From Guillardia theta CCMP2712 (lineage: Eukaryota > Protista > Cryptophyta), in NCBI RefSeq assembly GCF_000315625.1, contig NW_005434612.1, positions 391,038 through 455,037 of the forward strand: DNA of 64,000 nt, read 5' to 3'. Of the stretch, positions 1 through 64,000 are shown one piece after another (the stretch's first letter is position 1; each line of letters begins with the position of its first letter). The notes beneath the pieces are model-generated. The model worked only from the letters and a program-made list of their open reading frames with translations. It was not told the DNA's origin and ran no database searches. The position numbers and the translations under genes were made by a program.

Positions 1-2960
1 GGTCTGCGCCCTTGTGCTCTGAGACAGCCTTCTTCCTTCTGCTCAGATCTTGTCTCCTTCCTCCCGCCTTCCTCACGCTCACTCCTGTACTAGAGTCCCT
101 GCCAAATGCAACGTGAAGCTCCACGAGTCTGCAGATCTCCATCAGCTGATGTTGGAGTTCTGGTCTGTCAACTTCTATCCATCCCTCGACAAACTCCAAC
201 GTTCGGTCAAGCAACGAAGGCTCGGCGAAACCTACGGACAACGATCGTCGGAGCACCCGAAAGTGCACTGGAAAATCGACGAACCCCATCGGGATGGCAA
301 GGATGAACTCGAGGCGACTGAAGAGATCGTCCTCCTCTTGCTCCTGCTCACAAGCCTTGGATACCTGGGAAGGTTGTCAAGGCATGCCCTCAGGACGCAA
401 CAGAGCCTTTCACCTCGTTGGAAAACTGCTGGAGCTCGACCATATCCTTCAAGAAAGTCCTGAGCTCCTCCGACTTGAGGCAAATCCGGATGCTCTTGGT
501 AAGGAGCTTCAAGAGCCCGCAGAGGGTTGTATCCTTCATGGCCAGGAGAAGGAGGGACCTTGTGAACGACTTGATATTGAGCTTCGACCGGATTGACGAC
601 TCATCCTTCTCTAACCTGTCAAGCACTCCAGAGCAAAGATCTGTCAGGTTGATGTAACGATCAAAGTCCTTCTTATTTCTGCGAGATGTGGCGTGTGCTT
701 GAGAAAAAGCAAGCTGGTCATTCAAGCCATCTGCTGCACCGATCGACAAGTCCAAGGAGTTCAGCAGGGTGATGGTGTGGCTTAGAAGCTGATTGTAGAT
801 CTCAAACTGCACACGATCCACCCTCTCTGTCTCTCCGCCCTCGGCTTCTGTTCCCCCGCTTCTCAAGTTTCTTTCAATCCAGTCTACCTGCTTTGAATTC
901 AAGACGGACGTCCAAAGGTGGACGAGAGAGAAGCAAGGCTGGTCCTTCAAATCGTCAACCGCTCTCTTCCCTGGAGGAGCGTGGTTTTCATCTCGCCTTG
1001 GCTCAATGCTGATAGGCAGAGCTACAGGCACCAGAGACGCGCTGGACAAGTTGCTAGCAGAAGAGAACATGATCGAGCAGTAGAGCAAGAACCAAGCTCT
1101 CTCATGCAAAAATTGTTTTTTCTGCATGATGGAAGGGTATGAACTGAAAAGATATCGAACAATATCAGATATGAACCATGAGCAATCTTGCTTCTGAACA
1201 GCTTGCTGTGAGAAACTTCAGATCCCTCGGTGACTCTCAGTGACAAATCAAGTTCTCACCGGCAGGTTCATGAAGATGTTTGCGATGGACATAACAAATT
1301 CAGGCAAGATCTCATTGACCTTATCATCCTCATCGTTGTCATCTTCCTTGCTCAGAAACAAGTTCCAATACAGCAGGCTGCTCGGCAGGAAGTCATCTAA
1401 AATGCTCATGTTGTACTTCGCTGCATGCCATGCCAGCGATCCCCTTCCTCTGAACGACAAGGAGATGCATTTAAGGTCTTGCTCTTCCATGAGCTCAGTG
1501 TACGTCGTGTTCAGCATCGACACCTCTTCTGCCGTCTTGATGTACTTCTTGACTTCGCTGGTCCAGGTGTCGAAAGCTGTCAGGGCTGCAGATCGCACGT
1601 CCCTGTTGTTGTGCTTGCACCACTTCAAGAGGACCTCACAGATCTTTGGTGCGTTTGCAATCTCTGTCATGTACCTTGCAAGATTCATTGCGTGTTCCCC
1701 CAGCAGCTTCAAGGATGCCTTGACAACATCGTAACGCTCAATCTTGGCCGGTCCCTCCAGTGCGCTCCACATCTTGGCTGCGCAATCTCTCATCAGCGGC
1801 GCGCTGCTTCCCTCGATGTCCTTGAAGCGGAAGTGCGTCAACAGCCCTCTCATCCCCATGAGACATCCTGCATTAGCTCGCAGAGTTTTCGCCGTCCTCA
1901 TGTAAGAGGAGAGCGCGTTCCTGTAGTACTCGTACGCTGTCTTGTTCCCTGACATTTTGCACGTGTCGAGGGCTTGCGGGTGTAGGAAGCAGAGGCAGTT
2001 GCAAGCTTCAATCACTTCTGAAAGCAACGTTGCATGTTTCGATAGCTGACTGTCGAACAGATTCTCAACAACAAACTTGCAAACATTTGTAATGGTGCTG
2101 TTGTACTCGTCGGAGACTTTCTGTCTTGACGGAATCTTTGCGCCCAAGCACATTGCAAGCAGTCGATAGGCATCTGTTTGCTGCAGCATCAGTCAGACTC
2201 TTCACCTTAACAGTATGACACGGTGATAACAAGATGGAAGAAAACCCTCACGGAGAACAGAGTTGTGATACTTACCATCTGTGAGTTTCCAAATCTGCAA
2301 AATCTGAGGCAGAATTCACAAATATCGTTGAACTGCTTCAAATCTAGGTGAAGGTTTTGTTCGCAAAAGTTGTGCAAATGTTTCATCAGAGCTTCCATGG
2401 CATTGTGGCAAACCACTGTCTCATCCTTGATCTGTGGGAGAGTTTGCAGAAGGTTCAAATCCCCACTAAACAGGCTATAGTTCAACGACTCTGGACAATC
2501 ATATCACTACCATGCACGGGACAGCTACAACTCACTTATGGCATTGACGTCCTTCTTCTCATAGACCCTCGTTATGTACGCGTCGAGGTTCGTTACAGCC
2601 TGTGAGGCCCCGACAGCGTTGCTGTCCTCAGTTGCGAGCTCTGCTATCAGTTGCAAGAAGCTCGATACCTCGTCTTCAAGCAATGTGTCAGCCTCATTCT
2701 CCATCACACACTGCCATCTCTTGTGATTACCTGAATCTGACATGTCCACGTCTTCTCTGGCTACCGCAAGGGGGAGCTGCTGTTTTCTTCAGTTCCCTGT
2801 CTTGTCTTGATTTTCCCCTTCCGTTCCCGTCACACCGTTCTGACCTCCTCCTCCTCTCGTCCTTCTCCCCTCCCTTCCTTGTTTCACTCCCTCTTGCAGC
2901 TGATGTGTGGATATCGTCGTCTTGCTCCAGCCCTCCTCCGCTCACTTTCCCGCCATCATG
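1..2960 (-). CDS. PRKDC: DNA-dependent protein kinase catalytic subunit, N-terminal HEAT region (multi-exon; runs off the left edge; start uncertain, ~2743-2960)
   Basis: ORFs 1248-2189 and 390-1127 contain [75 protein letters not shown] and GLLKLLT. These are colinear with remembered DNA-PKcs N-terminal motifs ([75 protein letters not shown]). Confidence 0.85.
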
Positions 2961-3099
2961 CTTTTTATTGTGTGTTGCTGAGAGAGCTGCTACAAACAAT
3001 TGCCTTACCATAAATTGAGCAATAAACCTGCGACAAAGAGTGCAGGGTCTGGTAGCAGCTGCTGTAGTTTATTGCACATTTATTTCAAATCGCACCTCA

Positions 3100-4450
3100 C
3101 TGTTCGCACCCTTTGCTCGGCGAGTGTCCCCGCTACGCGGCCCGGCCCGGCCGGCAGCCGGACTCTGCTCTGATTGTCCTCGCCGTACTGATTTTTACCG
3201 CGGGCCGCCCGGCGGAAGTTCCGAGCCGTCGCATTGCCGGGTGGCATGTTCAATCTTTTACTCAAAGTTAAGTTAAAAATCAGCACGAGGACAATCATCA
3301 GTCGAGTTGTCATGACAGTCATGACGACAGACCCGGACACCCGGGAAGTTTTTACTCAAAGTTAAGTGATAGGACCTATGAGAACGTGCGGGATGACTCA
3401 GCCTTCTTTACGCAGCCCCTCACACTCCCCTTGATCAACTTCCGCCTTTATAACAACAGGTAATACACACCACCCCACCCCTCCCCATTCCGACTCAGGC
3501 TACCCACCCAACAATGACTTCAATTCAGTTTGTAGACTTCAGTTCTACTCACCCACCACCCATTTTCATAGGTAAGTACCCGTAGGATTCGTAGTGATCG
3601 CGCCATAAAATCAACAACCAGACACTACGACCCACCCTCCAATTTCCAGGAACATATTCCCAACCCCACCACACTCCCTCACTCATCGACGCACAAAATG
3701 TCCAGATGCCCCAACCCCACCCCAACCCCTCCCGCCAGAAGAGACGACCCCGCGCCTTCACCCCACCCCTGAAATCCATTTTGGGTTTACAACCCCTCCC
3801 GCTTCACAGCATCTTCTTTTCACCACCCTAACCCACCTCCCGTAAACCATAATACCCCCCCTTTCCCTGTACATGACCTCCATCACCCCACCCACGTAAC
3901 CAACTATCTACCTACCCCTATCGCTCACTTCTTGTGTACCCCCTACCCTACTCTACTTTCCTCTAACCTGCTTCGCAGTTGCCCGAGGAATTGCCGAGGT
4001 TCTTCGCTGATACGAAAAGAAGTCTTTTCCACTCCAATGAAAAATGACCCCTCCTTTCATCACATATTATACCGGTGGTCTCTTTAGATGTGCAAAATAC
4101 CCCCACCCTGAGAATACCCGGAAGTTTACTAGAGGTCTTATGGATGTCCTTCTGTATGACCCTCTGAAAACTACGACCAGACCCTTGTACCCCCTCAGTC
4201 GATTCACAATATGTGGTCAAAGTACCCCTCCTTTTCTCCTCCTTGTACCTTCACCCCGAGATCTCTACAACCCCACCCCGTTGCGTCTTTATCGAATCCT
4301 CTGCGGTCAAGGACCCCACAGTCGGGAGCCGATTAACAAAGAGAGACGGGGGGGTGTTGCGAAGTACCCGGTCCTTTCATGAAGAAATGTGGGGAAAGAG
4401 GGGTACCTGTGAACCTTGAAGGAGAAGGAGGCCGAGATGAGAGGGGGTAG
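3100..4450. promoter_or_regulatory. Divergent promoter region: GC-rich CCGG/GAAGTT/TGACTC block (~3100-3400) followed by a TACCCC/ACCCC-rich block (~3420-4450)
   Basis: Lies between the divergent DNA-PKcs and cyclin genes, has no credible ORF, and shows the motif composition seen upstream of other genes in the window. Confidence 0.5.
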
Positions 4451-5049
4451 GGGTGGTGCCCTAGGGGTTCGGCGACCTCCGCTTGCTTCTCCATCCTTCC
4501 AGCGGCTCCAACTCGCTTCTCTCACACTGTCCCGTTACCCCCCTTCCCTGTCTCTCCCATCTCCTCTCTTGTTTGCTTCCACTCCACCAATCTGTAACCC
4601 TGCGTCCTGATCCGTTTGTGCTCTTCTCCTATCCCTTCGTTTTTCCGAATCTGTTCGCTACCTGTTGCATCGAATCTTGCTCTCGCCTGTCTCCTGCATC
4701 TACGTCTCATCCTGAACCCTCGTCATTCTTTTGGAACCCACCTTTTCTACCCTCCGAACTTGCCTCTACTCGCATTGTTCGCTATCTGTGGCCACCTGGT
4801 TCGCAAGAAGCTGTACTGAATATTACTTTGTGCTACGCACGGTCTTGCCAACCACAAGTTCCCCGCCACAGCATCTACAATTGACTGCGAACTTTCCCTC
4901 CAAGAACTTGCTCATACAGGACCTGCTGTAGTCTTGTTGTTATTGGCGGCTACTTTATTCTTCTATCCTATCTTGGTGAAACATAGCGGAACCGAATTGG
5001 GAATGCAGTGACGTCGCTGGAGCACATAGGTTTGGTGCCGCTTCGCAAG

Positions 5050-6098
5050 ATGAATCAGTGCAAGCACAGGTTTGAAGATTTGGAGTCGGATATGCCCGTA
5101 AAGGATTGTTGTCGACCAACCATGCATTGCAACGCTTGCTCCCAGCAGTTCGATGACTACATCAAGAACTCCATGAGCTGCACGTTCATTCGGCAGAACA
5201 ACAGAGACATCCGTAGGAACCCCACCAAGTTTTGCCCCAAGCCGTTGCCAGAATACGAGATGCTTCAGCTGACATCGAGCTTGTTGGACATGTTGCAGAA
5301 CGATAGGATCTTTTCTACCGGCAAAGGAGGCGACGAGGGTCGTACTGCAAGGGCGCACGGACAGAACTCTGGGTCAGTTTTGGCGAGCATCCGAGCCATG
5401 GGATTCGACCTGATCGTCCAGGTGATTCTCGAAAGTGATGCTATCATTGTTCTAACTCGTGACTATCGCAGCTTTTTCAAATTTATCAGGCCGACATCAA
5501 AGGGGACACGCTGGCGCTGAGCCTGAGCTACTTCCAAAGGTGCCTTGTCAGTGACACCCTGCCAGCCAACTATCAGAAGTGTGTGGAGTTTCCAGCGGCT
5601 TGCTTCTTTATTGCAACCAAGGTTGAGGAAGTGTGTACGCCCGACATCAGCAGACTAGCTATCTTGACCAACACGACGGCAGCGAACCTGTTGAGAATGG
5701 AGAAGATTGTCTTGGAAACCCTTTCGTTTGAACTCTACCCTGTGACCGCCTCGAGAATGATTGGTTCGCTCTTCTCCCTGGCGCCAGACACAATGGATGA
5801 TGTGAGAATGTTTGCAAATCGGTTCATTCAGTTGAACCCTGCTATCTTCCTCTCGAACGCTTCTCCTGCGGTTATCACGTCGGCGCTGCTGTGGCTCATT
5901 CATAGGGAATTCGACCTGAGCTGTGAAGACTGGAGTTGGGTTCCGCCTGACTTGCTTGTCTGGATATCGAAGCAGAACGAGCTTGACACGTGCTCGATGC
6001 CGGAGGATGCTGTGCCGTGTGCAGGCAACCAGACCGTGCTCTGTGAAGTGATTCAAGTCGCGGTGGCTCTGCACAAGATGGTTTCCAGGCGCTCCTGA
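5050..6098 (+). CDS. Divergent cyclin (cyclin N-terminal box); intron 5422-5471
   Basis: Spliced product reads IRAMGFDLIVQ|LFQIYQADIKGDTLALSLSYFQRCL...AACFFIATKVEEV...LLRMEKIVLETLSFELYPVTAS, with the conserved cyclin-box K and E residues. Confidence 0.85.
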
Positions 6099-6576
6099 AT
6101 ATTTTTTTACATAGTTCCTCACTAGTCTCTCAAAGCTCTACCCAAGGACTATGATCATCTAGATTATTGTTTCATCTTCTGGTATTCATTTCAGTTTTTC
6201 CACTTCGTGCGGCCGACTCAGATTCGAATGAAACACGGTTCTGATTGCCATTGTGGAGTTCCGATTGCCATTGTAGTCGAGGTCCCTTCACTGAACCGCG
6301 AGTTCCGACTGCCGCACTGCTGCCAGGCTGAGGGCCCGGCCCCCGTCACGATCCATGCCATGGCCCGGGACTCGGGAACTTCGGAAAGTTCCCGGGCCGG
6401 ACCCGGCAGTCGGCGGGCCCTGAGTGCCTGGGGCTCCGCCCGGTGAACTGTTGGAGATGAGTCCGCCTCATTGATGGCCCCTCGAAAAATGGGCGAGAGA
6501 GTGCGGAGTGAGGGGAGAAGGCATGACAGGATGAAGATGCGTAGACAGGACAGGACAGGAGGACAGGACAGGACAG

Positions 6577-6722
6577 AGGAGAGGAGAGGAGAGGAGAGGA
6601 GAGGAGAGGAGAGGAGAGGAGAGGAGAGGAGAGGAGAGGAGAGGAGAGGAGAGGAGAGGAGGGGAGAGGGGAAGAGGGGAGAGGAGAGGAGAGGAGAGGA
6701 GAGGAGAGGAGAGGAGAGGAGA
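6577..6722 (+). repeat. (GGAGA)n pentanucleotide microsatellite
   Basis: Directly visible; it generates the spurious LLSSP/RRGEE ORFs. Confidence 0.95.
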
Positions 6723-6934
6723 GAAGAGCAGAGAGGGGAGGAAAGGAGAGGAACAAAGTGATGAACGAAGAGAGGGAAAGAAGATAGGAGAGCATGCTGT
6801 GAAAGTGAGGTGCAGTGAAAGAGGGAAATGAACATTGGGTAGAAAACAAACCAACGTTTATCTCTAACTATTTCTTGATCCAGCTCTGGTCTGTCAGTCG
6901 AAGCTTCGGGGATGTTATCTACGATCTGAGAGTA

Positions 6935-8585
6935 ATGTCACAAAGAAATAGAAACGATTCATTTCGGCCTCAAGCCGATAGTTCATGGTTCGCGCCAGTT
7001 CTCGATTGGGGAAACTCCCTCATGAGCTTCGGGGACAAGAAATCACAAGTTGTGAGGCGCACCGTTATCCTGTCCCTTGCCCTTGCCCTTGCCCTTGCCC
7101 TTGCCCTTGCCCTTGCCCTTGGTCCAGTGCATGTACGTCTCTGTTTCTCACCTGCCTTTCTTCCTCTACCGCAATTTCTTGCGGTGTAGCTGCTTATCTG
7201 ATGTTCCAGGATGAGAACCAAGGTCTAGGATCCTTCTTCGAGACGCTCAACGCTCGTCAGAGCACTGAGACCGTGAACTTCACGGATTGGAAGGCCACAT
7301 CACACGAAGACCTTCTTGCAAGCTTCAAGAAAGAGGACAAGGGCAAGTCAGTTACAAGCAAATCACACGACGTTGGGATGATCTTGGAGGCCGACGAGGA
7401 TGCGAAGTCGCCCATGGTTGTTTCACTGCTGGCAGGAGGACCTGCTGAGAGGTAGAGCAGCACGACTGTCCTGACGTAGCGATGACTTGTGTTGTCGGCA
7501 GCTGTGGTCAGATCAAGAGAGGAGACTACCTGACTGTGATCGACGGGATCGTGACCTCAGATCTGCCTCTCAGCTACGTCGAGGAGCTGCTGGCAGGGCC
7601 GCAGGTAGGAAGTCGGTGCTTCCCTGAGCTGGCATGGGGTGACTCGATGAGCAGAACACGGAGGTGATGCTGGACCTGACGAGGTTCGAGGACGGAGAGG
7701 AAGAGCCTCGGTCATTCTCGGTGACGCTGGTGAGGGAGAGCGCCAAGAGTGGGGGGGAGGCGGCGGGGAGCGAGGGAGGCGTTGGGATTGTCTTCGAGAC
7801 CAACGTCATCGACGGGAGCTGCACCATCAAGAGGTGTGTGTACAACGGCCCAGCCCATCGATCGGGGGTCCTCAAGAACGGAGACGTGAGCCGATTCTCC
7901 TCCCCCCCTGCCCCTCTGACAGCCGGCAGGTCCTGTACAACATCGACGATGTCTGTGTTCATAGGAGGGGATTGCACGTCATCGCAAAGCTCCTGTTCGG
8001 CCCCGTGGTGCGCTTCCTCCACCCTCCACCCTCCACCGCCTTGTCCTCTGGAATCCCGCCCCCCTCCCCCGGGCCGCCGCCCCGCCGCCCTGTTGCGACT
8101 TTCTTTACCCTGCGACCATGCTTCGTTCTTCTTGTCACTTCCTCCTCACGCTCCACAGGGGTCTCACGTCAACCTCTGTTTCCTGCGAGGCAAGAGGAAG
8201 TACATCTGCGTCAACCTCATGCGCGAAAGGATCAGCCATCACGTAAGTTACTTTCCGTCTGACTGTCTACCTACCTATTCCTTGCCCTCCCTCCCTCCCT
8301 ATCCCTGTTCCTTTCCCGCCCTTCCTTCCTATCTATCACTTTCCTTTCCCTCCCTCGCTCCCTCCCCACCTGCCCCATTCCTTTCCGACTCCTTTCCTCC
8401 CTTCCTGTCCCCTCCCTCCCTCCCTCTGTTCCCTCCTTATTTGCTCCCTTCTCGCCTCCCTTTCTCTCCCTGCTCCCTGGCTTTTCCTCCTCCCTCAATC
8501 TGTACATTCTGACACCCTGCAGACGGACGTTGTGGGGCTGCTGCGCCACTCGCAACATTCGACGAGCAGCGTGAAGATCTCTTAA
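6935..8585 (+). CDS. Tandem PDZ-domain protein (2 PDZ), multi-exon
   Basis: PDZ1: VGMILE...VVSLLAGGPAE|SCGQIKRGDYLTVIDG...LLAGPQ|NTEVMLDLTR. PDZ2: GVGIVFE...IKRCVYNGPAHRSGVLKNGD|VLYNIDD...LLFGPV|GSHVNLCFLRG. GT-AG introns keep the frame; stop TAA at 8583-8585. Confidence 0.8.
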
Positions 8586-8693
8586 AAGCGCAGGAGGGAG
8601 GAGGCAGGTGGTGAAGAACTTGGGTCAAGCAGCTACTAGTAGCCTGAGTAGTGGAGGAGGAGGAGGAGGAGGAGAATTAAACAGATTTACAGC

Positions 8694-11600
8694 TCAGCCG
8701 TTCCGTCGCAATTTGACTCGGTCAATTTTCCCGCCTCTCCTCAATTCAACCTGGAGTCGCATGAGCTCAACTTGCGGACCTCCTCTCCTCCTCCTCTCCT
8801 CCTCCTCTCCTCCTCCTCTTCACCCTTCATCACCCTTCCCCAACTTCCCTCCCCCTTTCTCCTCTCCTCTGTAGTCTTGCCTACACTGCCGCTTCTACCG
8901 CCTCCTCCTCTTCTCTCCTCTCACCTCAGCCTCCGATCGTGACGGACCCCGCAGCATCCCCTGCATCCCCTGCTATGGGTGAGCCAGCGAACAAGCAAGG
9001 AGAGGAGACCTTGGGGTCTCTGCCGCCACAGGAAGAGCCGTCGATGGAGATGATGACGTCACCAGGAGCTGTCCAGCTGCATCAGAGCAGCCGCTTACAC
9101 CCTCCTGCTCTCACCAACTTTCTCCTGATTTTCTCGCGGCATGTTGGGCTTCAAGCTACTCACCTGCCACTCCTCCGAGCCTCTCGCCTGCAGCTCCAAA
9201 TGCTCAGAATCTTGATGACTCCTTCCCTCCCTCCCCTGCTCTGCTCAGCAGCTGGCACCCTCCTGCTCTTGTCGCCATCCCTCGCTTCATCTGCTCGTTT
9301 TCCTCCTCCTCTCTCTCTGTGGTCGCACCTGCTTGACAGTGAAGCCGAAGCAAGAGTGGGCAGTGCGGTTGGGGGAGGAGTTGCCTGAGGCAGGCTCAGC
9401 GCAAGAACGGCTGCTGCTTGAGGTCACCGTCATCAGAAGAGCTGCGGGTGAAGGTGGTGAGACAAGAGCAGACAAGGCAAGAAGAACGATGAGAGGACGT
9501 TGAGGAAGAGTGAGGAGACAAGAAAGCGTTCGAGTACAGGGAGGAGGAGGGAGGGGGGAGGACGCAGGTGGGGGAGCAGCAAGAGGGAGGCAGGCAGAGC
9601 GCGAGGGAAGGAGGCGAGGAGGCAGAGATATCATGGGAGGAAGAGGATATTACATGGACTTGTTGGAGTTTCTCTTTCTCTCCTCCTTGGTCTGTCCCTC
9701 GCAAGTCAATCTCTCCCCCCCCTCGTCGACGATCTCACCCGCCGCTCAGCCTCCACCGCCATGAGCTTTTCCCCCCTCAGTATCGTGAGCTTGCAGCAGC
9801 TCCCTTCTTCCCCTGTTCCACTTGTCAACACCTGTTCCTCATCCTCCTCTTCCTTCAACCCTTCTCTTTCCGCTCTACTTGATCGCCTCCTCCTCCTTCT
9901 CCTCCTTCCTTGTCAACCACGCGCTCCCTCCCTTCCTCTTCCTCTCAACCGAGTAGGATATCCGCAAGCTTCTGTGACGACATCCCCTTCGTCTCCTCGT
10001 TCTGAAGAAACTGATAAGCGGAGGAGGACGAGGAGGAGGACGAGGAGGAGGAGGAGGAGGAGGAGAACGAGGAGAAGAAGGAGGGTAACGATGAAGATAA
10101 CAGGAGGAGGAGCTTGACCTCCACGCGAACTATGACATCTCCTCGATGGACAAAACCTGCTGCTGGCGTTGGTCATCCTCCCTTCTCTTCGCCTCTCATC
10201 CACTCACCTCCTCCCTCCTTCTCCTCATCCTCAGCAACTTCAGTGACCAGGAAGAGACCGTCCTTGAGCCTCCGGAACTTGAAGCCGAGGCCGGCGCTGC
10301 AAGAGGTGAGGGACTTGCAGTCGGAATGATGACGTCACCGTCTGCCTCCCTTGTGAGATCGCAGAACCTTGAGGAGAAGCCGCTGGAAGTCCTGGGAGGA
10401 GAGATGAGAAAAGTGACGGGGGAAAGCTCAGAAGGAGGAAGGAGGATGGAGGACGGAGGACGGAGGTAGGGAGAGCGAGGACGAGGTAGGGTGGACAAGG
10501 TAGAGAGGACAAGGTAGGGAGTACGATGTAGGGAGAACGAGGTAGGGAGAAGGAAGAACAGAGAAGGGAGGAGGAGGTAGGGAGGTAGGGAGAAGGAGAT
10601 GGGAGAAGAAGGGAGGAGGGAGGAGGAACAGAAAGAAGAGGATCAGGAGGAGGAGATTCTACTTTGAGCTCTTCCAGCGCGAGCATCATGGAGGAAGCAA
10701 CGGTCTTGGTCTCGTTGCTGTTCATCATGGTGATATCAGGACTTGAGGCCCAACCTTCCCTCCGCTCTCACTCTCGCTGCAGCCCTGCGACGGATCGCCG
10801 GAGGGTCTGAAGTTGCTGTAAACTCCGATCACGAAAAGTGAGAAACTAGCTCAGCCCTGACCGTTAGCATCGTCGAGAGTTGCTCTCGGTCCAGGTTGCG
10901 TCCACTGTGCAGACACGTCAGGGGAGGAGGAGGAGCGGAGGAGCGGGAGAAGCAGGAGGAGGAAGGGGAGGACGAGGGTCAGGAAGAGACCTGACGGCTT
11001 CGTTTACACTTTTCAAGCAGGACGCGAACTTGGAGTGCGTGATCTCTGTCAAGATGCTCGAGGACTTCTGCATGAAGGAATGAAGGGTCCTCCTCCTCCT
11101 CCTCCTCCTCCTCCTCCTCCTCCTCCTGCTTCTCCCCTCCCGCCCCTCCCCCCTGTCATTGTCTCGTCTTCCAACGCAGATACATGAACCGTGTCCTCAA
11201 CTTTCCTCTCATCTCGCAGCTCTGTGCGCCCCTCCCCCTACCCCCTCGCCTCCTTTCTGCTCTTACCATGCGTTCCAAGCGTGAAAGGCTCTCCTGCAGC
11301 CTATGCAAGGGTCCTGCTGCTTTCTCCATCGCCTCCTGCTCAATCGCGTCATAACCCCTCCCGCCCCCCCTCTTCCCCCCTCTTCCTCCTTCTCCTTCTC
11401 CTTCTCCTTCTCCTTCTCCTTCTCCTTCTCCTGGTACCTGCACTTCTGACACCATAGGCCTGCTCTTTGCCCCTTCCTCCTCCTGCTCCTCTTCATCCTC
11501 ATCCTCCTCACTGCTTGACTCCAGCTCGGGCTCATGGGCGCGGAGCTCGTTGCTGTCAGAGTCTCAGCTCACCCGACTCCTCCTCCTCGTGACTCCACCT

Positions 11601-11724
11601 GCATTCAAACACCCGCGAACCCTCCATGCGAATTCCACCGTATTCGCTCATGTCGAAACTCCTGCAAGATAGTTACAAGCATGCCCGTTGTTCCAGCAGT
11701 TGCAGCTCTTCTGCTCCAGCTCCA

Positions 11725-11774
<50 letters not shown>

Positions 11775-14652
11775 TTCAACCCTATCCCCCGTTCTGCCTC
11801 CACCTCTCCTTCTGGACCCGCTTCCTCCTCCTTCCCTTGTTCATCTCCTCCTCCCTCCTGCTAGCGCTTTCTCCACAATAACTGCCTTCCAATCCTCACC
11901 GATCGCTTGCGTAGGAGATCCCTGAGGTTCTTGACTTCTGCCTCAGCTGATCCTCCGAGAAATTCTCCTGCTCAGGGTCGAAACTCGTCTCGGATAGCCC
12001 TGCCAAACTTGTCACAACCTCTGAACTCCTTCATGGCATCTCCTGCACTCGCCCCTCCCCCTCCCCCTCCCCCTCCTCCTTCACGTCCTCTCATCACATC
12101 CTCTATTCTTCTCTTCTTTGCAACATCCGCTAACTTCCTTTGCTATTCTCGGACTTGCCCTCGCACCTTCCTCTACACTCGAGCCGCTTCCTACCTTCAT
12201 TCCAATGCGACTCCTCCGGGTCAAAACTCTTGGAGTTCTGCACGGGCTGAGAGTAAAACGGTGAGATCGGCATCAAAGGAAATGAGAGATTATGGGGACA
12301 AACAGACAACCAAAGCGCTAGACACGTAAGAGGGAACAGAGAGGATCGGCAGACCTCTTTCCTGCCATTTCTCTCATCTGATTCCTCCGGATCATAGCTC
12401 GACTGACAAGATCACAAGCATGTGAGACTCATTCCAGAGATGTCATCGGAGTCCGACAGACTTCACCTCCGCAAGGGAAGATGTAAACGATCTGCCATCC
12501 AAACTGGTCATGCATGGACCAACAGAAAACAACAGGGATGGGGAGACAGGACAAGAAGAGTGCGCTTGTCGTTTCAACTCACTTGTTGGGAAAGCTCAAC
12601 AAGTCTGGATCGAAGGACATCTGAAGGGTGAAGACTCAACCAGCACCAGCACCACGTCGAGCTGAAATGGATGGTCGTCGATCAAGATGTGAAGTTGACT
12701 CACCTCACTGTTCTCAGGGAAGACGTCAAAGTTGTCAGGATCGAAGGATTTCTGGAAACGAAACACCTCAGCCCCATCTCCTTTCATGGCCATCGACAGG
12801 CACAGCCGTCAGTGTCTTCACTCACCTCCCTCTTTGTGTTCTGCACAGGGAGGACAGAGCAAGACTGCCGAGCACGTCAACTCACATCGTGGCATGCAGC
12901 AAGGGCCTCTTACCTGACTCGCTTCCATGGCGCTCTCCGGATCAAAGCTCTTGCGCGCAAAAGTCAGCGAGGAGGTTGCAATGGCAGCGACCCGGGACCT
13001 TCTCTGATGCAAGTAGCGCACCCAGCACTTCAGGGTCGAAGGATTTCTCGCTGGGACTCAATGCTCAGATGCTGTTCGAGTGAGCATGCCCCCTTCACGC
13101 GCTCTCATTCCTGCCTTGCTGCTCTCCTTCCGTCCTCCAATCGCCCCCTTGTCTTACCTCGTTATCGACATCTGGCGGAATGCTTCACTCTCAGGATCGA
13201 ACGATTTTTCACTCATGAAGCCTGAAAAACAAACCGTCACTTCACTTTCTCCTTACAACCGCAAGTAAGCTCCCCCCAGCTCCCATCCCCCATCTCAAGG
13301 ACGACTTCCTTCACGTCCCTCACCCATCCTGTCCGGATCGAAAGATGCTTGCGAGTAGAGCGACTCCCTGTCTATGTCTGGATCGTAGCTCCTCTCCCCG
13401 CTCAACTTGGTGACCAGCATCTCCGGATCGAAAGATTTCTCTGCTGCGAGAATAAGAGCAGGCGATCAGACGTGCAGCAGGCCTGAGAGGTAGCTCAGCT
13501 GCTTCAGGTATCGATCCGGGTCGAACGATCTCTCGCTGCATTATCGTCAAATACAAGTCTCCTCCTCGGACCCTCTCCTCTCTCCCCGGCTCACCCCCCG
13601 CCCCCCTCACCTTTCTCTCCCTCCCTCCCTCCATCTCTGCCGCTCCTCATCCCTCACCTTTCCACGGCTGCTGCGAACTTTGAGCTTTCGGGATCGAAGC
13701 TGACCTCACTGTACACGGAAAACTGCGAGCAAACGCTCAAGAGAGTTAAGAGTCAAGCTCTAGTGAACTCACCTGCTTTGAGATGGAAGTTGGGTCGTAA
13801 CTTCGCTCCCTGCCAAACCTTTCATTGTGATTCTCCCCAGGGAAATCTTTCACACCCTCCCAAGCTCGCATGCTCGTTCTCGTCGATGGATACGAAAGAC
13901 ATCTGGGGTCGGAGGGACGTCACAGGAGGAGAGAAGGCGGCTGCTTCTCAGTCACACGCCATCACCTGGCTCATCGCAAACGATCGCTCCGTCATCCTGC
14001 TCGGTTTCCCGGGGGATTAACATAAGAGGAAGAACATGTGCAAGGAGCACCTGCTGCTCTGCTGCTCGACTCTCCTCTTGCCGAGTTCTTGCTGGCTCTG
14101 AAAATCTCGCTGTTGTTGCGCCTACAGAACTTCTTCAGCTACTCACTTCGCTTCTGTCGGCTCACTTGGAGGGGAGTCAACTTGACCGCCTGTCGCATCA
14201 GCCATATCTGTGTGAGCGTCAAACCGAGCAAGCGGCAACTCCTGCCGCCATATGAGAGCTTGCCTCCATCTGTTGAGCTCCCCTGAAGATGGACAGCCGG
14301 ACGAACGATCCTGGACTTTCAGCTCAGACAGGCAGGCAACAGCATCTACAGGCTTCTACCAGGAGTTCCGAGCATCCTCGAAGTGATATCGACGATACTC
14401 TGTCAAGATCGTAAGATGCGCCTGTGCTCGTATGCAGGCTTCCTATCTAACCATGCTCCTCGTTGGAAGGCCATCGATAGCTGCCAAGACATCTCCTGGC
14501 TTGATCAACCCTGAGCGATGAGCCGATCGCCCTGAAGTCTCAGCGTCATCGAGGAGGTTTCATTTGAGTCGCTCAGCACCTTCATGTAGCATCTGCACCA
14601 CATAAGGCTGAGCCGATGTGATCTGTAGCCCAACACCGCAAGGCTTGGCCAT
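8694..14652 (-). CDS. Large multi-exon protein: N-terminal PDZ, S[FY]DP[DE] repeat region, low-complexity region, C-terminal PDZ (could be two genes)
   Basis: 5' exons read MAKPCGVGLQITSAQPYVVQMLHEG|RSAHRSGLIKPGDVLAAIDG...MLGTPG|SFVRLSIFRG. 3' exons read WQVSSLKPNMP...KVAPGDVIISIDG...MLRGPSRSEAE|VELRRGGKIDRVKLRRNG*. The middle exon joins (~9300-11700) were not fully resolved. Confidence 0.6.
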
Positions 14653-15029
14653 GCTTGCGGCTGCAGGAGACTTTAGATCTCGCAAACGTCTACTCTCAAT
14701 TCGACAGTCATGGAGAAAGTCCATCAACTGTTTTCATTGACTTGTTTGATGTTCATTGTCCTTCGCTATCTACTACAATATTTCGTCTCCCTTTGATTGA
14801 ATACATACTTGTGCATTCGTCAATTTGTTCCTCTCTCTTCGCTCCCCTCCCTTCCTCTCCCCCCCTCCCTCCCTGACTGCTTGCTATGTTTCTGCTTGCC
14901 TGCCTTGCAGAGTCTGATCCCCTCTTGCCTTCCTCCTCCTTCTCTCCTCCTTTCCCTCCTCCTCCTCCTTCTTTCCTTCATTTTTCCCCTGTCTCTGTCC
15001 CTGTTGTCGTCACAGGATGTTCTCCAACA

Positions 15030-15560
15030 AAGAATAAATTTACGGCGGGGTATGAAGATTAACACCAAAGAACATTATTTCAATATTAAGACAGTATTAC
15101 GCTATATAATATCAAATATATACTCAATGCTTCAAATGGTCATGAAATTGAAAACCACTCGAGGACATTGAAAGTCTTTGCGGCAAACATGAACCCCTAC
15201 CCCCAGATACCCCACGAAATGGGAGGGTAGGAGGTCCAACGACCCATTTGGCAAACGGTGATCCTGTAGGGGTACATTCATCCATTATTCCTCTGAATTT
15301 GTAGGGTGGGGTGAAAAATTCAGGGGGTGGGTCTGCAGGATATGGTAGGGTCCTTTCTCTACGAAAAGGCAAGAGGATAAGGGGGTACTGGTGAAGGGAT
15401 GCCACGGGTGGGGTACCCTGGGTGTACAGGGGGTGGTCATCCTGGAATTTCCACCCCTTCCGATAGGAATTCTCACTACCCCACCCTGTATTTCATGGGA
15501 ATTGGAGGGCAAGTGATGCTGAGCCAGGAGGGGGTAGGGGGGTGGGGCCTGTTTTCACAA
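15030..15560. promoter_or_regulatory. Divergent promoter region: AT-rich tract then GGGGTA/TACCCC cluster
   Basis: Between divergent starts at 14652 (-) and 15775 (+); many GGGTA/TACCC copies. Confidence 0.5.
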
Positions 15561-15774
15561 CCTGATTGACAAGCGAAAATGATTCAGAGGAAGACGAGAA
15601 GAGGTGGAGATGAAGAGGAAAGAAGATAGTGGAAGACACGAAGAGGTGAGGTAGCAGCTAGAGAAGGAACTGCTGCTTGATCAGAGCAGGAGAAGAAACT
15701 GCTGCCTGATCGAATCGTTCTGGAATATTTTGTGATTGCCGTAAATAAGGGAGATCTGTAAAGTTTGATCCACC

Positions 15775-18700
15775 ATGGCTTCAACCCAGTTACAGTCGAA
15801 CTTTGAGACCATAGAACAGGCTCTGAACGATACTGTCCTTGAGATGAAATGCCTCAAAGGACACCTGCTTACTCCCTTCACGCTCGCTTATTCCCAGTCC
15901 TTTCGTTGCGACAAGTGCTCTACCGTCATTCGCTCAGCAGCCATTGCGTTCATCATCAAGTCAATCAAGGAGAGCAATGATTCCTTCGCAATAATGACTG
16001 AGAACGAGATCGTGAACACTGAAACTTTCAAAAAAATGCGGGAACGAGCGCATGAGATATCCAAGATGCACAGGTCCGATGACGACAAGCACAAAACTTG
16101 GCGATGCAACACATGCGACTTCGACGTTTGCTACGACTGTGCGCTCATGGCGGTGAAGGAGGCAGAAGCAGAAGAGCTGGCACACCAGCATGAACTGGCG
16201 GAGATCGGCGACCAAAAGGTCATGATCGATTGCACTTCCGACCCCGAGGTGTCGCGGGTGATGCCAGAGGAGGTGGAGCCATACTTCTCGGACGTCAAGA
16301 TCCTTCCTGATGGTGCGTTTGTGTTGCTGGAGAACGGAAAGGCGGGCAGGATCCCACTGGCCAAGTGCCTGCAGCTCTTGAGCTTGTCTCAGACGGCGAG
16401 CAAGGAGAGGCTCGTGGGCTCAAGGCGCTACCCGGCGAAGCTTGGCATGCGGGTGAAGCTGTCAGGTCAGTGCCATGACAGCTTTCTCAACATGGCGAGC
16501 GGAGGAGGAGTAGGAGAGATTGTTGACAAGGACAAGGGAGGGCTGTTCTGTCACGTGAAGTGGGAGAGGACTGGAATGACGACCTCTGCCATGACTGGTT
16601 TCCATGAGGAGGAGGGCTCCTGGGGGATCCGCCTGAATCGCATCTCACCGCAGCTCGCTCAAGTCTCGCACATTGACGACGGAGCGCTGGGAGGGGACGG
16701 CGAGAGGCTGTACAACTACCTGCACCACGGGGATCACGTTGTCGCGATCAACCACGTGCCGATCTCGAGGGTCAGCAACGTCAACCAGTACGAGTTCGGG
16801 CCTGTGGCCTCCAAGGTGAGGAACGGGGGTTTGTGCTGCTGGTGGGGAGGATGGAGGGACTGACGGAGAGAGGGCAGGTGACGCTGACACTCGTGGATGA
16901 CTCGGAAAAGTGGGACGTGGAGGTGCTGCGAACGAAGGTGGAGGAGGAGCATGACGCTTCAAACATTCACCCTCGGGGGATCTACCACCTTGAGTTCGTC
17001 GGTGAGGACCTTGCCTTCGATGCGATGGTGGAGACCTCGTACGCTCAGTTCAAGAAGGAGGGGATCTGCTTGCACCAGTGCCCAGTCATCGAGGAACCTG
17101 CTAAGTCCATCGCCTTCCTCGGAGTGGGAAAGGCTCGCTACCTCGTCATCGAGCTCTATGACTCGGGGTTCAAGAAAGGGATGGCCAAGGGAAGGCAGGC
17201 CGACGGCAGGAAGGAAGAGGCCGACAGCCAAGAGTTCGCTTACGATCTGCAAGATCTCCTCGATTACCTGAACCTGGGCAAGCAGGCAGATGTCGTTGAT
17301 CCAAGTGGACGCGACCAGGACGACGTGTTTGAGCAGATGTCGGACTGGATGCAGAATCTCTTCAACACGTTTGGAGTCCCTTCGGAGAAGGGAGGATACG
17401 CAGGGAGCGTGAAGGAGTCGGAGGCGTCGGGGGTGACGAAGAAGACGAAAGGGACGGAGAAGGAGCTCAACAAGTTGTTCAACGAGTGTAACGTGTCGTA
17501 CAACACTCGCAAGAAGATTGCCGAGAAGAGCGGGCCGCAGCAGCGCAAGATCTTGGAGAGCATCTACACGTCGAGAAGCGTGAGATGATGGTGAGAGCAA
17601 CCTTGATGTCGCTGACGTTGGCGTGCAGTACAAGTACCACGCCCTCGCCCTCAACCAGATTGACATGAAGCCCAACGAGCGGCTGGAGTTTCGGAACCAT
17701 CCCCCCCTCCTCCGCGCGATCTTCTGCAACGACTTGGAGGTGCTGAAGAGGCTGCTGGATTCTGGAGCGGACGTATACAAGAGGAGTCAGTTCCAGTTCC
17801 AGCTGAGCGGGTTTCAGCTGGCCGTGTACCTGGGCTGTCTGGACGCGATCAAGCTGATGAGCGAGAAGGCGCCCATCGACGTTGACTTCTGCTTCAACCC
17901 GGAGGCCAGGAAGGCCTCTAAGGAACTGACGCGCGTGCTCGGGAGGATGACGGAGGTCCAACATGACATGGACACACTGAGGACCAGATATGAGGCTCTG
18001 AGCGCAAAGAGGGAGGGCGGGGGGCGGCAGGCGCTGCTGGACGAGATGGAAAGGATCAGGGGCAAGCTCTCCCTGGCCAACCACAACCTGAAGCTGATCG
18101 AGGAGAAGGCGAGGGAAAGCCTCGAGCTCAAGCTGGAAATGGACGCGAGCGTCGTGGACCTGAACGCGCGGTGCCCTTTGATCCTGGCCTGCGCCAGCAA
18201 GAACCTCTACATGATCGTTTTCCTCACCCTCCTCAACGCGCAGACGGAGGTCGGCATCCCCAGCGTCCCAGGGAGAGCAGGGAGCCCGATGAAGCTGACG
18301 GCATGGTGCGACCTTCACTTCCCCATAGGCTCCTACCTCCTGCGGCAGCAGTTTGACCTCCTCGAGTCTCGCGGGTTCACGCAAACGCTGCTGCAAGAGC
18401 CTCTCTTCACCGTCTTCTACCACTGGGTGTCTGCCCCCCCCTGGGAGAGCTCGTGGAACCAGGAGGAGGACTCCCTCCTCCTCAAGCTCGCAGCTGAGCT
18501 GGAGAAGGACTGGGCCCTGATCGTGCGCGAGTTTCCCGGGAGGAACGCGAGGCAGCTGAAGAGGAGGCATCGCCTGCTGATGCAGGACACGAAACAGGAG
18601 GAGGACATATTCCATCTGGGCATGTCATTCTCGCAGCTGCAGGAGGGGATGCGGCACATTGGCCTGTACCCGCACGTGCTGAAGGACTCGCGGCTGGAAA

Positions 18701-19927
18701 GATTGTTCATCCTCTCCAAGCATCCCAACAAGAAGAAGCTGTTTGCTGGGGACAGCGAGGCTGCGCTTGACTACGTGAGCATCGAGAGGAGGAGGCTTGA
18801 GGAGATGAGCATCGGATACGAGCACTTCGACTGGATCCTCAAGGTGGTCTGCAAGAAGTACCTGCGGGGCATGAAGAGGAGCGACTTCGTTCACCGCTAC
18901 TTCATCAGCATCCTCACGGCCCCGGCGCAGGAGGAGGGAGAGACGCAGATTGAGCAGCTACTCAACCACCTCGCTTTCTCCTTCGGAGTCCACATGCCCA
19001 TCCTCAAGATCCGCTGGAACCTGCACAAGCCTCTCATGCGCTACCAGCGAGCCGACGTCATGCAGACGGCGGCGGCGATGGAGGAGATCGAGTCTGACTT
19101 GGACGAGGACGAGGACGAGGACGAGGAGGTGGAGGGGCTGGTGGTGCCGCAGGGCTCGTCGAGGGCGAGGAGCGTGGTGTCAGCGTCAGTCACGCTCGAC
19201 CCTCGCAAGCCCAGCGACTTTGCCAGGATGATCGACAACCCCGTCAACTTCCAGGCGAGGTACAACATGTCCAAGGCCGCCTCCCAGCTGCAGTCCAGCG
19301 AGAACAGGAGCGCGAGCTCCAAGACCTCGGCGACGAGGAAGGGGAAAGTGATAAGGAAGATGCAGGAGGAGGAGACGGTGAAGGCGAGGTACCAACGAGC
19401 CATTGCTAAGACTTGTGGGCACAACCGGCAGGTGCAGGACCTTTCCTCGCAGATGGTCGAGAATACGCTGTCCTCCGTCCTGATGCGCAGCACGCTGACG
19501 ATGGAGGAGGAGGCGGAGACGTCGGGGGCAGACCTGCTGCGGGATAAGAGCAGGATGGATCAGAGCATGGAGGAGATGAAGTACTGGACTAGAGTGAAGA
19601 AGCTCGAGCAGCATGAGATGAGAGCTGTCGATGACCCTCAACCAGGTCCATCCTCCCTCTTCCTCCCTCTTCCTCCCTCTTCCTCCCTCTTCCTCCCTCT
19701 TCCTCCCTCTTCCTCCCTCCCCCCCCCTCACAACCTTCCTTCCTCTCTGCTTTGCATCTGCTTCTATCAGCCTTCTTCTCCTAACGTTGCCTCTCGTTTC
19801 CACAGGCCGCAAGAGCCTCAAGATGAAGACCGACGGCTTCATCGACAGCACAGCTCACTTCCCGACCCTCAACATCTTCAGCGACTACTCAGTGCTGACA
19901 GGAACGCAGAAGAAGAAGGGACAGTGA
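15775..19927 (+). CDS. Multidomain protein: split ZZ/C1-like zinc finger, SH3-like barrel, PDZ, ankyrin repeats, coiled coil, Myb/SANT domain
   Basis: CLKGHLL...CDKC...WRCNTCDFDVCYDC; GMRVKL...GGGVGEIV...CHVKWERTG; WGIRL...GDHVVAINH...GPVASK|VTLTL; PPLLRAIFCNDLEVLKRLLDSGADV; WNQEEDSLLLKLAAELEKDWALIVREFPGRNARQLKRRH. Introns at ~16816-16877, 17580-17628 and ~19646-19805. Confidence 0.8.
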
Positions 19928-20012
19928 GGAGAAGGAGCGACCTTGACGAGAGGAGGAGGTGGAGGAGGAGGAGGAGGAGGAGGAGGAGGAGGAGTATTGA
20001 TCTTGTACTATG

Positions 20013-22464
20013 CTACACGTTCATTGCCGGCATGAGAGGCCTCATACTTGACCGAGAAGAATCTTCGGATCCACTGCTTCTCCTGCTCTCCTCCTCGCAC
20101 TTGGCAGAGAGCCGCTGGAAGCGCGAGCTGACCCTCCTGATCTCGTTGACCACATCGTCGACTGAGTAGGAGGAGGCCGGGAAGATGGAGGGGTCTGATT
20201 CTCTCCTCCTCACCCTCATCTTCTCCTTCTTCTCCTCCTTCTTCTCCTCCCTCGACTTCTCCTGCTCTACGGGCAAACCCAACCACAGCGACAACCCGAC
20301 GCTCTGGTCGCTCACCATCTTCACGTTTGCCTTGCGGAATCTGAAAAGAAAATCACGTTAAACACCTTCCTTCGCTCCTCTTTCCGACTCTTCTATCCCA
20401 ATCCCCTTCTCCTCCTGCCCCTCCCCGCCTCCTACCCTTCTTCTTTTTCTCCTACCCCTCCCCTTCCGCTCCTACCCTCTTCTTGTCCTCCTACCCCCCC
20501 CCTTCTTCTCCTACCCTCTTCTTGTCCTCCTACCCCTCCTCTTCTCTTCTTCTTGTCCTCCTACCATTCCCCTTCCGCTCCTACCCCTCCCCTTCTCCTC
20601 GCCCTCTCTCCTCTCTACCTGTACAACTCGTTCCCCGCCTGCAAGGCAGCTGTCAGTCCTGGACATCTCTGCCCCGCATATCCCCGCTTCCCCTCCCCTC
20701 CCCTCCCCTCCCCTCCCCTCCCCTCCCTCCTCGCACCTTGTAGAACTCCCCTATCATCTCAAGTGTCTGCATCGACTCGCCGAGCCCCTCGTTCTCTCCT
20801 CTCATCGTTGCCCTCCACCACTGCTGTATGATCCTCGCAGCGCACGCAAACACTTTCATCTTGCACTTGTTGTGCTCGATCGACACCATCAGCCGCATCT
20901 CCTCCCCCGTCAAGTTCAACCGCCGAGTCACGTTCGCCGTTACCAGCGCCATGATCAGCGGCATGCCGAAGATGCTCACGACCGTCGCAAACCTCCCAGC
21001 GTGAGTCTGCGGAAACATCTTCCCCTCTCCTAAACGGCCAAGTGTCAGCCCTCTGCTCCACTCCCGCTCTTTCCTCCCGTGCCCCTCTCGCTCCTGCGTT
21101 CCTCTTCTTCTCCTTCTTGCACACTCCCTTGCCCTTGCCCTTGCCCTTGCCCCCCCCAANNNNNNNNNNNNNNNNNNNNNNNNNNNNNNNNNNNNNNNNN
21201 NNNNNNNNNNNNNNNNNNNNNNNNNNNNNNNNNNNNNNNNNNNNNNNNNNNNNNNNNNNGAGGAGGAGGAGGGAGGAGAGAGGAGGAGGAGGAGGAGGAG
21301 GAGAGAAGATGGAAGACCTCTGCGAGACAGGTCAGCGAACGTTTAGCGATCGTTCAGTCTCATCACCAGCGATCCGCACGAGGTAGGATGTGGTCCCGTG
21401 CAGTAGTGTGACGCAGAACAGCAGGATGATGGCGGGGTTGGCCGCCATGGCGATCTTGAAGGCAAGGGATCGGCGAGAGTTAAGGTTCTCCATGACGAGT
21501 TGGATGGTCGAGTCGTCCTTGAGCAGATGCGAGTTCTGTGACGTCTTATGAGGTGCTGAAGATGCGGAGTAGAGGCGAGAGGAGGGGAGGGGAGGGGAGA
21601 AGGAAAGGAGAGGGCAGGAGCGAGGAAGGGGATGGGGAGGTAGGGAGGCTTTCAAGACCTCAAGGTCGAAGTATTTGAGGTAAGTTCGTTCGAACAGCCA
21701 TCGGAGGATGTGATAAATCCTGAGGAACATGACGGCGCACATGATTGACTCGAACCGGTACAAGATGCGCCTCCTCATCACGATCATCTCGATGTCCGAG
21801 TAGAAGAAGGGGAAGGTGTGCAGGCAGTTGAGCAGCAGCTCCACGATGAAACCAGCGAACGCGGCAGAGGTGAAGATTTCGAGGACGGGAGGCTTCACGC
21901 GAATGAAGTTGTACTTCCTTTCCTCTAAAAGCTCTTGGATGTCATTCAGTTTCATCTTCGTCCTGAACCTGTCGCTGAGCACGAACAGAATTGCGACCGT
22001 GATCATGCTCTGAATCATCTTCAGGTCGTTCCTGCCGCATTTCCTCGTTCCTTCGGCTCGTATCTTGGCGATCAACGTCGCATTCAGGGTGTACGCCTTG
22101 TAGTCCGAGGAGGCACACTCCTCGTTGACGCAGATCGCAAGCAGCAGACTGAGCAGGAGGTTCAACAGACCCGTCGAGTCTCTCTCGTCAACGCACCTGA
22201 TCGCCGCCAGTGCAGCCAACAGCTTCTGTCTCAAATGAAGTCTCAATTGCAGCGTCCTCAAACACTCGCGATCTCTTCTGTTTGATATCGTCGCCTCCTC
22301 CCCTTTCACCCGCCGCCGCATCCTCCGCACTGCAAGGCAACCAGGTCATGGAAGCACTCGAATCGACAGCTGCTACCGAGGAAGGACTCCTGGTCCACCG
22401 ACTTCTGCGAGAGGGTGATAGAGACGATGGAGATGGTTGACGCGGGACTTTCATTATGGACCAT
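20013..22464 (-). CDS. SK/KCNN-like calmodulin-gated 6TM cation channel (pore-helix exon probably lies in the N gap)
   Basis: TM segments plus ELLLNCLHTFP, S4 MFLRIYHILRWL, AFKIAMAANPAIILL, FPQTHAGRFATVVSIFG...ALVTANVTRRLNLTGEE and CaM-binding-like AARIIQQWWR, all typical of the KCNN family. Confidence 0.85.
21160..21259. other. Assembly gap (100 N)
   Basis: Run of N inside the channel gene, flanked by microsatellites. Confidence 1.
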
Positions 22465-23228
22465 GATGAGAAGCTAACAGTCACGGGCCTGATAGAATCA
22501 TCAGCAAGACACTCCAAGACAGATGAAACACATGTCACTTGTGATGAACAACAACGTTGTTCATCAACACAGCATACTGTGTGTGGTAGAGTTGTGTGTG
22601 GTAGAGCAGGCTATTCTTGCGTTCTCTTCTCCTCTCCTGTTGCCATTCCTCTTACATGGCGTGCAACGGGGGCTGATCGGCTCTTACTATCTCCTCGATC
22701 CGCATATCTGCATCTCGCTCCTCCTCTCGTCCTCTCTCCTCCTCTCGTCCTTTCCTTCTTCGCGCAACAGAGCCATTTCCCTGCCCCAGTCATGTTTGAT
22801 GGGCACTCTTTTGACCTCTATAACGGTTTCATAACCGTCAGGATAAACCGTTTGACAAGGAAAAATGGCTGAGCCAACTTGAGGAGGAGAAGAAGATAAA
22901 CATGGTGGAGATGAGATGAAACTAGAGACGAGGATGAAGATGAGGATGAGGATGAGGATGAGGATGAGGATGAGGATGGAAGAGGAGGAGGTCATGAGGA
23001 GAACCTGAATGGGGGTAGGAAAAGAGCAGGAGCAGAAGCAGCAGCAGGAGCAGGAGCAGGAGCAGGGGGAGACTGAGGGATCAAGATGAAGTGGGAAGAA
23101 ACAAGATGAAGACGAACGAGAAGACAACCAGGAGAGACGACGACAAGAGGCAACAATGCAAAGTTGCAATAAGAGAGCACATGAGCGGCAGCTCAACCAA
23201 TGTTTTCTCTAGTGGAAGATTGAGGTAC

Positions 23229-24952
23229 ATGGAGCTTGTTGTCCTCTCGGCCATGATCATCATGCCTTGTGCGGTTTCTTGCCCCATGTTCCGATGCAGT
23301 GGGAGGAGGCAGGGGCAGCTTGTCCAGTCCCTGTCTCCCTCCTTATCCACTTTTGTCCCCTCAGACACCCTCAAGCTTGGCACTGCGATCAACACTGACA
23401 TAGTTCGAGACAAGAACGGTGTTGTCTTCGTGCTGAGCACGACCGGGACGCTGTTTGCCCTCAAGGAGGCGCCAGTGCAGTCGGCAGGGGACGCCTGGAA
23501 CCCTCAGCCGAAGCAACTGGTTGAGCTATGGCAGCATAAGATCGCAGCATTCCTGTCCGACCAGCTCACAGTTTCTGTTCCGCTAATCGTGAACAGCACG
23601 AGAGACGACTATCTCCTGGTAGTCGCGGCTCAGAACTCGGTGGTTGCCATCCAAGGGAAGTCGATCGAGCAAGGATACAAGGAAGTCTGGGTCGTCGATC
23701 TTTGCCAGATGGTAAGCGGAGGAGTCGCGTCCTGCTCCCTCAACGTCTACATGTCCTCCCCTGTCCCGTCCTCCGACGGCTCCTCCCTCTTCGTTTGCAC
23801 AGGCTCAACGGGAACAGCAGCTGGAGCTTGCTTCTGCTTGGACGCCAAGACGGGAGCGAGGAGGTGGATCTACAACCCGGCTCCAGACTCCTACCTCTCC
23901 TCTCCCGCCTTAGTCGGGGACTCGCTCGTCATCGCCGCGCGTCTCTCGGGGAACCTGCATTTTGTGTCGGCGGTCAGTGGGCAGCCAGTGAGGGTCGTCA
24001 ATCTCAACAGTCAGATCACCGGGACTCCCATGATATCGCCCAACAACGACATCTACCTCTGTCTCAACAGCGGGTCTCTCCGCAAGATCAGCTCCAACGG
24101 TGATGTCCTGTGGCCTGACAACAGCTTCTGCGGGGGATGGGATGGCTCCTCCTCGCCCGTCCTCCTGCCATCCGGAGAGATCGCGGTCGTGTCAGGATAC
24201 CAACTCGTCGTTGTCAGCGATGGCGGTCAAAGTTTGCGCACTTTCTGCGCCAGCGACGTGCCGGTGCGTCATCTCAACTCGAGCTGAGACCCGGCTCAAG
24301 ACTCCTGCAGGCACACTGTCTTTCCAACTACTCCAACGCACCTGCCATGCAGGTCCCCTGCTCCCCTGCTCCCCCCTCCCTGCACCAGCTCAACTTATCT
24401 CTCTGCTTCCCCCCATCTCCCTACATCACTTCTTGGGTCTCCCTTCCTTTCACCCCCACCCCTCTCTCTGCCCCTCTCCTCCTCCTCTGCTCCTTGCCGC
24501 TCTCAAACTTCCGTTCCCTTCCTCAGGCGTCTGCTGTCCTGACCGCTGACGGGACTCTCCTCCTTCCCGGAGACGCCAACACTCTCCTCGCAGTGACGGC
24601 AGCGGCAGCTGGGAGTCTGGTGGAGAGTTGGAGGTTCGAATACCCGAGGCTTGCAGGGAAGCTGACAAGGAGCGCAGGTTTTCTGCTCCTGCTCCGCTTG
24701 AGATCAAATCAGCTCAGGTCGTTCTGGACGATGGCAAGGTCGTGCTTGCAGCTCGGGACGGCACCCTCTACACTGTCGGGAGCTTCCGCGTCCTCGGAGC
24801 AGGCGAAGTTCGAGTCAACGTGCCCCTCGCTCTTACCGCACCGGACATGAAGAACTTTAGAGGAGGGATGCTGCTGGGATTGCTGCTGGACCTGTCGCTG
24901 CTCCTCTCCAACTACAGTCAGTGGATCTCCTCCTTCTCTGCTCATACTGCTA

Positions 24953-25037
<85 letters not shown>

Positions 25038-26661
25038 CCATACTTGCTGCTCCTTGGTTCGTGACTCGCTGCTGTCACAGGTCAAACTTTCATCTCTTCA
25101 TCACAAACTTTCATTGCAAGCATCGACTATTCAGCAGCTGCACCAGCAGAGGCTCGGGGTAAGTCCGGGGCCGTCGGCCGAGTCACCCTGTCAGTCACTG
25201 ATCTCCTTCTCCTCAGTGTGGTACGTAGTTCGCGATCTCTCGAGCAGCCAAACCTCTGCCATCAGATCAGCGTTTGCCAACGACAAGCTTCTCCTTAACA
25301 TCAAGACATGTTTGCTTGTCTAGCTTCCATACTCCTTTCCCCCTGACAACCTCACCACAGTGCTCAACGCGCAGACTTGCCGTCTCTTCGACCAAGTTCA
25401 AATTCTCCCTCTTCCTCCTCCTCCTCCTCCTCCTCCTCCTGCTCAGAACACTGCTGTCCAACCTTCAGAGCAAGGAACAACAGGGAGCGGAGTCGATGCC
25501 GTGGCCTACGTCAACTGCTCGTCTGACTTAGACTGCAAACTCTCTTGCAAGGAACAAGCTTGCAGGTATGGAAATCCCTTCCTACTCTCCCTTTTTCTTC
25601 GCTGTCCACCTTGTCCCTGCCCCTCCCGTCCTCCTTACCCCCTTGCCTCCCGTCCTCCTTACCCCCTTGCCTCCCGTCCTCCTTGCTTCTTCCCTCCCCT
25701 TCCCTCCTCGTCGTTGTTTCCTCTGCTGCTCTTCCTCACAATCTCCTCAGATGCTCCTCTATCGGATACTGCATCGTAGCAAATCCAAAAACTTCGACAA
25801 GTCAATGGATGGTCCTGCCTCCCCCTCCCCTCACCCTCCTCCCTGCCCCTCCTCCTCTCTTCTTGTGTTGCCCTGCCCTGCCCTGCCCTGCCCTGCCCTG
25901 CCCTGCCCTGCCCTGCCCTCGTCCTCATCGCTCTTCTCAATCCTCCTCTAGATCGTCGTCGTCATCCTGTGCAGCCTGGCGTTCGTGGTCGTCTTCAGCA
26001 TCGCCCTCTGGCACTACCTCTCCTTGAAGGAGGAGCAGCGCTTCCGGGAGTTCATTCGAAGGAGGACGGAGAGGTATGATGAGGCGGTTCCTGCTCAGTC
26101 CTCCCCTGAGACACTGCTCTGCTGCCAGGAACAGGAGGCGCAAGGAGCAAGAGAGCCTTGCACATGGTAGGGAGGATGAGGAGGAGGTAAGACCCCTTCA
26201 TCCACCCTCTTTGATCTGCTCGTCACCCCGGCAGCAGACAAGGAGCGAGGAAGAGGGAGGGTTGTCTGCGTCCGACGCGGGCTCCATCGTCAGCCGAGGA
26301 GAGTCTATGTCAGGTGAGAAACTGGAGGCGGAGGTGGAGGGCAGCTGGGCAGGAAGTGACTGGCAGTCGCAGGGCTCAACGACTCTCTGGAGGCTGGGTG
26401 GACGAGCATACCAGAGGCTCAGATTCAGGTGGGGGAGGAGGTGTGTGTGTGGGGGGGGGGGGGGGGGGAGGGAACCGAAATAAACAGGGGGGAGGGGAGG
26501 GGTGGGGAGGGAGGAAAAGGGTGGAGGAAAGGCAGAGGGCTGAGACTTTAGTGATGAGCAGCGAAGCGATTCATGGCAACGAAGACAACATGACGACTCT
26601 AGCATCCCTGGCCTCATCGATACGACAGGGGCGGCGGCAAAAGGATGAAGACTCCATCTAG
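23229..26661 (+). CDS. Type I membrane protein with a PQQ-like (BamB-type) beta-propeller ectodomain
   Basis: Signal peptide MELVVLSAMIIMPCAVS; repeated SSP...LFV...CLDAKTGARRWIY, SSPALVGD...LHFVSAVSG and GTPMI...LRKISSNGDVLW blades; Cys-rich segment; TM IVVVILCSLAFVVVFSIALW; short cytosolic tail. Confidence 0.7.
24955..25035 (+). repeat. (CCTGCT)n hexanucleotide microsatellite
   Basis: Directly visible; the same unit occurs at ~11725-11770, ~26671-26738 and as (GGAGCA)n at ~52957-53080. Confidence 0.95.
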
Positions 26662-26668
26662 TCCTCTT

Positions 26669-26738
<70 letters not shown>

Positions 26739-27053
26739 GTCAGGTCCTCCTCTCGCACCTCTACCTCCCTCTCCTTCAGTGTGCAACCTTCTTTGTGTTA
26801 ATAATTCTCTCGGGTCCCCTTCATCCTTCCTCCGGTGCTGATGCTACAAGAGATAGCGGGATCTCGCCTACTCGCTGACTTGCGATCCCATCCTCTCACA
26901 CATTCTTACCTCCTCGTCCATGCCGCAAGTGGTACCATCACTCCTTAGCTTCCCTCGGTCCTCCCCTCCCCTCCCCTCCCCTCTCCTCTCCTCTCCTTCC
27001 TCCCAGGCTCCATAACAGCTGTTGAGTAAAAAAACGGGGGACGGGGGACAGCA

Positions 27054-28655
27054 ATGGCGTCGGGGGCGTGGGGGCTAGGGAGCAACGAGAAGGGAGAGGT
27101 GGGAGCAGGAGGGAGAGACAAGGTGGTGAGCTTGCAGCAAGTCTCCATCTGCTCCCTCCATCATCGTCCTCTTCGTCCTCCCTCTCCTCCTCATGTCGAA
27201 GGAGGCCGGCAGTGTCTGAATGATTCCTCCACATCCTCCTCCCGGTGCAGGAGTGAGGACATGGAGGGGGCACCTGCTGGCTGTGCAGTGAGGACAGGAT
27301 CTTGTGGACATGAGTTCTCCGTCATGCTGTCCGAGTGCGGAGCAGTCTGGGTATGCGGAGAGAATGGCAGCGGACAGCTGGGGCTGGGGGATGCGGAAGA
27401 GTGTGGGAGCTCTGCTGGGGGGGAGGAGGGAAACTTCGAGCGAGCGGAGTCGCAGGAGGAGAAGGAGCAGCCTGTTTGTGTCATGACGAGGCTCAAGGCC
27501 TCGCACCTCGAGGGAGGAGAGGTGGTGATGGTGAGCTGCGGGTACGACCATGCCCTGTGCTTGCTCAGCACCGGCGTCGTCCTGTCGTGGGGGGAGAAGT
27601 ACTCAGGTCAGCTGGGGGTCTACCACGACGACTGCTCGAGGCCGCAAGTGATCGAGAGCTTGAGGAGCATGTTCATCGTCTTCCTGTCTGCGGGGGCCTC
27701 GCACTCGCTCGTCGTCAACCAGGACGGAGAGCTGTTCACCTTCGGCAGCAACATCAAGGGGCAGCTGGGGACAGGGACGGTGAGCTTCTGCGATGACGAC
27801 GAGACCAAGACGCAGCCCAGGAAAGTTCTCTTCCCCCCGGGGCTCAAAGTTCAAACCTGCGCTGGGGGAGGACTGCACTCTGTCGCCGTCACGAGCCAGG
27901 GCAGCGTCTACAGCTGGGGTTGTAACATCAACGGGCAGACAGGACACGCGGGTGTGAGCGAGGTGTTGAGCCCGAGGAAGTTAAAGTTTCCTCAGCCGGT
28001 CGAAGCGAAGCTCGCCTCCTGCGGCTTCGTGCACTCGGCCGTGCTGAGCAGGGAGGGGGAGGTGTGGTGCTTCGGGCGAGGGAAGATGGGGGAGCTCGGG
28101 CACGGGAGCTTCAAGAACAGCTCTCGTCCTTGCCGGGTGGAGGCCCTGCGGGGGACGCGAGTAGTGGAGCTGGCGTGCGGCGTTCGGAGCACGTTTGCTG
28201 TGTGCGAGGGGGAGGAGGAGGATCCATTGTACGTCTGGGGTCATACGGAACATCTCAGGAACCCTAGCGAGTCAGACGCGCTCCCGAAGCATGCATGCTT
28301 GCCGCAAAGGCTAGAGCAGCCTCCCGTGCGCAACGCGATCTCTGCCGTCGTCTCCGGCCCTTGCGCTTCCCACATGTTCGTCTGCTACAAGCGCCGACTT
28401 AGGTGAGGAGGGGGCGATGGATGGGGGAGGAGAAGGGATTGGGCAATGGTGCCTGATGCGGCGCAGGTGGAGGCTAGAGCGCGTGCTATGGATCGGCTTC
28501 TTGAAGGTATATTGATATTTATTACACTTCACTGTGACCTGAGTAACCCTTTGCGCTACTTCCAGTGCAAGGAGAGCGTCCTGCATCTGCTGCCTGAAGA
28601 CAGACCCCTCACCTCCAAGATACTCTTGCGGATCGTCGGTCTTGCTTGCTCGTGA
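27054..28655 (+). CDS. RCC1-repeat protein, probably with two extra 3' exons (introns 28403-28466 and 28507-28565)
   Basis: Several RCC1 blades (CGHEFS...VWVCGENGSGQLGLG; SCGYDHA...LSWGEKYSGQLG; AGASHS...FTFGSNIKGQLGTG; GGGLHS...YSWGCNINGQTG). The unspliced stop at 28406 overlaps a GTGAG donor. Confidence 0.9.
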
Positions 28656-28679
28656 GCATTGAAACCAATTGCCGCCCTC

Positions 28680-30858
28680 TCACCTTCCAACCTGGCAAAA
28701 GAGTCAACGACAAGCCTGCAGCACCGCATTACTCACATCCCGCATCCCCTTCTCGTGCTTCACACTCCAAAACAAAAACATCGGCAGAACGATCATGAGG
28801 AAAAGGTACAGAAACCTGTCGAGGTCCGTCATCACCAATTGTGGCTTGCTCCCTCCTCCTCCTCCTCCTCCTTACCCGTAGTTCATGTTCCCGTTCGCTC
28901 GATACAGCTCTCCAACGATCAGTGGCCCAAGCCAGGAGGATCCCTACAGGAGAAGGTGAGCCGCGGATGAGGAGGAGCCGTGCGACAACCTTGTTGGTGA
29001 TCTCGAAGAGAGCGAAGAACTCCGACTCCCTCCCTGCGCGAGTCCATCACAAGGCGGTGAGCGAGCATGCAGGGCCCACCAGGAACAGACAAGTCGGAGC
29101 AGATGGTGCGAGAGAAAGATTGGAGCGACCCGACCATGAACCCATGGATCAGTGCGAACACGTAAGCCTCTGTGTCGGTCTTGAAGCCGACCTTGGAGCC
29201 TGCGCAGAGCGTCAACGCGTCAACCCACGTCTCCTCCTCCCGAACCTGGAATGAACCCCATCATCCCGATCACGCAGATCACAATGTAACCGAAGAGGTT
29301 GATCGTGACGATCGCCTTTGACCCGATTGCCCACCTCTGCTGCAGCCAGAGAAAGAACATGTTCCCAAAAAGCGCAAAAATCATGGTGAAGACGAGGATG
29401 AATGCCAGCTTAGAGCCAGGCATGCAAAGCTGCTGCTGAGCCAGCAACACGCCGACCTGAGCTACGGTCGAGTAGCTGTCTGAGTAGAAAAACCAAGCGA
29501 GGAAAAACTTAAAGGTTTCCGGGTATTGAGCAGCATGTACAAACGAGTTGAACGTAGAATACCATCCGCGGAAGATGAGAAATCTCTCCCCAGTGCTTGA
29601 CTTTCCTTTTCTCACCTTCAAACCCCTCAAGGTCACCACAGAAAACACAGCCCACCACGCCCCCGCGATGAAGATGTTGATCTTGTATGCAACCTCCTGA
29701 TTAGCGATAACAGAGACAAGGATGAGAGCAGCGATAGTGCTGATGATCCCCGACACATACCCCATCATGAAGCCGAGAGAGCTCATGAAGTTCTCGATGT
29801 CCTCCCATACATCATGGTTCCCGTTCGCCGCAACCACTTCCTTGTGGTCCGCAACGATCAAGGGAAGGTACGAGTTGTAGAGCACGTTGGCTGCCCCCCA
29901 GCACGCATTGCTGATGATGACGAGAGCTCCAGCATAGACGTAGAGCGACGAGCTCGTCACACTGATCAACAGCATGCAAGATATACTCCCAACAATGATG
30001 AAACCCAAGAAGAACACGTATCGGTACCTCTCGTAGTCTGCGATGGCTCCTATCGTGATGAAGATGATCAACTGAAGAATGACGCTGTAGGATACAACTC
30101 TCGTCGCAAACTGAAAGGCATCAACGTTTCCAGGCCACCAGGCGATGGTTCTGGTTGGCAGGTCCGTCCATTCTTGACTGCTAGCGTTCCAATACTTGTC
30201 TCCTTCACCCATGATACACATCTGACAGCTCGCGACGCTTTGAGGGCAACTGTAGGAGGTGCAATTTGAGCAGGTAGGGATGAGATTGCCCTTGAAGGCG
30301 GCAGTTTTTGCCATGGACGCCAATAGCAGCGGCATGAAGAAAGTCACGGCCATCGCTGCGAACATGCTGTTGGCCCAGTCGTAGGTGTACCATGCCATCC
30401 TCTCTCTCGATTCCGAGCCCCACAATCGAATCTCTTCTTTGAAACGCTGATAAAAGGGCATCGGCTTGTACCCGTCGCTATGAGAGTGAGTAAAGATCTC
30501 CATGATGGCGTGTGCAGTTGGATCTACAACCGACGACTCTTCCACACATGGTGGTGAGTTAGCTGGTTGCTTGCCGTCCATGCCCAGGGGAGCTGGGTCC
30601 AACTCCTCCATCTGTGTCTCTATGACAGGCTTTGCTGGTTTTAACTGGTGTGCGAGGTCCTCAACCGTCTCTACCAACCTCTCCGAGTCTCACGAGCAAG
30701 AGGGGCTGAAGGCAACGCGCTCTTACGCCTCAGGTGCTGACAGCGAGGGCCCTTGTGCTGCTTCTCCTGTCGTAGACCCTTCACCGTGAAACTCGCCTGC
30801 TCCTCCTCTACTCCTTTCCTCTCCTTATCCACCTGAAGGATACTCGTACCATCGCCAT
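28680..30858 (-). CDS. MFS transporter, Atg22/UMF1 family (termini approximate)
   Basis: AWYTYDWANS motif, IGAIADY, YNSYLPLI, SSLGFMMGY, FFLAWFFYSDSYST, QSFSRTICSDLSVPG|RESEFFALFEITNK|GSSWLGP; about 12 TM segments. Confidence 0.88.
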
Positions 30859-30869
30859 GAACTGGCAGT

Positions 30870-31680
30870 ACCGTCCCCTGGGGGGGTAGGGTACCAACGC
30901 TTACGGCAGCCAAGGCGTATGTCGAGGAGTATCTATGGTACGGGTGGGGGTAGAAATCAGAGTGGGGTGGGGTACTCCGAGACCGTATTATGTGGCCGGG
31001 TGCGATTTTAAAAGCTCTTTCAGGAGGGGTGGGTGGGGGCTGAATAATGGTGGTTTTGGGGGGTAGATGACCTTGGAGCTTTTAGGTTGACAATTGGGTG
31101 GTGGGGGTACCCCTGTAGCCCCCAAAATTTCCAGCAGACGGAGGGTAGTAAAAAAAAAAAAGGTCCATTAGGTTGGGTGGGGTCAACCTAAACTTTTAAA
31201 ATCCCAGATATTGCAGAATGTGGAGAAGTACCGGTACTTATTACAGTAAAATGGGGGGTACAAAGACTTGACATGGCTGAACAAGTGCGGACTACCCCAA
31301 CCCCACTTTTTCACCTGCGGTAGTAAACAAGCACATGACCCTTCCGCCTATTTCACCTCAAAAAGTCACTAAAGGAGGGGGTGCTGGTCCCCACCCCGCC
31401 GGCATAGCGGATCGATTTAAATTACTTCTATGATTAAAATACTTTTTAAAAGATGATCGTTGTAAAGCCGAGAGTTGACTGAAACCTTTCTACACTGCAG
31501 TGCCCTCATCCCCGCTATTGCCATGGCTAACAGGACAAACCCGCCCCGTCACTTGTTCTGTGGCATCAACATTCTAAGGTACAAAATGTGTGATAATTAT
31601 TTCTGCCTTTAAAGTTTTCCTCTGAATGTCCCTGGGGCGGATCATAGTTTATTACTCATGGGAAGGTGCGGAATTTTACA
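30870..31680. promoter_or_regulatory. Divergent promoter region with GGGGTA/TACCCC cluster
   Basis: Dense GGGGTA/GGGGTG copies between the Atg22-like (-) and glyoxalase (+) starts. Confidence 0.5.
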
Positions 31681-31700
31681 GGAGAGGAGGGAGGGAGAGG

Positions 31701-31964
<264 letters not shown>

Positions 31965-32147
31965 GTAAGTAAGTAAAGGTGGGATCGTTTTCGTTTAGAA
32001 CATCAAGATAGTCTGTGGAGTTGGATAGGATAAGTCAGGTATCGGCGACTTTTGAATGCGACGAGTACTAGCAATAGCATGTGAAATTGTGCTCTGACAT
32101 TGATATTTGGATATTTACTTTGATTGAACAGGTTCAACATCTTAGTG

Positions 32148-32911
32148 ATGCTGCCGACGAGGTTCGCACTTGTTGCGAGTGTCTTCATGGTGTCCGATGC
32201 CTTCCTGTTCGCTTCACCCAACAACATCCTGGCGGCTCGAACCTCGCATGGAGGAGTACACCGACTCTTCGCGAGTCCAGCGGCTGCACCTCTCCGTCGT
32301 AGTGCCCCAAGAATGAGCAGCGGGGAGGAAGGGGTGCAAGAGGAAGTGGGTTATCTATCGCTGCAGCATGCTGGAGTGCTTGTTGACGACGTGGAGAGAT
32401 CTCTCAAGTTCTACACTCAAGTCCTGGGCATGAAAGACGAGAGCCACATGCGTAACCCCAACCTTCCTTACCCAGGTCCGTGCTCCCCCTGTCACGCGTC
32501 TGGTTGTTTCCACCTCCTCCCTTCTCTTCTCCCTCCTCTTCCACAGGCTCCTCCTCCCTGCTCTGCACTCTCCTCACCGTTGCTTCTTCTCGCTCCTGTG
32601 CTCTCATGTTGCTCGTCCTCCGCCCCTGTCGCAAGTGTGTTGTGGTGACGAATCCAGCAGGAGCGTTCGTTGGTTGCGGGGACAGTCAAATCCATCTCAT
32701 GCAGCTCCCTTCCCTCGATCCCAAGGTTGGGCGTCCCGAGCATGGTGGGCGAGATCGGCACGTGGCAGTAACAGTCGGTGACCTCACTCCTCTCCTGAAG
32801 CGACTGGAGAAGCACGGAGTCGCGTACACCATGTCCAAGTCTGGACGACGAGCAGCATTCTGCCGCGATGTGGATTCGAACGCGATAGAGTTTGTGGAGG
32901 AGAAGAGTTGA
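32148..32911 (+). CDS. Plastid-targeted glyoxalase/VOC-family protein (lactoylglutathione lyase-like), one intron
   Basis: Signal peptide ending SDA-F, then a transit peptide; HAGVLVDDVERSLKFYTQVLG, LPYPG|AFV...IHLMQLP...GRPEHGGRDRHVA...YTMSKSGRRAAFCRDVDSNAIEF. Confidence 0.9.
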
Positions 32912-32918
32912 TATCCGG

Positions 32919-35900
32919 TCAGTAGAAGGATGAGGCTACGTCGAGAGAGGCATGGGGTATCACAGCTGCTCGCGCTGACACCGCAAGCTCCATGACCAGC
33001 CTGGTAGCTGCGTCAGAAAAGATTCTTTCAGGGGGAAGGCTGCCTGCTGTATCCTGAGGAGAAGGCTGCGCGGTTGCGTAAGGAGTCGAATAAAGCATGA
33101 GTTGAAGGGGACGTCAGGAAAGAAAAGAGTAGACAGAATATAGAAGAGTAGAGAAGAGGAGAGGAGAGGAGAGAAGAGAAGAGAGAAAGGGAGAGGAAGT
33201 ACTCACGGCCAAGAAAGACGTCGCATGATCTGGCCATGGTAAACAAGGAGACAAGCGAGAGCATGTTCTCCTGCTCGGCATCCAAAAGCTTCATGCTTAC
33301 CTGCACCATCAACATCAAGTCACAGGAGAGGATGCAGAGACTGACCGCCTTGGGGATGCTGATGCGAAAGTTGGGACGAGGATGCGACTCGTCAGACACT
33401 GCCACTCGCATGCCCAACGCCTGCAGGCCCATCAGGTCGAGACTCTGGTGGAGAAGTTGAAGACAGAAGCGGTTTCAGAGAGATGCCGCAGAGCGATCGC
33501 GTCCTGTTTCATCTTCAGCAACCCCAACAGAAAAAGATCAGGAGAGAGGTGAGGGGATGACCTCTGTGGCTACGAAGAGCGCAAGCTTACTCCCTTCTGC
33601 TAGATGCTGGTGATGAAAAGAATGAAAGAACAGGAAACGGCAAGTGACAGCAAGAGGATCCAGCAAGACAAGAGCAATGGGAAAACATTATCTGACCCAT
33701 CTTCCGTGAAATCTCCGCCAGCATCGTCTCTGCCATCTTACTTCAACTCCTGAAGTCCCTGACGAAAGGAGAAAAACCTGAAGAGGAGGAGTTGGGACCC
33801 GATGTCTCCTGCCTCCCTCGAATGCTTCTTCTTCCTCGCACCACCCGTAGCAGGACGGAGACGAGCTCGTCGGCATATGCTTGCACGGGGCGGGGAGGAA
33901 TCTCAATGACCTTCGGACAGGTTCAGCCCCCTGCTCGTTGCTCCATCTTTTTACCTTGTGCCCGCTACGATGATGTATGCAGATCCGAAGAGTAGATCCC
34001 TTATCCTAGGAGAGGGTGAGGACGACAGGTAGAAGAATGTGAAACGAGAAGGAAGTAATGAGAGAGCGAGAATGAATACAAGTACACGAGAATGAATACA
34101 AGAACATTGCTACAGAAAGCATCAAAAAGACAGCAGAAGGTGAGAACAGAGGCAAAGACAATCAAGGAATCTGAGCAAGGCAGACATCGGCATACAGACA
34201 GCTACTGGAAGACAAAAGAATGGGTCTACTTTGAATTTCTCGATTTCCTGTGCTATCGCTTCTTCAACTCGATTGTTGGGCCTCAACAGCTGTCCGGATG
34301 AGTAGAGAAGAGGTAATAAACATTCCCTACCTCTCCAATGAGAATCGAGTTCCACCAGAACCTTCCGAAGCCCTAGCACAAAGTAGATAGAGGATGAGTC
34401 GAATGTATCCAAGACAGTGAATAACAAAAAGATCCTCGAACATCTCAGACTTATGCTCATGGAGAACGATTAAAGATCGATATTCTTCATACATGAGCCA
34501 GAGGAGGGAAGCAGTTGTGACTCCATCGCTGCCGTAAGGATCAAAAGGGTAAGAACTCAGCAGAAGGAAAACACCCTACATTGCTGGGGCACCACTGCTC
34601 GGCTCCTCGGGGTACAAGAAGATCAGAGCTGTCAACGAAACTGATGAAAGACTGCAAGAGGGAGGCAAAGTGCTCACGTGGCGGTAACACTGTCCCACAA
34701 GACGACTCGCTCAGAATCATCTCCCTGGGATCGCTTCACTCTCTTTGCCTCTGTGCTCAACAACATCATACAGGACTGAGAGGACGGGGAGCCCTGATGC
34801 GAGGAGAGGGACAAGTGGAAATGTTGAGAAAGTAATGACTCCAGAAGGATGTCGACTGATGTCACTGTCAGTCTCTCCCTCCTTCTTAAATTCTCTCACC
34901 TCATTGTCTGCAACTTTCATCGACCAATCACACTCATCATCCAAAACCATGGTCCGATTTGTCGCAATGGCGTAAGAAAAGGCTTCCATCTATCAGGTCT
35001 GTCAGCTCACCTCCTTCTCATCTCCAGTCCATCAACTCCTCTATTCTCAAGGTCGCACCATGGCGTGGAATTGAGCCCCATGACCCGCGAGCTTAGGGTT
35101 GGTGTAGCAGAATATCTGCAACCAGCTAAGCGCAACAGAAGAGAAAAGCGATAACCAAAAAGCCGAGAGCAAATGCAAGGATCGAGTTGAATCAAGACTC
35201 CATGGAGCCTACCATTCGTCTCGTGTTGGAGCACTTGGAGTCAAGCTAGACGCGAGTTAGTGTACCGGTAGTTAGGAGGTAAGAGGGTGTACTAAGGAGG
35301 TGTTAGAACTGACCGGAAACTGAAGATCTTGAATCAGCCGTCGAAGCTTGGCAGCCGCTGTCCTCTCCGGCTACAAAGGGAGTAGAGAGGAATAAGAGGA
35401 GGAGAAGTCCAAGAGATAGGAGCTAGGTGATGGTAGCAACTAGGTAATGAGGGGCTGAGATCCTCCCTACCAGAGAAAGGGACCTCCCCAACAATGACGA
35501 GTCACTGTGCTGGAAGAGCGCGAGGCCTCGTGGCGAGGGGCACAAGTTGCCGAACTGTTTGCAGATGGCTGATTTGATAACCTGAAGCCACGTGTGACCG
35601 ACAAGATAGAAAGAGGAGAGACGAAGAGGATCGGAGTAGAGCAACTCCATCTCACCCCTTGCGTGAACACGTTGTCCTGATAGAACTTTGGATTGAAACT
35701 CTTGACCAGACGCCTCAACTGTGCATGCACGTCTTCGAAGACGACCTCAACGTCAGGTGGAGCAGATCTAGTAGCCTTCGTTGACAAGCAAGCAATGTCC
35801 AGGTGGGGAGGCAGGAAGGAAGACGGCGAGCTGGCTACAGGGACAGAGGGTGAGGAAGAAACAAATTTCTCCTGGGCCGGCGAGCGTTCGCTCCAATCTG

Positions 35901-36962
35901 ATGTGATGACCTCAAAAAGGCAAGCAGCAACCAGTGGTCACCTGACATCAGCCAGAAACATCTCTTGCGGGAGTTAGAGAGCAGGTGGAGGATGCGGAGG
36001 GATAGCTCGTCGAAGACAAGTCCCTCCCCGTCGTACTCCAACGACACCACAAGGGAGCATCGCTGAAAGAATTTCAACGAAGCTCCGAGATGTTAAGCTT
36101 CAACTACCTCATGGCAATGCTGCATGCTGTTCCACACACTTGATGCATTCGTGGATGGCTCCGAGTCCACCACCACCAGGAGATCCCCGTCATCCATCCC
36201 CTCTCGCCCGTCCTGTGCGGTGTCGGCTGTGTCGGCTGTACCTCCCTTCTTCACCAACGCCCTGAAAGGGAGGAGGGAAACAACTTGCTCGTGCACCTCA
36301 CGATGTTTCGATAGATACTCCAGCACGCTTCTCGGTCGCTCTTCCACCTTCACCCCCACAGTCCCTCCTTGATGCCCAAGTTGCCCATGCAAGACCGTCA
36401 CCGGCCAGTGACTCAGACTTGACCTGATCTCCTCGACGGCTCTAGCGTCATGATGGATGATCGTCAAGTCTTGCGGGTTCGCCTTGGCGACGGCAATGGG
36501 GAGGAAAGGATGGGGTGGGGAGACGAGAATGACGTGGGATCGGCTTGCCAGGGCTTGGAGGACGTGTATCCTGTCGGGAAGATCGAGGCTGTCGTGAGGG
36601 AAGGGGATGGAAGGAGATGGGAGGAGGAGCAGGAGCAGGAGGAGAGAGGAGGGAGAGAGAGAGGAGGGAGAGAGGGAGAGAGGGAGGAGGAGAGGAGGGA
36701 GGGAGGGCGAACGAGGAGTGGGAGGACGGGCCATATCCACAAACTTGTTTCCTTGCACTGCTCGAGTCTCCACATCCCCGCTATGACAATCCCTCGTCCC
36801 CTCACTGACCCGGTGCAATCGCCGAAATGGCACGTGCGGTTGATGGAAAGTAGCGGAGAGGAGGAGGAGGAGGAGGAGCAAGAGAAATCAGGAGGAGCAA
36901 GAGAAATCAGGAGGAGCAAGAGAAATCAGGAGGAGCAAGAGTTTTGTTCGGGGGTAAGACAT
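32919..36962 (-). CDS. Multi-exon secretory glycosyltransferase: degenerate FkbM-like N-terminal domain plus GT23/NodZ (FUT8-like) fucosyltransferase domain; 5' end frameshifted by a tandem repeat
   Basis: AFSYAIATNRTMVLDD, ICIHHRSGHK (cf. GVHVRRTDK), FVAT, SLFTMARSCDVFLG|xFSSGYSR|LVMELA...SLD match GT23-type motifs. Many exons unresolved; could be two genes. Confidence 0.5.
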
Positions 36963-37135
36963 CGTTGTGGTTGAAGTGGTGTACAAGGAAGGTGATCACA
37001 ACAGGGTTCAAAGATGGAGGGTAGAGGCGGGGAGTGAAAGACAGGTCTCCCAGTCTTTATTGGTCAGTGGGGTTGAGGAGGCGTGAGGAGAAGAAATGTT
37101 CTGTGACGCTCGTTGGAAGGAACTACTTCTCTTGA

Positions 37136-37711
37136 ATGACGAAGAAATCAAACAAGAGAGACAAGCCTGAGGTTCGTGGATGCTCGTGAGGAAAGAGACT
37201 TGATGCTGTTTGCGGGCTCAGGAAAACTCGAAGAAGTCGGAGGTAGCGAGCGATTCCGCGAAGAAGAGCAAGAAAGGAAGCAAGGGAGTGGAGGAAGATG
37301 AGCTCGATGATATCTTCGCTAGCAAACCATCACGCAGGTCCTCACCATGAGCAACTCCCTGGGTTCCTCTGACGGCAAAGCAGCAAGCAGAGCGAGAGCG
37401 ACAAGAAGGACACGACCAAGGGACCAGACTTGAAGGAGATCGCGCAGGAAGCAAACAAGTACAAGGGAGGAGGAAGCAGCGGTACTACATGCCTCTATTC
37501 TTGTCCTTGCCTCCTTGACTCTAGTCCTGTAGCCCGAAAGTCTTGCGACGGCTTGCTCGTCTACTCCGAACAAGAGCTGGCCAAGGAGCTGGGAGAAGAA
37601 GCTTGGGACGCTTTCATGGAGGCTTCAGGTGGGCTTGTGCTGGGCCCCCCTCAGCCTGACGCCTCGGCAGACCCGAACCTGTCGAGGGAAGCGGCCGGTT
37701 GCCACTGGTAG
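37136..37711 (+). CDS. Small Lys-rich protein, DUF1764-like
   Basis: MTKKSNKRDKPE|...EDELDDIFASK...RKSCDGLLVYSEQEL resembles the EIDDIF and DGLxIYSExEL motifs of DUF1764. Confidence 0.5.
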
Positions 37712-37759
37712 GCAAGGCAAGGAGAAGCGAGTAGGCCAGACCTGAAGAGGAGAGGACGT

Positions 37760-39165
37760 GAGGAGGAGGAGGGGAAGGGGGAGGAGGGGGAGCAGGAGGC
37801 AGTGGTGAAAGGTTGAGCACGCACTGGTCAAGTCTCTGCGGTGAATCTCGAGGACGGAGAGCTGGACGGGAGGAGAGAGGCTGATGGAAAAGCTGCAGCA
37901 AGTGAGCGGAGGAGGAGAAGAGGAGGAGAGGAGGAGACGCACCGCTGAGCGTGGTGAACTCCAAGCACAGTCTCCTTGAGCTGGGGCGCAGCAGCTCTCT
38001 TTCTTGGGATAAACTCGCACACAAACTCAAGCTCGTTCAAGTCGCCTGTTGGCTAGTCAGCATGTGAAGAACTTGCCCCAACTCCCTTCCTCCTCGACCT
38101 CCCCCTCCTGTCCCTCCTGTTCCTCCTGTCCCTGCTGTCCCTCCTGTTCCTCCTGTCCCTCCTGTCGCCTTTCCCCTCCTCTTTTCCCCTTGCTCTTGAT
38201 CCTCTTCCTCCCTCCTTACCCGAAGAGGAACTCCTGATCACAAGGGTGGCAAGGAGATGGGTTGCCGAGGCCTGCAGGCAAGTCGTCACCACCACCACCT
38301 CCTCCTCCTTCTCCTCCTCGCTCACATGCTTTCGTCTGTGAGCTACCTTCAGCTCTCCATCGCCCATGAAGAGGAGGTTTGAAAGAGCTTCTGCAGCAAC
38401 GCCATGCTCGTAGATCACTCTGTCACTTCCGTCATCGCCCTCAACCACTTTCCCTCCTCCTCCTCCTCCTCCTCCTCCTCCTCCTCCTCCTCCTCCTCCT
38501 CCTCCTCTCACCTTCCCAGTTCACTTGCGATGCCAATGATCCGCTGAGCCCATCATGTCAGTCACGGCAGAGCAGGAAGCAGTACCTTCCTCTTCCTCCT
38601 CCTCTCCGCATCTCATCAGCTTCCGCAGGACCAACTCGCGTCCCTCCAGCAGCATCCAAGCTCGACCCGTTCCATCGTCCACCAGACACTCCGCCTGAAG
38701 GCCAGCATCGTGAATCCCAATAACCTCCTCCTCGCCCTCGCCCTCGCCCTCCTCCTTTCGACCTTCACGCGCATCTCGACCGCACGTCCTCGTCTCTCAG
38801 TTTTTTCCTCGCAGCAGCTTCCCGTCTCTCCTCCTTTCCTCACGGTTCCACACCAGCGACATGCAGCCTCGATCGCAATCCTGCCAGCCGTCATCTCCTT
38901 GGCATCCTCCTCCTCCACCACCACCATCCCCATCCCTCAATCCCCTCCTCCCTCTCCTCTGTTGTCTCTTCTGACCTCTTCACTACTACGACTGTCCCCA
39001 GCACCCCCAGCACTCTTGGCGTCGTCCAATAAGTATCAACGAGAGCTGCGCGGAGTAAGAGGAGAGGAAAAGGAAGAGGACGGAGACCTAAAGGCGACAC
39101 GGACGACCCTGCTTCCTTGAGATACTCCCGTACACCTGTGGGTCGCTAATGCACAGCATCAGATC

Positions 39166-39206
<41 letters not shown>

Positions 39207-42200
39207 GTTGGATGGGGGGGGGGGGCAGGAAGTGGTGGAGGAGGAGAGTCACCCAGTCTTGTGTTGCGTTGCTGATGACGAGGACGAGAGAGTTCTCATT
39301 CACCGAGCAAGTGACCTGCACGAGTCAGCGCAGGGAGCGCGCGAGCAGCGGCAACCTGCCCTCCGCTCCTCCGCTCGATCGAGACGTGATGAAAGAGAAC
39401 CATCGCCCCGGGCAGGAGGCCAGGAGGAGCGAAGAACCTGCCACAAACCTCACCCTCCTCCCTCCTCTTGAGATCGCGGCAGCTCACTGAGAAGTATCCA
39501 GGTAGACATCCACGTGGCCGAGCAGCCCTCGGTGACCGCGGCCTCCCTCCTCCCTCCTTCCTCCTTCCTCCTCCGCCACCGGGGCCCCTGGATCGACAGC
39601 CCGGAGGAGGAGGACGGTAGCAGCGGAGGAGGTGTGCTTTAATCTCCAGCTCCTGTCAACCAGGAGAACCCGCAGAGAAGCGTAACGGACTGGAAGTTCC
39701 TGGGAGAAGAGTCAGGAGCCAGCTGGGTGAGAGGTAGGGAACCTCGCCGACAGCCACGAGGTCAGCAACGCTGCGGATGGGGTAGAGCTCCTGCCATCGG
39801 AGGCGGCAGAGGTCGAGGAAGGCGCGGCAGGGCGAGTCCTCCTCCTCCTCCTCCAGCTTGCAGGCCGAGAGCACAGAGCTGACGGCGATGGTGACCTGGA
39901 CCCAGTCAGAGCAAAGGGAGGAGCCCAGGAGGAGCCCACCTGCCACTTCTCCTCCGTCCTGCTGGAGTAGACGACCTTGAGCCTGTAGACGGACCCAGGA
40001 ATCTTTGACATGCGATCAGACGCGGAGTTGGCGAGGAGGAAGGGGGAAGGAGCAGGAGACGGAGCAGGAGATGGAGCAGGAGATGACAGAAGGGGGGGGG
40101 GGCGGGAGGTACCAAAGAGAAGAGGGTTGGAAGGCACACTATCGGAAATTTCAAGCAGAGGGAGAGGGAGGAGGAGCCTGAAGTTGAACGTCACTGCTGC
40201 CCCTGGGGGCAATAAAGGAGGAGGGGGGTCACCACAGTCGCTGACCATCCTCCAGCAGCTCAGCTTGAACGAAGTTTCCTTCCTTCTCACCCGCGTGACG
40301 AATATCGTCAGCTCCTCCTCACCCTCCACTGATTTCACAGTAGATCGTCGTAGCAGCACGATGGCCCTCTGCGACTTTTCCGTCGCCTCAATCCTCCTAT
40401 GCTCCCCATGCCACTGGTTGCTCCCCCTCACCTCCTCCTCCTCCTCCTCCTCCTCCTCCTCTGCTGTAAAACTCACGAACTCCAAATCGTAGCCTCTGTC
40501 CGCGCCGTCCCGACGGGTCCAAGTGCGAGGGCAACCACACAAGCTCAGCTGGAAGCAGCGAAGGGCCACAAGGTCACCGAGCTGGAAGCTGGGTAGCAGC
40601 GGGTAGGAGCTGGGAAGCGAGAGGTGAACGAGGTCGGTTTCATCCTGTAGAGCGACGTGACCTCGATGCTGCACCAGCCTCCCGATGAGAACAAAGCTGC
40701 CTCTTTCTCCTCCTCCTGCTCCTCCTCCTGCTCCTCCTCCTGCTCCTCCTCCATCTGTTCCTGTTCGCGCTGCTGCTGCTGCTGCTGCTCCACCATCACC
40801 ACCACCTCTTCCTTGCCCTTGCCTTTGCGCTCCTTCACACCAGCCCCGTCTCCTGGCCCCACAGAGAGACAGTAGCGGGTCCTGATCCTCCTCGCTTTTC
40901 ATTGTTCTTCCTACCGCCAACCTGGTCTCTCTTGCGGACAGCACAAGGTATTCTTCAGCTCCTCCTCCCCCTTCTCCTCGCCTGCTGCTCCTGCTGCTGT
41001 TCCAAGACTGCGCCGCTACCTTGAGCTGCTTGCAGGAGGGGTAGAGCTCAGTGGCTTCTTCCTCCCTCGCTTCCCTTCCCTCGCACTCCACTCGGCGGCT
41101 TCTGGCAAACGCCAGGTACTGACTCTGCCTCCCTCCCTGGGCCTTCACCTCTCGCTCCGCATCTCTGAGCTCCCCCATGAAGGCAGGCTGCCGTAACGCC
41201 CCGCACAGGAGGAGGAAGACCAAGTCCATCCTCCTCCCACCCACACTGCCTTGCGCCTCCTTCTCCTCTCGCCGCCTCCTCCTGCTCCGAAACTTGCGGA
41301 TAAGCTGCAGGAGACTTGGGAGGGTCCGACAGAAGCGGCATGGCGACAGACTGCGGTAAAGGGGGCTGAGCAGAGAGAGGGGGTTGAGCAGGGGAAGAGA
41401 AGGAGGGGGGGAAGAGGAGAGAGAGAAGGAGACGAGCTCTAAGGAGGAGAATGAGAAGCATGCGAGGGCGATTTTGCTGCCGTTAGTGATGACTGGGAGG
41501 ACGTGGACGACGCGGAGCCTCGCGCCGAGTCTGAGGAGAGCGAAAGAAGAGGGGGGGAGAGCGAGGGCGAAGACGAAGCAGCGAGAGTCTAGCACGAGGA
41601 TCCCTTCCTCTCTCACGCCTGTCAGGACCCCCTCATACTCCACCACCCCGCCCCTCCTCGAGGCTCCTTCCTCCTCCTCCTCCTCCTCCTCCTCCCCCAT
41701 ACTTTGCAGAGACTTGGGCTGAAACGAGTCAGACAGGAGAAGCAGGAGAAGCAGGAGGCAACCTGAGAGATGGTGGTGGCAGCGGCAAGGGGAGGGGAGG
41801 AGAGAACCTCCCACACACGTGTGCTCTCACTCTGACCACTCCTTGCTCCCTCCCTGCTTGGTTCCTCCTCCTGCATGGCGCGTAGCAACCGAAGCTCGGA
41901 CGGGGTTCCCTTCTCTAGGCGAGAGAGTCGGAGGTTGGAGATGATGTACCTCCTGCCTGTCTGTAGCAGAGGAAACCACCGGACATGCTTGCTGCCTTTG
42001 AAGATGATCAGCAGGCTTGAGCTGAACTTTCTGCTCCCCCCGGCTCCTCGACTTCCATCCCCACCTTCCGAACCTTGAAGATTCCTCCCCTTGCCGCCCC
42101 TTCGTTCGTCCTCCGCAAGCTCGACGAAGAAAAATGCGTCAGCCGCTGAGTCGCAAGCGAAGATGGGGCTCTTAGAGGCGACCACCCCCTGTACGTTCCC

Positions 42201-43183
42201 CTCCCTCCTCTGCCTCTGCTGAAATTCTCTGACAGAGTCTGCGGTTGCGTGAGAAGGAGAGAGTGCAGGAGGCCGCAGACCAGCAGGAGGAGCAAGAGAA
42301 ACATCTGCGTAGGTGGAGGAGACTGTCGATCTCCCGACCACTCGCGCATCTAACAGAGAGTCACCTGTGGCCTGAGAAGTAGAAAAAGCTGAAGGAGCGG
42401 AAGGAGGAGAGAGGCAGGTATGACAAAGGAGGTGGAGGAGAATACAAGATGAGAACAACAAAACAAAGAGAACCAACAGCATCAGAAGAAAGAGAACCTT
42501 TCAGTTCGATGAAGCATGACTGCTTCACAGAGTCTTCTGATCCTCCAAAAGTGTTGAAAGAAATGCCGAGAAGGAGTTTCCCGAGCATTGGAGTGATGAC
42601 AGTTGATTCCTGCGCTATTATATGAGGGAGAGCACGACACGAGCAGTATACCTCGAAGAGGACATTGAAACAACCCGAGCGATCCCGAAGCAGCAGCGAG
42701 CAAGTCTCGTTGCTGCAGGAGGAGCAGTCGATTTCTGCGATGAAGAGGAACTTTATCTTGCGCGATGAGGAGCTTGTGGGGCTCGAACATTCAACCTGCA
42801 GAGCAAGTCTGCGTCTCGCTCTTCTCAGCTTCTCCTTACCTTGTTCTGTCTCAGTTGGCTGAGCCCTAGCAACTGGAAGGAGAACAACTCCTGCGCGCTC
42901 CTCTCCTCATCGTCTCCTCCCTCTCCCCCCACCTCCTTCCCCTTGAGCTCCCTGGGCCCACAGAGCAAGAGAATCTCGATAATGCTCCGCGTCACTTGGC
43001 GGGCCTGGCACAGTAGTCAGGAGCCCACGGGGACGAGGAGGCAGAACCTCCGGCAACGAGAGGAACGTCCATGTGAGTACTGCCTCGAGGATAGCCTGCG
43101 TCATCCTCCTCATCCTCGTCCTCCTCCTCCTCCTCCCCTACCTTGACCCACACCTTCCGCTCGTCATCGCGACCCACCTTCAT
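37760..43183 (-). CDS. CTC1: CST complex subunit CTC1-like multi-OB-fold protein (ends approximate)
   Basis: SLLIIFKGSKHVRWFPLLQTGRRYIISNLRLSRL (cf. VSIIVQ...[23 protein letters not shown]); EYEGVLTGV...LVLDSR...LLRLGARLRVVHV...LELVSFS (cf. SYSGAVTGV...YELDGQ...MRPGVCLQLQDVH...LLQSFS); LIGRLVQHRGHVALQDET; C-terminal CxxC zinc-ribbon-like segment. Confidence 0.65.
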
Positions 43184-43230
43184 CAGCCTGCTCTGTGGTG
43201 TAAGTGACCTGCTAGAATCCTCGCACGCTC

Positions 43231-43701
43231 TTACCCGAAGAGTTCATCCTCATCTTCCATCATGTCTGCACTGCTACGTTGTATCGCTACCTGCTCACCC
43301 ACAGCAACTGATGGGTCTTGTTCTCCTGCCAGCCCTCGGCCTGATGTCCCTGATGCTTCTATGATGTTCCCATTCCTTCCTGCAGCTCCTGCCTCGCGAG
43401 GGGAGAAGCTCTTGATTTCAGACGCATCAGACACACGTTGTGCCCTCGCAGTCCCTCCCACTTCCTTCTTGTTCTGCTCGCTCTCTTCCCTCTGTGTCTT
43501 TGACGTTCGACAACCCGCCAGCCCATCGCTGATACTTTTCTCTGAATCCTCCACTTCCATCTCATCCACCGCAGGCTTCGCACCTTGCTCTTCCGTCCCT
43601 CCTTCACTCGCCTTGGCATGGTACACGTGGCGGTATGTGCATTTCTCTTTGAAGCTGCAGATCCCGTTCCGCCAGTACTGGAAGCACATCCCTCGCTGCA
43701 T
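43231..43701 (-). CDS. CCCH zinc-finger exon (stand-alone gene or N-terminus of CTC1)
   Basis: CFQYWRNGICSFKEKCTYRH = C-x8-C-x5-C-x3-H, followed by an acidic disordered region; the apparent stop overlaps a GTAAG donor. Confidence 0.7.
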   Translation of the reverse strand: MQRGMCFQYWRNGICSFKEKCTYRHVYHAKASEGGTEEQGAKPAVDEMEVEDSEKSISDGLAGCRTSKTQREESEQNKKEVGGTARAQRVSDASEIKSFSPREAGAAGRNGNIIEASGTSGRGLAGEQDPSVAVGEQVAIQRSSADMMEDEDELFG

Positions 43702-44059
43702 CGAGACCTGCTCGATCCCTCCGTCAGTCTAGAGGACTGTGGTGTGTTTGAATAACATGATGTCAACAAAGATCCCATGATGTCAACAAACATCGGACAC
43801 TGCCTAATCACAATCTTCTCTAGTCAGTCATCTCTCTTCAACATTTTACAGACTTTCTCTGAAGGCTTGTCCTCTGACGTACCTCTCGCCCCTCTATCTC
43901 AATGTCTAACAGCCTTTCGCTCCATCTGCCTACTACTTCCTACTTCTTTTTAGGCAACCTCCCTTCGATCACTCCCCGTCCTCCCCCTCCCCTCCCTCCC
44001 CTTCCCCTCAGTTTCAATTTTCTGATCTCCTTTCCCGCGAACTTTGAAACCCATCATGT

Positions 44060-45240
44060 GACATCCGGCCGGGTTCTTTCACTGCTCGGAGTAGTCATTG
44101 CCGCCCGACTCGCGCCGGGCCCGGTCAGTGACGGTCGGGTCCCTCCCCGGCCGGGCCCGGACGCCCGGCCAGGCCAGCAGGGCCTGCCAGCCTGAGTGAA
44201 AGAAAGGCTCGGGCCCCCAGGGCCGGGGCAAGCCTGAAATCCGACGCCGCCGAAGTTCATCAGTGCCGCGTGAGGCTGACGGCAGTGTCCACGGTGGCAC
44301 GGCGCCGCCGGGCGTACGGTGGTCGCCGCGGCGTCTCATAAGTGATCCGGGGGGCCAGCCCGGCCGCCGGGCTGTCAGAGGCCCGATTCAAGTCAAGTTC
44401 CGAAGTTCTCGGAGCCGCGCCCGGGCCGGACACTGCGGCGGGGCGTGTCACGGAGGCTGTCCGAACCACGGCACGGTCACCGCGGGGCCGCCGCGCCGCG
44501 ACTGGCGGCGTTTAACGGTTCCGAAGTTCGGGAGCCCGGCGCGGCTTGAAGTTGCCGCAGTGGCCACCGAAGCCTATGCCGGGACTCCCGGCGCTGACCC
44601 GGTACCGTGTTGGCCTCCGAGACCGTCGGACCGTCGCCCGGTACCCGTACGGCGCCCCGGCCGGGTACAGGCCGCCCTCCGAGCGTGGCAGGCTGAGTCG
44701 CGGCCGCTGGCCCCTCAGTCGCCGGGATGCCGCAGTGCGGCTGCAACAAGAGGTGGAACTTGAAACGCAGACCCCCCACTTCTCTAGTCCGTAACATGGA
44801 CTCTAGGGGGTAGGGGTAGGTATCAAAACCAGTGGATAAGGGGGTACAACATGAGCAGCCCTGCAACTAGGAGGCATAAAGCAATTATGAATTTATGATA
44901 ATATGTTTATGTTATGTATTTTTATGATACATAACAAGTATAATTATCGTGTAATTTTCTATAATTTCCCATTTCCATAATGCATTATAAGATGATTCTT
45001 ATAACACATCACGGACCACATCCCCATACATAAGGCGCCGCGACTCATCCTGAGATACCCCCTGGGGAGAACCCCTACCCCTATGATGATCACCCCACCA
45101 ATATAGATATTGAATTCATCCTTGGGTATCCCATCAGCTGCCTGGTGAAATGACCCGTACTTGGTGGTACCTACCCGTGAAATTTGGGATCAATGTCACC
45201 CCCACCCCCTCCCCAGTAGTTCCCCAAGATCCAGTTTTCG
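44060..45240. promoter_or_regulatory. Divergent promoter region: long GC-rich CCGG/GAAGTT block (44060-44760), GGGGTA, AT-rich tract (44880-45010), TACCCC cluster
   Basis: Sharp compositional zones between the CCCH/CTC1 (-) and Deg protease (+) starts. Confidence 0.5.
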
Positions 45241-45349
45241 TAGAAGCTCCGACTTGGACCGGCTCTCCTTCCTCCCTTGTTCAGGACCCTTGTCTTGCTA
45301 CCTCTCTTCTCCTTCTGTGCTCCTCCAACTCAGCTTCCATTCATCTGCC

Positions 45350-46856
45350 ATGCTTCGTAGATGCCTCGCCCTCGCGTTCGTCGCATCGTGCACCTGTTTC
45401 GCACCGCCCATGTTCACGAGAGAGTTTGCTCCTCGATCGAGAGCTGCGGGCCGTGGGATGCCTCTGAGACTGTTTGCTCGGCACGACGATCCCGCTTCGA
45501 AAGCTGGAAGGAGGGATGTTCTTGGTTGGATGACTGTTGGTGTCGCATCAGCGTTACTACAGGGTTACCAGCCCCCACCTGCAGAAGCTGTGATCAGCGA
45601 TTTTGCAAAATTGCGGGAGCTTGAGGAACTGCAGGTAGTTATGATAAGGAACATTCCATCACAATCTGACCATGCGCTTTCTCTGTTTCTCTCCAGGCGG
45701 AAATCTTCGAGCAGTCGGTTCCATCTGTTTGCTTCATCAGTACGGAATACACGTCCATGGCGCAGCAGCTCAATCTGGACAGCAACTCGCTCCCCAAGGG
45801 GGTTGGCTCTGGTTTCGTTTGGGACGATAAAGGTCACATCGTCACCAACTTCCACGTGATCAACAAGGTGAGCGTCTCCTGCGACATGGCCCGTTCCCTC
45901 ACTCTCATCAGGTCGATAGCGCGATGGTCGTCCTGACAAAAACCGACGGCACGACGGAGAAGTACAAGGCCAAGCTCACTGGGGTGGACCCAGACAAAGA
46001 CATCGCTGTCTTGAAGATCGACGCACCGGCTTCCTTGTTGAAGAAGCTGCCTGTGGGCGACAGCTCCAAGATCAGAGTTGGGCAGTTTTCCTTCGCCATC
46101 GGAAATCCGTTCGGACAAGACCACACGCTCACGTCAGGCATCATCTCAGGGAAGAATAGGGAGATCACTGCGCCTACAGGACGAAAGATCAAGGGTGTGA
46201 TCCAGACAGACGCTGCCATCAACCCTGGAAACTCTGGAGGCCCTCTCCTCAACAGCCAGGGTCAGCTCATCGGCATCAACACGGCGAGTCTTGGAGCTGG
46301 GGTCTCAGCTGGGGTCGGGTTCGCAGTTCCCATCGACTTGGCCGTTCCCACGATTGAGCAGCTCATCGAGTTTGGACAAGTGCAACGTGCAATCCTCGGC
46401 ATCTCCTACCTCGAGCGCGTACCAACGGCATCAGAGTCAGAGCGGAGCGGCATCCCTCGCATTGAGAAAGGAATCGTTGTGCTGGAGGTCCCTCCCAACT
46501 CTCCAGCAGCCGCTGCTGGCATGATTGCAGTCAAGCGATCGAAAGACCCCAAGAGCAAGCCCGAGCTCGGCGACGTGATTGTCGGAATCGACAAGTACGA
46601 GATCAAAGATCCTTTGGATCTCAGCGCTGTCCTGGCCAAGTACAAGCCAGGAAACAAGGTTTCTGTGAAGGTGCTGCGAGGCCCTGAGCAGACACCGCAG
46701 ACTCTTGCTTTGACACTTGGAGCCTTCCAAGGAAGTGCGTTCACGAAGCTGGAGAACGAGCGAGGTGCAGACTTTGCAGCGAAAGGAACGCCTTTGAACG
46801 TTCCTCTCTCGGAAATTGCTCCTGCAATCACTCCTCGCATGCCTTCTGCCAATTAA
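45350..46856 (+). CDS. Deg/HtrA serine protease, Deg1/Deg8-like, thylakoid-lumen targeted; two introns
   Basis: Signal peptide + F, transit peptide, Tat signal RRDVL...AEA; GSGFVWDDKGHIVTNFHVI, DIAVLKI, IQTDAAINPGNSGGPL (His-Asp-Ser triad); C-terminal PDZ. Confidence 0.95.
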
Positions 46857-46889
46857 TAAACAAGCACTTTGACAGAACAGACAGCACTG

Positions 46890-47760
46890 TCGCTCGATGA
46901 CTCCGATTGCCTCCTGAGCCGCTCCGGGGAGTCCCGGCACTAGAAAGCCGCCGAGTCGGAAGACTCCGGTGACGTGCCACCGTAACGATGATCCTGCTCG
47001 TCCCGGGCCCTGGTCCGGCGGCCGCGCGAAGTTCGTCAGTCTCAGAAACGCGAGCCTCGGAGTCAGACGCGGCCGCGCACAGTTCAGTCCGACCGTACAC
47101 ACGGTGTCAGGTCAGGGGTGACCGTCAGTCAGGCCGGCCCCCCACGATGCCACGGTGCGCCGCGGCCGGGCCGCACCGGCCGGGCCCTCAGCGGCTCAGA
47201 CTACCTAACTTCGCCTTGAAGTGAGTCACGTTGAGTCTCACCGGACAGGCTGCGTCTGTGGTGGTCGGTTATGAGCCTCTGAGAGACGAAGGTTGCGGCA
47301 CTTCTGATAGGAGGGTAGGGGTACATGCTGAGGGGGTTAGGGGTAGTTGAGATGGGTGGGTCAATCTGTGGGGGTGGTACCAGTGTTGGGGGTAGCGAGT
47401 GCAAAGCCATTTTAAGGTGGGGTACTTGAAGAATTTTCCAGTAGGGGTGGTGCCATTTCTTTAAAAAACAGCCCAACGGGTACTCTTATCACCCTACCCC
47501 TCCGTCTCCATTTGAAATTAGCACTGTCCATGGGAGCTCTACGGTAGATAGGGGTACAAAAATCTTATCTGAGGGGTAGTCTGGTTAGGGTAGAGGGAAA
47601 CGTAGGGTGGGGTGGTGGTCATCTCTCTATTATCAAGTTTTAAACGTCCTCGTGATGCGAATTATGCCTACCCCCTCCAAAATTGACCCCTACCACCTAT
47701 GTCCAGATGTTTGTCTGTATAAAAAGGGGGGTTAATTTCATGACCCCACCCCCAGATTTG
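46890..47760. promoter_or_regulatory. GC-rich CCGG/GAGTCA block (46890-47270) then GGGGTA/TACCCC block upstream of the ABCG gene
   Basis: Same two-block layout as other intergenic regions in the window. Confidence 0.5.
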
Positions 47761-47991
47761 AAGCTGTGTACTCTTAAGCATCTCTTCGGGGACTTTGTCT
47801 CGCCGCTCGCTTGCTCCTGCTTCCCCGCGCTCTCGCGTTTCTCGCGTCCCTGCTGCGGTTGCCTCCTCGTCCTCCTCCTCCTCCTCCTCCTCCTCCTCCT
47901 CCTCCTCCTCTCCCGTCTCCTCTCATCCCGACGACCTGGAAGCTCAGGGAACTTCAACCCCTCCAAGCAACAAGGAAATCTGGTTTGAGAT

Positions 47992-49977
47992 ATGGCAACG
48001 CAAACCGGGGAACTGGTTTACCCCTCGCACGAGCAGTTTGCTCTGTCCGACCATGCGCACCTGAATGATGCGCATGCAGTGAAGAGCATGAATGCAGGCA
48101 GCAACGTGTCCTCGCTCTTGATGGGGGGACAGTCCAACGTGAGTCAGAGCAGGTCGCTGAAAGGAAGCTCCCTGCGCGTAGGACACCCTGCGCACTTTGC
48201 CTGGTCGGACGTTGGCTTCACTCTCTCCCCGAAAGTGATCAGAGGGAATAAAGACCCGCAGGTCCTTAAGTCCTTGAAGGGATACGCCAAGCCCGGTGAG
48301 ATCGTCGCCATCATGGGAGCGAGTGGGAGTGGCAAGACGTCGCTGCTGAATGTGCTCAGCGGACGGGTAGTGTCGATGAACGGGCATGTGGTGACCTCCA
48401 AGTTCACAGTCAACGGTCACCCCACTAGTGGTGAGGAGCTCGGACCACAGATTGCGTACGTCATGCAGGAAGACACCTTGTGCCCAACATCAACACCGCG
48501 CGAGGCCCTGGAGTTCAGCGCGAAGTTGAGGCTTCCCCCTTCCGTGACCGATGCAGAGAGGACGAGGATGGTCAACGACGTGATCACGATCCTCCACCTT
48601 GACAGATGTGCGGACACCCTCATCGGTGACGAGATGATCAAGGGCATCTCAGGTGGAGAGAAGAGGTGAATGAATCTGTCTGCTGCCTGGAAGGAATACC
48701 TGACTGAATGTCGCAGGCGAACAAGCATCGGTGTGGAACTAATCACCTCGCCTTCAATTCTCTTTCTTGATGAACCAACGTCAGGACTTGACTCTTTCGC
48801 GGCATACAACGTCATCCAGGCTCTGAAGGATCTGGCTGGCCTTGGGTGTACTGTGCTGTGCACTATCCATCAGCCCTCATCTGAAGTCTTTCACCTCTTC
48901 GATCGGACGATCCTGCTGGCAGAAGGAAGGACCCTCTACGATGGGAGAGTTGATCAGCTCTGTGATCACTTCATGAGGATCGGGTATCCTGTACCGGAGG
49001 AGACGAACCCTGCCGATCACGTCATGTTCCTGATGCAGACCCTGGACAAGTCGCTGCTCAAGGACCTCTGCATGGCCTACGCAGCGGCCAACGACAAGTT
49101 CGACCCTCACACTGCGTGTGCGTTGGATGGAGGAGACATTCCTCGCAAGCTCAAGCGAGTACAGGCTGGCTGGTTCACTCAGTTCATGGTGCTTGGAATG
49201 CGGGAGGTACAGACGGTTACCAGGAACAAGGGAGCGCTGATCGCGAGGTTCGGATCGGCGATTGGGCTCAACCTCATCTTCGCTCTCATCTTTTACAAGG
49301 TTGGCAATGGTGGTGATATCCAGTCTCACTTCGGTGCCTTGGTGTTCCTCGCCATCAGCGCCATGTTCGGAGCAGCTCAGCCCGTCATCCTGACCTTCCC
49401 TGCTGAGCGCCCTCGGTTTGTCCGTGAGTACGCGACAGGCACTTACGGGGCAGTGCCTTACTTCTGGTCGAAGCTCTTTACGGAGCTGCCGCTCACCTTC
49501 TTAGTGGCTCTGGTGGTCTTCCTTGTCACCTACTGGACTGAAGCTCTCAAGGGAAATTTCATCTTGCACGTGCTCATTGTCTGGCTCGTCAGCATCGCAG
49601 CCTCATCGACAGCTCTCTTTGCCGGCAGCATCGCATCCAACGTCAAGGTCGCCACGGAAGCGCTTCCAGCTATTTTCGTACCACAGATCTTGTTTGCGGG
49701 CTTCTTCATCAAGATCGAACTCATCCCTGTGTGGATCCGCTGGGCTCAGTACCTCTGCTCGCTCAAGTTCGGCGTCAACCTCATCATCCTCAACGAGTTT
49801 CATCGCTCGTGCCCTCCTGATCAGACGGTTGCCTGCGACTTCCTCATTTCTACGAGCGCTGCCGATCCCAAGATCTGGTACGTGTACGTCATTATCCTCC
49901 TTGCCATCTTCCTTGGGTTTCGTCTTCTTGCGCTGTTCGCGCTTACTCGCCGAGCTCGTGGCTTTGCACTCGCATAA
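47992..49977 (+). CDS. ABCG (White-type) half-size ABC transporter; intron 48666-48717
   Basis: Walker A GASGSGKTS, Q-loop YVMQED, signature ISGGEKR|RTSIG, Walker B LFLDEPTSGLD, TIHQP; C-terminal ABC2 membrane domain. Confidence 0.97.
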
Positions 49978-50256
49978 GCAGCAGCGGACGGACTGTCAAG
50001 TCTGCTTGTTAAACCTAGTGAAACAAATAGAAACTTGTGTGACCATGCGCAGGGTGTTGGTGTACCCTACCCCACCTCAACCTCTCTTTGACAGTAGATC
50101 GCAGGGGTGAATGACCGGTAGGGATGGTGAAGTTCATACTGGGTGGGTATTCTACTCAAGTATAGGGGGTAGGGGTGATGAAACAGACAGGGGTGTTGAT
50201 ACCAGTGTTAATGGGATGTTTGACGGGGTGGGGGTGGTTTGGGGCGGAGGCCGAGG

Positions 50257-50822
50257 ATGGCGAAGCTGCTATGGCTGATGACGATGGCGACGATGGCGAT
50301 GGGGATGAGAAGCGAAGGATGGGGAGACGGAAGAAGACACGTGGTGAGACGATGCAAGGAGAGAGGAGGAGAGGAGGAGACAAGAGAAGAAGCGATGAAC
50401 GATGGTATAGAAGTCTAGTCCAGGAAGGGGAGCAATCAGATATTGCACGAGAGGAGGACAAGCACAGACAGGGAGTCACCAAGGTCAAACTTAAAACCAT
50501 ATGTGATGGAGGATGATGAAAGATGTGGATGAGCGTGAAGAGAGGAGACGTGAAGCAAGGAGGTGAGATGGAGGTGGCATGGGAGTAGGATAGAGGGTAA
50601 GAGAAGAGGAGAGAGCCTTTCAGAGAACAGTCAAGGGGAATGAGTTAGGAGCGTCAAACGTAGGGAGGAAAAAGGGTTGAGAGGGGAGGAAGGAACTGAA
50701 AGGATTGCACTGAATCAAGTCCTAATTCAGACTCTTCAACCCTTTCCTTCACCCTTACGACTTCGCGGAGGCTTCTTTGGTTGGTGGAACCAGCAGCAGC
50801 AGCAGCAGCAGCAGGAAATGTT

Positions 50823-50866
<44 letters not shown>

Positions 50867-52363
50867 CCGAGGATAAGCCGCTGCACGTGCATGCTGTGGA
50901 GTACGGGCTGGCGGGGACGATGGACGGGATCCGGTCAGGCATTGGGCAGGGAGTAGGAAGTGAACTAGCTCGAGCTGTTACCTCAGCAATGCAGCATGGC
51001 GGACACGTGGGACAACTCGCCTTCATCCATGCGGTGTCCGCCTGGAGAGGCCGCCAGGTCCTTACCCCCTCCTTCTCCCTCCCTCTCCTTCTCCTCCTTT
51101 CCTTTTTCCTCCCTCCTCCTGCATCTTCTCTTCATCGCCTCTCGATCTGCATCCTCTTTGTCCGCCCTCCCTCTTGCAACTTCGTCCTCACGCAGCCTCC
51201 AGCGGCGTTCACAATGCCCAGCGGTGAGGAGCGGTGAGGAGCATGGCGATGCGGCTGCAGGAAGGCGATCCTTCGTCTGCTTCGTGACAGCGCCAAACGA
51301 GGAGGTGGCGACGAACCTCGCGCGCGAACTTGTCGCGTCAGGATGCGCCGCCTGTGTCAACCAAGTTGGAGGAGTCACGTCGACCTACGTGAGAGATGAT
51401 GAAAAGGAGGAGGGAGGGAGGGAGGGAGGGAGGAGGGGAGGGGAGGGGAGGGGAGGGGAGGGGAGGGGAGGGGGAGGGGAGGGGAGGGGAGGGGAGGGGA
51501 GGGAGGGGAGGGGAGGGNNNNNNNNNNNNNNNNNNNNNNNNNNNNNNNNNNNNNNNNNNNNNNNNNNNNNNNNNNNNNNNNNNNNNNNNNNNNNNNNNNN
51601 NNNNNNNNNNNNNNNNNNNNNNNNNNNNNNNNNNNNNNNNNNNNNNNNNNNNNNNNNNNNNNNNNNNNNNNNNNNNNNNNNNNNNNNNNNNNNNNNNNGG
51701 AAATGTGAGGGGCAGAGAAGACAAAATGAGCAGGAAAACAAAACAACGAAGAGACAGGGAAATGGGAGATCGAAGCGGTACGAAGGTCGAAGGTCAAAGA
51801 ATAGTCACCTCGATGATCCCCGCTATCTATTTTGTCTATTTTTTCTCTTGCTGATTTCTGTTGTTGAGACGCTACGGAGGCGAATCCTATCACCTCGCCG
51901 TTGACAGTAAAGAACATGACATCCATTTCAAACACCTAAAATTATGGTCATTCTCAACATAGGGAGGGAGGGAGGGAGGGAGGGAGGGAGGAGTGGCAGG
52001 GTTGACGGCATCGAAGATGTGGGAAGGAAAAATCCAGACGGATTCAGAGGTTCTTCTAATCATCAAGACAGTCGAGGAGAGAATCGCTGACATTCAGGTG
52101 CTCGACTGGAGGAGAAGAGGGAGGAGGAGAAAGAAGCTGATGTGTTGGTTGGGGTCAGGAGAAGATCAAGGAGACTCATCCTCATTCAGTGCCAGAGTTC
52201 ATCGCCATGGACATCAGTGCAGGTCGGGTAAAGGAGGGAGCAAGGGATGACAGTGAGGGGAGGGCAGGGGAGGGGAGAGAGGGAGAGGAGGGGTGAGGCT
52301 CACTGATCTCCAGGGCTTCCGGAGTACATGCAGTGGCTGCAGCACACGTGCAAGGTAAAGTGA
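50257..52363 (+). CDS. cutA: CutA divalent-cation tolerance protein with N-terminal signal peptide, LRLRGG motif and polyQ extension
   Basis: MAKLLWLMTMATMAMG...RRHV|TLQPFPSPLRLRGGFFGWWNQQ...; FVTAPNEEVATNLARELVASGCAACVNQVGGVTSTY|MWEGKIQTDSEVLLIIKT...HPHSVPEFIA...GLPEYMQWL. Confidence 0.85.
51518..51698. other. Assembly gap within a CutA intron
   Basis: Run of N after a (GGGGA)n tract. Confidence 1.
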
Positions 52364-52470
52364 CCAGAAGAAGAACATGATGAGCTGCTGGTGAAGATAA
52401 ACAAATAAAAGTTGTCGTCTTGCTCCTCGTCACTTGTCTTCTTCGTCATCGTTGTCTTCATCTATCGTCT

Positions 52471-55514
<3,044 letters not shown>

Positions 55515-55772
55515 CGCGAACGTTCGGGGGTGGCGGGAGGCCAGGGAGGGGGTGGGGGTTGAGAGAAGAAGCTGACGCACGAGGAGGCAGGGGAGAGAGG
55601 AGGAGGAGGAGGAGGAGGAGGGAGAGGAGGGTAGCAGACGAGAGAGAGGGAACAGGCGAGCGAGGACGAGGACACAGCTTCATTCAATCTTGTGCTACAT
55701 GTGCTAACATGCCATCTCGGTTCTCCTTTCTCCCTCTACAGCCATCCGCAGCTTGACCTTTGAATCTCCTAC

Positions 55773-56801
55773 TCACTGGGCAGTGAACATAGGGGCTCCA
55801 GCCGCATCTCCGGCTCCCCACTCAGCTCCACCAGCCTGCGCTCCCCACTCGTGCGCACCAGCACCAGCCCACTCGCCAGCTCCCTGCAGAGTCGCGTCGT
55901 AGCCCGTAGCATTGAATTCAGCAGGAGGAGCCTCGATGGCCTCCTTCTCGTTCTCCGCCTCCTTCTCCGCCTCCTCGGGGTCGCGGTAGAAGAACATGTC
56001 CACCATGATGTCCCACGGCGAGTTGCGCTGGATCACGTTGCGGAGGCGAAGGACCTCACGGGCGAGGAGCCAGTAGAGGAGGCCGATGGACTGCAGCAAA
56101 GTCAGCGCAGGGGAGGGCAGGGGAAGATCTTCACCTGCTTGCCCTTGTTGTTGGCAGGAACGGCGACGTCGACGAAGCGGAGAGGAGAGTCGGTGTCGCA
56201 GAAGGCAACAGTGGGGATGTTGACGAAGGAGGACTCGTGGAGGGGCTGCGAGTCCGTGCGGGGGTCGGTGATGACGAGGAGGCGGGGCTCCTGGAACTGC
56301 TGCTGGATCTGGTTGGTGAAGGTACCGGGGGTGTAGCGACCAGCCATGTAGTTGGCGCCAGTGTACTGACCGAACTTGAGCACGGCACGCTGACCATAAG
56401 GACGAGCAGAGATTACGCAAACTGTCAACAAGTCAATGGCGATCTCCTCGACCTCAGCCTCTCCCCCCCGCCTCATCCCCTGTCATCGCTGCCCTCCCTT
56501 TGCTCGTCTCTTGCTCGTCTCTTCTTACCATCAGCGGGGTTCTCGATGGCGACAACAATGCGGGCAGCGAGCATGAGCTTCTCCCACGTCTTGGCCAAGT
56601 TGATGATGTAAAGACCGTCAGCGCGGCGCTTCCAGATGTACGGCATCATCTTGTTGTCCAAGTTCTTGGTTCCGAGATGAACGTGGGCGGCGAGCATCTT
56701 CGCCCAGTCATCGTCGGTGGCTCGAAGCGCGGGAGGGAGGCTGGTGTTAGACTGCACCATCCACATCAGCTACATGGGAGCGACTTTCCTGATGCTACCA
56801 T
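55773..56801 (-). CDS. RPSA: 40S ribosomal protein SA (uS2/p40)
   Basis: M|SNTSLP...[13 protein letters not shown]...[27 protein letters not shown]|[17 protein letters not shown]...[13 protein letters not shown]...[13 protein letters not shown]...PANNKGKQ|[17 protein letters not shown]...[10 protein letters not shown]. Confidence 0.98.
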
Positions 56802-57039
56802 GCATTCTGAACACACGACAATACACATGTAGAGAGAAAAAATATCTTCCTCAAAGAAAAAAACTCCAGGAACGTCCGCAAAAGGGAAGGATGTTCATGG
56901 AAGAAGATAATGCTGAGGAGCACAAGAAGGAATGTAGCCCTCATATAACAGACGGCGCAGAATATATGCAAGAACGCAGCAAAAGGCACAGTGGACCGCC
57001 TTTTGTGGAGGCTTTGAAGAAGGGAGAAATGAGAAAGTA

Positions 57040-57093
57040 CAGCAGCAGCAGCAGCAGCAGCATTATCATCATCATCATCATCATCATCATCAT

Positions 57094-57126
<33 letters not shown>

Positions 57127-57190
57127 TGTCGTCTTCATCATCCTCCTCCTCCACCTCCTCCACCTCCTCCACCTCCTCCACCTCCTCTCA
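57040..57190 (+). repeat. Compound microsatellite (AGC)n(ATC)n(CTCCTCCAC)n upstream of RPSA
   Basis: Directly visible. Confidence 0.9.
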
Positions 57191-57249
57191 CCATGGCTGC
57201 ACGCGATGGCGTGGGTGAGAACCGGAGCTGCGCGTGCGACTAAAAAAAA

Positions 57250-57650
57250 CAATTGGGGTCAACAGGATACCCACCCTTAGATCACCCATAACCCCTTCAT
57301 CATGTACAAATTGGACCCCACGATTTGTATGCAGCGCGTGGCCATCAACCTTTGGGACCCCCATTTTTACCCAACAAACCAGAGGGATGGGTCAACAGAA
57401 TTTGCCCACGTCCCCACATAGACCACTGCTGGCCCCACAGGACCAACTCGAACATAGTTCAGTTCCCCGGCCGTTTTCCCCAGCAGCGGCCCCGAGCCGG
57501 GCCGGACTCACCCGGTGACCGTCTGGGCCGCAGGGTCCGACTGGAGGGTTCGGATAGTCTAGTCATGACTCAGTCGGTCAGTTCACGTTGACTCATGTAT
57601 TCGACCTTGATGACAAGTATCGTAGTATGACTCCGACTTAGTCTGATCTA
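57250..57650. promoter_or_regulatory. ACCCC/TACCC block (57250-57430) and GC-rich CCGG/TGACTC block (57460-57650) upstream of RPSA
   Basis: Mirror image of the layout found upstream of + strand genes. Confidence 0.45.
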
Positions 57651-57675
57651 AGTCACCTACAGTTCTTCCGAGACT

Positions 57676-60600
57676 TCACGTCCACTCGTTGCTTTCCTCT
57701 TGCTGGCCTCCTTCGACTTGAGCTGCGATCATCTCGTGGTGGAGGTCGATCACCATCACGCAGATGTTGTCGTAGGACCCCAACCTGTACGCCTCTCTCA
57801 CCAGCTCTTCGGCGCCATGATCCTTCTCTTCCCACTTCTTCCACACGAATTCGACGGCCTCTTGCGAGCTCATCACGTCCCAGAGCCCGTCGGTAGCCAG
57901 CAGGACGAACCGCTGGGCCTGAGGCTCGCGGGGCTTCACGTGGATCTCGGGCTCGGCGATGACGAACTGCTTCAGCTCAGCGTCGCCGATGGCGCGAGAG
58001 ACCGCGAGGTAGCCCATGACGCGAGGGACCCCCAGCTCGACCACAAAGCCTCCAGCAGCCTCAATGCGCGCCTGCTCGTCTGGACGTCCAGGTTTGTGAT
58101 CCTCTGTCAGGTCGATAGCTCTCACCTCCCCTCCCATCTCCTCCCCTTCCTCCTCCGCCTTCACCGCCAGCACAGCTCGAGAGTCGCCCGCATTCGCAGC
58201 AATGATGAAGGAGGGAGAGACAGCGACAGTGACGACACAGCAGCCATCGCGGACGCCGAGGGAAATGAAGTCTTGATCGGTCTTGACGTACGCCTGCAGC
58301 AACAGCTTCACTCCCCTCTCACTCTCTCACTCCAAACTCACCTGCTGGATGGCAGACTGAACTTCAGCGAGAGACGTCTCCTCCTCCAGCGACGATGCGA
58401 TATTATGCAGGAGCATCTCCCGCACGTAGAGGCTCCCGCGATAACCGTTGTGCCCGTCGAACACTCCGAAGAGAGACAGGTCTCGCTTCTTGATCCTCTT
58501 CCCTTCCTTGCCTTGCCCTCCTCCCTGCCCCTCCTCCCCCTCCTTCTCTTTCGCCTCCTCTTGCTCGCCGCATCGCACAAGAGCTGCAAAATTGTCTTCC
58601 ATGTAGTTGGGCAGCCCCTGCATCATGCAGGCATGCATGGGTCCGTCTTCCTCTCGATGAGTTGTCAGGTGAATCTCGTTGAACGCATCGTCTTGTTGAA
58701 GCCCTCCAACTTTGGGTGTCTCCTTCTGCGGATCGAGATAGTCGTCTGCCATGAGACTCTCTTGCTCTCCTTCCCCCGACTCCACCTCCTCCTCCTCCTG
58801 CTCTCAAGTTTCGTCACTGCTGGTCGAGCTAGCAGTCAATCCTCACCTCGGCCGAGCTTTGGGTGTTTGAGGCGGCAGGGATGACCTTGAGGACTCTCCT
58901 TCCTGCTCAGCTGTCACGGACCAACAGAGGCAGCAGCTTCAAGGCAGCACGAGGAGCACGAGGAAGATCATCAAGGTAGGGAGGAGGTGCCAAGGGCAGC
59001 AGATTCAACGGGCAGTGTCAAGGTGAAAGAGGGCATCACCGTATCGCTTTTGATTCAGCGCGCGTATAGCCTTGAGACTATCGTGGGGGTCGACGAAACG
59101 GACGAAGCCGTAGCCTTTGAAGGTAGGGGGACTCTTGGAGTGATCGAAGATCAAGCGCGCTTCCTTCACCTCCCCGTACTTTGAGAATAACATCTTGAGA
59201 TCTTCCTGCGCGCGGCAGTCAAACAATTCAATCCAAGTTCCCTGCCCCGTTACCAGTCTCTGAAAGCGCTTGTCGAGCCCTGTGACGAAGATCTCTTCGC
59301 ACATCAGCTCTGCCTCCGTCATGTTCGCGAGTGGATCCACTGTGGCAGACTTGAGCTTCTTCCTCCCGCTTGCTACAAGCTCTTCGTCTTCCTCCTGGTT
59401 TGTTTTCTCTCGCTTGTTGGCACTGGAGCTGTTGGAATCCTGAGAGCTTCTCATCCGTAGCTCGTCTTGAGAGTGAGCGAACAGGCAGTGCTCCATGTAT
59501 TTACATCTCCCCAGCTTCAGGTAGTTGGCGCACAACTCAGTCTTGTAGTTCCACCGCCTCTTCTTTCCCTGCCCTCCCTCCTCCTCTTGGTTCTTCGAGT
59601 TCTCCGCGTTTTGTCTTTGAAGGTCAACGGCAAGTCCAAAAAGCTCTGAGTTTGGATTGAGGCCCTAGGGAGACATGAGCTACCGACGGAAACAAAAGGA
59701 GGCACATGGGAGGAGAGTGGAAGAGACGGAAGTGCCAAGGAGAGGAGGGAGGAAAGCGGGTAGAGGCCGACATCGGAGAGGTTACCTCTTGTTGATTCTG
59801 AGGGACGTTGAGCTTCTTGTGTTGCTGCAGTGCGTTGATGAGAGCCTGCCAAGATTTAGATGGGTGAAGAGCACAACAAGGAAAACAACTTGCAGCATCT
59901 CGGGATCTTTCAGGATGGCACTCAAGTTTTCTGCCGAGCCACCAGCCTCTGGCGTTGGGCTCGCAGCACTGGTTTGCATCTCTTGCTTCTCCCTGAGTTT
60001 CTTCATCTCTACGTCCTGGTTGGCATGGGGCTGCATCTTCTCTATCGCCTCTTGCAGCATGAGGTAGCCCGAATTGTTCCGTTGCACCAGGGCAACTGAC
60101 GTCGCGACCCAGTTCTTCCTCACGAGGTTGTAAGCTGCATCGATCTTCACGATGTCTCCAACCCACAGCCCTTTGATCCCGCACGCATCTCGCAGCTCAT
60201 TCTTAATGTAGATACAATCGTCTGCAAATGAGAAGTTCTTTCCCGAGCTCGTGATGGTACAAGTGTACCCGATCTTGGGTGGCTGAAGTTGTTCAGGAAA
60301 GAATTGACTGACAGTCGACTTCTCGGCTTGTTGCGTCAAGGATGCGGTGACATCCTCCAAGGTCGATGAGTCTTTGACTGCGCAAGATGTCTCATTGTCC
60401 GGAGGGAGAGGCTGGCTCGTGGGGTCTGGAGAGTACTTTCCCTTGGAAACGCTCAATGCCCGCCAGTTGTTGCTTCCTTTCTTGTGCGGCTGGCAGATGA
60501 CTTGCAGCTCGAAGTTTCCCTGACCCTTGAGGATGTTCCACCACCGCTGAACCTCCAGCCATAAATCTTGCGAGAATGTTCGCCGCGAGATGAAGATATC

Positions 60601-62031
60601 GGCTTGTCCCGGAGCAGATTCTGAGATGCAGAAGTGTGCGTCCGGGGGATACGAGTCTGACGCCATCACCCTCGCGATCTTGCCCGAAAAGGTCGAGTTT
60701 TCTGGGCCGTTTTCTGCGGCAACTGGACCTGAACCTGTTCGGTCTGTCTGCGTCAAGATGGCTGCCAACTTCGAGGTGTCAAAAGGAGATCGAAGCTCAT
60801 CCCTCCCATGCGCAAACGAGCATATCCTCTCGAACTGACAGGTTCCTTTCTGCATGAACTCACGGCACAAGCGAGTCTTGTGGAGAAGCAAGTGCTTTGG
60901 GATTGTCAGAAGAGAATTGGACTTGTCGGCGTCCGTTTGGGCATTGCTATCTGCTTTTTCTGCAGGCACGGTACTCTCGGAGGTTCTTGCAGCTTCAATA
61001 TGGTTGGACTTCTGTTTCTCTTCCTGATGGTCTAAGTTTTGATTCCTCATCAAGCCCGGGGCTGGAGAACTTCTTGGAGGAGCAGCAGCGTGTTGATTGA
61101 AGGAGTCTTCTTCCATGGGTGAGTCATACCTCATGTTGCTGCGATGGTCCCAACGGTTATCTGCGGGTTCCTTGTGTAGACGAGGATGAAGAGGTCGTCT
61201 TGAAGGTGCTTCAGATCCATCGGCCGCGATCTTCTTGTCACTCATCCTTCCTGTAAGTCTTCGAGTCGCTGCTTCTTCTGGTCTCAGACTGTAAACGGGA
61301 GAATGCGGCCTCATCCTGTCTTTGGACACGACGACTTGTCCCGTCATGAGCATCGCCGACTCGAAGGAAATCGGTTCGCCCGATCGATACACCACTTGGC
61401 CATCTCTCGAGATGTAGTCTTTGTGATACAAGGATCTCCATCGATCTACTATTCGTTTGAGGTCCGCACTCCCCCCGAGATGGTTCAGGATAGACAAGCA
61501 CTTCTGAGCTACCTCACTCTTCAATGCAGCTAGGTTGTTCCTAGAACGATCTTCCGACTTGCTTTTCCTGATGGAGGAGGAGGATATTTCCTTTCTGGCA
61601 GCATCTCGATGGTATTCGTGTGCCTTTCCCAACTTCCTGGAGTAAGCCCGCGCTTCTGCTATAGACGCGCTTCGCTCGTCGTCATCGGAATTCCGAGCTC
61701 CACCCCTGAGCCGGCACAGGGACATTACTGCATACTCCACATGAGCGCAGGAGAGCTGTGTGCTGCCTCGAGAAGCTTCAAGCCCTTGAGGCTGCCGCGC
61801 GAGTTGTCTGTCTGGGGGAAACGGAAGAGAGGTGAGGATCTTACAACTAGCTGCAGTGATGGCTAAGTTTTCAAGGTGAGACGGACACTGATGGTTCTTC
61901 GATCCGGCCAAGGCAAGAGTGCACAGCAAGATCAAAACAAAGCTCGTCGAACTTCTATGGACTAGAAATGCTCGTGACCAACTTAGACCTTCACTCCTTG
62001 TCATGCCCCTCAGCGACATCAGCTTCACCAT
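57676..62031 (-). CDS. Signal peptide-RLRGG-LOTUS-like-CCCH-2x S1/OB-CCCH-RRM-PP2C fusion protein (~1300 aa)
   Basis: Exons 62031-59890, 59845-59786, 59664-59040 (plus a probable 48-nt in-frame intron), 58902-58847, 58797-58342 and 58293-57676 join in frame at GT-AG sites. Motifs: HKTRLCREFMQKGTCQFERICSFAH, YKTELCANYLKLGRCKYMEHCLFAH, RNP1 KGYGFVRF; PP2C MED, VFDGHNG, ANAGDSR, DHKP, LAVSRAIGD, ATDGLWD, GSYDNI. Confidence 0.8.
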
Positions 62032-62528
62032 CCACTTTCAAACGGATCGAGGATTGTTTCGCCGATGTACAGACACCAGCAGGAGTTCAGCTGCGGAGAT
62101 GTTTGTCTCGCGAGCTCATTTTGACGGCCTCCTGTCACTGACCACCCGCAACTCGCGGAGAGCACGAGGGTCGCATCACCTCTCGGCCATCCACCTGCTG
62201 CGCGTTCCAGCTGGTCGGCGTTCAGCTCATCATGCGGGTCTGCCGCATCCTTCGGCCATCATGTTCAGCTCGTCTGCCTCCTGCCTCCTCGATCTCCTCC
62301 TCCTCCGTTCGATCCTCCCCCTCCTCCAAGCTCTCTCCCCCTCGCCATGCCCGCGCCGCCGTTATCGTTGTAACAGGAGAAGGGACGGGCTCGACAGGGT
62401 GAGGGTACCCCTGGTGGGGGTCAATTTGTACCCAGAAAAGTGTTGAGTGAAAGAACATCGCTAGCTGGGATCGGGGGGTGGGGTCATGGGCTGTCGTCTG
62501 GTCCGCCTCAGACATCGGCACGTGAAGG

Positions 62529-64000
62529 ATGAGAATGGCAAGGAAGGCGAAGAACGCTCGGTCGAAGCGAGCGATGATGGCGCGAGAGGCGAAGGTGGTG
62601 GAGGAAGAGAGAAGCTCCCTCTTCATGCGCGGCACGAGCACCAACGAGCTGATCAACGAGATCCTCAAGGATCTGGTGACATGGTAATGATGTGCCTCTG
62701 CGAGCCACTGAAAGCCGTGTAGAACGCTCTCAAGCAGCCAAATTCAACCTTCTTCCGACGACGAAACGACAAGCGACCATTTGAGGATGAGACTTCGGTC
62801 TATTTGTTGCATCGCTGTTGCACAAAAGCCTCACACCGGCTTGTCAGGTTGAGTTTCTCTGCATGAAAAACGAAGCTTCAATTTTTGGCTTCGGAACACA
62901 TAGCAAGAAGCGGCCCAACAATTTGATTCTTGGCAGAATGTTTGACTACAAGGTAAGAGCATGAAGATGTTCTGTCCAACTTCTGCTTACATTAACTTTT
63001 AGATCTATGACATGTATGAGTTTGGCTTAACCGAAGTGAAACCCGCCTGCTTGTTTTCAGCCAACTCTGCGCCGTATGTTTGCCGATGAGACTGACGGCC
63101 AGCACGACATGGTAGAGACTGACGTCACTGGTGCAGGAGCTACCAGAACAAGCCTCTCATTGTCTTCCAGGGTGATGCGTTCGAGACAGACACAAAGGTA
63201 GGGCTGTTGCCCTTCGCAGCCTGTCTGACTTGAGTTGGCAGCTTGAGGGCCTCAAGAACTTTTTCCTCGACATGTTTGCGCACAAGGCGATGGACAAAAT
63301 CAACTTGGGGGGACTGGAGCATGTGATTGTTCTGACAGCCGAGGTTAGCCCTGCCATCCCTTGCTGTGTCGACACTCACTGCAGCTGCAGGGATCCAAGG
63401 TGGCATTCCGGCACTACAGCATTTCGTTCAAGAAGTCAGGCGGACGAGTGCCGAGAGTGGAGTTGGAGGAGCTCGGTAAGCCGCGAGCTACTCGGCTTTT
63501 CGTGACGTGGCTCTAAGGGCCTAGCTTCAACATGGAGCTGCGAAGGGAACGAGAAGCTTCAGCTGATATCAAGAGGGTAGACCTTCTGCCTCTGCGCGTT
63601 GCAACCTCACCGGGGGGACAGGCTGCTTGCAGGGTACCTAAGCAAGTGAAAGCTCAATCCAAGCTCAAGAAGAACTATGAACGTGAGAACTTGCCTCCTC
63701 TTTCTTCCCAGACTGATGGATGAGGCAGGGAACGCGCTCGGGGAGACGATGGGTCGAATTCACATGCAGAAGCAAAGCTTGGACGAATTTCAGGTGCCTT
63801 GAGCAGAAGCGCCGGAGGTTTCGATCTGACAAGCTGCCTCCACAGACTCGAAAGGTTAAGGCGCTCAAGAGAGGCCGAGATAAAGTTGTAAGTGGCAAAT
63901 CAAACCTTGTGGAAACTTGTCCCACTCAATAATGCTGGCAGGTTGAGGCTGAGAGAGCAAAAGAAGAGGCAAAGCGAGCAAAGCGAATGGACGATAGTGA
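62529..64000 (+). CDS. RPF2: Ribosome production factor 2 (Brix domain), multi-exon, runs to the window end
   Basis: Hand translation, largely missed by the ORF track: KAKNARSKRAMMAREAKVVEEERSSLFMRG...ILKDL|NALKQP...RPFEDETS|VEFLCMKNEASIFGFGTHSKKRPNNLILGRMFDYK|IYDMYEFG...KPLIVFQGDAFE...PRVELEELG|PSFNM. Confidence 0.93.

What the first reader, a model, noticed from the sequence alone, without database searches (positions are those of the whole stretch)
57676..62031. RNA-binding multi-module protein fused to an intact PP2C phosphatase, behind a signal peptide + RLRGG leader
Seen: four ORF-track entries join through GT-AG introns into one frame. The intron at 58903-59039 supplies the missing last strand of the RRM (ALNQKRY-G|RRVLKVIP), and the next exon runs straight into the PP2C, with no promoter-type block between them. 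Known motifs: two TTP-like CCCH fingers (each with a [HY]KT[RE]LC lead-in), an RRM, and PP2C metal-binding Asp motifs. Inferred: a LOTUS/OST-HTH-like segment (EVAQKCLSILNHLGGSADLKRIVDRWRSLY) and two S1/cold-shock-like barrels. I know of no described CCCH-RRM-PP2C architecture. A hydrophobic N-terminal signal on an RNA regulator suggests import into the periplastid compartment/nucleomorph or plastid, i.e. a host-encoded RNA-tethered phosphatase acting on endosymbiont gene expression (hypothesis).
Basis: partly seen in the sequence, partly recalled or inferred. Interest (0 to 1): 0.85.

Follow-up and report, generated by a model that had tools for sequence, protein, structure and literature searches.

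The report
Cryptophyte RNA-binding PP2C phosphatase fusion gene
One seven-exon gene of a cryptophyte alga (probably Guillardia theta) encodes a 1302-residue protein that joins several RNA-binding modules to an apparently active PP2C phosphatase behind a conserved secretory-type leader, which makes it a candidate host-encoded regulator sent into the alga's complex plastid.

Summary
Spliced transcript contigs from two studies run unbroken from 57582 to 62346 on the minus strand. They remove six GT-AG introns and leave one 1302-codon frame (ATG 62031, stop 57676-57678). It missed a 44-nt intron plus a 60-nt mini-exon, and a 48-nt in-frame intron inside the RRM.

- **Confirmed domains:** two TTP-type CCCH fingers about 370 residues apart, an RRM and a PP2C domain. 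The PP2C metal-binding acidic motifs are intact, but Pro stands where PPM1A has its phosphate-binding Arg33.
- **Barrels:** barrel 2 is an S1-like/cold-shock fold (Z 11.0 to the DBC1 S1-like domain). Barrel 1 is probably the same fold.
- **LOTUS assignment:** not supported. That segment is a conserved domain of unresolved, possibly winged-helix, fold.
- **Distribution:** the same architecture recurs in Hanusia phi and in uncultured marine, apparently cryptophyte, contigs. I found it nowhere else.
- **Leader:** a charged start, a 13-16-residue hydrophobic core, a low-acid linker and LRGG are conserved in three orthologues. Codon-position bias against a 95% relative shows the leader is translated. 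It is not a decayed ubiquitin.

Periplastid targeting is the best reading but is not demonstrated. First-stage notes report signal-peptide-plus-LRGG leaders at other places in this genome. No paper I found describes this architecture.

The parts
57676..62031 (-). Coding region of the gene. Seven exons: 62031-59890, 59845-59786, 59664-59254, 59205-59040, 58902-58847, 58797-58342, 58293-57676. 1302 codons plus stop.
   Evidence: Spliced contigs of X1 and X2, GT..AG check, single ORF.
57582..62346 (-). Extent of the assembled transcript. The 5' UTR is about 315 nt with 8 upstream ATGs. The 3' UTR is about 94 nt.
61903..62031 (-). Signal-peptide-like N-terminus (residues 1-43): a basic n-region, then the hydrophobic core FVLILLCTLALAG (residues 31-43) with an ALA|GS cleavage-type site.
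   Evidence: Hydropathy analysis and conservation in Hanusia and L001. Substitutions against L006 fall 5/0/13 by codon position.
61711..61902 (-). Linker (residues 44-107) with few acidic residues and net positive charge, like a transit peptide.
61699..61710 (-). LRGG (residues 108-111, in the context CRLRGG|A), conserved as PLRGG|A in Hanusia and ALRGG|S in L001. It sits at the switch from the low-charge leader to a highly charged sequence.
61282..61533 (-). An alpha/beta domain of unresolved fold, possibly winged-helix.
   Evidence: 30 invariant columns across 4 sequences. Model pLDDT 64. No structural or Pfam match. Only weak winged-helix leads, 0.82-0.86.
60808..60867 (-). CCCH finger 1, C-X8-C-X5-C-X3-H (residues 389-408), with lead-in LHKTRLC.
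   Evidence: Pfam zf-CCCH 25.5 bits; pattern match.
60442..60690 (-). Barrel 1 (residues 448-530), probably an OB/cold-shock-like fold (strand-strand-strand-helix-strand-strand).
   Evidence: AlphaFold model pLDDT 58-80. Weak CSD / S1-like leads, 0.77-0.83. Conserved in P0003, P0006 and L005.
60073..60276 (-). Barrel 2 (residues 586-653), an S1-like/cold-shock fold and the most conserved family-specific block (ITSSGKNFSFADD...WVGD...NWVA).
   Evidence: pLDDT 85-92. Foldseek top hit 8ez6, the DBC1 S1-like domain, E 1.4e-3, TMt 0.80. VIA Z 11.0, rmsd 1.6 A, 64 of 65 residues; cold-shock proteins Z 8-9.8. 51 invariant columns.
59822..59925 (-). Conserved motif LSAILKDPEMLQALINALQQ. It spans the 44-nt intron 59846-59889.
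   Evidence: The motif aligns with LRDPNVLQTLISALQQ of P0003 and P0004 only when the intron is removed.
59473..59532 (-). CCCH finger 2, C-X8-C-X5-C-X3-H (residues 779-798), with lead-in NYKTELC.
   Evidence: Pfam zf-CCCH 29.2 bits; pattern match.
58874..59295 (-). RRM (residues 858-936), spread over three exons. RNP2 is IFVTGL, RNP1 is KGYGFVRF, and the last strand RRVLKVIPA lies after intron 58903-59039.
   Evidence: Pfam RRM_1 50.9 bits; junctions.
57742..58638 (-). PP2C catalytic domain (residues 999-1281), split by intron 58294-58341. Motifs present: YMED, FDGHNG, GDSR, DHKP, SRAIGD, DGLWD, DN. An acidic/Gly-rich insert lies between MED and DGH.
   Evidence: Pfam PP2C 151 bits. The orthologue P0004 matches ABI1, HAB1 and PPM1A at E 2e-33 to 5e-26. 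Motif positions.

Best explanation
This is one nuclear gene of a cryptophyte, most likely Guillardia theta or a very close relative. It is transcribed on the minus strand, spliced at six short GT-AG introns and translated from ATG 62031 into a 1302-residue pre-protein.

Shown:
- The exon structure and the single reading frame.
- The order of modules: signal-type leader ending in LRGG, conserved domain A, CCCH finger, two S1/cold-shock-like barrels, CCCH finger, RRM, PP2C.
- Conservation of that order in other cryptophyte-type genomes.
- Translation of the leader.

Inferred mechanism:
1. The hydrophobic N-terminus takes the nascent protein into the ER.
2. Signal-peptidase-type cleavage after ALA leaves Gly rather than an aromatic residue, and the next ~65 residues look like a transit peptide. 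The cryptophyte targeting rule then sends the protein across the periplastid membrane into the periplastid compartment, where the nucleomorph and its ribosomes lie. The leader is removed near the conserved LRGG.
3. There the single-strand RNA-binding modules hold the protein on RNA or ribonucleoprotein particles.
4. The C-terminal metal-dependent PP2C removes phosphate from Ser/Thr of proteins bound to the same RNA.

The protein would therefore act as an RNA-tethered phosphatase through which the host influences gene expression of the endosymbiont.
For: - **Gene model:** spliced contigs from two studies, and a continuous ORF.
- **Independent support for the fusion from intron-poor relatives:**
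  - P0003 is one ORF from CCCH1 to the start of PP2C.
  - P0004 is one ORF from barrel 2 to the end of PP2C.
  - The first L005 ORF runs from CCCH1 through the RRM. After a short CA-repeat stretch, presumably an intron, a second ORF carries the PP2C.
  - Hanusia P0002 has all the domains.
- **Domains:**
- **Leader conserved in three orthologues:** positive n-region, 13-16-residue hydrophobic core, linker with net charge +1 to +3, then LRGG followed by a sequence with 25-29 charged residues in 60.
- **Leader is coding:** against the 95% relative L006 there are 18 substitutions, none at second codon positions, 13 at third positions and no indels (P = 0.0009). The 5' UTR shows 3/6/6 and has indels.
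- **Family distribution:** besides the window, members are Hanusia phi (Cryptophyceae) and marine metagenome contigs. The gene next to one of these is closest to Hemiselmis virescens at 45%, against 27-30% for the unnamed next-best hits. No member from another group turned up among 5.8 billion clustered or 1.84 billion representative proteins.
- **Targeting rule:** signal peptide plus transit-peptide-like region, with an aromatic +1 residue needed for the stroma, is established knowledge (Gould et al. 2006, as cited in PMC12136025).
Against: - No signal-peptide or ASAFind-type predictor could be run. The cleavage site is my reading of an A-x-A site.
- The n-region is long (about 30 residues from the first ATG, about 20 from Met10).
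- In the L001 orthologue the residues after the hydrophobic core are SDW, so an aromatic residue lies near +2. A stromal destination is not excluded there.
- The 5' UTR holds 8 upstream ATGs, so the efficiency and site of initiation are uncertain.
- The position of PPM1A Arg33, which binds the substrate phosphate, is Pro in all three orthologues (QGLPNYMED). I aligned this by eye against the PPM1A sequence from memory; the tools did not align that stretch. Activity or substrate range may therefore differ.
- RNA binding, phosphatase activity, localisation and substrates are all untested.
- Runs X1 and X2 are labelled RNA only by guess, although the missing introns show they are cDNA.
- The raw RNA run gave only 5 reads.
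Confidence: 0.55

Rival explanations
1. Same protein, but it is imported all the way into the plastid stroma and acts on plastid RNA-protein complexes.
For: The leader has the two-part shape used for both destinations. Plastids hold AU-rich RNA and many imported RNA-binding proteins (general knowledge). In the L001 orthologue a Trp lies close behind the hydrophobic core.
Against: In Guillardia and Hanusia the residues after the likely cleavage site are GSK, with no aromatic residue. Eukaryote-type CCCH, RRM and S1-like modules fit a eukaryotic cytosol-like compartment better, though this is only an inference.
Confidence: 0.12
2. The hydrophobic segment is an ordinary secretory signal or a membrane anchor. 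The protein then stays in the endomembrane system, or sits on the ER or outer plastid membrane facing the cytosol, with no role inside the endosymbiont.
For: The n-region is unusually long for a cleaved signal peptide. No predictor was run. The hydrophobic core is the only such segment outside the PP2C core.
Against: The core is only 13-16 residues, which is signal-peptide length rather than a membrane span. The positive charges precede it, which places the bulk of the protein on the lumenal side, and RNA-binding modules would have no ligand in the ER lumen (inference). The linker plus LRGG is conserved across orthologues that are only about 34% identical over domain A. That argues for a functional presequence.
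Confidence: 0.2
3. The PP2C domain is not a conventional protein phosphatase. It would be a pseudo-enzyme or have an altered substrate, and the protein would work mainly as an RNA-binding scaffold.
For: Pro replaces the phosphate-binding Arg of PPM1A in all orthologues. A roughly 35-residue acidic/Gly-rich insert separates the MED and DGH motifs (alignment by eye).
Against: All acidic metal ligands and the DGH His are kept, as are GDSR, DHKP, SRAxGD, DGLWD and DN. The domain is the best conserved part between distant orthologues.
Confidence: 0.1
4. The RNA-binding part and the PP2C part are two genes. In this reading the single contig comes from read-through or from an assembly chimera.
For: Contigs cannot prove a single molecule. 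Contigs break or branch at the (GGA)n-rich stretch 58780-58805, and one odd joint 62303->58782 exists in X1 and X2.
Against: Two clean GT-AG junctions link the RRM exons to the PP2C exons and keep one frame, with no stop for 1302 codons. The breaks at 58780-58805 also occur in the DNA run, so they are repeat effects. Relatives carry RRM and PP2C in one uninterrupted ORF (P0004).
Confidence: 0.03

Closest known systems
PPM/PP2C phosphatases (plant clade A ABI1/HAB1; human PPM1A)
   Same: The C-terminal 280 residues match Pfam PP2C. The orthologue's domain matches ABI1 at E 2.4e-33 and PPM1A at E 5e-26. All metal-binding acidic motifs are present.
   Different: It carries about 1000 residues of RNA-binding modules and a secretory-type leader in front. 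Pro stands at the PPM1A Arg33 position. There is a long acidic/Gly-rich insert after MED. The known multi-domain PP2Cs I can name from memory (KAPP with FHA, PHLPP with PH and LRR, yeast adenylate cyclase) use protein-binding partner domains, not RNA-binding ones.
TTP/ZFP36-type CCCH zinc fingers
   Same: Both fingers have the C-X8-C-X5-C-X3-H spacing and a KT(R/E)LC lead-in. This type binds AU-rich single-stranded RNA (general knowledge).
   Different: The fingers are about 370 residues apart with two barrels between them. In the tandem TZF domain they are 18 residues apart.
S1-like domain of DBC1/CCAR2 and CCAR1, and cold-shock domains (CspA, YB-1, Unr/CSDE1, Lin28)
   Same: Barrel 2 superposes on the DBC1 S1-like domain (8ez6) with Z 11.0, rmsd 1.6 A and 23% identity, and on cold-shock proteins with Z 8-9.8.
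   Different: No Pfam S1-like or CSD hit at the sequence level. FSFAD replaces the FGFI-type RNP1 motif of cold-shock domains (by eye). The domain forms its own small family, which also occurs in short Lys-rich proteins.
Multi-module RNA-binding proteins fused to an enzyme, such as MARF1 (LOTUS repeats + RRM + NYN nuclease)
   Same: The logic is the same: several RNA-binding modules bring a catalytic domain to RNA.
   Different: The enzyme here is a protein phosphatase, not a nuclease. LOTUS domains could not be shown.
Bipartite targeting signals of cryptophyte periplastid proteins (signal peptide plus transit-peptide-like region without aromatic +1)
   Same: A signal-type hydrophobic core is followed by a low-acid, net-positive stretch. 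Gly follows the A-x-A site.
   Different: The n-region is long. A conserved LRGG closes the leader, identical to the last four residues of ubiquitin. I found no paper holding both 'Guillardia' and 'LRGG'.

Membership tests
PPM/PP2C phosphatase | Pfam PF00481 match above the gathering score | tested here: met
   151.3 bits on the last exon alone against a cut-off of 20.3. Orthologues score 155.6 and 171.9 bits.
PPM/PP2C phosphatase | Metal-binding acidic residues and the DGH motif (PPM1A E37/D38, D60/G61/H62, D146, D239/D243, D282) | tested here: met
   YMED 1010-1013, FDGHNG 1058-1063, GDSR 1133-1136, DGLWD 1232-1236 and DN 1272-1273. The match to PPM1A numbering is from memory.
PPM/PP2C phosphatase | Phosphate-binding Arg before MED (PPM1A Arg33) | tested here: not met
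   QGLPNYMED in Guillardia, Hanusia and P0004, with Pro at that position. The alignment is by eye, because HMMER did not align this stretch.
PPM/PP2C phosphatase | Mn/Mg-dependent Ser/Thr phosphatase activity | not testable with these tools
   Needs an enzyme assay.
RRM | Pfam RRM_1 match with RNP1 and RNP2 motifs | tested here: met
   50.9 bits. RNP2 is IFVTGL and RNP1 is KGYGFVRF. The P0004 RRM covers profile positions 2-67 of 70.
TTP/ZFP36 tandem zinc finger (TZF) domain | C-X8-C-X5-C-X3-H fingers with a (R/K)YKTELC-type lead-in | tested here: met
   Both fingers have the spacing. The lead-ins are LHKTRLC and NYKTELC.
TTP/ZFP36 tandem zinc finger (TZF) domain | Two fingers in tandem separated by about 18 residues | tested here: not met
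   The fingers lie at residues 389-408 and 779-798.
S1-like / cold-shock OB fold | Five-stranded barrel superposable on solved S1-like or CSD domains | tested here: met
   Barrel 2: pLDDT 85-92, Z 11.0, rmsd 1.6 A over 64 of 65 residues of 8ez6_A.
S1-like / cold-shock OB fold | The same for barrel 1 | tested here: inconclusive
   pLDDT 58-80 and an OB-type order of strands and helix. It aligned only as part of two-domain alignments. Feature search gave CSD / S1-like leads at 0.77-0.83.
S1-like / cold-shock OB fold | Sequence match to Pfam S1-like (PF14444) or CSD (PF00313) | tested here: not met
   No such hit at E <= 10.
LOTUS / OST-HTH | Pfam OST-HTH match, or structural match to solved LOTUS domains | tested here: not met
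   No Pfam hit. LOTUS rows score only E 1.3-2.3, probability 0.05-0.08, TM 0.2-0.33. VIA best Z is 3.2, with no LOTUS row. The model is weak (pLDDT 64), so the fold stays open.
Cryptophyte periplastid-targeted pre-protein (bipartite leader) | N-terminal signal peptide | tested here: inconclusive
   A 13-residue core with mean hydropathy 2.7 follows a basic n-region and ends in an A-x-A site. It is conserved in three orthologues. No SignalP-type tool was run.
Cryptophyte periplastid-targeted pre-protein (bipartite leader) | Transit-peptide-like stretch with no aromatic residue at +1 | tested here: met
   The 64-residue linker has 7 K+R against 4 D+E, and GSK follows the A-x-A site. This depends on the assumed cleavage site.
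Cryptophyte periplastid-targeted pre-protein (bipartite leader) | Localisation in the periplastid compartment | not testable with these tools
   Needs a GFP fusion or immunolocalisation.
Ubiquitin-like domain in the leader | Sequence similarity of the 40-68 residues before LRGG to ubiquitin | tested here: not met
   No ubiquitin chain of the PDB at E <= 10 and no Pfam ubiquitin hit.

The most novel reading that the evidence does not exclude
The conserved LRGG that closes the leader may be a processing signal. It is identical to the last four residues of ubiquitin. It is conserved in three orthologues of this gene, and first-stage notes report it behind signal peptides on many unrelated genes of this genome, including CutA in this window. 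In this reading, presequences of proteins entering the cryptophyte complex plastid are cut after Gly-Gly by a ubiquitin-tail-specific protease of the ERAD-derived import machinery. The residue exposed by that cut (Ala here, Phe in CutA) then decides between staying in the periplastid compartment and onward import. This gene would be a periplastid-resident example, and its product an RNA-tethered phosphatase acting on nucleomorph gene expression.
Probability: 0.15. Interest if true: 0.85.

Novelty: new variant of a known kind. Interest (0 to 1): 0.55.

Why it matters
How the host cell controls the remnant nucleus (nucleomorph) and the ribosomes kept between the plastid membranes of cryptophytes is largely unknown. 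A host-encoded protein found so far only in cryptophyte-type genomes would be a concrete, testable candidate for such control. This one has a conserved import-type leader, five or six RNA-binding modules and a phosphatase. The architecture would also be an unusual way to aim a PP2C, by direct fusion to RNA-binding domains rather than through partner proteins. The conserved LRGG at the end of the leader gives a simple handle for asking where and how periplastid presequences are removed, by mutating it or by sequencing the mature N-terminus.

Tried and rejected
1. **Leader as a decayed ubiquitin.** The stretch PPDRQ...LE...RLRGG looked ubiquitin-like by eye. It is rejected: no PDB or Pfam hit, and shuffle z-scores of 2.3, -0.9 and 0.1.
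2. **LOTUS assignment.** Pfam, Foldseek and VIA-wide gave nothing. The feature search gave only weak winged-helix leads.
3. **Tool alignment of the RxxMED region to solved PP2Cs.** It failed, and local alignments start at FGVFDGH. The Arg-to-Pro statement therefore rests on my own alignment.
4. **Representative search with residues 150-714.** It returned mostly unrelated CCCH proteins, and only about a dozen family-specific fragments.
5. **Metagenome scan for more orthologues with N-termini.**
   - The first call failed for lack of a conserved block.
   - The second gave three short contigs without the N-terminal part.
6. **Scan for further hydrophobic-core-plus-[LMVI]RGG leaders.** I scanned the window, L001 and L002 within single ORFs. 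It found only this gene and its orthologue, plus two compositional false positives. Intron-split leaders such as CutA's are missed by that test.
7. **Raw RNA run X19.** It gave 5 reads, too few for strand or ends.

Full report
**Gene model.** I laid four public runs on 57200-63000.

- Two runs from different studies each gave one long contig: X1 (4308 nt) and X2 (4318 nt). These cover 57582 to 62333/62346 and skip six segments.
- A DNA-type run (X12) reads straight through the same places, so the joined form exists only as RNA.
- After the one-base shift the tool indicates, all six segments are GT..AG on the minus strand: 59846-59889 (44 nt), 59665-59785 (121), 59206-59253 (48), 58903-59039 (137), 58798-58846 (49) and 58294-58341 (48).
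- The spliced sequence has a single ORF of 1302 codons from ATG 62031, two codons after an in-frame stop, to the stop at 57676-57678.

It missed the 44-nt intron and the 60-nt exon 59786-59845, so the tail of its first ORF is intron read-through. It also missed the 48-nt in-frame, stop-free intron inside the RRM.

The 44-nt intron has independent support. Only after its removal does the sequence read LKDPEMLQALINALQQ, which aligns with LRDPNVLQTLISALQQ of distant relatives.

**Is it one gene?** Contigs alone cannot prove single molecules, but two further lines agree.

- The frame stays open across all six junctions.
- Intron-poor relatives carry the same modules in uninterrupted ORFs:
  - P0003 runs from CCCH1 to the first PP2C motif.
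  - P0004 runs from barrel 2 to the end of PP2C.
  - In L005 one 880-codon ORF runs from CCCH1 through the RRM. After a short CA-repeat stretch, presumably an intron, a second ORF carries the PP2C.
  - The Hanusia phi transcript-derived protein P0002 (1264 residues, 66% identical) has zf-CCCH, RRM_1 and PP2C.
- In L001 the gene caller split the orthologue in two. A 122-nt GT..AG intron (5626-5747) joins the parts in frame.

Contig breaks near 58780-58805 also occur in the DNA run and lie in a (GGA)n-rich stretch. They are repeat effects, not transcript ends.

**Organism and distribution.** The closest named relative is Hanusia phi, of the Geminigeraceae within the Cryptophyceae. The window is therefore most likely Guillardia theta or a near relative. 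This is an inference, because run and organism names are coded.

- A metagenome contig, L006, is about 95% identical at the DNA level.
- The more distant members come from Tara Oceans and JGI marine metagenomes.
- The gene next to the L001 orthologue is closest to Hemiselmis virescens, another cryptophyte, at 45% identity. The unnamed next-best hits reach 27-30%.
- No member from another group appeared among the 5.8 billion clustered proteins or the 1.84 billion representatives.
- The word-index search has length limits, and transcriptome fragments may have been missed.

**Domains.**

- **CCCH fingers, RRM and PP2C.** Pfam gives zf-CCCH at residues 385-410 and about 776-802, RRM_1, and PP2C. 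Both fingers have C-X8-C-X5-C-X3-H spacing and a KT(R/E)LC lead-in. They lie about 370 residues apart, so this is not a TTP tandem domain.
- **Barrels.** An AlphaFold model of residues 440-665, built on 15 aligned sequences, gives barrel 2 at pLDDT 85-92 and barrel 1 at 58-80. Both have the strand-strand-strand-helix-strand-strand order of an OB fold.
  - Barrel 2 matches the S1-like domain of DBC1/CCAR2 (8ez6). Foldseek gives E 1.4e-3 and TMt 0.80. VIA gives Z 11.0, rmsd 1.6 A over 64 of 65 residues at 23% identity. Cold-shock proteins follow at Z 8-9.8.
  - Barrel 1 has only weak support.
It is clearly a conserved domain, with 30 invariant columns. Its model is poor (pLDDT 64). Pfam, Foldseek and the wide VIA search find no credible match. 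A feature search points weakly (0.82-0.86) to winged-helix families. The LOTUS label is therefore not supported, and 'possibly winged-helix' is the most that can be said.
- **PP2C catalytic motifs.** The orthologue's domain matches ABI1, HAB1 and PPM1A at E 2e-33 to 5e-26. The motifs MED, DGH, GDSR, DHKP, SRAIGD, DGLWD and DN are all present.
  - One departure stands out. By my own alignment to the PPM1A sequence from memory, the phosphate-binding Arg33 position is Pro (QGLPNYMED) in all three orthologues. The tools did not align that stretch.
  - A roughly 35-residue acidic/Gly-rich insert follows MED.

**Leader.** The first 111 residues have four parts, all present in Guillardia, Hanusia and the L001 orthologue:

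- a basic n-region;
- a 13-16-residue hydrophobic core, which is signal-peptide length rather than a membrane span, ending in ALA|GS;
- a 40-68-residue linker with few acidic residues and net charge +1 to +3;
- LRGG, after which the sequence turns highly charged.

The Met just before RLRGG in Guillardia has no counterpart in the orthologues, so translation must start upstream. Comparison with the 95% relative L006 shows that the leader is translated in this frame. There are 18 substitutions, distributed 5/0/13 over codon positions, and no indels (P about 0.0009). The 5' UTR shows 3/6/6 and has indels.

Under the established cryptophyte rule, a signal peptide plus a transit-peptide-like stretch directs import, and an aromatic residue at +1 is needed for the stroma (Gould et al. 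2006, cited in PMC12136025). Gly after the A-x-A site therefore points to the periplastid compartment. This step is an inference. No predictor was available, the n-region is long, and the L001 orthologue has a Trp near the site.

**The LRGG motif.** It equals the last four residues of ubiquitin. I tested whether the whole linker is a decayed ubiquitin, and it is not.

First-stage notes of this scan report the same 'signal peptide ... [LMV]RGG' pattern on many unrelated genes of this genome. None has been followed up.

In this window I confirmed one such case. An ORF upstream of a CutA1 domain reads PLRLRGG followed by FFGWW. I found no paper holding both 'Guillardia' and 'LRGG'.

That the motif marks a Gly-Gly-specific processing step of plastid import is an attractive reading but an untested one. 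I list it as the novel case, not as the best explanation.

**Mechanism and verdict.**
- *Shown:* the gene, the transcript, the module order, its conservation, and a translated, conserved secretory-type leader.
- *Inferred:* ER entry, transfer into the periplastid compartment, RNA binding by the CCCH, S1-like and RRM modules, and dephosphorylation by the PP2C of proteins on the same RNA.

Rival readings:
- **Stromal destination:** possible.
- **Endomembrane or membrane-anchored protein:** possible, but hard to square with RNA-binding modules on the lumenal side.
- **PP2C with altered or lost activity:** raised by the Arg-to-Pro change.
- **Two separate genes:** practically excluded.

I found no published description of a CCCH-RRM-PP2C architecture or of periplastid RNA-binding phosphatases in Guillardia. 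The paper library is incomplete, and the Guillardia genome annotation could not be consulted. I class the finding as a new variant of a known kind: a PP2C with a new targeting arrangement. It is of moderate interest in itself and of higher interest if the leader motif proves to be a general import code.

Noticed in passing
window 50257-51420 (+): A CutA1-domain gene (Pfam CutA1 on 51290-51420). Its upstream exon reads ...PLRLRGG followed directly by FFGWW and a poly-Gln run. LRGG is therefore followed here by aromatic residues, unlike the Ala in the PP2C gene. The gene model was not resolved, and an assembly gap (run of N) lies inside the gene.
   Followed up: partly
window 62032-62346 (-): The 5' UTR of the PP2C gene, as assembled, holds 8 upstream ATGs. 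All open short uORFs. This may mean translational control or heterogeneous transcript starts.
   Followed up: no
window 62303 and 58782: Contigs of X1 and X2 contain a joint from 62303 to 58782 with 13 extra letters between. Both sides are (GGA)n-rich. It is probably an assembly artefact at low-complexity sequence, but it occurs in two studies.
   Followed up: no
window 59206-59253 (-) and P0002 residues about 871-888: The 48-nt intron inside the RRM is in frame and has no stop. The Hanusia transcript-derived protein has 17 extra residues at exactly this place. Intron retention may give an alternative isoform with an insert in the RRM.
   Followed up: no
P0023, P0043, P0117 (representative library): The S1-like barrel 2 domain also occurs in short proteins with long Lys-rich tails, and P0023 and P0043 each carry a second, partial copy. 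It forms a small domain family of its own, without a Pfam model hit.
   Followed up: no
window 56473-56766 (-) and 62516-62964 (+): The neighbouring genes are a ribosomal protein SA/S2 exon and a Brix-domain (RPF2-like) gene. The Brix gene has 47- and 50-nt GT-AG introns confirmed by contigs.
   Followed up: partly
window about 56900-57180: A long trinucleotide microsatellite gives poly-Ile and poly-Asp ORFs on opposite strands, between the ribosomal protein gene and the 3' end of the PP2C gene.
   Followed up: no
L001 5626-5747: The uncultured marine orthologue was split into two called genes (598 and 993 residues). One 122-nt GT..AG intron joins them in frame into a protein of about 1590 residues with a long C-terminal extension after PP2C.
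   Followed up: partly
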